A stretch of DNA of 34,455 nt, from the UHGV virus genome UHGV-0210560. One strand, written 5' to 3'. The position numbers and the translations under genes were made by a program. How positions within the stretch are numbered: the stretch's first letter is position 1; the number at the start of each line of letters is the position of its first letter. The stretch comes from a virus. The notes under the pieces were generated by a model. The model ran no database searches and was not told the DNA's origin. It saw nothing but the letters and a program-made list of their open reading frames with translations. This document shows, one piece after another, positions 1 to 34,455 of this stretch.

Positions 1-126
1 CTGATTTTTTCCCCGCGTAAGCGGGGGGTGGCTCGATCAGAGCGCAAGCGCACGCGGTTGTGGATTGAAATAATAAAGTGGCGAAAGCTGCGAAGTAGAA
101 AGCTCTATCGAAAGATAGGGCTTTTT
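1..126 (+). ncRNA. 3' part of the small RNA: solitary type I-E-like repeat, type I-C-like 3' handle, ~28-nt spacer-like segment and terminator
   Basis: TTTTCCCCGC-GTAA-GCGGGGGGTGGCTC (7-34) resembles I-E repeats (CCCCGC-N4-GCGGGG stem); GTGGATTGAAAT (60-71) is the canonical I-C repeat 3' end; CTGAT (1-5) pairs with ATCAG (36-40). Confidence 0.65.
100..126 (+). terminator. Intrinsic terminator
   Basis: AAGCTCTATC-GAAA-GATAGGGCTT stem-loop ending in a T tract. Confidence 0.75.
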
Positions 127-207
127 GCTTATAATTTTGAGCACCGAGAAAAATCAAGGTGCTTTTTTGATGCCCAAAAGGGCAATTTTGAGCACGGAGG
201 TGATACG

Positions 208-414
208 GTGGATAATGAAGCCATCGTCCGGGAGCTTGCGGGGCTCCAAGCGGAACAACGCAGCATGCGAAATGATCTTAGAGAGATAAAAAACACTGTC
301 AAAGAGATGTCACAAAAACCCGCGCGACGTTGGGACAGCGCCGTAGACAAAGTTATATCTGTCATGCTTGGCGCGATAACGTTATATCTTATGGTAAAAT
401 TAGGCATTGCCTAA
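208..414 (+). CDS. Small coiled-coil protein with C-terminal transmembrane helix (XhlA-like lysis accessory)
   Basis: GGAGG RBS then GTG at 208; coiled coil plus hydrophobic C-terminus; lies directly before the holin. Confidence 0.6.
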   Translation: MDNEAIVRELAGLQAEQRSMRNDLREIKNTVKEMSQKPARRWDSAVDKVISVMLGAITLYLMVKLGIA

Positions 415-429
415 AAAGGAGGAATAAAA

Positions 430-720
430 ATGAACATTAACTGGAAAGTACGAATCAAAAACCCCGTGTGGTGGGCGGAAGTCGTGGCGGCTATTGTGCT
501 GCCCATGCTCGCAGCGGTCGGTCTCAGCTGGAACGACATTACCAGTTGGGAAGCATTGCTTGACGTGCTCAAAGCAGCCATCGGCAACCCCGTGACCGTG
601 GTCGCCGTACTCGTGTCGGTCTGGAACGCGGTCACCGACCCGACCACCAAGGGCATCAGCGACAGCCAGCGCGCTATGTGCTATTTTGCGCCCGCAAAGG
701 ACGTGGTCGAGGATGACTAA
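430..720 (+). CDS. Holin (phi LC3-like family)
   Basis: MNINWKVRIKNPVWW start, two transmembrane segments, DPTTKGISDS motif; AAGGAGG RBS. Confidence 0.9.
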   Translation: MNINWKVRIKNPVWWAEVVAAIVLPMLAAVGLSWNDITSWEALLDVLKAAIGNPVTVVAVLVSVWNAVTDPTTKGISDSQRAMCYFAPAKDVVEDD

Positions 721-1459
721 GCGCATCAAAATCGGGATAGACCCCGGACATGGCGGCGCATACACCGGCACATACTCCGTGAGCACCGTCAAGGACGGGC
801 TCTACGAAAAGGACTACGCCCTCGAGCTTGCGCTTATGGTGCGTGAGCACCTGCAGCGCTGCGGCTTTGATGTGTACATGACCCGCACCACCGACGTGCG
901 CCCTGGCGACGTGACCGCCCGTGCTCAGATGCTCAAGGATGAGCACTGCGACTATGGTGTGTCAATCCATTTTAACGGCAGCGGCAACGCTGCCGCTCAT
1001 GGGTGCGAGGTATTTGTGCCCTATGCAGAGACGCAGGCGGCGATAGAGGTCGGCTACTACCGCGAGCTTGGCAAGTACTTTAAGCCGAGAGTGCCTTTCG
1101 CCCGGAGTAACTCTGTCACCGACCGCAATAACACTTTTGATAAAAAAATTAATTTGAGCACGCGCCGTTTTGACGCGTGCTCAAGCCAAAAAGAGTATTT
1201 TGGTGTTATCCGTAACAGCTGGCCGGAGGTGTCCACCGACCTGCTGGAAGTGTGCTTTTTGACCAACCGCGGCGATTTTGAGACTTACCTTGAGCACCGC
1301 GCGGAAATTGCCGAGGGAATCGCGTGCTCAATCGTCGAGGGCTTCGGCGAAAAGTATATCCCCGCGAATTTTGAGCACGGCGACGACAAGCCTGCAAAAA
1401 AAATTGAGCACCGCAGCCCTTCTCAAGCATCTTGCAACAAAATCAACTATGTGAAATGA
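713..1459 (+). CDS. Endolysin, N-acetylmuramoyl-L-alanine amidase (Amidase_3)
   Basis: IGIDPGHGG, E of YEKD, SIHFN and LLEVCF zinc/catalytic motifs; follows the holin. Confidence 0.9.
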   Translation: MTKRIKIGIDPGHGGAYTGTYSVSTVKDGLYEKDYALELALMVREHLQRCGFDVYMTRTTDVRPGDVTARAQMLKDEHCDYGVSIHFNGSGNAAAHGCEVFVPYAETQAAIEVGYYRELGKYFKPRVPFARSNSVTDRNNTFDKKINLSTRRFDACSSQKEYFGVIRNSWPEVSTDLLEVCFLTNRGDFETYLEHRAEIAEGIACSIVEGFGEKYIPANFEHGDDKPAKKIEHRSPSQASCNKINYVK

Positions 1460-1507
1460 GCACGTATAAGTCGTCCGGCGCTACCGGCTTGCAGATAGGA
1501 GAGCGCA

Positions 1508-1753
1508 ATGACGGCAGAGTACATCAAAAACAAGAAAATCATAAAAAGTGTATGCTCAAAATCCAAGCTCCGCGAGTATATCGCGGATTGCAATTTTGAG
1601 CACGAGCACGATGCGGAAATTTTGAGCATGATATACTTGCAAAATAAGGATTGCGGGTATGTCGCTGACATCATGGGGCTGTCGTATGACCAGACCCTTG
1701 AGCGCCACCGCAAAGCGGCGAAACGGCTTGCCGCCTTGATAAATGCCCCATAA
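1508..1753 (+). CDS. Small sigma-region-4-like HTH protein
   Basis: EILSMIYLQNKDCGYVADIMGLSYDQTLERHRKA pattern; AGGAG RBS. Confidence 0.6.
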   Translation: MTAEYIKNKKIIKSVCSKSKLREYIADCNFEHEHDAEILSMIYLQNKDCGYVADIMGLSYDQTLERHRKAAKRLAALINAP

Positions 1754-1786
1754 ATACCCCATAATCACCCCATAAACTCCCCATAA
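1746..1786 (+). repeat. Four CCCCATAA direct repeats at exact 11-bp spacing
   Basis: Copies start at 1746, 1757, 1768 and 1779. Confidence 0.85.
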
Positions 1787-1789
1787 CTG

Positions 1790-1837
1790 AGCCCCCTCCC
1801 TATGGTAACATAAAATTATAGAGAGGGGGCTTTTTTT
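1790..1837 (+). terminator. Terminator-like hairpin with a large loop containing a possible extended -10
   Basis: AGCCCCCTC...GAGGGGGCT followed by a T run; loop contains TGgTAACAT. Confidence 0.5.
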
Positions 1838-1839
1838 AT

Positions 1840-2223
1840 ATGTTTGAGCACGGATATACAGGCTATCCGGCAGGATACCAAAATCCATATATGAGCAGAT
1901 ACAACTCAGTGGCTGCGCAGCAAGCGCCTAAGTATGAGATAATCCGAGTCAATGGCGAAAACGGCGCGCAAGCGCTGCAGATGTCGCCAAACAGCGAAAT
2001 CATTGTCCTTGACAACACTGCTCCCATGGTGTGGCTGTGTCAGACGGATGGCGCAGGCTATAAGACGGTGCGACCCTTTGACATCGCACCGCATAAAGCA
2101 GCTCCGCAGATAGATCTTGCGGATATAGATGCAAGACTTAAAAGACTGGAGGAGATTTACGATGACAAATCCGATGTCGCAGTACCTAAAAAGCACATCA
2201 AAGTCACCGATGCCGAGCAATAA
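1840..2223 (+). CDS. Hypothetical protein, accessory cassette gene 1
   Basis: Y/P/Q-rich N-terminus, VNGENGA...DGAG motifs, short C-terminal coiled coil. Confidence 0.7.
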   Translation: MFEHGYTGYPAGYQNPYMSRYNSVAAQQAPKYEIIRVNGENGAQALQMSPNSEIIVLDNTAPMVWLCQTDGAGYKTVRPFDIAPHKAAPQIDLADIDARLKRLEEIYDDKSDVAVPKKHIKVTDAEQ

Positions 2224-2386
2224 TCCGATGCGAATGTTTTCCGAATTTCGGAAATTTGCGCAAGGCATGACTCCGCAGGATGCAAAGGCGGAGGTCGAGC
2301 GGCTGCTGCAAAGCGGACAGATGACGCAGCAGCAGTTTGAGCAGCTAAAGCAGCAAGCCGAAAGTTTTATAAAATTTTTGAAGTAA
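2162..2386 (+). CDS. Hypothetical protein, cassette gene 2
   Basis: GGAGG RBS, ATG at 2162; LLQSGQMTQQQFEQL motif. Confidence 0.7.
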   Translation: MTNPMSQYLKSTSKSPMPSNNPMRMFSEFRKFAQGMTPQDAKAEVERLLQSGQMTQQQFEQLKQQAESFIKFLK

Positions 2387-2437
2387 GGCGGGTGCACACG
2401 CTTTATATAAAAAATCAAAAGAAAGGACAGTAATGAA

Positions 2438-3022
2438 ATGGATATGCCTTTTTCCCTTTCCGATGTCGCGGCAGTGACCCGCGACGGAAATGATGGTGCT
2501 TTCGGCGGAAATGGCGCATGGTGGATCATCATCCTCTTCCTCTTCGTTTTCATGGGCGGCGGCTTATGGGGCAACCGCCAAGGCGACTATGGACAGTATG
2601 CGACCGCCGCCACCCAGCAGGAAATCCTCTACGGACAGCAGTTTGGTCAGCTTAATGACAGGCTGAATAGCATTGGCAACGGCATCTGCGACAGCACTTT
2701 TGCTCTTAACAACTCTATTACGAGCGAGGGCAGAGCGCTGCAAAGCCAGCTCGCCGAATGCTGCTGCGAAAATCGCCTTGCGACCGCCAACCTCGGGGCG
2801 CAGAGCGAAAAGCAGACCTGTGACATCATCAACGCAATTCACGCCGACGGCGAAGCCACAAGACAGCTCATCCAGACCAACGAGATCCAGTCGCTGCGTG
2901 ACAAGGTGAGTGCCTTGGAGATGGATAACCGCATGTACGGCGTAGTCCGCTACCCGATGGGCTACACCTACAGTGCAGGTGCATCTCCCTTCTGCTCCGG
3001 CTGTTGCAACGGCAACATCTAA
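2438..3022 (+). CDS. Gly-rich membrane/coiled-coil protein with Cys clusters, cassette gene 3
   Basis: GGNGAWWIIILFLFVFMGGG transmembrane segment; ECCCENR; C-terminal CSGCC. Confidence 0.75.
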   Translation: MDMPFSLSDVAAVTRDGNDGAFGGNGAWWIIILFLFVFMGGGLWGNRQGDYGQYATAATQQEILYGQQFGQLNDRLNSIGNGICDSTFALNNSITSEGRALQSQLAECCCENRLATANLGAQSEKQTCDIINAIHADGEATRQLIQTNEIQSLRDKVSALEMDNRMYGVVRYPMGYTYSAGASPFCSGCCNGNI

Positions 3023-3050
3023 CTTTACGCCCTTTTGGCGAGGCTGACGA

Positions 3051-3077
3051 GGGCGGCAGAAATGCCGCCCTATTTTG
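3051..3077 (+). terminator. Intercistronic stem-loop
   Basis: GGGCGGCA-gaaa-TGCCGCCC followed by tatttt. Confidence 0.5.
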
Positions 3078-3097
3078 TAATTTATCAGGAGGCATTT

Positions 3098-3493
3098 ATG
3101 AGCAAATCTATAATTTACACTACTAATGTGACCGCAAGCGCCGTCGCGGTCGGAGACCTTATTCCTCTCGGTAGCACCAGTCGCAGATACGGATGTAATC
3201 TCCGTCAGGACGGTAACGGGATCACCGCTACCGGCGCTGGGTACTACCTTGTCACGATGTCGGCGACCGTAGCTCCTACCGCCGCCGGAGCAGTGACTAT
3301 CACCGGTCAAAAAGACGGCGTCGCCATCATCGGCGCGACCGCCACCTCCACCGCCGCGGCTGGCGCTACTACCGACCTTGCTTTTTCCGCCGTCGTGCGC
3401 AACATCGGCTGTGACAGCTCCATCCTGTCTTTCGTGCTTACCGGCGCGGCTGCGACAGTAAGCAATTTTGCCGTCAGTGTAGTCAAGCTTTGA
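3098..3493 (+). CDS. Ala/Thr-rich beta-sandwich-like protein, cassette gene 4
   Basis: AGGAGG RBS, ATG at 3098; GYYLVTMSAT-type beta strands. Confidence 0.7.
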   Translation: MSKSIIYTTNVTASAVAVGDLIPLGSTSRRYGCNLRQDGNGITATGAGYYLVTMSATVAPTAAGAVTITGQKDGVAIIGATATSTAAAGATTDLAFSAVVRNIGCDSSILSFVLTGAAATVSNFAVSVVKL

Positions 3494-3503
3494 GGGTACA
3501 CCC

Positions 3504-3977
3504 ATGAAAACGGTGAAAAGCTACAAAAAGCGCCTCGGTGAGAGTATCGAAAAGTGTATGACAGAGTGGTCGATATCCGAGCGTACTGCCGCCGCCATAG
3601 ACCAGATGGTACAGTGCTGGCTGCATACGGATGATATGTGCAAGCACCTCTCCACGGCATCTTTTACGGCTGCAGACGCGGAAGCATGGGCGACAGGGCT
3701 TGTCAACGACGACGGCTCTGCCGGGGCACACTGGGACATGGCGCAGACCACCGCGGCAGCGGAAAATATCGGCGTAAAATTTGAGCATATCACCCGCGAA
3801 GAGTGGTATGCGGCGATGAACTCTATGTACTCCGACTACAGCCGCGTGGCGGACAAGTACGGCATCGGCACGGCGGACTTTTATGCCGACCTTGCAAAGG
3901 CTTTTCTCTTTGACAAGGATGCGCCGCCGCCGAAGCAAAAGCTTGCGGCATACTACCACTGCATAGTGGAGAGATAA
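3504..3977 (+). CDS. Hypothetical helical protein, cassette gene 5
   Basis: GAHW, AMNSMYSDY and AKAFLFDKD motifs; followed by a terminator. Confidence 0.7.
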   Translation: MKTVKSYKKRLGESIEKCMTEWSISERTAAAIDQMVQCWLHTDDMCKHLSTASFTAADAEAWATGLVNDDGSAGAHWDMAQTTAAAENIGVKFEHITREEWYAAMNSMYSDYSRVADKYGIGTADFYADLAKAFLFDKDAPPPKQKLAAYYHCIVER

Positions 3978-4011
3978 AAAAGAGCCCGGAAAACTCCGGG
4001 CTCTTTGCTTT
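3977..4011. terminator. Bidirectional terminator between convergent units
   Basis: AAAGAGCCCGGA-aaac-TCCGGGCTCTTT with A and T flanks. Confidence 0.8.
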
Positions 4012-4237
4012 AGTAAAGCTCAACGCCGAGCTTTTCGGCGGCAGCATAAACGACATTTTCAAAGTCTTCCCTGTCCTGCGCCGTTAAAAGCTCTTTGCTG
4101 CTTACGGCTTTCCACTCAGCGCTCATGCCTGCCAGCTCGCAAAGCTCGCCCTGCAAGTCAGGGTCGTAAAAAGGATTTGAGCAAATTTCCGCAGCGATTT
4201 CGCGGGCTCTTTTATTTATTTCCATTGTTCTTTTCAT
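4010..4237 (-). CDS. Small acidic protein (75 aa), candidate anti-CRISPR/anti-defence
   Basis: AAGGAG RBS, ATG at 4237; own strong promoter; adjacent to the HTH gene; function inferred from context only. Confidence 0.6.
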   Translation of the reverse strand: MKRTMEINKRAREIAAEICSNPFYDPDLQGELCELAGMSAEWKAVSSKELLTAQDREDFENVVYAAAEKLGVELY

Positions 4238-4245
4238 GATGTTTT

Positions 4246-4345
4246 CTCCTTTTGTCAATTTTTTGTGGATTGAATTTTGTACCCTCTTTGGAGTACATCT
4301 ATACTATACGCCTTTATTATCGTAATGTCAAGGGGTTTTTGCAAA
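4246..4345 (-). promoter_or_regulatory. Promoter/operator/leader copy 1
   Basis: Minus strand TTGACA (4331-4326), 17 bp, TATAGT (4308-4303); TACG-N10-CGTA palindrome; near-identical to 5306-5405. Confidence 0.85.
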
Positions 4346-4393
4346 TATTTTTGGATTTTTTGAAAAAAATTGCGGAAAGGGCGTCGTTAAAAA

Positions 4394-4609
4394 CTATACC
4401 ATATACTTGGCGAGTTGGTCGATAGACAGATCCAGCGCGGCGGCAAAACGCGTGGCGTTGGCAAAAGTAATATTGCCGAGGTCGGATTCGCCCTTTTCGA
4501 TTTTTTGCACCTGTCTAATGTTGATACGGGATTTTTCGGCAAGCTGTGCCTGGGTTAAGCCGAGCGCTATGCGGCGCTCGGCGAGCGGGCTGGGATTAAC
4601 AGTTCTCAT
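4394..4609 (-). CDS. XRE-family HTH regulator (Aca-like, 71 aa)
   Basis: LAERRIALGLTQAQLAEKSRINIRQVQKIEKG; AAGGAGG RBS, ATG at 4609. Confidence 0.85.
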   Translation of the reverse strand: MRTVNPSPLAERRIALGLTQAQLAEKSRINIRQVQKIEKGESDLGNITFANATRFAAALDLSIDQLAKYMV

Positions 4610-4655
4610 TACTATAACCTCCTTTAAGGTAAGCCCCGCCGGAGCGGAGCTATAA

Positions 4656-5297
4656 TTATTGCCATTCGGCGACGCTGTCGATGGTGATGCATCCGCCGAT
4701 TTGAGCGACACCGTCCTCGGAGCGGGGGAAAAACTGCCCAAAGCGGGGGTCGTACTCCTGGCGGCAGCGCACGATGCTTCCATCTCTGTGTATAACAAAC
4801 GATTTTGCAGGGGCATACTTATTGTGACCGGGAACTTTGATTTTTGCGGGCTGCTGATAGAGCCAAAGCACAGCGGCAAGGAGATTGTCGGCAGAAACGC
4901 CAAGCTTGTCAACGGCGAAATTAAACTGCATGCTGGCTTTGATTTTGTCCTCGGCGGGAGCTTCGGGCTCCTTGGCTGCTTCGGGGGCTTCAGGGGCTTC
5001 GACATCTGCGAGGAGGCTCTTAACGAGAGTTTCGGCGGCGTCTTTGAGGTCATCGCGAGTGGAGCAAACCTCGCCGGTGGCGACATCAACATAAGTTTTT
5101 GCACCCTTAAGTCTGTAGCCCTCGGCGTTGCTGATAAGCTCGCCGTTAAAGTGTGCGCTGCTGATGTTACCGGTCTTGTAGTAAGAGCACTCGAGCCCAA
5201 GCAGGGTAGCGTTGATGTAGAGACGGTCGTGGTCGCCCTTAGTCCAGCGGTTAAATCCGTTCTTTTCAAGTTTTGTAATTTGGTTGTCAGTAAGCAT
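4656..5297 (-). CDS. Two-domain hypothetical protein (213 aa), candidate anti-CRISPR/anti-defence
   Basis: AAGGAG RBS, ATG at 5297; EAPEAPEAAKEPEAPAE linker; lies directly upstream of the HTH gene in the same orientation. Confidence 0.6.
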   Translation of the reverse strand: MLTDNQITKLEKNGFNRWTKGDHDRLYINATLLGLECSYYKTGNISSAHFNGELISNAEGYRLKGAKTYVDVATGEVCSTRDDLKDAAETLVKSLLADVEAPEAPEAAKEPEAPAEDKIKASMQFNFAVDKLGVSADNLLAAVLWLYQQPAKIKVPGHNKYAPAKSFVIHRDGSIVRCRQEYDPRFGQFFPRSEDGVAQIGGCITIDSVAEWQ

Positions 5298-5305
5298 TTT
5301 TAGGT

Positions 5306-5405
5306 CTCCTTTTGTCATTTTTTTGTGGATTGAATTTTGTACCCTCTCTTAAGTACATTTATATTATACGCCTTTATTGTCGTAATGTCAAGAGGCTTTT
5401 GCAAA
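5306..5405 (-). promoter_or_regulatory. Promoter/operator/leader copy 2
   Basis: Minus strand TTGACA (5391-5386), 17 bp, TATAAT (5368-5363); palindrome TACGCCTTTATTGTCGTA at 5367-5384. Confidence 0.9.
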
Positions 5406-5430
5406 AAATCTAAAAAAATTTTCAAGAAAA

Positions 5431-5671
5431 ATAACACACTTTATAACACACTTTTATTGCGTGCATATGAAAAAATATTTTTCCTGAGTGGATTCTTTCC
5501 CATACAAACGGCTTTGTAAAGCCATTTGTGGAGTTATGCCGTTGGAGAAAATAGTAAATTTATTTTAGAACGTGGGTTCGAGTCCCTCCTTCTCCGCCAA
5601 AAGAAAATCGCTTGTTTAAGCCAAAAACAAGCGATTTTTATTTTTGAAATAACACACTTTATAACACACTT
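5431..5671 (+). mobile_element. attP: attP: tRNA 3'-end core flanked by arm-type direct repeats
   Basis: GGGTTCGAGTCCCTCCTTCTCCGCCA (5574-5599) matches a T-arm, acceptor strand and CCA, most like tRNA-Ser; ATAACACACTTTATAACACACTT at 5431-5453 and 5649-5671; hairpin at 5604-5638; abuts the integrase stop. Confidence 0.85.
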
Positions 5672-6743
5672 ATGGATTTATGATGTTTTTGAACGCATCG
5701 CCGATGATTTCGGCGGTGCGTTTTTCTTCGCCCGAGATGGCGTGGGCGTAAGTTTTATAGGTGTCCATGTCTTCGGAGTGCCCGACAAAAGGTTTTATGA
5801 CGCCTTCCGGCAAAATTTTTACGACGGAAACGAAAGTGTGGCGCAGCTCATAAGGTGTGACAACAGGAATACCGTTTTGTTTACAGTATCGGGCAAGCTT
5901 CTTTTTGTAATCGTCGCCGGAGGAAATTCCGAAAATAAATTCGTTTGTTGCCTCCGCCGAAAGCTGCTCTTCGAGGACGGCTTTTGCGATGTCGGATAAT
6001 GGCACGGCGCGCCGTGCGTTTTTGTTTTTGCCTTCGGTGATGTCTCCGTAGGCGTTGACAGCGCGGTGGATGCTCAAAACGCCGCCCTTATAATCGCAGG
6101 GCTTTAGCCCCATAAGCTCGCCAGGGCGAAGTCCGGTTAAGACCTGAAAGCGATATGCATTTATATATTTATCTTTTACAATTTTTCCTTGGAGCAAAGT
6201 TGTTTCGACTTGGAATAATTTTTGCAGGTCTTCAGGCTGAAGAATTGATTTTTCAGATTTTTTTGCAGCCGAAGGAATTACTAAGTCTTCCGGAACATAA
6301 GACGATAATTTTTGTTTGCGGCAATACTTTACAAAGCCTGTCAAATCTCCCCGAAGATTCATAAGAGTTTTTTTTGACAGCTTTTTGCGCTTAAAAGCCG
6401 TATCTATAACGCTTTGCAAGTCGGCATCGCAAAGCGAAGATACCGACCGAGCGCCTATAAGCGGAAAAACATAATTTCTGTATCGTCCCTCTACCGGACG
6501 ATAGTTACTGTACGATGTTGTAGCTTTGACTTTTTCGAGGTACTCCTCATACGCATCGCACACTTTGATCTTCTGATTTTCCACGCCCTCATCGAGCCAG
6601 AGGTCGGCCTTGCGATTTGCTTCCCGCTGCCCGGTGCGACCGGGCGTACCGGAGTAAAAGCTTTTACGTACGCCGTCTTTTTGCACATTGATTTGCCACC
6701 GCTGCTGTTTTTCCATCCATTTTGCAGTATTTGTTCGTTTCAT
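5670..6743 (-). CDS. int: Tyrosine integrase
   Basis: TGLRPGEL, K of EGKNK, YELRHTF, GHS and YAH catalytic motifs; AAGGAG RBS, ATG at 6743. Confidence 0.95.
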   Translation of the reverse strand: MKRTNTAKWMEKQQRWQINVQKDGVRKSFYSGTPGRTGQREANRKADLWLDEGVENQKIKVCDAYEEYLEKVKATTSYSNYRPVEGRYRNYVFPLIGARSVSSLCDADLQSVIDTAFKRKKLSKKTLMNLRGDLTGFVKYCRKQKLSSYVPEDLVIPSAAKKSEKSILQPEDLQKLFQVETTLLQGKIVKDKYINAYRFQVLTGLRPGELMGLKPCDYKGGVLSIHRAVNAYGDITEGKNKNARRAVPLSDIAKAVLEEQLSAEATNEFIFGISSGDDYKKKLARYCKQNGIPVVTPYELRHTFVSVVKILPEGVIKPFVGHSEDMDTYKTYAHAISGEEKRTAEIIGDAFKNIINP

Positions 6744-6843
6744 GCTTGTAATCTCCTTTAATTTTTTATATAATAAAAATATAGGGGCGAGTTTTAATCT
6801 CCCTCGCCCCTGCCCTCGGAGCTTTTCCCTCCGGGGGCTTTTT

Positions 6844-7611
6844 TTATTTACTTTCAAGCTGCTTTTCGAGCACTTCGAGGCGCTTTTGCGGCACTGCCGT
6901 CTCCAGAGCCTCACGCTCACGCTTTCCGGCGTTACGCACCTGCGCATAGCCCACAAAGCCAAAGACGATAGGCAACACCATGAAAAGCCCGAAGATTAAA
7001 AAAGTGCCCGCCATAAGGCAGTAGCCGATGGCGGCGGTCAGCAAAAGGCTTTTGACCTGCGTAAAGTAAGCCGACCATGCGATGGATACCACTATGACGC
7101 TTATAATTGCATGAGGCACTGCTATTGGAAAAGTCTTATATACTTCGTTTCCAGCAAAAAACACCAGTATAAAAAGTACATATATAGTGGCGATAATCGC
7201 TGCCGCCAAAGTAAAGCCGTTGCGGCGGATCTGCGCCGCGCACTCTTTTTCTTCCGCCGAAGCGGGCACAGTCGTCACCTTTTTTGCACCGCCGGAAATT
7301 GGTTTAAAAATAACAAATAACCCCACTATACTAAGCAAAAAGGACGGCGCCACATACAGCCCATAAGGATAAAAAGTAATCGCTGCCGCCCAGTACCCTA
7401 CGGTGGCAAGCACCGCGACGATCTCCGCGCCGGTGATGCCTGCCGCCCACCCGAAAGACAGCGCCGCCGCAGATACCGTCAGCTGCCATGATATGTACTG
7501 CATATGCTCATAGTCAAGATATATGCCGTTTTGCGTGCCGGACAGCACCAGCCACACATAAAATCCTGTGCACCAGAGAGCCGCCAGCAGCATGGGGAGG
7601 CGTTTTGCCAT
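6844..7611 (-). CDS. Multi-pass membrane protein (possible superinfection exclusion)
   Basis: About 8 hydrophobic segments in two similar halves; located in the lysogeny module. Confidence 0.65.
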   Translation of the reverse strand: MAKRLPMLLAALWCTGFYVWLVLSGTQNGIYLDYEHMQYISWQLTVSAAALSFGWAAGITGAEIVAVLATVGYWAAAITFYPYGLYVAPSFLLSIVGLFVIFKPISGGAKKVTTVPASAEEKECAAQIRRNGFTLAAAIIATIYVLFILVFFAGNEVYKTFPIAVPHAIISVIVVSIAWSAYFTQVKSLLLTAAIGYCLMAGTFLIFGLFMVLPIVFGFVGYAQVRNAGKREREALETAVPQKRLEVLEKQLESK

Positions 7612-7623
7612 AGATGCACCTCC

Positions 7624-7992
7624 TTAATGTCTTATCCATCCCACGCCGGGGAGGATTACATCTACTGCGATAAAAATTAAAAGGAACGCCATAACGGCGC
7701 AAGCGAAAATTAGGACGCGCTTAAACTGCCGGCGCTCGTGGGCTATGTCGTCCTGGCACTGCCGGATGAGCAGATCACGGTAGGACGGCAGATTCGGCGC
7801 AATGCCGACAATGGTATCCGCAGAGCCGCCGAGTGCTTTTATCATTGCGGTGGCCGCCGAAAATGACGGGTCGGGAGTGCTGCCGTTGATGATACGGATA
7901 ACGGTAGATTCCGGCACACCGGACTGCTCGGCTATTTGATGTGCGGTCAGCCCTTTTTCTTCCTTGAGCTTTTTCAGCTCGTCCGATAGCAT
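7624..7992 (-). CDS. XRE HTH protein with C-terminal transmembrane helix
   Basis: LKKLKEEKGLTAHQIAEQSGVPESTVIRIING; VLIFACAVMAFLLIFIAV. Confidence 0.8.
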   Translation of the reverse strand: MLSDELKKLKEEKGLTAHQIAEQSGVPESTVIRIINGSTPDPSFSAATAMIKALGGSADTIVGIAPNLPSYRDLLIRQCQDDIAHERRQFKRVLIFACAVMAFLLIFIAVDVILPGVGWIRH

Positions 7993-8268
7993 AATATCAC
8001 CCCAACTTTATTTGATAACGCTTTTACTCACCGAAAAGCAAAAAAAGGCATTTTCGGGTATGGTAACTCACTTGAAAAAATGGTAAGATTTAGGCGCAAG
8101 CCGGAGCAAACCGGACAAGCCGCCGAAAATATCTTCCGCAGCCGTCGGCGGCTGCACACACGGCACGGACGCCCGGAGCGGGCAGACAGGAGGATATACA
8201 TATGATGAAAAAGACAGAAAAAAACTTTTTGAGATTTTGCGAGAAACGCAAAGACCTTAAAGCGGAAA

Positions 8269-8643
8269 TCACTCTTTCGGAAGATAAGAGCGAACGACGG
8301 CTTCCAGCGCGTCAAGCTGCTCCGGTGAAAGGTGCTCCATATCCGCAAAAAGGCTTTGCACTTTCTTCGGCAGGCGATTAAAAAACGCAAGCAGCTTTAT
8401 ATCATCTTCGGAGAGCTCGCCGTTTTCGGCGGGCTTTTCTTTTATGTCCGTTTCGCCCCGCAGGTACTCCGGCGTGGTGCCGAGGATGTCCGCGATCTGC
8501 GCAAGGCGGTCGGCGGGGATTGACGAACGTCCGGCTTTTACATCTTTAAGGTATGTTCTTCTCAATCCAAGTTGAGTGCTTACAAAAGACAAACTTAATC
8601 CCTTTTCTTTTGCGATTTCTTCGATTCTGCCGATTTTGCACAT
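8269..8643 (-). CDS. CI-like immunity repressor
   Basis: N-terminal XRE HTH, IADILGTTPEYLRG; divergent from the early operon; GAAAGGAG RBS. Confidence 0.85.
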   Translation of the reverse strand: MCKIGRIEEIAKEKGLSLSFVSTQLGLRRTYLKDVKAGRSSIPADRLAQIADILGTTPEYLRGETDIKEKPAENGELSEDDIKLLAFFNRLPKKVQSLFADMEHLSPEQLDALEAVVRSYLPKE

Positions 8644-8687
8644 ATAATTCGCTCCTTTCAGTAGTAAAGTTTGTGTAAATTGCCGAA

Positions 8688-8856
8688 ACTCTCAAAATGA
8701 GCAAAAAAGCAAATAAACCTATTGACTTACGCTCAAAATGAGAGTATACTGTACTCACAGGAGCAAAAAGCAAGGCAAAAGAGGACAAAGCGCGAGAAAA
8801 GAGTGCTCAATAAACTAATACAAATATAAATTAGCACAAACCACGGCATTTGTCAA
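8688..8856. promoter_or_regulatory. Genetic switch: opposing promoters and operators
   Basis: Rightward TTGACT (8722)-17-TATACT (8745); leftward TTGACA (8856)-17-TAATTT; CTCAAAATGAG inverted repeats at 8691-8701 and 8732-8742. Confidence 0.75.
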
Positions 8857-8902
8857 CTTTTGAGAGCGTTTTGCGACCGAAAAAATAAAGGAGGATAAAT
8901 CC

Positions 8903-9016
8903 ATGGAAAATGCGTTGCAGAACAAGCTTTTTGATGAGATGACGGTAGAGGAGTTTATAGCCCTTACCAGAAACGCTTTTGGAGGAGAAATCATAAAGAG
9001 ATTGGAGGAGGGCTAA
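8903..9016 (+). CDS. 37-aa first early gene (absent from the ORF track)
   Basis: AAAGGAGG RBS; MENALQNKLFDEMTVEEFIALTRNAFGGEIIKRLEEG. Confidence 0.55.
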   Translation: MENALQNKLFDEMTVEEFIALTRNAFGGEIIKRLEEG

Positions 9017-9018
9017 CA

Positions 9019-9258
9019 ATGGATGAATACATCAAGCGAGAAGCGGTATTTATGAAACTAATGCAGGACGGGTGCAGCGCAAAAAACTTGCAATCCATCT
9101 CGGATATCCCCGGTGCCGACTTCGCGCCGGTGGTGCATGGACATAGGGTTGACGACGGGGGGTTCTACGCCAGATGCTCTCAATGCAACGGGGTACTGCC
9201 TCTTTGTGCCAACTATTGCCCCAACTGCGGAGCGAAGATGGATGAACAGGAGGGTTGA
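9019..9258 (+). CDS. Zn-ribbon protein, paralogue A
   Basis: APVVHG...CSQC...NYCPNCGAKMD. Confidence 0.75.
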   Translation: MDEYIKREAVFMKLMQDGCSAKNLQSISDIPGADFAPVVHGHRVDDGGFYARCSQCNGVLPLCANYCPNCGAKMDEQEG

Positions 9259-9260
9259 CC

Positions 9261-9569
9261 ATGGATGAATACATTGATAGAGAAGCGTTTAAGAAAAGCG
9301 TCGAGGAGCATTATTGTAAGCCGTGCAAGGCGGAGGGAAAAGACCACAACGGTTGCTGGTGTCGTGCCTGTTGGGTTGACGATATGCTCGATGAGGTAGA
9401 TTGTTTCCAGCCCGCCGATGTTGCCCCGGTGGTGCATGGACGAAAAATTGAAGACGGAGACATAGGGTGTTTTTGGCTGTGCTCTCTGTGCGGCGAATGT
9501 TTGCCGTATGGTGCGAATTATTGCCCGAACTGCGGCGCAAAGATGGACGAGGAGGAGGGCACACAATGA
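9261..9569 (+). CDS. Zn-ribbon protein, paralogue B
   Basis: MDEYIDREA...APVVHG...CSLC...NYCPNCGAKMD with an extra CxxC/CxxC insert. Confidence 0.75.
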   Translation: MDEYIDREAFKKSVEEHYCKPCKAEGKDHNGCWCRACWVDDMLDEVDCFQPADVAPVVHGRKIEDGDIGCFWLCSLCGECLPYGANYCPNCGAKMDEEEGTQ

Positions 9570-10315
9570 CCGACATACAAATTTTTAAGAACGAGCAATT
9601 CGGCGAGGTGAGGACTTCGGACGAAAACGGTGTTACCCTTTTCTGCGCCGCAGATGTAGCGAGAGGGCTTGGGTATAAAGACACGGTTAATGCCGTGAAG
9701 CAACATTGCCGTGGGGTGGTGAAACGCCACCTCACCGACAGCCTTGGAAGAACGCAGGAAGCTTCCTTTATTCCGGAGGGTGATGTTTACCGCCTTATAG
9801 TCCACAGCAAACTTCCGAGTGCGGAGAGATTCGAGCGTTGGGTGTTTGATGAGGTGATACCGACCATACGGCGGCACGGAGCATACGCCACGGAGACCAC
9901 CATAGAGAGCATAATCGCAGACCCGGAAAGCGGCATAAAGCTTTTGCAAGCCCTAAAGGCGGAGCAGGAGCGGAGGAAAGAGGCGGAAGCAATCGCCGAG
10001 GCACAGAAGCCGAAGGCACTTTTCCCCGACGCGGTAGCGGCAAGCGACAACAGCATTCTGGTCGGGGAGCTGGCTAAGATACTGCGGCAAAACGGCGTTG
10101 AGACCGGACAGAACAGGCTCTTCCGCTGGATGCGGGAGAACGGCTACATAATGCGGTACACCAACGTCCCCACCCAGTACAGCATGGAGCGGGGGCTGAT
10201 GGAGGTAAAGGAGCGGGCGATAAACAACCCCGACGGCAGCGTGAGGATCACGCAAACCATAAAGGTGACGGGGAAAGGTCAAGCCTACTTTGTGAATAAA
10301 TTTATAGGAGGGTAA
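9566..10315 (+). CDS. Antirepressor (BRO-N plus KilAC/ANT domains)
   Basis: IFKNEQFGEVR, FERWVFDEVIPTIRRHGAY, ILVGELAKIL, GQNRLFRWMR, KVTGKGQAYF. Confidence 0.9.
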   Translation: MTDIQIFKNEQFGEVRTSDENGVTLFCAADVARGLGYKDTVNAVKQHCRGVVKRHLTDSLGRTQEASFIPEGDVYRLIVHSKLPSAERFERWVFDEVIPTIRRHGAYATETTIESIIADPESGIKLLQALKAEQERRKEAEAIAEAQKPKALFPDAVAASDNSILVGELAKILRQNGVETGQNRLFRWMRENGYIMRYTNVPTQYSMERGLMEVKERAINNPDGSVRITQTIKVTGKGQAYFVNKFIGG

Positions 10316-10319
10316 GAGG

Positions 10320-11126
10320 ATGAAAGGTTACAAAGCATTTGACAAGGGGCTTGTGTGCCGCGGGAAACAGTATGCGGAGAACACGGCCTTTGAGGAGGAC
10401 GAAGCGGTTATTTGCCAAAAGGGTATGCACTTTTGCGCAGAGCCGATGGATGTGTTTGATTATTACCCGCCGGAAAGCGAGTTCGCCGAGGTGGAAGCAC
10501 CGGACGAAGCAGCGACCGATGATAACAGAAAGTATGTGACGAAAAAGCTTAAAGTTGGGTCGAAGATGAGTTTGAAAGAGCTTATAAGCGCACAGGTCGA
10601 AATTGATTTTGCAAAGGCAAAAGAGGAAGGCAACGGCAGTTACGCACCGGGCTACTATGGTCACGCCGCCGCACCGGGCTACTATGGTCACGCCGCCGCA
10701 CAGGGCGACTATGGTCACGCCGCCGCAGAGGGTAACTGTGGTCACGCCGCCGCAGAGGGTAACTGTGGTCACGCCGCCGCACAGGGCTACTATGGTCACG
10801 CCGCCGCACAGGGCGACTATGGTCACGCCGCCGCACAGGGCGACTATGGTCACGCCGCCGCACAGGGCTACTATGGTCACGCCGCCGCACAGGGCTACAA
10901 GGGTCACGCCTCTGTGGGCGGCAAAGATGCGATTGCCGCCGCTTTTGGCATAGCGGGCAAAGCTAAAGCCTGCCTCGGCTCGTGGATAATGCTTGCCGAG
11001 TGGGTGCTTATGGGCGACGGCTGGCACATCAAGACCGTAAAAACCGCCAAAATCGACGGCGAAAAGCTTAAAGCGGACACTTGGTATATACTTAAAAACG
11101 GCGAGTTTGAGGAGGTAAAGGAATGA
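10320..11126 (+). CDS. Hypothetical phage protein with internal 9-aa repeats
   Basis: MKGYKAFDK...GMHFC N-terminal domain; (GxYGHAAAQ)x10; IDGEKLKADTWY C-terminus. Confidence 0.8.
   Translation: MKGYKAFDKGLVCRGKQYAENTAFEEDEAVICQKGMHFCAEPMDVFDYYPPESEFAEVEAPDEAATDDNRKYVTKKLKVGSKMSLKELISAQVEIDFAKAKEEGNGSYAPGYYGHAAAPGYYGHAAAQGDYGHAAAEGNCGHAAAEGNCGHAAAQGYYGHAAAQGDYGHAAAQGDYGHAAAQGYYGHAAAQGYKGHASVGGKDAIAAAFGIAGKAKACLGSWIMLAEWVLMGDGWHIKTVKTAKIDGEKLKADTWYILKNGEFEEVKE
10644..10910 (+). repeat. 27-bp coding tandem repeat, about 10 units
   Basis: Variants of GGCTACTATGGTCACGCCGCCGCACAG. Confidence 0.95.
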
Positions 11127-11347
11127 TAACACTTGATGATATAAAGAGGATGGACAAGGAGCTTTTGACGGTGCAGGACGTGGAGAAGCTGCTTAAAGTC
11201 AACGGCACTACAATACGCAGGGCGGCGCGGGAGCACCCGGAAACCCTCGGCTTTCCGGTGATGCTCTTCGGCAAGGGCGGCAAACAGGTTCGCATACCGC
11301 GCAGGGCGTTCGTAAAATTCTTAGAGGGAGGCGGCGGCGATGGCTAA
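11123..11347 (+). CDS. Excisionase-like HTH protein
   Basis: LLTVQDVEKLLKV...VRIPRRAFVKFL. Confidence 0.7.
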   Translation: MITLDDIKRMDKELLTVQDVEKLLKVNGTTIRRAAREHPETLGFPVMLFGKGGKQVRIPRRAFVKFLEGGGGDG

Positions 11348-11600
11348 AAAGGCGCCACCTGAGCGCTCGGCGCTCGAAAAAGAGCTTTTTGCGCAGCGCG
11401 TGACCGAGGACATGCTTGCGCGATACATAGGGCGCAGCACATCGTATGTGTCCAATCGCATGATAGGGCGGTACGCGTGGACGGTCGCGGAAGCGTACCA
11501 GATACTCAAGATGCTGCGCAAAGAGCCGCGAGATTTTATTATTTACTTTCCACCGGAGGAGGGATTTGTGTGCGAAAAAGTGACATTTTGTGTGGGATAA
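11340..11600 (+). CDS. Cro-like HTH protein
   Basis: TEDMLARYIGRSTSYVSNRMIGRYAWTVAE. Confidence 0.7.
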   Translation: MAKKAPPERSALEKELFAQRVTEDMLARYIGRSTSYVSNRMIGRYAWTVAEAYQILKMLRKEPRDFIIYFPPEEGFVCEKVTFCVG

Positions 11601-11764
11601 TTGCTTTTGTGATTATAGTGCTTATTTTTGGAGCGGTCGGCGGGGTCGACTGCGGGAGGCTCAGCCTTGGGCGCTGCTTTTTGTACATAGCGGGGCTGAG
11701 CTTGGCGCTTATAGCCGATATCAAGATAGGCGAGCACCTGTACTACACCAGCAAGGAGGACTGA
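11570..11764 (+). CDS. Small membrane protein with two transmembrane helices
   Basis: GGAGG RBS, GTG at 11570; two hydrophobic helices. Confidence 0.55.
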   Translation: MRKSDILCGIIAFVIIVLIFGAVGGVDCGRLSLGRCFLYIAGLSLALIADIKIGEHLYYTSKED

Positions 11765-11767
11765 CAG

Positions 11768-12004
11768 ATGTGTGACAGATGTAAAGGATGCATACACCGC
11801 CGGGCGTTGGCCGGAAAGTCCGCCGCAGTTTGCCAGTACGCCATAGACACCGGCAAACTGCGCGGCTGCGAGCCGGAGGACTGCCCGCACTGGAGCGGTG
11901 ACCAAAAAGAGCTCAAGCGTCTGATGCACGCAAGCGAGGAGCGGGATTTGTTTGCCGCTTTTTCCGACTTCGGCGAGGCGAAAGGGTCGCAGTGGTATGA
12001 TTGA
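11768..12004 (+). CDS. Cys-rich hypothetical protein
   Basis: CKGC...CQY...RGC...C; AAGGAGG RBS. Confidence 0.65.
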   Translation: MCDRCKGCIHRRALAGKSAAVCQYAIDTGKLRGCEPEDCPHWSGDQKELKRLMHASEERDLFAAFSDFGEAKGSQWYD

Positions 12005-12191
12005 GCGCTGCGAGGTATGCGGTAAGCCCATCCACGAGTGCAAAGGCGGCATCCTACGCTGCCGCCGATACTCCTGCGTGTGCGCAAAGTGCCATTTTAA
12101 TTGCCAATTTTATCGCGATGACGGGCTTTGTTATTGGTGGTGCGCATACCCCGAAAAAGATAAAAAAATCGCATCTCCTGATAGTAAATAA
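11997..12191 (+). CDS. Cys-rich Zn-finger protein
   Basis: CEVC...CRRYSCVCAKCHFNC; overlaps the upstream stop. Confidence 0.6.
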   Translation: MIERCEVCGKPIHECKGGILRCRRYSCVCAKCHFNCQFYRDDGLCYWWCAYPEKDKKIASPDSK

Positions 12192-12458
12192 TATATATAA
12201 TTTAGTAGTAGTAGTAGGCATTGTGGAAAACTTTTTTTATTACGCTCGTGTGGGAAAGATTTTTTTAATAACGATTTTGTCATTCCGGGGAAAAGAATAA
12301 AAGCTGTTTTTCGTGAAGTATTTCACAAATTCTATGTGGAAAACTTGGTGGAAAACTCGTTGAAAACTTGTGGAAAAGTTGAAAACTTAATTTCAGCCCA
12401 AAATTTAGGCTGTGGAAAAGTTGAAAACTATGTGGAAAACTCGTTGAAAAGTTGAAAA
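12186..12458 (-). other. Putative replication origin of bacterial oriC type
   Basis: TGTGGAAAA (= TTTTCCACA, fits TTWTNCACA) at 12222, 12335, 12369, 12411 and 12431, plus degenerate boxes; (TAG)5 at 12203-12217; AT-only tract at 12185-12204. Confidence 0.8.
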
Positions 12459-12776
12459 TTGGAGGTGGAAGAATTGGAAAATAGATGCTTTCTTTGCGGA
12501 GCGGACGGACGGCGCGATCCGCTCGATACGCATCACATTTTCGGCGGCGCGTACCGAAAGAAAAGCACCAAGTATGGGCTCACCGTAAAGCTGTGCCACT
12601 ATAAATGTCACATTTTTGGCGCGGAGGCGGTGCATAGCTGCCGCGCGACCATGGACAAGCTGCACAAATACGGTCAACGAAAAGCCATGCGCGAGCAGGG
12701 CTGGACAGTGGCGGATTTCCGCCGGGAGTTCGGCTGCAACTACTTGTGGGATGAGTTGGACGGACAGGAGGATTAG
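12459..12776 (+). CDS. HNH-like Zn-binding protein
   Basis: CFLCG...HHIFGG...KYGLTVKLCHYKCH. Confidence 0.7.
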   Translation: MEVEELENRCFLCGADGRRDPLDTHHIFGGAYRKKSTKYGLTVKLCHYKCHIFGAEAVHSCRATMDKLHKYGQRKAMREQGWTVADFRREFGCNYLWDELDGQED

Positions 12777-12965
12777 ATGGATTATAAATTTTACACTTGC
12801 CCATATGACGATAATATAAGCTGTAAGCGGCTGCCGAGCTCGCGCTGTGAGGGATGCCCTATCCGCACCAACCCCGCGCGGTTTACCAAGCAGGAGCTTG
12901 CGGAGGCGATAACTAAGAGCGTGCTTGAGCGGCACGACCGTAATCTTATGAGAGGAGATGAGTAG
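12777..12965 (+). CDS. Small Cys-containing hypothetical protein
   Basis: AGGAGG RBS; starts immediately after the upstream stop. Confidence 0.55.
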   Translation: MDYKFYTCPYDDNISCKRLPSSRCEGCPIRTNPARFTKQELAEAITKSVLERHDRNLMRGDE

Positions 12966-12967
12966 CA

Positions 12968-13408
12968 ATGCTTACGGAGTACATTGACAGAGAGCGCACC
13001 ACTATTGCCATACTGCGGGACTACCGCGACGCGGAGTGGAAAAAAAGCACCGGCAAGGAGAAGCTGCACCAGATAGATGAGCGCCTGTACAAGGTCGGCG
13101 GAAGCTTTGGCAGCGACCCGGTACAAGGCGGTGCGCCGAAAATCCAAGAGCACTGGTGCGCGGCAATCGACGAAAAGACCGTGCTCGAAAAAGGCACACG
13201 GATGGCCGAGGAATATTTTGACGAGCTTACTCCTTGCCTTGCACGCCTTACGGACGAGGAGCGGGACATGATATATTTACGCTGGATTGACTGCGAGGAA
13301 CGGGACGGCATACAGACCATTATGGACAGCTACCACATCGCCAAAACCGAGGCTTATAAGCGGAGCAACGCCGCGCTTTCGCGGCTTGCAAAATTGATTT
13401 TTTGGTAA
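12968..13408 (+). CDS. RinA/ArpU-like transcriptional activator
   Basis: LARLTDEERDMIYLRW...AYKRSNAALSRL sigma-region-4-like C-terminus. Confidence 0.65.
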   Translation: MLTEYIDRERTTIAILRDYRDAEWKKSTGKEKLHQIDERLYKVGGSFGSDPVQGGAPKIQEHWCAAIDEKTVLEKGTRMAEEYFDELTPCLARLTDEERDMIYLRWIDCEERDGIQTIMDSYHIAKTEAYKRSNAALSRLAKLIFW

Positions 13409-13420
13409 GGAGGACACAAC

Positions 13421-13600
13421 ATGCAACCAAAAGCAGAGCTGGATGCTTTTTGTGCCCAGTGCGAGCACCGCGGCGAGACGATGTGCGACCGGAGTGGGGC
13501 TTGCGCAAAGTGCAAAGACCAGTACGAGTGTATAAAGATATGCGTAGAGGAAATACAGACAGGCAAAAAGTTTGCAGAACCGCCAAGGAGGTACATATGA
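13421..13600 (+). CDS. 59-aa Cys-rich protein (absent from the ORF track)
   Basis: AAGGAGG RBS; MQPKAELDAFCAQCEHR...; ATGA overlap with the next gene. Confidence 0.55.
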   Translation: MQPKAELDAFCAQCEHRGETMCDRSGACAKCKDQYECIKICVEEIQTGKKFAEPPRRYI

Positions 13601-13872
13601 CAAATTTTGAGTATATAAGATCACTTGATGATAAAGGGTTGCGCGCCTTTTGGAATTTCGCCGCCAGCGGCGACGTGGACATCTTCTGCGAGACATGCAA
13701 TCTGTGCCGGTACGGCGGTGTAGATCGGTGTATGTCAGCGGCGAAGACCGGGCACGGAGAGGACGTATTGCGTGAGTGCAATAAGGCCAAATGGCGGTGG
13801 CTGCACGACGAGGCGCACGCCCTAAAAAAAGCCGTGGAGGAGGAGCTGCGCCATGAGAGCAAGAGCCTGTAA
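13597..13872 (+). CDS. Hypothetical protein
   Basis: AAGGAGG RBS, MTNFEYIRSL start; Cys motif. Confidence 0.65.
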   Translation: MTNFEYIRSLDDKGLRAFWNFAASGDVDIFCETCNLCRYGGVDRCMSAAKTGHGEDVLRECNKAKWRWLHDEAHALKKAVEEELRHESKSL

Positions 13873-14173
13873 TGGCGGCTTGACCGCTTCCGAAAGAAAA
13901 GCCATGCACAACGAGATAAAAAGGCAGCTTGCGGAGTATGACCGCAGACACGCGAAAGAGATAGATGCCATTGTCTTGTGGGTGCTGCGGGAGACCTTCG
14001 GCTTTGGCGAAAAGCGCCTACGCAAGTATTTTGACGAGTTTGGACGGCAACTCAATCGCCTTATAGAGTACTACAGTATGGGCGAGGACGACGAAGCGTG
14101 GCTTTGCAGCAGGAAACTAAAAGAGGCAGGCATAGACCTTGAAAAATGGGAGGCAGAAAAATGGGATATTTAA
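13853..14173 (+). CDS. Hypothetical phage protein
   Basis: LWVLRETFGFGEKRLRKY motif. Confidence 0.7.
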   Translation: MRARACNGGLTASERKAMHNEIKRQLAEYDRRHAKEIDAIVLWVLRETFGFGEKRLRKYFDEFGRQLNRLIEYYSMGEDDEAWLCSRKLKEAGIDLEKWEAEKWDI

Positions 14174-14246
14174 TAGCGTTCGGGCTTGGATTTGTCCTTG
14201 GAGGATTTATAATGTCGGCACTGACGGACAAGGAGGGCAACGGAAA

Positions 14247-14540
14247 ATGAAAGTATATATTGCAGGCAAGATCACCGGCAACAAAAAATATCATGAAATG
14301 TTTGACTTAGCGGAGCGGGTATACAGCAAGAAATACATTGTGCTTAACCCGGCGACCCTGCCGGAGGGCATGAGCGCCGCGGATTATATGCGCATATGCT
14401 TTGCGATGATAGATGCAGCGGACTTGGTCGCTTTCCTGCCGGGATGGCGGACAAGTCCGGGCGCACGACTTGAGAGAGCATACTGCAGCTACATAGGCAA
14501 AGGCACAATTGATTTTGAGTGCAAAGAGGGCGGTGTGTGA
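14247..14540 (+). CDS. DUF4406 / nucleoside deoxyribosyltransferase-like protein
   Basis: KVYIAGKITG, VLNPA, LPGWRTSPGARLE. Confidence 0.8.
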   Translation: MKVYIAGKITGNKKYHEMFDLAERVYSKKYIVLNPATLPEGMSAADYMRICFAMIDAADLVAFLPGWRTSPGARLERAYCSYIGKGTIDFECKEGGV

Positions 14541-14541
14541 G

Positions 14542-14808
14542 ATGATACGATACATCAAGCGATTGTGTACAGCGATGCTCCTGCTGCTTACCACTTTGTC
14601 TTTAGCGGTCGCAGTAGAGCTAACGCTCATATACCTTCAGAGCGGTATGCTGGTGTATGCGGCAGCGGCGCTTGCCGCAATGCTCGCGAGCATAGGACTT
14701 TGCAATGCCGTGACAGCGGCGCTTATAGCGGAGCTATCGGATATAGTCACGGAGCGGGTTTTGCAAAACTGCGGAAAAACTGCGGAAAATAAGCTTGAAA
14801 TTTATTGA
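14542..14808 (+). CDS. Membrane protein
   Basis: Two long hydrophobic segments. Confidence 0.5.
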   Translation: MIRYIKRLCTAMLLLLTTLSLAVAVELTLIYLQSGMLVYAAAALAAMLASIGLCNAVTAALIAELSDIVTERVLQNCGKTAENKLEIY

Positions 14809-14874
14809 CAAAAGCTGATAAGATAAAGACAGTAAATCTCATGGTTTTTCGCTCCTTTCAAAATATTTTCGGCA

Positions 14875-14913
14875 GAAAGCGCTTCCGCGGCAAACGGAGG
14901 CGCTTTTTGCTTT
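14875..14913 (+). terminator. Intrinsic terminator
   Basis: AAAGCGCTTCCG-cggcaaa-CGGAGGCGCTTT followed by TTGCTTT. Confidence 0.7.
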
Positions 14914-14925
14914 AAGGAGTACGAT

Positions 14926-15237
14926 ATGACACAAAAGCAATTTTACTCATCAATGCCGTGGCGGCGGGCACGCGAAGCTTATAAAGCGTACCGCAAAGCA
15001 CTGGACGGCGGAATGTGTGAGGTCTGCCACTGCGAGCTTGGCAAGATTGTGCATCACAAAGTGTGGCTTAACGATGACAACTGCAACGACCCGGACATCG
15101 CACTCAACCCGAAGAACTTCCGATACGAGTGCCAGACCTGCCACAACAAAGAGAGAGACGGAGAAACATTTCACGCCGGAGCGGGCGGACGCTATCGCTT
15201 CGATGCCGACGGCAAAATTATTTTTCTCGACGGCTGA
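14926..15237 (+). CDS. HNH endonuclease (terminase-associated)
   Basis: FYSSMPWRRAR, CEVC, VHHK, CQTCHNK; upstream of the packaging genes. Confidence 0.85.
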   Translation: MTQKQFYSSMPWRRAREAYKAYRKALDGGMCEVCHCELGKIVHHKVWLNDDNCNDPDIALNPKNFRYECQTCHNKERDGETFHAGAGGRYRFDADGKIIFLDG

Positions 15238-15330
15238 CTCCCCCCATCTCGCGCGCCGCCGGGCACTCAAAAGCACCGAGGCGCCCACTGCAAAAAAACT
15301 CTGCAAGTCGCGCGTAATGTTTTTTGGAAA
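15236..15330. other. Candidate cos region
   Basis: GC-rich non-coding stretch (CTCCCCCC...GCGCG) after the HNH gene, the usual cos position in HK97-like phages; exact site not determined. Confidence 0.4.
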
Positions 15331-15374
15331 AAACGAATCGCGCACAGGATAAGACGAAAAGAGGTAAAAATAAA

Positions 15375-16553
15375 ATGAAAACAAAGAATCCAAAGCTGCG
15401 GGTGGAAACTGTGCCGGTAGATACCCTCCGACCATACGACAACAACGCCAAAATTCACACGCCGGAACAAATCGAGCAAATAAAAAAGTCCATCTTTGAG
15501 TTTGGCTTTAACGACCCTATCGCCATCGACGAGGACAACATGGTCATCGAGGGACACGGCAGGCTGCTTGCGGTAAAAGAACTCGGCTGGAAGGAAGTCG
15601 AAGCTATCCGGTTGCACAACCTGAGCGACGAGCAAAAGAGGGCGTACATTTTGGTGCATAACCAGCTCACTCTTAACACCGGCTTTGACCTTAATATGCT
15701 GCAAATCGAGCTCGCCAACATAACAGATTTAGACATGGGCGAGTTTGGATTTGAGTGGGAAAGCCACGAAACAGAGCGGAAAAGCGGCAGTCCTCATTTT
15801 TGGGGAGAAACCGAACTTGAAGACTCGGAAGAATACGACGAATTTTGCGAAAAATTTGTGCCTAAAAAGACGGCAGATGACTGCTATACTCCAGAGCCTG
15901 TGTATGAGGTCGTAAAAGAATGGGCGGTAAATAAATATAATTTGGGCGGCAAAAAAATAGTTCGTCCGTTTTATCCGGGCGGCGATTATGAAAACGAAAA
16001 CTATGATGGCGCGGTTGTTATTGACAACCCGCCGTTTTCGATTATTAGCAAAATTTGTGGATTTTATACTCAAAACAAAATAGATTTTTTCCTTTTTGCT
16101 CCGGGGCTGACTTTGTTCAGCACCTACGCAGGCAAAGCAAAATATGTAACAGGCACAAGTATAACCTACGAAAACGGAGCGGGAATTTTAACAGGCTTCG
16201 TTACCAACTTAGGAGAAAACAAAATAGAAATTGCGCCCGAGCTAATAGAAAGAATAGAAGAAGCCAACAAAATAGAAACGAAGCAAACAAAGAAAAAGGA
16301 TTACCCTAAAGAACTGATTACTCCCGCAATATACAAGTTAGCGAAAAGGGGTCAAGCGTTAAAAATAAAGCCGGAAGAAGCTTATTTTGTGCGAAAGCTT
16401 GAAAATCAAAGCGAAACCACTATTTATGGGGCAGGGTTTTTAATTTCAGAGCGAGCTGCCGCAGAGCGAGCTGCCGCAGAATCAGAAAATATCGAAAGAT
16501 TTGAATTGTCCGAAAAAGAAAAAGAAATTGTAAGGGGGTTAGGCAATGAGTGA
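15375..16553 (+). CDS. ParB-N domain fused to an adenine-methyltransferase-like domain
   Basis: PYDNNAKIH, FGFNDPI, IEGHGRLLA (ParB-like); DDCYTP and IDNPPFS (NPPF motif). Confidence 0.7.
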   Translation: MKTKNPKLRVETVPVDTLRPYDNNAKIHTPEQIEQIKKSIFEFGFNDPIAIDEDNMVIEGHGRLLAVKELGWKEVEAIRLHNLSDEQKRAYILVHNQLTLNTGFDLNMLQIELANITDLDMGEFGFEWESHETERKSGSPHFWGETELEDSEEYDEFCEKFVPKKTADDCYTPEPVYEVVKEWAVNKYNLGGKKIVRPFYPGGDYENENYDGAVVIDNPPFSIISKICGFYTQNKIDFFLFAPGLTLFSTYAGKAKYVTGTSITYENGAGILTGFVTNLGENKIEIAPELIERIEEANKIETKQTKKKDYPKELITPAIYKLAKRGQALKIKPEEAYFVRKLENQSETTIYGAGFLISERAAAERAAAESENIERFELSEKEKEIVRGLGNE

Positions 16554-16908
16554 TATAAAAAGCGTTAACCTTAACGAATTAGCCGAACAAATAATTGAAA
16601 TCGCAACTAAGTATGGGCTTGAACAAAATTTCTTTTTTCTTACAACTTTTAACCGCTACAAAATGCAGATTAAAATATTAAACGATTTACAGAAAACGAT
16701 TATAGAGGAGGGCAACCTTGTAACAAAGGAGTACGTCAAGGGCAGGCAAAACGTATATACTCATCCGGCGATAAGCGAGTACAACAAGACGAGCACCGCG
16801 GCAAATCAGACGGTGCAGACCCTTATAAAAATAATTACTACTTTGCGGGCGGATGCCGACGGCGAGGAAGAGGACGAGCTGATGGCATTTTTCCGCGGGC
16901 ATAAATGA
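16546..16908 (+). CDS. terS: Terminase small subunit (P27-like)
   Basis: EYVKGRQNVYTHPAISEYNK; overlaps the terL start. Confidence 0.8.
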   Translation: MSDIKSVNLNELAEQIIEIATKYGLEQNFFFLTTFNRYKMQIKILNDLQKTIIEEGNLVTKEYVKGRQNVYTHPAISEYNKTSTAANQTVQTLIKIITTLRADADGEEEDELMAFFRGHK

Positions 16909-18575
16909 GATCAGCCAGCGGCGCCGGAAAGAACTACATACGCTTATACTACAGACAAATCCAAAGCGGCAAAGCAGTGGTCGGAAAGTGGATAAAGCTG
17001 CTCTATGAGTACCTCATAAACGGATTAAAAAAACGAAAATTTTACTACGATGCAGGTAAAGCCGAGCGAGCAGTTGATTTTGTAGAAAGCTTTTGCCACC
17101 ACTCGGAAGGACGCGAAGACTTAATAACCCTTGAACTTTGGCAAAAAGCCGCACTCGCCGCCATCTTCGGAATCGTCGACAAAAAAGGCATACGAATTTT
17201 TCGCGAGGTTTTTATGGTGGTCGCAAGAAAAAACGGTAAAACGCTTTTTTGCTCTGCGATTATCGCATACGTGAATTTTTGCGATGGAGAGTATGGCTCC
17301 GCAACATACTGCCTTGCACCAAAGCTTGAACAAGCATACAAAGTTTATGACGGTTTTTATCAGATGCTTGTAAAATCGCCGCCGCTGATGAAATATTGCA
17401 AAAAGCGGCGCAGCGATGTATACCTCGAAGCAACAAACAGTAGCGTTAAACCAATAGCATTTAACGCAAAAAAAAGCGATGGTTTCAACCCTCATTTGAC
17501 TATTTGCGACGAGATTGCAAGCTGGCCTGCGGTACAAGGCAACAAGCAATACGAAGTCATGAAATCCGCACTCGGCGCACGAAAGCAACCGCTTATAATC
17601 TCAATATCGACAGCCGGATACATAGACGACGGTCCGTATGACGACCTCATGAAGCGGTCAACGGCTTTTTTGCTTGGCAACAGCGAAGAAAAAAGGCTGC
17701 TGCCATTTTTGTACATCATTGATGATGTTGACAAGTGGGACGACATCGAGGAGCTAAAAAAGAGCAACCCAAACCTCAATGTCTCTGTCAAAGACGAATA
17801 TTATCAAGAAGAAATCGCCGTCGCCAAAAACAGCCTCAGCAAAAAGGCGGAGTTTTTGACAAAGTACTGCAACATCAAGCAAAACGCTTCCGTGGCGTGG
17901 ATGCGCTACGAAGATATAAACGCGGTGTGTGGCGACAGCACAAAACTGGAGGATTTCCGCGACTGCTACTGCGTGGGAGGTATAGACCTTTCGCAGACGA
18001 CAGACCTCACCGCGTGCAGCATAGTGATAGAGCGAGCGTGTGTATTGCACACATTCACTCGCTTTTTTATGCCGAAAAACCGAATCGCCGCACTTCAAGA
18101 GCGCGAAGGCGTACCGTATGACATATATGTTCAGCAAGGATTTATCACGCCATCAGGTGAAAACTATGTTGATTATATGGACTGCTACAACTGGTTTGTT
18201 TCGCTCGTCAATGATTATCAGATATACCCTTTACAGGTCGGCTATGACCGATACTCGGCACAGTACCTTGTCAAAGACATGGAGGCGTTCGGCTTCCACA
18301 TGGATGACGTTTTTCAGGGCGAAAACCTTACGCCTGTCATCCGCGAAGCGGAGGGCTTGATTTTGGACAAAAAGCTTCAGCTCGGGACAAATAACCTGTT
18401 GAAAGCGCATTTCTTGAATGTGGCTATGAAGCAAAATGCCGAAACGCGAAAAATTCGCCCGATTAAAATCGAGGAACGCTGCCACATAGATGGATTTGTG
18501 TCTGTCATTGATGCACTGACCGTCCGGCAAAAGTGGTACGACCAAATAGGCGAGCAATTAAAAAACGAGGATTAA
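16905..18575 (+). CDS. terL: Terminase large subunit
   Basis: VARKNGKT (Walker A), ICDE (Walker B), ISTAG, GGIDLS, YDRY, HIDG. Confidence 0.95.
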   Translation: MRSASGAGKNYIRLYYRQIQSGKAVVGKWIKLLYEYLINGLKKRKFYYDAGKAERAVDFVESFCHHSEGREDLITLELWQKAALAAIFGIVDKKGIRIFREVFMVVARKNGKTLFCSAIIAYVNFCDGEYGSATYCLAPKLEQAYKVYDGFYQMLVKSPPLMKYCKKRRSDVYLEATNSSVKPIAFNAKKSDGFNPHLTICDEIASWPAVQGNKQYEVMKSALGARKQPLIISISTAGYIDDGPYDDLMKRSTAFLLGNSEEKRLLPFLYIIDDVDKWDDIEELKKSNPNLNVSVKDEYYQEEIAVAKNSLSKKAEFLTKYCNIKQNASVAWMRYEDINAVCGDSTKLEDFRDCYCVGGIDLSQTTDLTACSIVIERACVLHTFTRFFMPKNRIAALQEREGVPYDIYVQQGFITPSGENYVDYMDCYNWFVSLVNDYQIYPLQVGYDRYSAQYLVKDMEAFGFHMDDVFQGENLTPVIREAEGLILDKKLQLGTNNLLKAHFLNVAMKQNAETRKIRPIKIEERCHIDGFVSVIDALTVRQKWYDQIGEQLKNED

Positions 18576-18589
18576 GGAGTGATACGGAA

Positions 18590-19825
18590 TTGGGCATCTT
18601 TGAAACGATTTTTAAGAAGCCAAAGCTAAAAAATCAGATGCAAAAATATTTTGAGCTGCTCGACGGATATACGCCGGTCTTTACGACATACGAGGGCGGC
18701 GTGTACGAGATGGAGCTGACGCGGGCGTGCATACACGCTTTTGCTTCGCATTGCTCCAAGCTCCTGCCGACAGTGACCGGCGCAGATCTGCTATCGTTGC
18801 AGCGAGTGCTCGACGGCAAGCCTAACCCTTTTATGACCTCCGCGCAGTTTTTGTACAAGGCGGCGACCATAACAGAGACGGAAAACACTTGCTACATCGT
18901 GCCGCTTTATAACGAGTATCAAGAGATATGCGGCTACTACCCCATTTCGCCGCAGCGCACCGAGTTTGTTGAAGATGATGGCAAACCATACGCAAGATAT
19001 ACTTTTGGGAACGGTAAAACCGCCGCGATTGAGCTTGACCTCGTCGGAATTGTTTGCAAATACCTCTACCGCAAAGATATGCGCGGCGAAGACAATGAAG
19101 CCCTCTACCCTACGTTGCAGCTTATATCCGACCAGCAAAAAGGCATAAGAGAGGGCATCAAAAACGGAGCATCCTATCGCTTTATTGCGCAGTCGAGCAA
19201 CTTTGCCCGTGGAAAAGACCTTGCCAACGAACGCAAACGCTTCACGGCGGAAAACTTCGCGACCGAGGATGGTGGATTGTTGCTTTTCCCGAACACCTAT
19301 CAGAACATCCAGCAAATAAAGAGCATGCCGAACATCGTCAACCCCGAGCAGATGAAAATTATCGAGACGCGCGTTTTTGACTACTTTGGCTGCAGCGAGA
19401 AAATCCTGCAAAACTCCGCAGTAGGCGACGATTGGAGCGCGTACTACGAGGGAAAAATTGAGCCTTGGGCAATCCAGTTGTCACAAGCTATGACAACGAT
19501 GACATACTCTAAATATGAGCTTGCAAGAGGCAACGGTATCGTGTGGAGCGCAAACCGCTTGCAGTACATGACCAACTCGGACAAGCTGCAAGTATCAACG
19601 CAGGGCTTTGACCGTGGCTTTTTTAGCCTTAACGACGTCATGGACATCTGGAATTTGCCGCACTTAGAAAACGGAGATAAGCGGTACATCCGCAAAGAGT
19701 ATACCGAGCTTAGTAAGCTCGGTGTAGAGGAAGGAGGTAGCAGCAATGCAGATGGAGGCACGCCAGTACCGGGAAATGACCCTAATACCGATAACGGAGG
19801 GGCTGACCCAGACAAAGCTGATTGA
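18590..19825 (+). CDS. Portal protein
   Basis: AAGGAG RBS, TTG at 18590; PNPFMTSAQF motif; follows terL. Confidence 0.9.
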   Translation: MGIFETIFKKPKLKNQMQKYFELLDGYTPVFTTYEGGVYEMELTRACIHAFASHCSKLLPTVTGADLLSLQRVLDGKPNPFMTSAQFLYKAATITETENTCYIVPLYNEYQEICGYYPISPQRTEFVEDDGKPYARYTFGNGKTAAIELDLVGIVCKYLYRKDMRGEDNEALYPTLQLISDQQKGIREGIKNGASYRFIAQSSNFARGKDLANERKRFTAENFATEDGGLLLFPNTYQNIQQIKSMPNIVNPEQMKIIETRVFDYFGCSEKILQNSAVGDDWSAYYEGKIEPWAIQLSQAMTTMTYSKYELARGNGIVWSANRLQYMTNSDKLQVSTQGFDRGFFSLNDVMDIWNLPHLENGDKRYIRKEYTELSKLGVEEGGSSNADGGTPVPGNDPNTDNGGADPDKAD

Positions 19826-20375
19826 CTGTGAAAAGTACGTCGAGGGCTACGCAGCAAAATATGAACCCTATGTGCTGTGGGAAGAGGACGACGGTCCGAT
19901 CTACGAACAGTTTTTGCGCGAAGCATTTGACGGCACCGATATGTCGGATATTATTTTCCAGCTTAATCACTCCGGGCGTGTGTACGCACGTACCGGCAAC
20001 GGCTCACTTGTAGTGCAGCTGGATGATACCGGCATACTGACCGGGGCAGACCTCGGACGGACAGCATCGGCAGAAAGCATATACGATGACATCACTGCCG
20101 GAATGCTCACCAAAATGAGCTGGGGATTTTATACCGGCAGCTACGGCAAGGACTACTATTATGACGCCAAAACCCGCACAATCGTGCACCGCCATGTGCC
20201 GCGTATTTTTGATGTTTCCGTCGTCGCCCTCCCGGCGAACGAGGACACAAACATAAATGCCCGGTCTTTTTGTGACGATGTCGCGGAAAAGATGCGCGAG
20301 GAGCGCAAAAAATACCTTGACAGCCTTAAAAGCAAAACTATAACCAAAATCAAAATTACGGAGGTAGAAAAATGA
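19746..20375 (+). CDS. HK97-type prohead protease
   Basis: VEGYA, NH, KMSWGF, DVSVVALPANEDT. Confidence 0.9.
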   Translation: MQMEARQYREMTLIPITEGLTQTKLIDCEKYVEGYAAKYEPYVLWEEDDGPIYEQFLREAFDGTDMSDIIFQLNHSGRVYARTGNGSLVVQLDDTGILTGADLGRTASAESIYDDITAGMLTKMSWGFYTGSYGKDYYYDAKTRTIVHRHVPRIFDVSVVALPANEDTNINARSFCDDVAEKMREERKKYLDSLKSKTITKIKITEVEK

Positions 20376-21532
20376 CACTCAAAGAAATTGAAACCCGACT
20401 TGCACAAATCAAAACGGAGCTCGACACGGAAGGTGCTGACATTGAAGCACTTTCCGCCGAAGCTGACAAACTCATTGAAGAAAGAGGAAAATTTGAAGCC
20501 AGAGCAAAGCTCCTTAACAAAATTGCCGCCGGAGCGGGCACTGTGGTAGAGCCCATTGCACCCGAGGAAAACGAGGAAGAAAGAGCAAAAAAATTCGCCG
20601 AAACCCGCCGCGCCAGCGTGCCGGTTAAGCAGGTAAGATCCACTCTTATTTCCAGCGGCAAGCTGGCAACCCCGACCGGGGTATCCGGCATTAACGAGCT
20701 TGTCGGCTCTCGCGTGAGCTCTATCATCGATATGGTCAAAATCGTCGACTGCTCCGGCATGGGCGCAAACAAGGTCGCCTATCTTGATACCGATATGGCA
20801 GAGGCGGCAGCGCAAACCGAAGGCTCTGCGGTAACAGCTACCGACCCCACCTTTGGCTATGTCGAGATTAAACCCGCAAGTATCCGCACTATGGCGCAGA
20901 TCTCCGAGCAGGTCAAAGCGCAGACCCCTCTCCTCTACCGTGAAAAGGTAGTCGAGCAGGCTATGCTTGCACTGCGCAAAAAGGCGGCACAGCTTGTCAC
21001 CGCCGCGCTCAAGAGCTCCACTCTTGTACATAGCGAGGCGGCAACCCTCGACAGCAGCAAAAAAGGCGTAATCAACGACAAAACCCTGCGCGCACTTGCC
21101 CTGGCATACGGAGGCGATGAATCCGTTGTGGGCGAAGCTGTTCTTTTCCTTAACAAGACCGACCTTATCGCTTTCGGCGATGTCCGCGGAACGAACGAGA
21201 AAAAAGCAGTCTACGAGATTACTCCCGACACTGCCAACCCCAACACCGGCACAATCAAGGACGGCGGTCTTGTCGTAAAATACTGCCTTAACAGCAACCT
21301 CACCGCCCTTGCAGGAACTGCACAGACCACCACCGCAGCACAGCCGACAATGTTCTACGGCAATCCACAGTGCCTCGAGCTCGACCTCTTTAAGGATTAT
21401 ACCATTCGCACCAGTGACGACTTTGCAATCGATAAAGGGCTTGAAACTATTATTGGCGCTTCCGAGCTCGGCGCAAGCGTTGTCGTCAAAAACGGATTTG
21501 TCACCATCACTATCGCAAAAGGTACTGCTTGA
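20372..21532 (+). CDS. Major capsid protein (HK97 fold with delta domain)
   Basis: Coiled-coil N-terminus, 386 aa, follows the protease. Confidence 0.9.
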   Translation: MTLKEIETRLAQIKTELDTEGADIEALSAEADKLIEERGKFEARAKLLNKIAAGAGTVVEPIAPEENEEERAKKFAETRRASVPVKQVRSTLISSGKLATPTGVSGINELVGSRVSSIIDMVKIVDCSGMGANKVAYLDTDMAEAAAQTEGSAVTATDPTFGYVEIKPASIRTMAQISEQVKAQTPLLYREKVVEQAMLALRKKAAQLVTAALKSSTLVHSEAATLDSSKKGVINDKTLRALALAYGGDESVVGEAVLFLNKTDLIAFGDVRGTNEKKAVYEITPDTANPNTGTIKDGGLVVKYCLNSNLTALAGTAQTTTAAQPTMFYGNPQCLELDLFKDYTIRTSDDFAIDKGLETIIGASELGASVVVKNGFVTITIAKGTA

Positions 21533-21589
21533 TAATGCTTTTAATCGGCGGGGCTTTCGCTCCGCCGATTGTTGAAAGAAGGTGCAAAA

Positions 21590-21871
21590 ATGGCAAAGCA
21601 AGAAACGCTGGACGCAGTAAAGCTTGCGCTGCGCGTCAGTACAAGCGCGCTTGACAGCGACATCGGCGACGAGATAGACGCGTGCCTTGCAGATCTCCGC
21701 ATTTGCGGCGTAAAGTACGCCGACGAGGGAGAGGAACTTATTCTCAACGCCGTAAAGCTGTGGTGTCGCGCCGTGATGGCGGAAGATGTAAATCGCGCAC
21801 AGATGTACCACCAGCGCTACGACGGGTTAAAGGCTTGCCTTATGATGGCAGAGGAATATCGCGATGAATGA
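21590..21871 (+). CDS. Head-tail connector (gp6-like)
   Basis: LDAVKLALRV...DEIDACLADL. Confidence 0.8.
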   Translation: MAKQETLDAVKLALRVSTSALDSDIGDEIDACLADLRICGVKYADEGEELILNAVKLWCRAVMAEDVNRAQMYHQRYDGLKACLMMAEEYRDE

Positions 21872-22163
21872 TGTAAAAATCACGCTGCGCAAAATGACCT
21901 ACACCATCGTAAAAGGCGTGACCGAATCCGAGGTAAAGTACGAGGCGGAAGTGTGGGCGCACCCTAAATCGGTAACCTACAACGAATTTTACCAAGCCAC
22001 GGAAGCAGGCTACAAAGCGGATATAATTTTTTCCGTGTACTCTTTTGAGTACGGAGGCGAGGAAGAAGTCAAGTACAGCGATGAGGTGTACGATGTTGTG
22101 CGCACATACAGCACCAGCAACGACAGAATAGAGCTTACATGCTCGCGGAGGAAACAAAAATGA
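21864..22163 (+). CDS. Head closure protein
   Basis: SVTYNEFYQA, YDVVRTY, IELTC. Confidence 0.8.
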   Translation: MNDVKITLRKMTYTIVKGVTESEVKYEAEVWAHPKSVTYNEFYQATEAGYKADIIFSVYSFEYGGEEEVKYSDEVYDVVRTYSTSNDRIELTCSRRKQK

Positions 22164-22483
22164 AAATCTATGAAGCACTTGAGCTTGTGGGCGTGCCGGT
22201 GTGCCATCCTCCGTATGTGGGCGACGCACATACCTATATCACCTATCAGCTTTTAGGGCAGGACAGCGTGCTGTACGCCGAGGGCAAAGAGCAAGAAACG
22301 GCAGTCACCTATGCGGTCAACATTTTTGCGGAAAAGTTTACAGCCGGAATCGTCGCCCTGACAAAATTTGCACTCGAAACCGCCGGATACATCGCCACCG
22401 TGGAGGCGGAGGTGTACGACGGCACGAAAAAAGCTACGCAGGTGTCTCTTATCGCCACAAAAGAGGGTGCGGAGTATGGCTAA
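22160..22483 (+). CDS. Tail completion/terminator-like protein
   Basis: TYITYQ motif; gene position. Confidence 0.6.
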   Translation: MKIYEALELVGVPVCHPPYVGDAHTYITYQLLGQDSVLYAEGKEQETAVTYAVNIFAEKFTAGIVALTKFALETAGYIATVEAEVYDGTKKATQVSLIATKEGAEYG

Positions 22484-22904
22484 TATTAGCGTTGAGGGAT
22501 TAGACAAGCTTGTGCTTGCGCTGCAAAAAGCAGATATTTTTGATGAGCAAACGCAAAAGCAAATGCTTTACGAGAGTGCAAATATAGCTATGGATAACAT
22601 TGCGGACGAAATGATCAGAAGTAATTTTAATATAGGTCATTTGACCAATCGTCTGCAAAAAACAAAAATAAAGAAAAACAAGTACGGAGAGCCGGTAATC
22701 TCCATTACCGCAAAAGGCCATAATTTAACCGGCGACAGAAATGCCGCTATCCTTTTTGTCCTTAATTACGGTCGTTCAAAACAATATGGCGAAATCACCG
22801 GCGGTTATTTTTGGACTAAGGGAATAAAAAAAAGTGAAAAGGAGATACAAAAACGGCTTGAACAAATCACAAAAGATAAGCTTGAAGAAAGGGGTCTTAT
22901 ATAA
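22476..22904 (+). CDS. HK97 gp10-like neck protein
   Basis: MANISVEGLD...FVLNYG; gene position. Confidence 0.65.
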   Translation: MANISVEGLDKLVLALQKADIFDEQTQKQMLYESANIAMDNIADEMIRSNFNIGHLTNRLQKTKIKKNKYGEPVISITAKGHNLTGDRNAAILFVLNYGRSKQYGEITGGYFWTKGIKKSEKEIQKRLEQITKDKLEERGLI

Positions 22905-23488
22905 TGCCAGCATTTGACCTGCGCGGCATCCGCATCGGCGCTTATAAAAACACCGACGGCGCAATCACATATACCGACCACACATCCATGGGTGACGCAA
23001 TGAACGTCAACCTTGAGCTCAAATACGCAGAGGGCAGACTTTACGCGGAAAGTAAGCTCGCGGAATACATGAAGCTCGCCACCGGCGGCACAATCTCCGT
23101 CGGCGTTAAGTACATCCCCGCCGAAGCACAGAAAATCCTTTTCGGTGCGAGCGAAAAAAGCCGCACTCCCGGCAGCGGCGGCACTGCGGTGAAAGGCTTG
23201 CAGTTTACCACAAAGGACATCGGCAAGTACGTCGGTCTTGCGTGCTATGCGCCCGACCAGATAGACGGCACAACCAAGTACACCTGCCTTTTTGTCAGCA
23301 AAGTCCTTTTCGGTCCTCCTGCCATGGTCTACCAGACAAAGGGCGACAGCATCACTTTTCAGACACCCACCACTACCGGCGAATTTCTTGCCGACGACTC
23401 CACCACGCAGGCGCTCATCGAAACCGCAGCGGTGGCGACCGAAGCGGAAGCCATTGCGTGGACTAAGCTTGTGCTTGGGGAGACTTGA
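22904..23488 (+). CDS. Major tail protein
   Basis: EGRLYAES, YQTKGDSITFQTPT. Confidence 0.85.
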   Translation: MPAFDLRGIRIGAYKNTDGAITYTDHTSMGDAMNVNLELKYAEGRLYAESKLAEYMKLATGGTISVGVKYIPAEAQKILFGASEKSRTPGSGGTAVKGLQFTTKDIGKYVGLACYAPDQIDGTTKYTCLFVSKVLFGPPAMVYQTKGDSITFQTPTTTGEFLADDSTTQALIETAAVATEAEAIAWTKLVLGET

Positions 23489-23490
23489 CA

Positions 23491-23835
23491 ATGGACATAA
23501 GACTTAAATCGCTTGCGTACCAATACGGTGACCACACATATAGCCTTGTCTGCAATATGAACGTCCTTGCCGACGTGCAGGAAGCTATGGGCGGCAACCT
23601 TAGCAAGGCGCTGACGCAGACGAGCAGTATCAAAAACACGCTCACTTTTTTAGCGGCAATGCTTAACGATGCGGCTGATACCGAGGGCAGATCCGAGCGT
23701 TTCACGGCGAAACAGCTTGGGCGCAGCTTAACGATGACCGAAATCGGCAAAATCGGCGCTGACATTTGGGCGATTGTTGCCGCCGGAATCGGCGACCTTA
23801 TCGAGCCGGAGGAAGCGGACGAAAAAAAGGATTGA
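23491..23835 (+). CDS. Tail assembly chaperone (gpG-like)
   Basis: Between the major tail and tape measure genes; ends GAA AAA AAG GAT TGA. Confidence 0.8.
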   Translation: MDIRLKSLAYQYGDHTYSLVCNMNVLADVQEAMGGNLSKALTQTSSIKNTLTFLAAMLNDAADTEGRSERFTAKQLGRSLTMTEIGKIGADIWAIVAAGIGDLIEPEEADEKKD

Positions 23836-24046
23836 CCACGCAGATGAGCGCAAAAGCCTGCCTTTTGCGTGGTATCTCAATATCTGGCTTAACGTTTTAC
23901 ACCAACAGGAATCGGAATTTTGGAAAATGATGAATCCTTGCCGGTGTATAGTCTTATATGACGAGTACTATAAGATGATACACCCTGCGCCGCCCGAGCC
24001 CAAAAAGCGGTCGCTGGCAGAGTATCTTGCGGGAGGGGGCGCGTAA
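23822..24046 (+). CDS. Frameshift-accessed chaperone extension (gpT-like)
   Basis: FAWYLNIW...ESEFWKM in the +1/-2 frame; no clear own start; ends immediately before the tape measure ATG. Confidence 0.65.
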   Translation, partial: KKRIDHADERKSLPFAWYLNIWLNVLHQQESEFWKMMNPCRCIVLYDEYYKMIHPAPPEPKKRSLAEYLAGGGA

Positions 24047-25954
24047 ATGCCAAATGTAAACACAAATTTTACACTTTCCGGCGAGAAAGAGTACCGCGAA
24101 AAGATAGGGCTTATAAATCAAGGCATTAAGGTACTTAACGCCGAGATGAAGCTCTCAAAAACGCAATTTGAGGAAAATGCGGACAGCATCGATGCCCTCA
24201 CCGCCAAAAATGACATCCTCGAGCGCACTATAAGCACACAAGAGGACAAAATTAAGACCCTGCGCGAAGTGCTGCAAAAATCTGCCGAAGCCTACGGCGA
24301 AAGTGATAAAAAAACCATGGGCTGGCAGGAATCGCTTTATAAAGCCGAGGCGGAGCTTAACAATCTGAACTCTGAGCTTCGCAAAAACAGCGAAGAAATT
24401 GAAAGTCGAATCTCCGCCGAAAGCGAAATGAGCGATGCCGCCCTTGAAACGGCGAAAGGGCTGGACAAAGAGACGGCAAGCCTTGAAAACCAGTCCGACG
24501 CGCTGAAAAGCACGACGGAGGACAATGTGTCCCTCGGTGACGCTATAAACTCTGTAGCTGACAAGCTCGGAATAAAGCTGCCGTCGGGCGCGACTAAAGC
24601 AATTTCCGCACTTGGCTCGGTATCTGCAACAACGGTAGCGGCGGCAAGTGCCGTCGCTGCTTATATTGCAATTTTGGTCAAGCTTGAAAAGGCTTTTGTC
24701 GATGTTACCATCGAGGCGGCAGCCGCGGCGGATGAAATGCTCACTATGAGCAGCATTTCCGGCATGAGCGTTGAAACACTGCAAGAGATGCAGTACGCCG
24801 CGGAATTTGTCGATGTGTCCGTCGACCGCTTAAATGACGGCTTTAAGGATTTGACCTCCGCAATGAAGTCCGCCAACACCGGCAGCGAAGACGCACAAAA
24901 AGCTTTTGCGCAGCTCGGTGTAAATATCACGGACAGCAACGGCAAACTTCGCAATGCAAAAGATGTCTTTTTTGAGACAATCGACGCTCTCGGACAGCTG
25001 GAAGCGGGCACGCAGCGTGACGCTCTTGCTATGACGATTTTTTCCGAGAGCGCCCGCGAGCTTAACCCGCTTATAGACGCGGGCAGCGGCAAGCTGCGGC
25101 AGCTTGCACAGCAGGCGCACGACACAGGCTATGTGCTGTCGGAGGACGCGGTAAAATCCCTTGGCAAGGTGGACGACGCACTCAAAGAGCTAAATAACAC
25201 TCAAGAGGGCTTAAAAAACCAGCTTGCAGCGGAATTTGCACCGACAACTGAAAAGGCGCTCAACACTATCAACGACGCAGTTCTTGAGATCGGCAATGCC
25301 TTTGTAGATTCCGGCGTTGTGGACTCTTTTGCGGATATGCTTGAGTCGTCCCTCGGAATCATAGATCCGCTGACCACCCTTGCAAAAATCGTTTTGCCGT
25401 GGGTCAATGAAGGGCTCAGCGAAACCGCCGATATGGTCGCACTTATAGCCGACACGGCGGACGTGATAATCGGTCTTTTGACCTTCAACTTTGATAAAGC
25501 AAAAACGGCGCTCGGCTGGAATCCGAACGAATACTCTAATACGCAGCGCCGACTTGCGAAGCGCCGAGGCTACAAGTACGACCGTGAAACCGACAGCTAC
25601 TACGACCCTGATCAGCTTACGCAGTCGCAGATAGACAGAGCCTATCAGCAGGCGCTGCAGGACGGCTCGGCGGTGGGCATGACCTATGACCTATGGCTGG
25701 AGCAGTACAAGCGTAAATATTGGGGCTCTAACGCTTCCGGCACGGACAACTGGCGCGGTGGGTGGACAAGAGTCGGCGAGAACGGTCCGGAAAACGTGTA
25801 TCTTCCGCGGGGCGCCGCGGTGGACACGGCGCAGGAAAGCCGCGACGGCGGCAACAACTACTATTACATCACCATCGATGCAAAAAGCGTGCAAGAATTT
25901 GAGGACATAGTCCGCATAGCGCAAGAGCAGCGGTGGAAAAGCAGAATGGGGTGA
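24047..25954 (+). CDS. Tape measure protein
   Basis: 635 aa, helical and Ala-rich; C-terminal NASGT...VGENGPE. Confidence 0.9.
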   Translation: MPNVNTNFTLSGEKEYREKIGLINQGIKVLNAEMKLSKTQFEENADSIDALTAKNDILERTISTQEDKIKTLREVLQKSAEAYGESDKKTMGWQESLYKAEAELNNLNSELRKNSEEIESRISAESEMSDAALETAKGLDKETASLENQSDALKSTTEDNVSLGDAINSVADKLGIKLPSGATKAISALGSVSATTVAAASAVAAYIAILVKLEKAFVDVTIEAAAAADEMLTMSSISGMSVETLQEMQYAAEFVDVSVDRLNDGFKDLTSAMKSANTGSEDAQKAFAQLGVNITDSNGKLRNAKDVFFETIDALGQLEAGTQRDALAMTIFSESARELNPLIDAGSGKLRQLAQQAHDTGYVLSEDAVKSLGKVDDALKELNNTQEGLKNQLAAEFAPTTEKALNTINDAVLEIGNAFVDSGVVDSFADMLESSLGIIDPLTTLAKIVLPWVNEGLSETADMVALIADTADVIIGLLTFNFDKAKTALGWNPNEYSNTQRRLAKRRGYKYDRETDSYYDPDQLTQSQIDRAYQQALQDGSAVGMTYDLWLEQYKRKYWGSNASGTDNWRGGWTRVGENGPENVYLPRGAAVDTAQESRDGGNNYYYITIDAKSVQEFEDIVRIAQEQRWKSRMG

Positions 25955-25958
25955 TTAA

Positions 25959-28370
25959 ATGGGCACATATACACTGCAAGCGACTAAATCCGCCATTTTG
26001 CGGTATAACAACCAAACAGCCAATGACCATACAAGCGCAACATTTGCGCCGCAGGATGATAACGACTGGTGCTTAGTCGGTTTTGAGCCGACAGGAAACG
26101 CACGGTTTGAAAAAATAACGAGTGTAGAAGTTTATCTGTATAACCAGAGAATGAAGTCCGGCAGCGCTGTTATTTGTATTCCTCTTGAAGACTTTAACGC
26201 AGAAACGATTACTTATGAAAATTTCCCCGGAGTCGATAGCAGCTCGTATAAACGCGAGATGGTTTTTGGAGGACGCGACAAATACGGTGTAAGCACAAAT
26301 CCGTGGATGCTCACGTCCAATGACAACCCGGCGACATGGATCGACTGGATTGCCGTAGAAATTGTGCGCTTCGGAATTGCTGTACAAGCAGATGTAGCCG
26401 ATAAAACCGATTTTGACGGTTATCCAATAATTCCGTTAAAAAACACAAACCGTCCATACCTTACATTAAAAACATCCGGCGTAATACCTACAACGCAATG
26501 TTCTTTAAGAGGCGGCGAAAAAAGTTCCGAGAATGTCATAAATAGGTTTTCACCCTGCAAAATAAGTTGGAGCTCGTACACAGAGGGAGGGAGTTTGACT
26601 GCCGTACCTATACAGCAAGTATCAGCAGTTATAAAATGGCATTCCGAAAGTGATTTGACCGAACGAGTTATAAATGTTATTGACAGCACAGCATTTACAA
26701 CAGTCCCCGCAAACACTTTTCCGAACGAAAAAATATATATTTCCGGAACGGTTACATTAAATACCGGAGCAACGGTAGCTCTTGCAAAAAAAACATATTA
26801 CACAGGAATAATTCCGGAACTGAACGAAGAATATGCTGATAGCGGCAATCCTACTTTTGGGCAATCGCTTATCATTAGCAATATGTCTCCAAATAATAAA
26901 GTTGACATATGGAAATTTAGAGATAACATTTTCACGTGGGCTATAAATAGTGGAATACAATCACGCATGCTAAATGGAGCATTGGCCCAAACATCGGCAA
27001 TTTTTAAGTGGCGCAACAAAGGAGAAGCGGCAGAGCACACACAAAACGTTTCCGGCGATAATGCTCAAGTCGTTGTTCCGGCTGGGACATTTACTGCAAA
27101 TAGAATAGAGTGGGCGGTAGCAGTAAATCTTAATACGGGAGAAACAATCGAATCCGACTGGGTCGAGGTAAGCACTGAAGAGCCCCAGCCAAGAACGAGG
27201 GTTGTGTCACCTAAGGACACTATCGTTGACGGTTCCGTTGGTGTGCCGTTTAAGTGGACTTACTTTGTCTTATCAAATTCGCCGCAGTACGCTTTTGAGC
27301 TCCAAAAGAGCACCAACGGCACGGAGTGGACAACGCTTATGCCTAAAACAGTGTCGACGGAAACAAAAACCGTTGTTCCTGCGGCAAATTTGACCTCCGG
27401 AGAGATGTATTGGCGCGTCAGGGTCTACAACAATGACGATGTGGCATCGGAGTGGTCGGCAGCGGCAAAGGTTCTTGTTGTGGCGGCACCCGAAGCGCCC
27501 GGAATAGTGATAGCCTCGTTTGCACCCCGCTTTGCGGTAAGGTGGTCATCCACCGAGCAGCAAGGCTACGAGGTAGCGGTGGACGGTGAAACGGTGCTCA
27601 ACCGATACGGCACAGCGAGCACCTACACATACGATGACTGGCTCACGGACGGCAGCCACACTGTGGCGGTACGTGTGCAAAACAAGTACAGCCTGTGGTC
27701 GGAGTGGTCGACCGCCACGCTGCAGATACTCAATACTCCCGGCGCAGCAATCTACCTTGGCGCAAAAGCCGCACCCGTGCCGCAGATCCGCATCACATCA
27801 AACGGCTATGACTACTATGTGGTGTACCGCAACGGCAAAAAAGCAGCTAAAGTCAAGCCCGGCATTTTAACTACATTTACGGACAACTTTGCAAACGGCG
27901 AAAACACATACATCGTCCGCGGCGGGTATGACGAGGACGGCAACTACGGCGAATCGGCAGAAATAACCGTAACGGCGGGCTATGACACCCTTACGCTGTA
28001 TGACACCGTGTCCGGCAAGCGGCTGAGCCTTGGCAACGCGAAACGCCAGACGCGGGAAACTAACCTTACCATTTCGCAAAACACAACCTTGACCCATTAC
28101 AGCGGCGCACAGCTCCCCACCGCCGAAACAGGGCAGCAGCGTGACCGCCGCTACCAGTTTGAGTGCGCATTCTCCACTCGCGACGAGCGCAAAAACGCTG
28201 AAGCACTGGAAGCTATGCTCGGGCACATCGTGTGCGTATGCGACCAGTACGGCACGGCTCTGGTGGGCATAGCAAGCAGCGCAAAAGTTACGGTGTCTCA
28301 ATTTATATATTCTTACACCGTCAGCGTGGACGAGGTGGACTTTGACGAGGTGACGGCTAATGCAACATAG
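25959..28370 (+). CDS. Large minor tail protein with FN3-like repeats
   Basis: Repeated beta modules (SAVIKW/SAIFKW, VPANTF/VPAGTF), YWRVRVY...SEWS. Confidence 0.7.
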   Translation: MGTYTLQATKSAILRYNNQTANDHTSATFAPQDDNDWCLVGFEPTGNARFEKITSVEVYLYNQRMKSGSAVICIPLEDFNAETITYENFPGVDSSSYKREMVFGGRDKYGVSTNPWMLTSNDNPATWIDWIAVEIVRFGIAVQADVADKTDFDGYPIIPLKNTNRPYLTLKTSGVIPTTQCSLRGGEKSSENVINRFSPCKISWSSYTEGGSLTAVPIQQVSAVIKWHSESDLTERVINVIDSTAFTTVPANTFPNEKIYISGTVTLNTGATVALAKKTYYTGIIPELNEEYADSGNPTFGQSLIISNMSPNNKVDIWKFRDNIFTWAINSGIQSRMLNGALAQTSAIFKWRNKGEAAEHTQNVSGDNAQVVVPAGTFTANRIEWAVAVNLNTGETIESDWVEVSTEEPQPRTRVVSPKDTIVDGSVGVPFKWTYFVLSNSPQYAFELQKSTNGTEWTTLMPKTVSTETKTVVPAANLTSGEMYWRVRVYNNDDVASEWSAAAKVLVVAAPEAPGIVIASFAPRFAVRWSSTEQQGYEVAVDGETVLNRYGTASTYTYDDWLTDGSHTVAVRVQNKYSLWSEWSTATLQILNTPGAAIYLGAKAAPVPQIRITSNGYDYYVVYRNGKKAAKVKPGILTTFTDNFANGENTYIVRGGYDEDGNYGESAEITVTAGYDTLTLYDTVSGKRLSLGNAKRQTRETNLTISQNTTLTHYSGAQLPTAETGQQRDRRYQFECAFSTRDERKNAEALEAMLGHIVCVCDQYGTALVGIASSAKVTVSQFIYSYTVSVDEVDFDEVTANAT

Positions 28371-29391
28371 CTACAGCTACAGGATTGAGGTGCTGCGGAA
28401 CGGAGCACGGGTCACGGAACTGCAGGCGGTCAACCCGCCGAAAATAACATTTAATGCGGGATCAACAATCAAGTCGGGTCTTTCCGGCGAGTTTAAGTAC
28501 TCGCCGGAGCTTGACCCGATAAACGACGAAATAAAAGCTTGGCAGATAATAGACGGCGAAGAATCACCCGCGGGAGTGTTCTCCGTGGGCGTTTTGGTTG
28601 ACAATTATTCGGACACCGTTCACACCATCAAGATAGAGGCTTACGACAGAGCTTTCCTTTTGCAGTCGATCCGGACGGAGAATATAATGCATTTTGCGGC
28701 AAGGTCTAACTATATAGAGGTAATTAAGACTTTGCTCGCCAAAGCGGGCATAAGCTTATATACGGCGGCGCCCACAACAGCCATTCTTTCTACCGACCGC
28801 GAGGACTGGGAAATGGGAACGGATTATCTTACCATTATCAACGACCTGCTGCGGGAAATAAACTATGAGAATATATGGTTTGACGCAAACGGGTACGCTA
28901 AACTTTTGCCGGTTAAAAATCCCGATGCAGGCGACATAAAAAGAGCCTACGACAGCGACACGGCGGTGTCACTTCTTTCCCCTGCATGTCAAAGCGAGCT
29001 TGATATATACGATAAGCCAAATGTTTTTGTGGCGGTGTGCAGCAATCCCGATAACGACGAGCCTATGACGGCCACGGCGATAAATAACAGCCCTTTGTCG
29101 AGTTTGTCCGTGCTCAAGCGCAACCGCCGTATAGTGCAGGTGCTCAAGGTCGACAATATTGCCGACCAGAAAGCTCTTAACGAGTACGTACAGCGGCTTT
29201 GCAATGACTCAATGATGTCATCGGAGACGGTAACTATAAGGACAAGCCCGGTAAGCGCTCCGGGGCTTAATGACACGGTGGCACTGTACTATGCTGACAT
29301 CTCCGGAGTATATCAAGAGACTTCATGGAGCCTTACGATGCAGCCGGGCGCAAGTATGACACACACACTAAGGAGGTCGGTGCTTGTATGA
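28360..29391 (+). CDS. Tail hub/baseplate-like protein
   Basis: GVF, IEAYD, WFDANG motifs; gene position. Confidence 0.7.
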   Translation: MQHSYSYRIEVLRNGARVTELQAVNPPKITFNAGSTIKSGLSGEFKYSPELDPINDEIKAWQIIDGEESPAGVFSVGVLVDNYSDTVHTIKIEAYDRAFLLQSIRTENIMHFAARSNYIEVIKTLLAKAGISLYTAAPTTAILSTDREDWEMGTDYLTIINDLLREINYENIWFDANGYAKLLPVKNPDAGDIKRAYDSDTAVSLLSPACQSELDIYDKPNVFVAVCSNPDNDEPMTATAINNSPLSSLSVLKRNRRIVQVLKVDNIADQKALNEYVQRLCNDSMMSSETVTIRTSPVSAPGLNDTVALYYADISGVYQETSWSLTMQPGASMTHTLRRSVLV

Positions 29392-30158
29392 CAGAGCAAA
29401 GCAATGTAATGACGGAGCCGGAGGTGCGCTTTGCGACTATCGGTGCAGTGTCCGGCGACGGCGTAACTCTCATTTTTGACGGACAAACAGCGGCAACCGA
29501 AAAGCACTATAAGTGCAACACTTCCGTGCTTTTTCACGCGGGAGACCGTGTAAAAATCGCCAGCGACAGCGGCACATATGTGGTGGAGTATATCGTAGGC
29601 AATCCCGGAGCTAACGCTCCGATTCCCAAAGGCGGAACCTCCGGACAGGTACTATCTAAAAAAAGTAACTCCGACGGAGATGTAGTGTGGAAGAATATAT
29701 CCTCCGGCAGCACAACAGGCAAGCTGCCAAGCGGCGGAACGACAGGACAGTATCTTAAGAAAAAAAGCAACTCCGACTACGATGCAGAGTGGTCAACGCC
29801 GCCAAGCTCGGGAGGATCCTCGTCAGGGTCAACCGATAGGCTTGTCGGCAGCGGCTCAAGCAACTCGGCAACGCTTAATTCGTCACGGCAGCTTGTGCCT
29901 GCATCGGCATCCGCGTTATACGCACACAGCCTCGGCAGCGCATCAATGCCGTGGTACAATCTGTATATCGGAGCGGGCACGATTTCTCTGGGCACGAGCA
30001 TTTCGTCCCTGGGCTTTTTCGGGACTAAAGCGGAGACAAAAAAGACCTTGAGCACAGTGAGCACTAACATGGGGTACAGTTCTGCTACGTCAAGCAACTA
30101 TCTGACAATTATAAACAACATTGCGGGCATACTCAAAAAATACGGTCTTATAGGGTGA
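29388..30158 (+). CDS. Tail tip/fibre protein
   Basis: AGGAGG RBS; two PxGGTxGQxLxKKSNSD repeats. Confidence 0.65.
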   Translation: MTEQSNVMTEPEVRFATIGAVSGDGVTLIFDGQTAATEKHYKCNTSVLFHAGDRVKIASDSGTYVVEYIVGNPGANAPIPKGGTSGQVLSKKSNSDGDVVWKNISSGSTTGKLPSGGTTGQYLKKKSNSDYDAEWSTPPSSGGSSSGSTDRLVGSGSSNSATLNSSRQLVPASASALYAHSLGSASMPWYNLYIGAGTISLGTSISSLGFFGTKAETKKTLSTVSTNMGYSSATSSNYLTIINNIAGILKKYGLIG

Positions 30159-30164
30159 CAAAAG

Positions 30165-30428
30165 ATGAAAGTAAAAGATTTAATTGAGGCAAAAAGAGCG
30201 CTGTGCAAACTTGTGTCGCAGGATGTACCTGTATACTGGGCGCTGCGGATTGCGGCGCTTGTAGACGCGGTAGACCCTCTTTTCACAGATTCGCCGGAGC
30301 GGGAAGTGGAGATAACTCCTATAGTGCTGCCCTCAAGACTTGATATAATGCTTTCTGCGGCGGACGTTAAAGCTCTGTCGCAAATAGTACGTTTTTACGG
30401 AGGTGATGTGGATGTTTGCGATAGCTAA
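30165..30428 (+). CDS. Hypothetical tail-associated protein
   Basis: In-operon ORF. Confidence 0.55.
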   Translation: MKVKDLIEAKRALCKLVSQDVPVYWALRIAALVDAVDPLFTDSPEREVEITPIVLPSRLDIMLSAADVKALSQIVRFYGGDVDVCDS

Positions 30429-31227
30429 CGGCCGCAAGGCATTGTGGCAGTGGGACTTAAACCAACAGCTCACCGTCGCCGGTGACTGCACAGAAGTGCA
30501 CTACCTCGACAGAGGCGCACCCTCCACCCTGACGGTGGAGGTTAAAAACGGCAAAGCGGACATCCCGAACATCCTGCTGCAAAAAGCGGGGCGGCTTATA
30601 GTGTATGCGTACATCATCGACGCGCAAGACCACCACACAAAAATCTGTGAAGCGTTTGGCATCGCAGCTCGCCCAAAGCCCGACGACTATGTATATACCG
30701 AGACGGAGGTCAAGACATGGAGCAACCTGCAATCGCAAATCGGCGACCTTGCCAACCTTGCGACCGAGGAAAAAAACAACCTCGTCGCGGCAATAAACGA
30801 GGCGGCAAGGTCGGGAGGCGGAGCGGGTGCGTGGTATGTGACGGTTACGCCGGGTACTAATCATAGTGCCACAGCGGACAAAACAGCGGCTGAGGTATAT
30901 GCGGCATACGAAGCAGGAAAGGCAGTTTACTGTATTCTGTTAGATGCGATAGGCATTGTTCCGGTGGTGCTTCCGCTATTAGCGGCGGTTAATGTTGATG
31001 GGTATTTATTCTGCTTTTCGGGAAGCGGTGCACCAAGGGTAAGCGGCAGCGCTCCATTTAGCCTTACAGTTACATATGACGGAACGTGGCATTATTTTCG
31101 TGATGAGCTTGTATCCGGTGAACTTGTAAATTCGGTTTCCTCTTCGAGCACTGACAAACAAGTACCCTCGGCGAAATGTCTGTATGACCTTGTTGGAAAT
31201 GTAACGGCGCAGATAGACGCAATGTGA
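30412..31227 (+). CDS. Baseplate/tail-fibre protein (BppU-like N-terminus)
   Basis: LWQWDLNQ, IPNILLQ, RPKPDDYVYTE, NLVAAINE, VPSAK. Confidence 0.7.
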   Translation: MFAIANGRKALWQWDLNQQLTVAGDCTEVHYLDRGAPSTLTVEVKNGKADIPNILLQKAGRLIVYAYIIDAQDHHTKICEAFGIAARPKPDDYVYTETEVKTWSNLQSQIGDLANLATEEKNNLVAAINEAARSGGGAGAWYVTVTPGTNHSATADKTAAEVYAAYEAGKAVYCILLDAIGIVPVVLPLLAAVNVDGYLFCFSGSGAPRVSGSAPFSLTVTYDGTWHYFRDELVSGELVNSVSSSSTDKQVPSAKCLYDLVGNVTAQIDAM

Positions 31228-31237
31228 GGTGATGGAT

Positions 31238-31981
31238 ATGAGCAACAATATAGCAGAAGCCATTACGGCAAAGAACGAAGTAATAGCACAGCAGGGCACA
31301 AGCCTTGATACAGTGCTGACAGCGCTGGAAGGAAAAGCAGCGGGAAGCGATATATCCCTTGGACTTACATCTGCAACAGTCGGACAAACTATCAAGGTCA
31401 AAACTGTAGACGCAAGCGGTAGACCTACTTCGTGGGAAGCGGCGGATATGGCGAGCGGAGGCGGCGAAAAAGAATGGAAGCTGCTTCAAGATGTTATGAT
31501 TACCACCGACACAGCAAGTCAAACAGCAAATGTTACTTATAGCATAGGCGATAACGGCGTTTATGCGTTTTCCTTTGACAAAGATGTAAACGGTGATTAT
31601 TTTAGTGTAGAAAATCTTTTTGTTTTCGGTATTGTAAAAGGGACGCAAAATGCTACATTTACTCTTTTTAGAAGTGATATTTATAATAATTTAGACATTA
31701 TATCTTTCCGAAATAGTCTCAACACAACAGCACAAATGTATCAATTTGAAGTAACAAAAATTGATAATAAATATATTTGTAACGGAATTTTTGGAACGCA
31801 ATATGCAAGCGAATTAAAAGTTTTGCCAAATAATTATATCTCAAATAACGGCGCTTTTGCCGGGGATTACACAAAGTTATTAAATTACTTTAAAAATGCT
31901 GACCCTATTACAATGATAACTCTTTATGCAGGCTCAACAACAATAGGATTAGAGGGCAGATTACTAATATATGGGAGATAA
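31238..31981 (+). CDS. Tail fibre/receptor-binding-like protein
   Basis: GQTIKVKTVDASGRPTSWE motif; AT-rich C-terminal domain ending IYGR. Confidence 0.65.
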   Translation: MSNNIAEAITAKNEVIAQQGTSLDTVLTALEGKAAGSDISLGLTSATVGQTIKVKTVDASGRPTSWEAADMASGGGEKEWKLLQDVMITTDTASQTANVTYSIGDNGVYAFSFDKDVNGDYFSVENLFVFGIVKGTQNATFTLFRSDIYNNLDIISFRNSLNTTAQMYQFEVTKIDNKYICNGIFGTQYASELKVLPNNYISNNGAFAGDYTKLLNYFKNADPITMITLYAGSTTIGLEGRLLIYGR

Positions 31982-31987
31982 GCGGAT

Positions 31988-32149
31988 ATGTATAAGATGT
32001 TAAATGGCAAGCGTATAGAAATTACCCCCGAAGAAATTGCAGAGCTTGAGGCTATGGCGGCGGAAATGCCCGCCCCCGAGCCTACGGCGGAGGAAAGGCT
32101 TGCGGCGCTTGAGGAAGCAATGCTTGAGCTTTTGGGGGTGGCGGAATGA
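31988..32149 (+). CDS. 53-aa XkdW-like protein (absent from the ORF track)
   Basis: MYKMLNG...PEPTAEERLAALEEAMLEL. Confidence 0.6.
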   Translation: MYKMLNGKRIEITPEEIAELEAMAAEMPAPEPTAEERLAALEEAMLELLGVAE

Positions 32150-32250
32150 TAAAATTTTTTGTGATACAAATAAGGCTGGGCAGGATAACCCTTGAGCAAG
32201 TGCCCGAAAAGTGGAGGGCAAGGGTGGAGGAGGCGCTGAATGAGCCTTAA
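32146..32250 (+). CDS. 34-aa CD1375-like protein (absent from the ORF track)
   Basis: IRLGRITLEQVPEKWRARVEEAL; ATGA overlap with the upstream gene. Confidence 0.6.
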   Translation: MIKFFVIQIRLGRITLEQVPEKWRARVEEALNEP

Positions 32251-34387
32251 CGACAACACAACGAAAATAGCAAGCGTGCTTGCAAAGGTGAACGCTTTGC
32301 CCGCGCAGCTTGACACTTCCGACGCCACGGCTGTGGCGGGAGATATAGTCGAGGGGCAGACTGCGTATGTAAACGGAGCTAAGGTGACGGGGACGCGATT
32401 AAAACCAAGTGAGGCTATCGCAAAAGGACTGACGATTGCAGGGGTGCAGGGTGCGGCTCACATTACAGGCGAGGCAACCGCAAATGTTGCAATCGACAAG
32501 GGCGGTAAAGTAAAAATAATAATTGCAGGAACGGAGCTTGGCGATGCGACCCCCGCCGATGTGGCGAAAGGGAAAACCTTTACGAGCCAACATGGAATAA
32601 AGCAGACAGGGACGAAGGAGGAAGCGGCAGCCGATACCATCCAGCACGCCGACATCCCGGACTATGTGAAAGCCGCGGCGCTTGAGGTAGCAAAAAAGGT
32701 AAAAACGGTGCAAACAGATGAAAGCATAACATTTATAGCCATGAGTGACGCGCACCAACTCGACACCACCGCAAACATTGTGACAGGCAACCTACACGCG
32801 GGAATGGCGGCAAAAATATTAGCTTATGCTATTCCGAATCTTGACTTTTGCTGCTATCTCGGCGACTACACAGCCGGAAGCAGCACAACCACTATAGCAG
32901 AGGGCAAGCAGCACTTCGCAGAGATAAACGCTGACATTGACGAGGCGTTTAAGGGGATTCCACAGTTTCGCACACTGGGAAATCACGACAGCCTGCAATA
33001 CTCCGCCACGCAGAACGGCAGCGTGCTTTCGGCGGCGGAGCTGTACGAGCTTGTAGGCAAATACTGCGAGGGCGCAACCTACGGCAGCACTACCGAGGGA
33101 TATTGCTATCGTGACTTTTCGACAAAAAAACTGCGTGTGATATGCCTTAACACAGCGGAAAATACGCAAAAGGAATATGTTTCGGACGCGCAAAAACTGT
33201 GGTTTGCAAACACTCTCAAATCGGTTGGCGCAAATACCGATTGGAAGGTGCTGATTTTGAGCCACCACCCGCTGGACTGGGGCGGAGTGTGCATACTCTC
33301 CAACATCGTCAAGGCGTATGTGGACGGCAACAGTATAACTGTGAGCAGCGGAAACGCCGTGAATTTCAGCGGCAGCAATAGCGCAAAAATACTTGCGGCG
33401 ATACACGGACACGTGCACTGCTTTAAGGCGGCGAAGCTCAACAGCATAGCAAACAGCACCGGTACTGAGTACAACACTTGGCGCATAGCAACGCCTAATA
33501 TGTGCTTCGCGCGGAACAACGAGTACGGTCAAAACGGCAATGCGGAGTATTACGGCATTGAGTTCGGCGAGGAGCAGACATACGCCAAAACAGCGGGCGG
33601 AGCAAACGATACCGCCTTTGTGGTTAATGTGTGCAATCCGAGCGAGGAAACGGTGCACAGCTTTTGCTATGGTGCAGGTTACGACCGCGAGGTCTTTACA
33701 GGCGTTCACACGGTGGCGGTTACTGGCGTAACCTTGAGTGCATCCTCCGGCGAGCTGCCTATTGGCGGACAGACGACACTCACGGCGGCAGTACAGCCGA
33801 GCGATGCAACAAACAAAGCGGTTATTTGGAGCAGCAGCGCACCGACGGTCGCAAGCGTTTCCGACGGCGTTATTACAGCACTTACTTCCGGCAATGCGGT
33901 TATTACCGTTAAAACAGTGGACGGCAATTTTACGGCAAGCTATAATCTCACGGTCAAAGCGGCAAGCTCCGACCTTATCGCAACCTATGGATATGCGGAT
34001 AATATGAGACTTTCGACGAGTTCAGGCTCAGAAAAACCCGCAAACGGGTATGTGGTACTCGGGCATAATTCGGCAATCCCGATTGATAAGGTAACATATC
34101 CTAATGGCGCGGTTATCCGCGTAAGCGGAGCAGATGATGTTGTGGGTAACAGCAGCCCTTATACTGATAGTGCGTGGGTTATGTACAAGACAGGCGGCAC
34201 AACGTTTAGTCAAGCATCGTATATCAAAGACAGCACGCAAGCAACTCACGCTTGTGGTACATTCACAATCGATTCCGACCGCAAGGGCTTTACGCTTGAT
34301 ATTGCTTCGCTCAGTGCTCCGCATTACATTAAATTCTGTTTCAAGGGCACTGGCGCAAATATTACAGCAACTTTGACGCCGAAATAA
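32240..34387 (+). CDS. Tail-associated protein with metallophosphoesterase and Ig-like (Big_2) domains
   Basis: SDAH, LGDY, GNHD, SHHP and HGHVH motifs; VTGVTL...ATNKAVIWSSS...GNAVITVKTVDG. Confidence 0.85.
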   Translation: MSLNDNTTKIASVLAKVNALPAQLDTSDATAVAGDIVEGQTAYVNGAKVTGTRLKPSEAIAKGLTIAGVQGAAHITGEATANVAIDKGGKVKIIIAGTELGDATPADVAKGKTFTSQHGIKQTGTKEEAAADTIQHADIPDYVKAAALEVAKKVKTVQTDESITFIAMSDAHQLDTTANIVTGNLHAGMAAKILAYAIPNLDFCCYLGDYTAGSSTTTIAEGKQHFAEINADIDEAFKGIPQFRTLGNHDSLQYSATQNGSVLSAAELYELVGKYCEGATYGSTTEGYCYRDFSTKKLRVICLNTAENTQKEYVSDAQKLWFANTLKSVGANTDWKVLILSHHPLDWGGVCILSNIVKAYVDGNSITVSSGNAVNFSGSNSAKILAAIHGHVHCFKAAKLNSIANSTGTEYNTWRIATPNMCFARNNEYGQNGNAEYYGIEFGEEQTYAKTAGGANDTAFVVNVCNPSEETVHSFCYGAGYDREVFTGVHTVAVTGVTLSASSGELPIGGQTTLTAAVQPSDATNKAVIWSSSAPTVASVSDGVITALTSGNAVITVKTVDGNFTASYNLTVKAASSDLIATYGYADNMRLSTSSGSEKPANGYVVLGHNSAIPIDKVTYPNGAVIRVSGADDVVGNSSPYTDSAWVMYKTGGTTFSQASYIKDSTQATHACGTFTIDSDRKGFTLDIASLSAPHYIKFCFKGTGANITATLTPK

Positions 34388-34388
34388 C

Positions 34389-34417
34389 TTGACAACCCCG
34401 CCCCGGTCTGCTATAAT
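34389..34417 (+). promoter_or_regulatory. Consensus sigma70/sigmaA promoter for a small non-coding RNA
   Basis: TTGACA (34389-34394), 17-bp spacer, TATAAT (34412-34417), just after the stop codon of the last tail gene; no ORF with a ribosome-binding site (RBS) before the terminator at 100-126. Confidence 0.85.
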
Positions 34418-34423
34418 GCAGTC

Positions 34424-34455
34424 AAGGGTTAATCCCTTTTGTCACCGCGTGAGCG
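34424..34455 (+). ncRNA. 5' part of a CRISPR-repeat-like small RNA (continues at position 1 if circular)
   Basis: 5' hairpin AAGGG-ttaat-CCCTT, then GTC-ACCGCGTG; ACCGCGTG (34444-34451) is the reverse complement of CACGCGGT (51-58). Confidence 0.65.

Follow-up and report, generated by a model that had tools for sequence, protein, structure and literature searches.

What would a phage do with an RNA that carries the CRISPR repeats of two subtypes, one folded inside the other? The question is raised by a short intergenic locus of the viral genome UHGV-0210560 (34,455 nt; "the window" hereafter means this whole stretch), where an initial annotation, made from the sequence alone, had placed a type I-E-like repeat within the stem of a type I-C-like repeat, the locus spanning the join of position 34455 with position 1.

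A structured RNA locus across the genome junction

The window is the circular genome of a temperate tailed phage: comparison of 40 ORFs with PHROGs recovered integrase, repressor, anti-repressor, terminase, portal, capsid, tail and lysis genes. The RNA locus sits between the last tail gene, which ends at 34387, and the XhlA-like, holin and endolysin genes (208-1459), which lie downstream on the same strand. The last tail-region protein (32240-34387) contains a calcineurin-like phosphoesterase domain (E 7e-6) followed by an Ig-like domain. Elsewhere, a tRNA-3'-end-like stretch beside the integrase gene (5571-5607), matched in many genomes, was labelled by inspection as the probable attachment site; a direct repeat of 101 nt (91%) occupies 4245-4345 and 5305-5405, and a 27-nt tandem repeat (10589-10966) lies within the ORF at 10320-11126.

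Reading the RNA across the ends presupposes that 34455 joins 1, as the initial annotation had assumed. The relatives confirm it: all six that were compared align continuously across the join (for L168, 96.7% over 1568 nt, starting 67 nt before it), and the exact 20-mer over 34455/1 recurs in an independent viral contig (L001), whose flanking genes differ and in which the cassette is unbroken. Between its two ends the window has no overlap of 8-199 nt. The window had also been described as free of cas genes and arrays, and indeed no cas gene was found among the 69 ORFs scanned (40 + 29) and no CRISPR-like family among the 20 largest repeat families shown for the window. The same ORFs include no known anti-CRISPR gene, and none adjoins the RNA locus.

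Judged from its sequence, the locus is a real, conserved and structured stand-alone non-coding phage gene, for which we infer transcription. All the sequence elements initially described are present at their positions, including the promoter and the terminator-like stem. On the plus strand, as are all elements below, a sigma-70-type promoter with an extended -10 (34389-34417) has its -35 box at 34389 and its -10 box ending at 34417, with 17-nt spacing and 12/12 consensus bases plus TG. Both boxes are retained in 11 of 12 relatives, L145 being cut at the -35, and the spacer between them is of two unrelated types. An intrinsic terminator-like hairpin with a T run (93-130) is paired in all relatives and is predicted to fold independently with a probability near 1, likewise in the 3' piece that a cut would leave. 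A second terminator-like hairpin lies at ~140-170, ahead of the lysis genes.

The predicted RNA of 160 nt folds at -69.9 kcal/mol, compared to -48.6 +/- 3.6 for 500 shuffles, none of which was as low (z = -5.9). From 5' to 3', the predicted fold comprises a 5' hairpin, two outer helices P1 and P2, a junction with the I-E hairpin and a small hairpin, the open I-C handle, a 5-bp hairpin and the terminator. P1 is 7 bp long (34444-34450 with 52-58) and P2 5 bp (34453-34455, continuing at 1-2, with 47-51); the pairing of P2 is kept through one double and several single changes. Downstream of the 3' arms of P2 (47-51) and P1 (52-58) come an extra T59 and G60, and the predicted Cas5d cut at 60/61. 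The small hairpin (31-43), which absorbs the end of the I-E handle, has pair probabilities of 0.89-1.0 and is invariant in 10 rows of the alignment.

The 5' hairpin stands at the predicted start (~34424), spans 34424-34438 and has four of its five pairs at probabilities of 0.83-0.91; it is paired in all alignment rows and shows no double change. Its start resembles that of the outer stem in a second family of nested RNAs (family B, below). In Firmicutes, 5' hairpins guard transcripts against 5' decay. The hairpin may be protective in this way, or possibly the relic of an I-C stem.

One element of the earlier drawing did not survive. An inner CTGAT/ATCAG helix is absent from the predicted fold, in which 34453-2 pair with 47-51 and the hairpin 31-43 forms. 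On the sequence of L120 the predicted structure reaches -63.0 kcal/mol and the CTGAT/ATCAG structure -51.1, and the latter helix shows no double change, which is a rough test given a gap in that alignment. Structure prediction thus suggests that this helix was probably drawn wrongly.

Other identities were considered for the locus. Rfam gave no match at gathering for the window; L163 had 14 weak matches, none at its family's threshold. A coding role for ORF 28-414 was rejected: it has no Pfam match, the frame crosses the terminator, and it is interrupted by a stop in L120 and L159. Four sequencing runs, probably of DNA, yielded low-depth pieces of 151-156 nt, some crossing the promoter or the terminator, and bear on expression neither way.

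The two repeat units and their counterparts in host arrays

Comparison with host arrays, which had been proposed as a check, was run on 401 genomes from the order of G001 (Ruminococcaceae), the likely host group. The entry into this order was a GTDB scan for the nested pattern, whose single match (L124) lacks an enclosing repeat context and was taken as chance. The best host-named relative of the terminase is a Faecousia MAG protein (74%), and the family in which we presume Faecousia to be placed links it to the sampled order. Matches to the structural half of the window occur in 26 of the 401 genomes, the long ones at 64-76%. Neither the 562 spacers from the fetched arrays, which matched the window in nothing beyond one 16-mer and the repeat mimic itself, nor nine short genome matches to the window, with no array in the stretches examined, pointed to a particular host. 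Both subtypes are present in the order, cas5d and cas6e occurring together in G351. The inner unit of the phage RNA matches a real I-E array (G077), and the outer unit matches I-C arrays in its ends (G345 among them).

The outer unit begins with GTC and the 7-nt 5' arm of P1 (34441-34450), which pairs with 52-58 at probabilities of 0.77-0.99; in this arm a G-C pair is changed to A-U in L156 and L170. The repeats of the G345 array open and close their stem with the same four pairs as P1. The 11-nt I-C handle (61-71), predicted to be single-stranded at a cost of 0.7 kcal/mol for staying open, is invariant except for a final T/C and ends like the host I-C arrays. GTC, the 7-bp stem and the 11-nt handle speak for a type I-C repeat, with one departure from host arrays: the extra U (T59) between the stem and the cut site is present in 13/13 family A copies, in 0/21 host arrays and in 0/11 family B copies. 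From the sequence, this base may shift, slow or block I-C cutting. By analogy it may instead be tolerated, as Cas5c cleaved a repeat lacking its first seven bases (PMC8524198). The I-C pattern was found in 91 of the 401 genomes (some of them single matches) and cas5d in 83. GTC precedes the handle by 74 nt in the window, compared to 19-23 nt in host arrays; the outer unit would consequently escape a search that requires a whole repeat at 90% identity. In two genomes, G174 and G109 (L177, L178), many single degenerate I-C repeats are dispersed over several contigs, away from arrays.

Behind the handle, a variable linker of ~6-7 nt, whose first two positions have the highest entropy, is followed at the spacer position (72-91) by a 5-bp hairpin (78-91) that is maintained by one double and several single changes.

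The inner unit, a type I-E repeat mimic (6-35), consists of a 6-bp hairpin (11-26), a predicted Cas6e cut at 26/27 and an altered handle (27-35). Its identity was upheld: 21 nt (7-27) are letter-identical to the repeat of a G077 array with a period of 61 nt, located ~2 kb from cas6e. By chance, ~1e-8 copies of this 21-nt core and 0.005 copies of the 12-nt I-C end would be expected in the window. Stem and loop are identical to the host repeat, L120 matches it at 24 of 28 positions, and none of 11 distinct relatives shows a change in the hairpin; compared to the 12 relatives, this unit has one additional G in the window. The handle differs from that of the host at 3 of 7 fixed positions in the relatives, and freeing it (27-35) is predicted to cost 7.6 kcal/mol. 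Since it is both altered and folded away, the inner unit is more likely to trap Cas6e than to build a whole I-E Cascade, as far as the model of the fold goes. Of the 401 genomes from the likely host order, 10 contain the I-E pattern, and cas6e was confirmed in 3 of 5 tested; four of the ten also show at least 6 I-C matches.

Conservation and recurrence of the nested arrangement

We searched viral and metagenome sequences for the I-E hairpin followed by the I-C handle. The 12 viral loci with this pattern comprised one of the family of the window (family A), five of family B and six without repeat context. The 31 metagenome loci comprised 11 of family A, 10 of family B (four of them repeating viral matches), L147, the pairs L165/L169 and L157/L167, and five ordinary arrays. 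When the order was reversed as a control, none of the 7 viral loci had repeat context, compared to 6 of the 12 in nested order. Family A thus amounts to the window and 12 further loci, 11 of them distinct. No GenBank phage or PLSDB plasmid record covers 80% of the cassette, and three further scans added no member: with the 5' hairpin (20 loci, the cassette only in L139), with handle plus linker (one unrelated locus) and with handle plus 3' hairpin (four loci, of which the one inspected is a known contig).

The cassette is found in about seven unrelated upstream and three downstream contexts, counting the window and the 11 relatives compared (L145 was omitted as too short). Where flanking genes are readable it lies directly behind a tail-type gene, and the flanks have been exchanged freely. 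Within the family, whose mean column identity is 83%, the proposed structure is kept throughout, in answer to the earlier suggestion that related phages be examined for covariation: 452/452 cells are paired, and three pairs, in P1, P2 and the 3' hairpin, are changed on both sides. The covariation score was reached by none of 500 shuffles, which ignore kinship, and controls with the structure slid along the alignment gave 20-63% pairing. Because the family A copies are close kin, the double changes represent few events.

Variability in the RNA body peaks directly behind the repeats: the two columns following the I-C handle reach 1.68 and 1.54 bits and the one following the I-E repeat 1.24 bits, and host I-E arrays likewise vary at the position next to the repeat end. 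Conservation therefore stops exactly at the real repeat ends, which suggests that selection follows these ends, as would be expected if Cas proteins read them. Two natural variants were seen: L154 has a 17-nt deletion in the 3' arm and keeps a 5-bp outer stem and both units, and L159 (~1966-1992) has an extra hairpin of 25 nt inserted in the junction.

The nesting itself, I-E inside an I-C stem, is not confined to the window, as it recurs with other stem sequences in family B and in L147. GTC and a 7-nt arm pairing at 7/7 positions with the arm before the handle are found in 12 of 13 family A copies, 9 of 11 family B copies and L147, a count that leaves out duplicates and L017, which is without a handle. 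These fully paired outer stems comprise eight different arm pairs and span 72-178 nt. In family B, RNAalifold recovered the outer stem, with three pairs changed on both sides. As comparative evidence, this recurrence across families is stronger than the covariation within family A.

Family B (including L113, L116, L117, L119 and L122) shares with family A the GTC, the outer stem, the inner I-E hairpin, the I-C handle and the variable linker. It differs in its stem sequences, in a canonical register without the extra U, in an added unit, counted in six loci, which we take to be II-C-like, and in its genomic place, head to head with small genes. L147 (~1590-1780) is a third, larger nested form, in which the 178 nt enclosed by the I-C stem include additional hairpins besides two I-E-like units. 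L165 and L157 did not pass the simple GTC test, although L165 still folds as a nested form. L165 and L169 (2001-2039) represent a compact version on a bacterial contig, near mobile-element-like genes, and L157 and L167 (2001-2047) a tandem unit, I-E then I-C, behind a promoter.

Five further loci (L022, L064, L070, L083 and L085) have one or two I-E units behind strong promoters, some within long flanking inverted repeats. A spacer of the I-C array in L164 matches one such solitary I-E unit with its own promoter in another phage (L022:594-627), over 33 of 34 nt and with TTC in front, so that on sequence grounds an I-C system appears to have taken a spacer from an I-E mimic.

A putative decoy for two CRISPR subtypes

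Solitary I-C and I-E repeats are known to inhibit CRISPR-Cas: the RNA anti-CRISPRs, or Racrs, include RacrIC1, RacrIE1/2 and RacrIF1 (Camara-Wilpert et al. 2023, PMC10651486), and RacrIF1 leads to an aberrant Cas complex (PMC10651486). According to the available text of that paper, Racrs are intergenic phage repeat mimics with their own promoter and no cas genes, with tested I-C and I-E members, each consisting of one repeat for one subtype (PMC10651486). The window RNA is likewise viral, intergenic and free of cas genes or an array, and it mimics the sequence and fold of host repeats (21 nt for I-E; GTC, stem and handle for I-C, with one extra U). It is not a solitary contiguous repeat: two subtypes are represented, one split around the other, the I-E repeat being built into the I-C loop. 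Its sequence suggests that it most likely works like a Racr, yet it falls outside the solitary-repeat definition.

We therefore propose that this one RNA probably acts as an RNA anti-CRISPR that decoys two host subtypes, I-C and I-E; binding, cutting and inhibition we infer along the following lines. The strong promoter would yield abundant RNA, in the lysogen or on infection. In the published work available to us, Cas5d recognises the stem base and the 3' overhang and tolerates loop changes, its cut after G21 leaving a handle of 11 nt, whereas Cas6e reads the stem-loop and remains on it (PMC8524198, PMC5965381). Only the I-C repeat could thus serve as the shell, with I-E inside I-C and not the reverse. 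Cas5d would bind by way of the free 11-nt handle and the foot of the outer stem, whatever the loop contains, and might cleave at 60/61; the fragment set free, from the handle through the short linker and the hairpin to the terminator, would lack a usable guide and would sequester Cas5d and its partners in an unproductive complex. The inner hairpin would capture Cas6e, which would cut at 26/27 and stay there, while P1 and P2 (11-12 bp) would keep the nicked RNA together: after this cut the pieces are predicted to stay paired (-44.5 kcal/mol, compared to -33.4 apart). The likely outcome, in which each protein stays at its own site, Cas6e at the inner hairpin and Cas5d at a handle without a usable guide, would be analogous to the aberrant complex of RacrIF1. 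Several points speak against such a decoy. The extra U, which departs from 21/21 host arrays, may weaken it; the I-E handle is altered and buried in the fold; I-E is rare in the sampled order (10/401 genomes); the locus has no anti-CRISPR gene as a neighbour; and the self-repressing I-C guides of hosts could offset plain sequestration (10.1101/2024.10.29.618823).

How far do other explanations account for the same RNA? It could be that either the I-C shell or the I-E hairpin is functional by itself, with the other unit left as a structural scaffold or as what remains of an earlier fusion. Several observations would fit: the I-C part has its extra U, the I-E handle is altered and hidden, I-E is scarce in the sampled order and L154 has lost 17 nt from the 3' arm. 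But both units are invariant at the protein-read positions in 12/12 relatives, both are retained in family B and L147, and L154 itself keeps both along with its 5-bp outer stem, so we hold this to be unlikely. The cassette might alternatively have a role foreign to CRISPR, separating exchangeable tail-fibre modules from the lysis genes as a recombination boundary and double terminator, or acting as some other sRNA. Its position just behind a tail-type gene wherever this is readable, its freely exchanged flanks and the second terminator-like hairpin at ~140-170 are in keeping with such a role, which nevertheless leaves unexplained the 21-nt identity to an I-E array, the complete I-C handle, conservation that stops at repeat ends and the same nesting in family B at a different genomic site; we regard it as very unlikely. 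Least probable, in our judgement, is a sensor in which host Cas binding or cutting would alter read-through into the lysis genes. The XhlA-like, holin and endolysin genes do follow on the same strand in the window, but this downstream context is common to only 3 of the 11 relatives compared, and the terminator is predicted to form on its own whether or not the RNA is cut.

A guide function would be of a different kind: after Cas5d cutting, the variable bases behind the handle would direct Cascade to repress a host cas promoter, as in the Cracrs, which must match a host CreR/CreA spacer at no fewer than 9 PAM-proximal positions (10.1101/2024.10.29.618823). The bases directly after the handle are indeed the most variable and A+T-rich, and host I-C loci of the likely order use self-repressing guides. 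We examined ~5 kb upstream of 80 cas5d matches (373,537 nt), among which the true host is perhaps not represented. Handle-like matches occurred in 25 of the 80 regions, and 20 of these 34 matches fit their own locus over at least 10 nt, 14 with TTC in front, a positive control indicating that CreR-like self-repression is common there and that the test works. CreR-like solitary degenerate I-C repeats are thus common upstream of cas5d in the likely host order (L242-L314), their matches to their own locus covering 12-18 nt. As for the phage RNAs, the linker of the window matches one site next to TTC, ~170 nt upstream of a cas5d gene (L310), over 9 nt, position 6 being mismatched, and so just reaches the length that Cracrs need; L156 has another match of 9 nt. 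These two family A matches are at chance level for the 80 regions. None of the 12 family A and 11 family B sequences has a match of at least 10 nt beside TTC in these regions, family A matches of at least 8 nt number 7 with TTC compared to 7, 12 and 6 with control triplets, and the 7 seed matches compare to 9.0 +/- 3.7 for shuffled seeds. Moreover, compensating changes preserve a hairpin in the would-be spacer from about position 7 onwards, which points to a structure and not to base pairing with DNA. A guide role is thus not supported among the 80 cas-upstream regions, and we think it quite unlikely. Two neighbouring ideas were also set aside: a viral mini-array against rival phages, as there is no second like repeat and the spacer region is structured and conserved, and a tracrRNA-like reading of the 5' and 3' hairpins, for which no support was found.

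The decoy that we favour has partial counterparts in other RNAs. Cracrs and Cracr arrays, as far as the accessible text describes them, also combine a viral repeat-like unit, a short spacer-like part and a terminator, with several units per transcript (Liu et al., 10.1101/2024.10.29.618823), but the units of one array always target one type (10.1101/2024.10.29.618823), whereas here I-C and I-E are nested in one RNA with no target above chance in the 80 regions. Host CreR mini-arrays and solitary repeats are degenerate single I-C repeats that keep the handle (Shmakov et al., 10.1101/2023.03.03.530964); in the available description they are part of cas loci, and a guide of 12-18 nt directed at the same locus occupies the place where the window RNA has a hairpin. 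The vsgRNA directed at Cas9 (10.64898/2026.06.01.729453) and rAcrIIA1 are compact composite phage RNAs made of CRISPR RNA parts, too, but the accessible accounts describe fusions of the crRNA and tracrRNA of one type II system, and no repeat-antirepeat or tracr part was identified in the window RNA. The words "nested" and "chimeric" have no match in the available text of PMC10651486, and four family motifs none in its nine supplements, of which the long files are perhaps incomplete. "Nested" is equally absent from the available texts of 10.1101/2024.10.29.618823, 10.64898/2026.06.01.729453, 10.1101/2023.03.03.530964 and PMC11656645.

All together, we lean slightly towards a wider proposal, in which phages have repeatedly built RNA anti-CRISPRs like Russian dolls: the loop that Cas5d ignores would carry mimics of other subtypes, so that one RNA would disarm I-C and I-E, with two units in the window and at least three in other phages, and with the extra U perhaps making a slow or uncuttable trap. 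The RNA anti-CRISPRs tested in the literature compared here, as far as its available text goes, each target a single subtype, and multiplexed viral arrays do not mix types. If the proposal is true, a multi-subtype inhibitor would be contained in 160 nt, and a class of phage counter-defence genes would go unseen in whole-repeat searches. The RNA also lends itself to a direct test of substrate reading by Cas5d and Cas6e, as both sites lie on one molecule and natural variants exist (the extra U, the L154 deletion and the L159 insertion), and the I-C loop, as a site for cargo, may serve compact guide design.

Follow-up and report, generated by a model that had tools for sequence, protein, structure and literature searches.

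Why does the lysis region of a temperate phage carry one 7-bp word so many times, on both strands and inside several genes? The window analysed here (the whole stretch of 34,455 nucleotides of UHGV virus genome UHGV-0210560) is a circularly permuted temperate phage of ~34.5 kb, the end and the start of which are contiguous in a relative. It comprises an integrase gene adjoining the 3' end of a tRNA, CI, HK97-like head genes and a lysis module (205-1459). Within the early region (9019-14808), PHROGs and Pfam revealed no gene for a replication initiator, a helicase or a recombinase.

A dense TGAGCAC array over the lysis genes

Recounting bore out the first-pass annotation of this DNA: there are 16 exact copies of TGAGCAC within 138-1851, 12 on the plus strand (at 138, 189, 780, 844, 940, 1155, 1291, 1372, 1405, 1457, 1597 and 1845) and four on the minus strand (at 565, 921, 1177 and 1324), and only six scattered copies over the rest of the window (32.6 kb). 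Extension to AATTTTGAGCAC is seen, as annotated, at 133, 184, 1367 and 1592, and the assignment of the copies to intergenic DNA and to the holin, amidase, HTH and first cassette genes, on both strands, holds (Table 1). The annotated expectation of roughly 0.2 copies agrees with the 0.21-0.30 copies predicted in 1,719 bp by Markov models of order 0-4 trained on the rest of the window. The HTH gene also contains one-mismatch copies at 1552, 1603 and 1623, the first of which is exact in several relatives. A search of Rfam returned no match.

Table 1. Features of the window that bear on the TGAGCAC array.
Feature	Position	Strand	Remarks
TGAGCAC array	133..1851	both	soft consensus (T/A)TGAGCAC(G/C)G
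Two intergenic copies (138, 189)	133..195	+	spacing 51 bp; upstream of the XhlA-like gene
XhlA/hemolysin-like lysis gene	205..414	+	zero copies; phrog_937, E 1.4e-6
Holin	430..720	+	one minus-strand copy (565); PF04531
Amidase_3 endolysin	713..1459	+	10 copies; PF01520
Small HTH regulator	1508..1753	+	one exact copy (1597); phrog_36
First gene of the downstream five-gene cassette	1840..2223	+	one copy (1845)
Protospacer	6452..6484	-	33/33 match to a G106 spacer
Two CTCAAAATGAG palindromes, likely CI operator	8691..8742	.	outside the array
Protospacer	10417..10454	+	38/38 match within the G106 CRISPR array

The array had been ascribed to selection acting on the DNA, and the enrichment survives a codon-aware null model. 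When the proteins encoded by the four lysis-module genes were kept fixed and their codons were redrawn 20,000 times, the mean was 1.70 copies and the maximum 8, for 12 seen, a number reached in 0/20,000 simulations. The recurring Glu-His peptides (xEH) attributed to the array occur at seven of the 14 genic copies; the other seven encode Ser-Thr, Cys-Ser, Ala-Gln or Val-Leu or overlap the amidase stop. This part of the annotation thus stands for half of the copies only, which strengthens the DNA-level reading: since the word is read in several frames, the signal is on the DNA. The amidase has been remodelled: it has 11 motif-compatible peptide sites, for 0-6 in 32 homologues, and uses 10 of them, and its residue 205 is a cysteine that occurs at this position in none of the 32, the window's sequence having no insertion. 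As judged from this comparison, the array sites arise by substitution, not by insertion.

Three related phages (L279-L281), 94-96% identical to the window phage, keep 14-16 array copies, and the array region is also covered by contigs of runs from wastewater, pig gut and faeces. Being present in independent assemblies, the array is not an assembly artefact. No rearrangement joint was seen at motif pairs in four runs, the contigs of which drop rare variants, and therefore there is no sign of inversion. With the amidase and the HTH as single queries, the viral contigs gave no match. Conservation of synonymous sites in relatives, which the annotation had suggested as a check, was not found: third positions vary at 4/36 sites in the cores versus 93/461 (P 0.27), for 7/112 variable core columns versus 131/1,506 neighbouring columns overall. 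Similarly, in two animal runs the cores were touched by 6 of the 40 listed differences (expected share 10.8%, P 0.44), several of the six core changes being silent. Single phage sites are not measurably more conserved than their neighbours, and such site turnover fits a drive process without phage benefit equally well.

Two further observations concern the DNA downstream. The HTH gene is followed by CCCCATAA repeats with an 11-bp period (1745-1790), the copy number of which differs between runs. The five-gene cassette after the lysis module (1840-3977) has 529 relatives in viral contigs, and the 68 among the matches listed have no array and at most 3 copies per 2 kb.

The array word in the likely host genus and in other phages

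The amidase homologues pointed to draft genomes titled Oscillospiraceae bacterium. Three of the five such genomes tested contain 248-493 copies of TTGAGCAC (control 0-4), and all 36 species of one Oscillospiraceae genus, examined as draft assemblies whose completeness is unstated, contain 124-562 copies of TTTGAGCAC (reversed control 0-11). Among 151 genomes of the family, only two members of this genus stood out, with 223 and 408 copies per Mb (next 88), and 300 other genomes of the order have 0-31 copies of the 10-mer versus 185 in G005. The array word is therefore a genome-wide signature of the likely host genus.

Pattern scans, one of which covered 23/64 parts, revealed another phage, G001, as the sole relevant match, the others being mostly collagen-type and tandem repeats. 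G001 and the window have the integrase family and the HTH in common, and differ in the head module and the operator. G001 carries 28 copies of the word (control 1), with nine at the terS end, six in a structural gene and only one in the lysis region. In a third phage lineage (L289-L293), 6-9 copies lie in the linker of a giant gene. Hence, arrays of the host word occur in three phage lineages, in different genes, at positions that vary and share no common target. The TGAGCAC density of the whole phage (0.64 per kb) equals the host mean; what the phages do is to concentrate the copies, 16 of 22 falling in one 1.72-kb stretch in the window and 10 of 28 in G001, whereas the densest host stretch holds 9 copies in G106 and 12 in G179. 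The word is also scattered at high density in an unrelated phage group (L246, L236, L254), L246 having 27 copies in 19 kb (control 1), which is possibly an independent case.

The CRISPR array of G106, typed I-E from the repeat and from genes recognised by eye, holds six matches to the window (38/38, 33/33, then 97, 94, 91 and 91%), and its spacers also match G001 and 14/16 related loci. Because its spacers match them, G106, which has the sporulation genes spo0A, spoIIID and spoIIAA (recognised by eye), is the likely host of all three phage lineages. It also contains an isolated chromosomal gene (L486:1114-1776, contig C10), whose identity to the L292-lineage endolysin is 71% and which is followed by three motif copies. 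In the window, the segment 34389-34455 joined to 1-131 comprises a sigma-70 consensus promoter (34389-34417) and, downstream of it, a small stable RNA (z -5.5). This RNA includes a lone near-copy (21/22 at 7-28) of the repeat in the CRISPR array of the likely host, a terminator and, near 59-70, a stretch that presumably resembles a second CRISPR repeat end. This small RNA is conserved in G001, L279-L281, L283, L286 and L287, and is a candidate RNA anti-CRISPR (compare PMC10651486).

In the 1.149 Mb of G106 examined (~64% of the genome), TGAGCAC is the top 7-mer, with 734 copies for 85 expected, i.e. about one per 1.6 kb, and it takes first or second place among the 7-mers of the four other species of the genus that were sampled. 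The host flanks are graded, following (T/A)TGAGCAC(G/C)G in agreement with the window's flanks, and near-matches to the word are enriched. The word lies on both strands without replication polarity (281 leading versus 301 lagging copies, P 0.43, as assigned by local GC skew on draft contigs). In 762 kb of G106, 76% of the copies are inside ORFs, which cover 88% according to a simple caller. The longest stretches free of the word correspond to a 30-kb island and other islands, to the ribosomal-protein operon and to CRISPR-cas (genes recognised by eye). The word resides in core genes, and islands lack it. None of its copies lies near dnaA (C17 11743-19028); the word is not concentrated at oriC, and a DnaA box array was rejected as its identity. 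The dnaA region itself (L467:13999-16128) is almost devoid of canonical DnaA boxes. A further peculiarity concerns G178, which alone among the species has 8 near-perfect TGAGCACGTGCTCA palindromes.

The host copies are clumped and helically phased. In G106, 136 of 478 gaps are no longer than 50 bp (15.5 expected), and the adjacent direct pairs show a period peak at 10.4-10.5 bp, 107 of 131 deviating from a whole turn by at most 2 bp (42% expected), with R 0.60, where the jitter null reached 0.27 at most. This phasing is due neither to codons nor to duplication, as it persists equally in the 66 distances that are not multiples of 3 and in the 114 pairs whose flanks differ. Inverted pairs are also phased (R 0.42 and 0.50). 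The phasing recurs in G179 (n=30, R 0.61), the pairs being too few in G182 and G181, and the median R of 47 control 7-mers is 0.25 (top R 0.61, from just 12 pairs). As for the phages, 9 of the 13 window pairs within 100 bp are in the host helical phase (P 0.004, the pairs not being independent), and G001 is phased as well (n=11, R 0.77). Such phasing in both orientations over several turns would be the mark of a protein that occupies several sites along the same side of the helix.

What might read the word

We propose, with a probability of about 0.45, that the array is a dense cluster of the host signature that is likely bound cooperatively by a host DNA-binding protein, to which the phage DNA would look like host chromosome. 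The reader would be encoded by the host, because one consensus spans 36 species, and it would act inside the cell, because pili are mostly missing (see below). Most likely it would act as a sequence-specific nucleoid protein, binding several copies of the word cooperatively on one helix face, and would mark and organise DNA of long residence. The phage array would nucleate this reader, and the phage DNA would then behave as host chromosome; it may thereby be tethered or shielded from host nucleases, or its late genes may be damped. The earlier view of a protein-binding array is thus retained as the most likely reading, with the exception of its phage-encoded reader such as CI: the word likely docks a host protein, not the phage's own repressor.

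Screening 139 small conserved G106 proteins (in ~64% of the genome) for the reader yielded no convincing candidate. The recognition helix of a Noc-like ParB paralogue is altered in 5/5 genomes of the motif genus (L459-L463) compared with three outside it (L525-L527); this Noc is a candidate reader, although no Noc-type palindrome is enriched. For hundreds of sites to become inscribed in proteins, a strong force must act on each, of a kind more familiar from uptake sequences than from nucleoid proteins, and this need counts against the nucleoid-protein reading. On the side of likeness, Pseudomonas aeruginosa ParB recognises half-parS heptamers (PMC5961200), so that a 7-mer is bound there at hundreds of chromosomal places by a nucleoid-type protein. 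The phi29 parS sites and 0A boxes (PMC2731898) similarly show a spore-former's phage with sites for host chromosome proteins, but these are five parS sites of a rare, origin-linked palindrome, whereas the word studied here is spread genome-wide in the host. A parS arm was rejected as the identity of the word, as canonical parS pairs adjoin parB and the self-palindrome of the word is exact in only 1/36 genomes. CIRCE (HrcA) was also rejected, the canonical CIRCE being a separate element before groES.

The main rival, which we regard as rather unlikely, sees in the word a DNA uptake sequence recognised by a multi-site receptor other than a pilus, with biased uptake and recombination driving it into core genes. 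A cooperative receptor would densify the clusters, and the phage arrays would grow at tolerant places without helping the phage, in keeping with the turnover of the phage sites. Like DUS/USS, the word is short, non-palindromic and taxon-restricted, has a soft consensus and hundreds of copies on both strands without replication polarity, and sits inside core genes while being absent from acquired DNA, some copies lying in terminator-like hairpins; altered peptides are likewise described for DUS/USS (PMC2817400). Furthermore, Pasteurellaceae prophages accumulate host USS, as stated in PMC6776037, and simultaneous binding of several motifs would favour clustering, as argued in PMC1939737. The competence gene comEC occurs in 36/36 genomes of the genus, and dprA and comEA in 3/3 tested, but these widespread genes were also matched in 10-11 of 14 control genomes.

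Other lines of evidence speak against uptake. First, the host word is clumped and helically phased, not evenly spread, and the window and G001 have one or two dense arrays, whereas USS are spread out in the phages Aaphi23 and HP1, with at most 2-3 per 1.72 kb; besides, according to PMC7811141, two close USS add no uptake. Second, about half of DUS/USS are reported to lie in terminators (bioRxiv 2025.10.24.684340), whereas in G106 a simple hairpin rule assigns 22 inverted pairs, including the comEC terminator, to T-tract hairpins, which makes 44/734 sites, a class present but minor. Third, the word shows no clear bias towards maintenance genes, 16 pre-chosen genome-maintenance genes having 22 copies versus 17.3 expected (P 0.23). 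The apparent motif richness of comEC, addAB, mutS and recG disappeared with this pre-chosen list, and comEC has 0 copies in one of five species. Fourth, the Gram-positive host mostly lacks the pilus ATPase: a full PilB-like enzyme was found in 7/36 draft genomes, G106 having none, and the pilin leader was absent in the 3/3 genus genomes tested. The seven pilus-ATPase genomes have 56-110 motifs per Mb versus 110-331 in the other 29, a contrast that possibly reflects a single clade and is confounded by GC (60% in G182). The occurrence of these ATPases in only seven, lowest-density genomes points away from a surface receptor. Uptake motifs are known in only two families, according to bioRxiv 2025.06.16.659825.

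It is improbable that, as has been suggested for HIP1, mutations introduced by a methyltransferase with directed repair create the word, the phage gaining nothing from it. This process would account for sites that arise by substitution and turn over. HIP1 is a palindrome with a cognate methyltransferase, whereas the word is not palindromic, its flanks are graded and its near-matches enriched, and no matching C5 methyltransferase occurs across the genus, this class, the one examined genus-wide, being present in just 5/36 genomes. In addition, other GWGCWC words are depleted, not enriched; the depletion of related 6-mers was rejected as a trait of the genus, as it reflects a general avoidance of palindromes also seen outside it. 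The likeness to the cyanobacterial HIP1 (PMC1939737) is that of a clade-restricted, highly iterated word.

Less probable again is that the word is the host Chi or KOPS, i.e. a short, over-represented self-signature inside genes, the array shielding phage DNA ends from AddAB or guiding a translocase. The density of the word, the presence of addA and addB in the host and the mostly one-stranded arrays (12:4 in the window, 9:0 in the G001 terS cluster) would suit this role. Polarity with replication is the rule for Chi and KOPS, however, and the 281:301 distribution led us to reject them, so that this explanation is largely refuted. Moreover, helical phasing of pairs is not expected where the signal is read on unwound DNA, and the array lies ~13 kb from the terminase genes.

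It is very improbable that the arrays are pac-like packaging-start sites wrapped by the terminase small subunit. DNA wrapped around a ring of this subunit would yield phasing, and G001 has nine in-phase, same-strand copies at the terS end and terL start. Yet the arrays of the window and L289-L293 are far from terS, no terminase-like gene occurs in the 1.15 Mb of G106 examined, and the single consensus shared by 36 species with 46-60% GC would not follow from a phage protein.

The least probable explanation is that the sites are half-operators for the phage CI or the 1508 HTH, silencing the lysis genes in a stoperator-like manner: the CI operator includes TTTTGAG on its reverse strand and all array-bearing relatives have the 1508 HTH, but the HTH was the bait that found them and has no homologue in the genome collection by alignment, the word is enriched across whole host genomes, and the array is not co-inherited with the operator, since L280 keeps the complete lysis array with an operator different from the window's, L286 has the window's operator and no lysis array, and G001 has that other operator, with its own arrays elsewhere. 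We therefore rejected CI as the array reader, and with it the repressor-mediated silencing of lysis genes that the annotation had offered as an option; neither would the 1508 HTH or the ParB fusion, also suggested there, explain hundreds of sites in 36 bacterial species. Mycobacteriophage stoperators and the P1 C1 operators are many short asymmetric sites in a temperate phage, whereas this array is not tied to a phage repressor and the host genome is full of its word. Two immunity types, with two operator palindromes, are swapped among the related phages L279, L280, L286, L287, G001 and the window.

A possible self-signature and its phage copies

The array is real, due neither to chance nor to a phage repressor: it is a phage-borne super-cluster of an apparently undescribed, genus-specific and helically phased chromosomal signature. 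Few systems are known in which a word is iterated hundreds of times inside genes (DUS/USS, Chi, KOPS and HIP1). The word departs from each of them in a defining property, and none is known for 10.5-bp phasing in both orientations. A literature search, with most subscription papers outside its reach, turned up neither the motif nor a system of this kind for this group. Tentatively, a genus of gut Clostridia may run a self-signature system, in which an asymmetric word in about a thousand phased copies and a cooperative host reader decide which DNA is kept, protected or taken up, and phages may forge a super-dense copy to pass as self. Three phage lineages have built dense arrays of the word. The motif lends itself as bait for isolating the reader, and its presence is a simple means of assigning phages and contigs to the host genus; the signature would be either the first of the uptake type in a Gram-positive lineage or the sign of a new kind of sequence-specific chromosome protein.

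What the first reader, a model, noticed from the sequence alone, without database searches (positions are those of the whole stretch)
4246..5405. The repeat-like RNA is antisense to the RBS leaders of both candidate acr genes: a possible Cas-sensing switch
Seen: the arms flanking the I-C-like stem are CCTTTTGTCA (34435-34444) and TTGTGGATTGAA (58-69). Both words occur in the same order, 5 nt apart, on the + strand at 4248-4257/4263-4274 and again at 5308-5317/5323-5334. Those genes are on the minus strand, so their mRNA leaders (UUCAAUCCACAA-N5-UGACAAAAGG-AG...AUG) can pair over 12+10 nt with the folded RNA as a three-way junction that covers part of the Shine-Dalgarno. Inference: intact RNA blocks translation of the two small genes, and host Cas5d/Cas6e processing or Cascade loading separates the arms and de-represses them. 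Anti-defence proteins would then be made only in CRISPR-armed hosts. Alternatives: a CreTA-like toxin/antitoxin logic, or leaders that sponge host I-C crRNA handles.
Basis: partly seen in the sequence, partly recalled or inferred. Interest (0 to 1): 0.95.

Follow-up and report, generated by a model that had tools for sequence, protein, structure and literature searches.

The report
CRISPR-mimic RNA gating phage counter-defence genes
A gut phage carries a small RNA gene shaped like a CRISPR repeat whose two arms are complementary to a mobile leader covering the ribosome-binding site of several candidate anti-CRISPR genes, so the RNA likely keeps those genes silent until the host's own CRISPR enzyme would cut it, an untested RNA-based way for a virus to sense immunity.

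Summary
Observation confirmed. Both words occur exactly three times, and the RNA gene across the window's end-to-start junction is contiguous in related phages. The two leaders are one duplicated unit, but the same leader recurs in five other phage contigs, before two further unrelated acidic genes and behind three promoter types. Its two words are invariant (21 of 21 columns in 9 leaders; promoter spacer 1 of 17), with a 4-8 nt linker. They are the best predicted partners of the RNA among 73 gene starts, and pairing covers AAAAGG of the Shine-Dalgarno. All three phage lineages with the leader also have this RNA subfamily. The RNA also occurs alone, and other repeat-mimic subfamilies have no leader. 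The 3' arm is the overhang Cas5d reads, so pairing and Cas5d binding should exclude each other. Best reading (0.45): a Racr-like decoy that doubles as an antisense repressor released by Cas5d. Not shown: expression, compensatory changes (the one RNA variant is unmatched), Acr activity, a Cas6e role. The scan noted the decoy RNA family before on other DNA, but not the antisense leader.

The parts
34389..34417 (+). Promoter of the small RNA, TTGACA-17-TATAAT (perfect sigma-70 consensus)
   Evidence: Sequence; the homologous promoter in L107 scores 11 of 12
34424..34438 (+). 5' hairpin of the RNA; it hides part of the anti-Shine-Dalgarno arm in the free RNA. Start site inferred from the -10 box
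   Evidence: Fold; accessibility 0.0-0.4 for the first four arm bases; a hairpin of other sequence sits at the same place in L089/L092/L094/L095
34435..34444 (+). 5' arm: six bases complementary to AAAAGG of the leaders, then GTC (start of the I-C-like repeat) and A
   Evidence: G>A variant in L118 and run X5
34445..34455 (+). 5' strand of the outer stem (pairs with 45-57 across the junction)
   Evidence: Fold; z = -6.4 for the whole RNA against 200 shuffles; junction contiguous in G001
6..34 (+). Inner hairpin resembling a type I-E repeat (resemblance recalled); absent from the short RNA variants
   Evidence: only a sub-threshold Rfam hit, CRISPR-DR28 18.8 bits, E 0.48, on the G001 copy
58..71 (+). 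3' arm: single-stranded overhang of the I-C-like repeat; predicted Cas5d cut between G60 and T61, leaving an 11-nt handle; likely toehold for the leader
   Evidence: cut site by analogy with G21/U22 in PMC3973291 and the 11-nt tag in PMC5965381
72..130 (+). 3' tail: small hairpin and intrinsic terminator; first bases vary between relatives, so not a conserved guide
5363..5391 (-). Promoter B, 12 of 12 consensus
5298..5358 (-). Leader B: 5' hairpin (5339-5356), word 1 (5323-5334), 5-nt linker, word 2 (5308-5317) running into the Shine-Dalgarno
   Evidence: best partner of the RNA among 73 gene starts, -24.6 kcal/mol
4656..5297 (-). ORF-B, 213 aa, two domains, pI 5.5; candidate counter-defence protein, function not shown
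   Evidence: 39 homologues; its N-domain is fused to an AcrIC5 domain in 2 of 19 distant homologues scanned (P0018, P0026) and to an ORF-A-like domain in P0016; no family or fold match of its own
4394..4609 (-). XRE-type HTH protein, 71 aa, in the position of an Aca regulator
   Evidence: PF01381 E 1.4e-10; Aca role inferred from position only
4303..4331 (-). Promoter A, 11 of 12 consensus
4238..4298 (-). Leader A: 5' hairpin (4279-4296), word 1 (4263-4274), 5-nt linker, word 2 (4248-4257), Shine-Dalgarno GGAG (4246-4249)
   Evidence: second-best partner among 73 gene starts, -21.5 kcal/mol; hairpin 98% paired with one two-sided change in 9 leaders
4010..4237 (-). ORF-A, 75 aa (71 from a second ATG), acidic helical protein, pI 4.5; widespread modular domain, function not shown
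   Evidence: 364 relatives at E<=0.001; model pLDDT 86, no fold match above background; relatives sit behind strong promoters next to HTH or RHH genes
3979..4006 (-). Terminator closing the cassette

Best explanation
The phage carries a gene for a small RNA shaped like a type I-C CRISPR repeat whose two arms are complementary to a conserved leader in front of candidate anti-CRISPR genes; the RNA likely represses their translation by pairing over the Shine-Dalgarno, and host Cas5d binding and cleavage would release them. Shown: the RNA gene's anatomy, the complementarity, its conservation and the co-distribution by lineage. Predicted: the exposed 3' arm starts the pairing, the 5' hairpin opens, and a three-way junction forms with the leader's linker spanning the base of the stem. 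Inferred: Cas5d needs that same 3' arm single-stranded, so free Cas5d or assembling Cascade consumes the RNA (its probable first job, as a decoy) and the leaders stay open. Once the Cas pool is saturated or absent, RNA builds up and shuts translation off. That would be a feedback loop matching counter-defence output to I-C activity, on top of transcriptional control by the HTH or RHH neighbour.
For: Leaders rank 1 and 2 of 73 SD-bearing starts (-24.6, -21.5; third -15.3; median -5.6) and 0 of 100 shuffles per leader reach them. 21 of 21 word columns are invariant in 9 leaders, against 1 of 17 in the promoter spacer and 2 of 8 between SD and ATG; linker 4-8 nt. The leader precedes four unrelated acidic proteins (pI 4.3-5.5) at three genomic sites. 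RNA and leaders share a contig in the window, L107 and L113. L119 (leader) is 94% identical over 10 kb to G001 (RNA), and L111 (leader) about 90% over 6 kb to L118 (RNA). Nine records of other repeat-mimic subfamilies have no such leader; their RNAs bind at only -9.5 to -16.6 and mostly leave the SD free. L112 and L119 extend the match to the whole handle. Cas5d reads the stem base and 3' overhang (PMC5965381) and trims the overhang further (PMC3973291). An in-silico cut drops binding from -21/-24 to -8.5/-12.5 per piece.
Against: No compensatory change: the one variant inside the pairing region (G>A in L118 and X5) is matched by none of 9 leaders and weakens binding to -15/-18; X5's own leader base was not visible. 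G001 (complete) has the RNA and no leader, and the L118 contig has no leader matching the pattern. For L111, L112 and L119 the RNA is not shown on the same contig. The 9 leaders fall into only three promoter types, and word 2 overlaps the SD, which is constrained anyway. In a sliding scan of 1638 windows three coding-region windows scored better than the leader windows. The 5' fragment left after cleavage still covers the SD when bound (-8.5/-11), so release needs kinetics or decay. No controlled protein matches a known Acr directly. The host and its CRISPR type are unknown.
Confidence: 0.45

Rival explanations
1. Cas-independent off-switch: the decoy RNA represses the leaders as it accumulates after infection or in the lysogen, as a timer, and Cas proteins change this little.
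For: All the pairing and conservation evidence fits equally. Intact binding of -21 to -24 kcal/mol is nearly irreversible, and the 5' fragment alone still covers the SD.
Against: The arm that must start the pairing is the Cas5d recognition element, so competition is built in wherever Cas5d is plentiful. The cassettes already carry HTH or RHH-like regulators that could serve as timers.
Confidence: 0.2
2. The match is a relic or serves another purpose: the leader arose as an inverted scrap of the RNA gene and is kept as a strong ribosome-binding site or a protein-binding site, without RNA-RNA pairing.
For: No covariation; the G>A variant is unmatched. AAAAGG lies in 21 of 281 SD-bearing starts of related phages, leaders included. 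Aca proteins bind 5' UTR hairpins (10.64898/2026.07.27.740549), and these leaders have one.
Against: Likeness stops at the ends of the arms, word 1 lies outside the SD and is 11 of 11 invariant, the linker varies in length, and the neighbouring regulator changes from HTH to RHH-like to none seen while the words stay.
Confidence: 0.15
3. The leader's real partner is the host's I-C pre-crRNA: it sponges repeats and blocks processing, or it reads CRISPR transcripts directly.
For: Thirteen of the 21-22 matched bases (GTC and GTGGATTGAA) are generic I-C repeat ends (consensus recalled; numbering fits PMC3973291). Generic I-C-like units bind at -9.5 to -17.3.
Against: The six further bases 5' of the repeat match only this RNA subfamily. 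Generic units mostly leave the SD free. The leader was found only in lineages that carry this RNA.
Confidence: 0.12
4. Toxin-antitoxin logic: the RNA is an antitoxin for toxic products and keeps the cassette or the prophage in place, or arrests CRISPR-armed cells.
For: Antisense cover of an SD is the type I toxin-antitoxin mechanism (established knowledge), and the dependence runs one way: RNA without leader is seen (G001), leader in a lineage without RNA is not.
Against: The four products are soluble acidic proteins (GRAVY -0.4 to -0.5), not hydrophobic peptides. ORF-A relatives in 80 loci have plain leaders, and in runs X1 and X5 ORF-A follows ORF-B with an ordinary RBS. The cassette is lost in relatives (X12; G001).
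Confidence: 0.08

Closest known systems
Racr, RNA anti-CRISPRs from solitary repeat units, especially RacrIC1 next to acrIC5 (Camara-Wilpert 2023, PMC10651486; passages read)
   Same: Phage-encoded small RNA with its own promoter that mimics a repeat; I-C type; acr-like genes nearby; ORF-B's N-domain is fused to AcrIC5 in some homologues.
   Different: A second hairpin is nested in the loop, and the arms are antisense to mRNA leaders. The word 'antisense' has 0 occurrences in that paper's main text. Inhibition is not tested here.
Cas-sensing Acr-Aca proteins AcrIE10 and AcrIIA1 (PMC13530269; passages read; AcrIIA1 only as cited there)
   Same: Same logic: Cas abundance lifts repression of an acr locus.
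   Different: Those are proteins acting on promoters; here the sensor would be an RNA acting on translation and consumed by a Cas ribonuclease.
Aca2/Aca1 binding of 5' UTR hairpins, and RHH-type Aca14 (10.64898/2026.07.27.740549; abstract and sections 23, 24 read)
   Same: Translational control at acr leaders; one regulator covering several operons; HTH or RHH genes in the operon; the leaders here have a conserved 5' hairpin.
   Different: There the repressor is a protein; no trans-acting RNA is described in the parts read.
Cracr / CreR / CreA crRNA-like regulators (10.1101/2024.10.29.618823; abstract and section 7 read) and vsgRNAs (10.64898/2026.06.01.729453; abstract only)
   Same: CRISPR-like small RNAs of phages or hosts that couple gene expression to Cas proteins.
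   Different: They use a spacer to guide Cas to promoter DNA, so Cas causes repression. Here the repeat arms themselves pair with mRNA and Cas would relieve repression.
Type I toxin-antitoxin systems and antisense sRNAs with a toehold (recalled)
   Same: Pairing over the Shine-Dalgarno, started at an exposed stretch.
   Different: Split target site across a bulged repeat stem; targets are acidic soluble proteins, not hydrophobic toxins.

Membership tests
Racr (RNA anti-CRISPR) | Solitary repeat-like unit on a mobile element, outside an array | tested here: met
   One handle-bearing unit with own promoter and terminator; repeat consensus recalled, no Rfam family at threshold
Racr (RNA anti-CRISPR) | Repeat matches the CRISPR type of the host | not testable with these tools
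   No host genome is held; the genome scan found no relative
Racr (RNA anti-CRISPR) | Bound or processed by Cas5d/Cas6 and inhibits immunity | not testable with these tools
   Needs experiment; geometry fits the G21/U22 cut
Cracr / CreR / CreA | Spacer with a PAM-adjacent match to a target promoter | tested here: inconclusive
   Bases after the handle differ among window, G001, L107 and L118; a 7-nt match to the cassette promoter has no TTC PAM (PAM recalled) and is lost in L107; host promoters could not be searched
acr-aca operon | Strong promoter, small acidic genes, downstream HTH/RHH gene | tested here: met
acr-aca operon | Gene homologous to a validated Acr | tested here: inconclusive
   No direct hit in Pfam, PHROGs, NCBIfam, PDB sequence or fold searches; only fusion partners carry AcrIC5
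Type I toxin-antitoxin | Antisense RNA covering the ribosome-binding site | tested here: met
   Predicted only
Type I toxin-antitoxin | Small hydrophobic toxin | tested here: not met
   75-213 aa, acidic, GRAVY -0.4 to -0.5
Cas-sensing acr regulators (AcrIIA1, AcrIE10) | Bifunctional Acr-Aca protein whose DNA binding changes on Cas binding | not tested
   The HTH is a stand-alone 71-aa protein; the proposed sensor is RNA, so this is an analogy, not membership

The most novel reading that the evidence does not exclude
Phages of one gut host group share a portable RNA sensor of CRISPR immunity: a repeat decoy that is also a riboregulator, plus a plug-in leader that puts any counter-defence gene under its control, so the host's own Cas5d switches on the proteins that disable it. 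The leader would then mark new type I-C anti-CRISPRs (ORF-A, ORF-B, the 84-aa and 187-aa proteins), and one prophage's RNA could regulate another phage's genes.
Probability: 0.3. Interest if true: 0.95.

Novelty: categorically new. Interest (0 to 1): 0.84.

Why it matters
Known control of anti-CRISPR genes uses proteins (Aca repressors, and a few Acr-Aca proteins that sense Cas). An RNA that is at once Cas bait and translational repressor would be a new kind of immune sensor in viruses and would give solitary and nested repeats a second job. It would also supply a sequence tag for finding new counter-defence genes, and a natural Cas5d-activated riboregulator for synthetic circuits. Every step can be tested with short reporter constructs.

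Tried and rejected
No host genome held; metagenome contigs could not be read beyond the fetched loci, so same-contig co-occurrence is open for L111, L112, L118, L119. Viral scans: strict leader 0 hits; ORF-B 0 confirmed loci; relaxed leader 6 hits, none in a matching cassette (L213 has a promoter-like stretch and an HTH gene but neither word 2 nor a handle-bearing RNA in its locus); 5' hairpin word 116 hits, only G001 real. Genome scan: 6 hits, none with promoter, SD and ORF. 17 of 25 metagenome hits dropped for the same lack. DUF7841-anchored loci: 80, none with a leader. Sequencing runs: no RNA holder listed, no evidence either way. Rfam: nothing at threshold. Fold searches for ORF-A (best Z 6.3) and ORF-B (best Z 5.6; Foldseek E > 0.05) are at background; ESM Atlas gave no usable hit. 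Plasmid and phage record searches for leader, RNA, ORF-A and the 84-aa protein: no match. Rejected: Cas6e as trigger; the tail as a guide against the cassette promoter; the words as a DNA operator (spacing varies 4-8 nt); activation by pairing (no SD-hiding fold in the free leader A). First hairpin count was misregistered and redone. No complex prediction was run.

Full report
Observation. The window is a complete temperate tailed-phage genome opened inside the RNA gene. The junction is real: window 34409-34455 and 1-134 are adjacent in G001, and the end and start are adjacent in L107 and L113. The RNA gene has a perfect sigma-70 promoter, a 5' hairpin, a long stem with a nested hairpin, a single-stranded I-C-like overhang, a small 3' hairpin and a terminator (fold z -6.4). 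The I-C and I-E labels rest on recalled consensus; Rfam gave nothing at threshold. The two leaders in the window are copies of one promoter-leader unit, so the case rests on relatives.

Pairing. Among 73 SD-bearing starts in the window the two leaders rank first and second (-24.6 and -21.5 kcal/mol; next -15.3; median -5.6), and 0 of 100 shuffles of each leader's upstream part reach them. In a sliding scan of 1638 windows, three antisense-to-self windows aside, three coding-region windows scored better than the leader windows, so energy alone does not single them out genome-wide. In the complex AAAAGG of AAAAGGAG is fully paired. In the free RNA the 3' arm is mostly open and the first bases of the 5' arm are hidden in the hairpin, which makes the 3' arm the likely toehold.

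Relatives. The metagenome scan gave 25 loci; 8 loci on 6 contigs are genuine and 17 lack promoter, SD and ORF. They hold 7 further leaders and one short RNA. The leader precedes ORF-B, ORF-A, an 84-aa protein and a 187-aa protein, all acidic, at three sites: beside the integrase, before the small terminase, and among replication genes. Across 9 leaders the two words are invariant in 21 of 21 columns, the promoter spacer in 1 of 17, the SD-to-ATG stretch in 2 of 8, and the linker is 4-8 nt. A further leader in run X5 keeps word 1 behind a different 7-nt linker and flank. The downstream regulator is an HTH in the window lineage and a basic 58-aa protein that looks RHH-like (by eye, no family hit) in L112 and L119.

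Co-distribution. RNA and leaders share a contig in the window, L107 and L113. G001, complete, has the RNA and no leader; it is 94% identical to L119 over 10 kb and lacks L119's cassette at a clean site. L118 (short RNA) and L111 (leader) are about 90% identical over 6 kb. So all three lineages with the leader also carry this RNA subfamily, though in two of them not on one contig that I could read. Nine records with other nested repeat mimics (four complete) have no second copy of the word except one without leader context in G009. Eighty loci of ORF-A relatives have plain leaders. The RNA therefore has a job without the leader, most likely as a decoy, and the leader looks like an add-on.

Against. 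The only change seen inside the pairing region is G>A in the 5' arm of the short RNAs (L118, X5). None of 9 leaders matches it, binding falls to -15/-18 though the SD stays covered, and X5's own leader base was cut from the table. There is no covariation evidence. The leaders fall into three promoter types only. No expression data exist for this stretch.

Mechanism. [quoted passage not shown] The same cut here falls at G60/T61 and leaves pieces that bind at -8.5 to -12.5 instead of -21 to -24. The 5' piece would still cover the SD when bound, so release depends on loss of the toehold and decay. A cut in the inner hairpin leaves the halves predicted to hold at -7.8, and short variants lack that hairpin, so Cas6e is not the trigger. 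Shown: anatomy, complementarity, conservation. Predicted: the complex. Inferred: repression, Cas5d release, feedback.

The controlled proteins. None matches a known Acr by sequence or fold. Indirect support: ORF-B's N-domain is fused to AcrIC5 in 2 of 19 distant homologues scanned (25 proteins, six of them ORF-A relatives), and in MT835524 a homologue lies next to a solitary I-E-like unit with its own promoter. Of 79 longer ORF-A relatives scanned (of 150 listed), none carried a known Acr domain and two an HTH; 34 neighbour proteins gave HTH and RHH hits but no Acr.

Literature. Seven searches found Racrs, Cracr/CreR/CreA, vsgRNAs, Aca binding to leader hairpins, and the protein sensors AcrIE10 and AcrIIA1, but no repeat-mimic RNA acting antisense on acr leaders. 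The library lacks most subscription papers, and I read abstracts, passages or single sections as listed under Closest known systems; supplements were not read and bioRxiv supplements are closed, so listed Racr candidates may include this RNA.

Verdict. A real, conserved, mobile leader antisense to a CRISPR-repeat mimic. Functional pairing about 0.65, Cas5d-dependent release about 0.45, full novel case 0.3. Interest 0.84.

Noticed in passing
L118:9875-10085 (-); run X5 record 24: Short form of the RNA: the arms flank a 4-5 bp stem only, and in L118 a longer multi-hairpin 3' domain follows the handle, keeping total length near 130 nt before the terminator.
   Followed up: partly
L087, L088, L090, L091, L096, L089, L092, L094, L095: Other nested repeat-mimic RNAs (I-C-like outside, I-E-like inside, often a II-C-like word; labels recalled); L087 has two nested I-E-like units.
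   Followed up: partly
L344:3236-3263 (-), record MT835524: Solitary I-E-like unit with its own promoter, convergent on a gene with ORF-B's N-domain.
   Followed up: no
L216 (G006:C1:5520-5686): Two tandem solitary I-C-like units, each with its own promoter.
   Followed up: no
window 4632-4651; L111:9712; L112; L119:10611: A GC hairpin between cassette genes recurs in all leader cassettes and resembles the I-E-like stem; terminator or processing site unknown.
   Followed up: no
window 5279-4298 leaders, hairpin 4279-4296 and 5339-5356: The leaders' 5' hairpin is kept with one two-sided change; in L111/L112/L119 it resembles a stretch inside the long RNA (window 28-48). Possible Aca RNA site.
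   Followed up: partly
L113:10398-10782: ORF-B is broken by an internal deletion with frameshift while its leader stays intact.
   Followed up: no
window 5555-5600: Looks like the 3' end of a tRNA gene beside the integrase (probable attachment site; by eye, ARAGORN finds no whole gene); G001 has a different one.
   Followed up: no
L111:10205-11382 (-): Further small unknown genes upstream of the 84-aa gene, on the same strand; possible counter-defence cluster.
   Followed up: no
window 4805-4929 (-): ORF-B coding region gives the best non-self cofold score with the RNA (-26.6), by an irregular pairing that unfolds the RNA; probably chance.
   Followed up: partly

Follow-up and report, generated by a model that had tools for sequence, protein, structure and literature searches.

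A temperate gut phage without detectable replication genes carries an element laid out like a bacterial chromosome origin

We describe a temperate gut phage in which no replication gene could be detected and which, judged by its sequence, carries an element that copies the layout of a bacterial oriC. The stretch of DNA analysed here (UHGV virus genome UHGV-0210560, 34,455 nucleotides; hereafter, the window) holds this element in the gap 12192-12473, between the end of a small cysteine-rich ORF (12191) and the start of an HNH-like gene (12474). By analogy with Bacillus subtilis, the element is probably a phage replication origin that would be opened by host DnaA, with host proteins then replicating the excised circle.

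Read along the minus strand, the element comprises a distal box array, a degenerate box, a proximal DnaA box, a 4-bp spacer, five DnaA-trios and an AT-rich tract (Table 1). The succession of box, spacer, five trinucleotide repeats and AT tract, running from 12230 to 12187, is as a preliminary description of this DNA had read it. That description had also counted four more perfect, co-oriented boxes. Four further copies of TTTTCCACA, starting at 12335, 12369, 12411 and 12431 and all on the minus strand, are indeed perfect with respect to the TTWTNCACA consensus that the exact boxes fit; measured against the highest-affinity sequence TTATCCACA, each is one mismatch off. The degenerate boxes said to lie beside the exact ones are also present; altogether, 12 co-oriented 9-mers have at most one mismatch to TTTTCCACA, TTATCCACA or TTTTCAACA. 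Absent is a partner box 8-9 bp upstream of the proximal box, where the window shows 6 mismatches, as do the four relatives sharing this junction. The DnaA-type box is the strongest repeat family in the gap, and no separate iteron stands out.

Table 1. Features of the window discussed in the text, with their positions and strands
Feature	Position	Strand	Remarks
attP-like core	5571..5607	+	matches 3' end of tRNA-Ser genes
Tyrosine integrase	5670..6962	-	Pfam/PHROGs; start codon uncertain
Two HTH_3 repressor-like genes	7624-7992, 8269-8643	-	Pfam/PHROGs
Cys-rich 64-aa ORF	11997..12191	+	no family; swapped out in diverged relative
AT-rich tract	12187..12202	-	least stable DNA; predicted melting and helicase-loading region
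Five consensus DnaA-trios, (CTA)x5	12203..12217	-	+ strand reads TAG x5, i.e. 3'-GAT-5'
Spacer ATGC, 4 bp	12218..12221	-	half G+C
Proximal DnaA box TTTTCCACA	12222..12230	-	no tandem partner
Degenerate box TTTCCCACA	12249..12257	-	27 bp upstream of proximal box
Distal array, ten co-oriented boxes	12335..12458	-	TTTTCCACA, TTTTCCACC, TTTTCAAC[T/G]; 8-, 11- and 12-bp steps
HNH-like protein, phrog_7566	12474..12776	+	TTG start at 12474 after GGAGG
Terminase large subunit	16905..18575	+	query for packaging relatives

Chance was assessed with 300 dinucleotide shuffles of the window. Neither five co-oriented boxes in 220 bp (0/300; maximum 2) nor the 15-nt trio run (0/300) was seen in any of them, which excludes a chance origin of the element; the loose 'box + 4 NAN' pattern by itself turned up in 23/300. 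Across the 34.5 kb, the AT tract ranks first as the least stable DNA at 20, 30 and 40 bp, and second at 60 bp. Other features are inconspicuous at this site: a promoter search returned a single weak promoter-like match, at chance level, the single-stranded DNA has no marked hairpin (z = 0.09), and an Rfam search yielded no match. GC skew, which the preliminary description had proposed as a check, shows no switch at the element (fourfold-site skew +0.10 to the left, +0.02 to the right), a weak test in phages.

In cellular genomes, the pattern is an oriC signature. A GTDB search with TTTTCCACA-N(3-8)-CTACTACTACTA gave at least 118 loci, 80 of them with flanks. Among the matches listed, a dnaA or dnaN homologue was present within 1.5 kb in 71 of the 80 flanked loci, co-oriented with the pattern in 70 of those 71 (the eight dnaA/dnaN query proteins were confirmed by Pfam). 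None of the 37 viral matches was near dnaA or dnaN, and homology and profile searches of the window revealed neither a DnaA or DnaN match nor a remnant, phage genes lying on either side of the element. No integrated copy in a host chromosome was found among the three loci looked at, out of 9 GTDB matches away from dnaA/dnaN; two of these (L116, L140) have a junction sequence common to the L005/L032 phage, and the third (L098) lies by gidB.

The preliminary description had equated the layout with the basal unwinding system (BUS) of the B. subtilis oriC. In the available part of a BUS survey, which covered primary chromosomes, the search rule is a box with up to 2 mismatches to TTATCCACA, a spacer of up to 16 bp and at least 3 NAN trios of consensus 3'-GAT-5'; a tandem box pair is the commonest form (57%), single-box forms are allowed, and the 'GC-rich' gap between box and trios averages 4 bp (PMC8287927). 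The window has a box with 1 mismatch to TTATCCACA, followed after 4 bp by five consensus trios, and lacks the tandem pair (6 mismatches at -8/-9). For B. subtilis itself, the accessible sections of two studies state that distal and proximal subregions are both needed, the distal region having worked 132-462 bp away (PMC6669920), and that no element is more critical than the upstream partner box (PMC10721633). Compared with this incC-type arrangement, the window has the same polarity, AT-rich, easily melted DNA adjoining the trios and a separate distal box region ~110-230 bp upstream (the ten boxes at 12335-12458), but differs in its phage setting, in not lying beside dnaA/dnaN as a chromosomal oriC does, in its single proximal box and in its TTTT-type box variants. 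The equation thus holds for box, spacer, trios, AT tract and distal boxes, and fails for the upstream partner box.

Chromosomal origins vary at this very position: among the matches listed, a partner box with at most 2 mismatches accompanies 47 of the 71, and 10 of the 71 have 5 or more mismatches, like the window. The dnaA-dnaN origins of Clostridia (for example L124 from Ruminococcus, L127, L143, L149 and L172) share with the window a near-identical box-spacer-trio-AT core as well as the box variants TTTTCCAC and TTTTCAAC, but mostly have the tandem box that the window lacks. Across 30 dnaN-upstream regions of one Clostridia order, TTTTCCAC occurs 22 times, TTTTCAAC 21 times, TTATCCAC 12 times and TTATCAAC 10 times; the window has TTTTCCAC 6 times and TTTTCAAC 5 times, i.e. 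the two variants that dominate the Clostridia regions.

Pfam and PHROGs scans of its ORFs show the window to be the genome of a temperate, siphovirus-like phage, which opens with genes for holin and amidase. These are followed by the integrase, two HTH repressor-like genes, an antirepressor and small early ORFs, more than ten of which have no assigned function, and then by a structural block of terminase, portal, protease, capsid and tail genes. The attP-like core matches tRNA 3' ends of Clostridia, at best with 95% over 37 nt, and the four best loci are tRNA-Ser genes. It is flanked by phage genes on either side in the window and in two relatives (L297 and L300), an arrangement that fits an excised genome. 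Judged by terminase, Butyrivibrio phages Arawn and Idris and phage nd12 come closest among named phages (62-64% identity); judged by integrase, Faecalibacterium phage FP_Lugh does (42%). While a search of 399 Clostridia genomes for the host returned just the tRNA-end and weak short matches, we infer from these tRNA ends and from the nearest named phages that the host belongs to the gut Clostridia.

Several other regions of the window deserve brief mention. Within 5300-5700, a ATAACACACTT motif is repeated on either side of the att core, possibly as integrase arm sites, and a ~100-bp sequence is duplicated upstream of two leftward ORFs (3970-4390 and 5300-5700). An accessory block after the lysin (1508-3977) encodes phrog_21718, phrog_22984, phrog_16490, a BclA_C-like protein and DUF7841, two families of which are also found near a BUS in another locus (L312). 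A DUF7666 protein with 9-residue tandem repeats (10320-11126) is swapped or missing in close relatives, and ORF 4659-5297(-) has no match in PHROGs or Atlas. Immediately before the terminase genes, ORF 15375-16553 fuses a ParB-N domain to an NPPF-motif region; the motif, in the C-terminal half, is possibly adenine-methyltransferase-like. We rejected this ORF as a replication or partition gene in view of its C-terminal NPPF; its single-sequence model (pLDDT 33) was unusable.

The preliminary description had recognised no initiator, helicase, loader, primase or SSB, and all searches agree. With 65 ORFs run against Pfam and PHROGs, no initiator, loader, helicase, primase, SSB or annealing protein was detected; 30 ORFs against NCBIfam, and 13 more ORFs from the window or its relatives against PHROGs, gave no replication family. 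A set of 20 local profiles, representing initiators, DnaC, helicases, primase, SSBs, annealing proteins, HUH Reps, DnaA and DnaN (10 of the 20 built from five or fewer sequences), was compared with all 765 six-frame stop-free segments of at least 25 aa in the window, with a best E of 0.2, and with the window plus 978 segments of relatives, where none was better than E 0.17. This search for cryptic initiators, another of the checks suggested earlier, leaves the phage without one by profile. Similarly, profiles of the Arawn-type Rep (29 sequences) and of VP4 (31 sequences) had no match in the window, which thus yields no HUH Rep; the same profile recipe recovered the Rep of phage nd12, which tblastn had missed. 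Nor did Pfam, PHROGs, NCBIfam or the local profiles reveal a lambdoid or iteron-type phage initiator with cognate iterons in the window.

These results bear on the alternative that a cryptic, small early phage initiator recognises the origin, DnaA merely aiding melting or helicase loading in the style of iteron plasmids. A number of conserved ORFs, 60-110 aa long, have no assigned function, another factor could stand in for the missing partner box, and iteron plasmids do use a Rep together with host DnaA, as the available text has it (PMC6312765). We nevertheless consider such an initiator unlikely, given that no profile matched in the window and that the strongest repeat in the gap is a DnaA-type box rather than a distinct iteron. 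The best candidate, ORF 13853-14173 (phrog_17690), is modelled as a small, all-helical protein (pLDDT 81) with no PDB match, its Atlas matches being hypothetical phage clusters only; with a box cluster at 0/82 loci of its family, it was rejected as an origin helper. A homologue of this ORF lies beside the module in L312.

What relatives carry at the corresponding position was assessed for the best 80 terminase relatives (63-74% identity), of which 34 with at least 8.7 kb upstream were counted and 46 were too short. An initiator is present in all 34, namely an Arawn-type HUH Rep (PF23343) in 33 and a DnaD/O-like protein with helicase in one, and none has at least 4 boxes in 300 bp. The HNH-like gene offers a second vantage point, its usual place in other phages being inside a recombination/replication module: in a PHROGs scan of 15 of its loci, annealing, NinB, SSB, initiator or loader genes were nearby in 8. 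Among 57 HNH-gene loci, 45 have an initiator, DnaC or helicase match, none has a box cluster, and 12 have neither within ~6 kb. Both sets hold many near-duplicates, and most terminase relatives fall into few close groups, so these counts overstate independence. They nonetheless place the element in the replication slot, where it alternates with a Rep gene, in line with the earlier remark that it sits where replication genes normally are. The named phages illustrate this: Arawn and nd12, despite their similar terminases, have their own PF23343-type Rep and no cluster, and FP_Lugh has helicase and primase and no cluster. As a side observation, the PF23343 Rep of tailed Arawn-like phages (L442:27598-28356; L216-L293) belongs to a Pfam family shared with gokushovirus VP4 (33/34 loci). 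For the HNH-like protein itself, a profile search pointed weakly to an IscB chain (E=0.06).

A metagenome scan produced five matches to the window, four of which are close relatives (93-95% identical over 3.8-5.4 kb), the fifth matching 30 bp. When the window and these four are aligned, 0 of 45 columns vary in 12186-12230, compared with 16 of 124 in the distal array and 6-40% in the 11 flanking ORFs; two relatives (L297 and L300) do not differ from each other within the element, so that there are at most four independent sequences. The five trios are invariant in all four relatives, and the degenerate box TTTCCCACA is kept in 4/4. Array units TTTTCAACG become TTTTCCACA in L297 and L300, changes which suggest that one protein uses both as sites. 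In a diverged contig, the upstream ORF is swapped, with 160 different letters between 12022 and 12191, and the alignment of a second diverged contig to the window starts at 12191. By these two breakpoints, the conserved unit begins at the AT tract; the Cys-rich ORF, being replaced in the diverged relative, is probably no part of the origin system. The core is thus kept while neighbouring genes are exchanged, the variable early regions of relatives holding a PAPS reductase, a methyltransferase, a Lar-like protein or unknown ORFs.

Such conservation is difficult to reconcile with a relic, that is, a fragment of the host oriC picked up by a prophage that is now defective, its replication module gone. 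While the core does closely resemble Clostridia oriC, the window has no dnaA or dnaN remnants, and in the window as well as in L297 and L300 the att site is internal to the contig, which fits an excised genome. A repeat that arose by chance is excluded by the shuffles. An 83-codon stop-free frame spans the boxes, as a peptide-coding repeat would require; however, 1-bp indels at 12246-12286 fall inside this frame in diverged relatives. In-frame stops lie immediately upstream, no NCBIfam match comes near the cut-off, and we regard the gap 12192-12473 as non-coding. A relic, or else a chance or peptide-coding repeat, therefore strikes us as very improbable.

The same alignment speaks to the possibility that the element is a sink for DnaA or has a regulatory role, acting like datA or as a decoy origin to damp host initiation or to control phage transcription, the phage DNA being copied otherwise, by a helper phage or in a recombination-dependent manner. 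According to the available part of one source, a datA-like locus is defined by DnaA titration or DnaA-ATP hydrolysis (PMC5835720). Twelve boxes would be predicted to bind DnaA regardless, and five perfect CTA units are rare, being found in 2 of the 30 dnaN-upstream regions of one Clostridia order (the exact pattern in 1 of 251 genomes), so the site could out-compete oriC. Moreover, the ribosome-binding site of the HNH-like gene directly adjoins the array, and the accessible text on lambda describes transcriptional control by DnaA (PMC7466680). Yet the invariant part of the element is its trio/AT core and not its array, no alternative replication gene was found, and the one promoter-like match is no better than chance, leaving a sink or regulatory site doubtful.

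The module is not confined to this phage. An IMG/VR scan yielded 35 loci, 26 of which encode microvirus capsid and Rep homologues and are thus gokushovirus-like; in 26/26 of these, as in the window, TAG is read on the gene-sense strand, and the best GenBank matches of the element are gokushovirus intergenic regions. In the gokushovirus-like loci (26 loci in L001-L034, and L093, KT264798), a box array, usually a tandem box, trios and an AT tract lie by the end of VP4. Three complete phages of 37.5-40.6 kb from one other lineage (G406, G407 and G409; L318-L324) have a single-box BUS; searches of them gave no initiator, helicase, primase or SSB match, and RecT is present. They also carry an exonuclease and GroEL, as well as a reverse transcriptase in G406. 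The TTATCCACA version of the pattern was seen in four more phage loci. In one of these four (G410, L315:10001), a tandem-box BUS is separated by ~5.4 kb from genes for an O/DnaD-like initiator and a DnaB helicase. This initiator, together with the gokushovirus Reps, implies that the module can be accessory, and its occurrence beside initiators means that its presence is no proof of a sole origin. Both cases count in favour of a cryptic initiator in our phage, and they are the main reason why we do not place higher confidence in the proposed mechanism. Two matches in Subdoligranulum plasmids were rejected as module carriers, having boxes only and no trios.

How might an origin opened by host DnaA work? 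By analogy with B. subtilis, the distal array would concentrate DnaA-ATP, DnaA at the proximal box would extend a filament onto the TAG strand, and duplex opening would proceed into the AT tract, whereupon host loaders, helicase, primase and polymerase would copy the excised circle in theta mode. More speculatively, concatemers for packaging might be formed through recombination by the host, possibly aided by the adjacent HNH-like protein, and in the lysogen the origin may be repressed or merely tolerated. Since firing of a DnaA origin is normally limited to one round per cell cycle, a lytic burst is not easily explained by such an origin. The strand opposite the trios has the TnnT spacing that DnaD of B. 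subtilis recognises, as stated in the available text (PMC10201434); this spacing follows from the trios and so lends no independent support. The preliminary description had held that a prophage origin would need silencing. This is not forced: according to the accessible text, E. coli strains engineered to keep two or three origins active have been analysed and show replication conflicts (PMC6116050), which makes silencing possible and not required.

We lean, by a narrow measure, towards a broader reading in which the phage would be a pure oriC replicon, with no replication protein of its own and a 290-bp idealised host origin replacing the Rep of its relatives. It would then be one of a wider guild of gut phages exploiting DnaA, with members in other tailed lineages and in a clade of gokushoviruses, and a second chromosome-type origin would be present in its lysogen.

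To our knowledge, known phage replication modules centre on a phage-encoded initiator, primase/helicase or polymerase; a review of such modules is reportedly due to Weigel and Seitz. A literature search with coverage outside most subscription journals gave no description of a DnaA-trio origin in a phage, and nothing on Microviridae together with a DnaA box. We regard the BUS-type origin, on present alignments, as real and conserved, and its phage setting as new. The closest precedents, judging from the available parts of their descriptions, each differ in a telling way. Minichromosomes on oriC and lambda-asn phages with oriC likewise are extrachromosomal circles on an oriC-type origin, but are laboratory constructs, as opposed to a natural phage lineage (PMC5835720). 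Iteron plasmids RK2 and R6K (PMC6312765) and lambdoid O/P origins (PMC7466680) also involve host DnaA in replication or its control, but need their own Rep or O and iterons, none of which was found in the window. Pelagiphages of the HTVC010P type share the lack of a DNA polymerase and a proposed link to DnaA, but encode a DnaA DNA-binding domain, and the accessible text describes no BUS origin in them (PMC8477408). For a Streptococcus mutans phage with replication genes, the available text gives an Ori-Finder call of two DnaA boxes (PMC10713843).

If the proposed mechanism is true, sole reliance on host DnaA would be a different phage replication strategy, which would explain some phage genomes without replication genes and tie phage replication to host initiation control. 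It would also raise the questions of how an origin limited to one firing per cycle could sustain a lytic burst, and how the lysogen copes with having a second oriC. As a natural single-box, perfect-trio variant, the element would probe the minimal needs of the unwinding module. Two observations from cellular genomes may be added. BUS-like sites occur in Ktedonobacteria/Chloroflexia (L106, L147 and L165) with no dnaA/dnaN match in the flanks searched, and one Blastocatellia contig (L139 and L177) carries two BUS-like copies 70 kb apart, one alone of which lies beside dnaA/dnaN.
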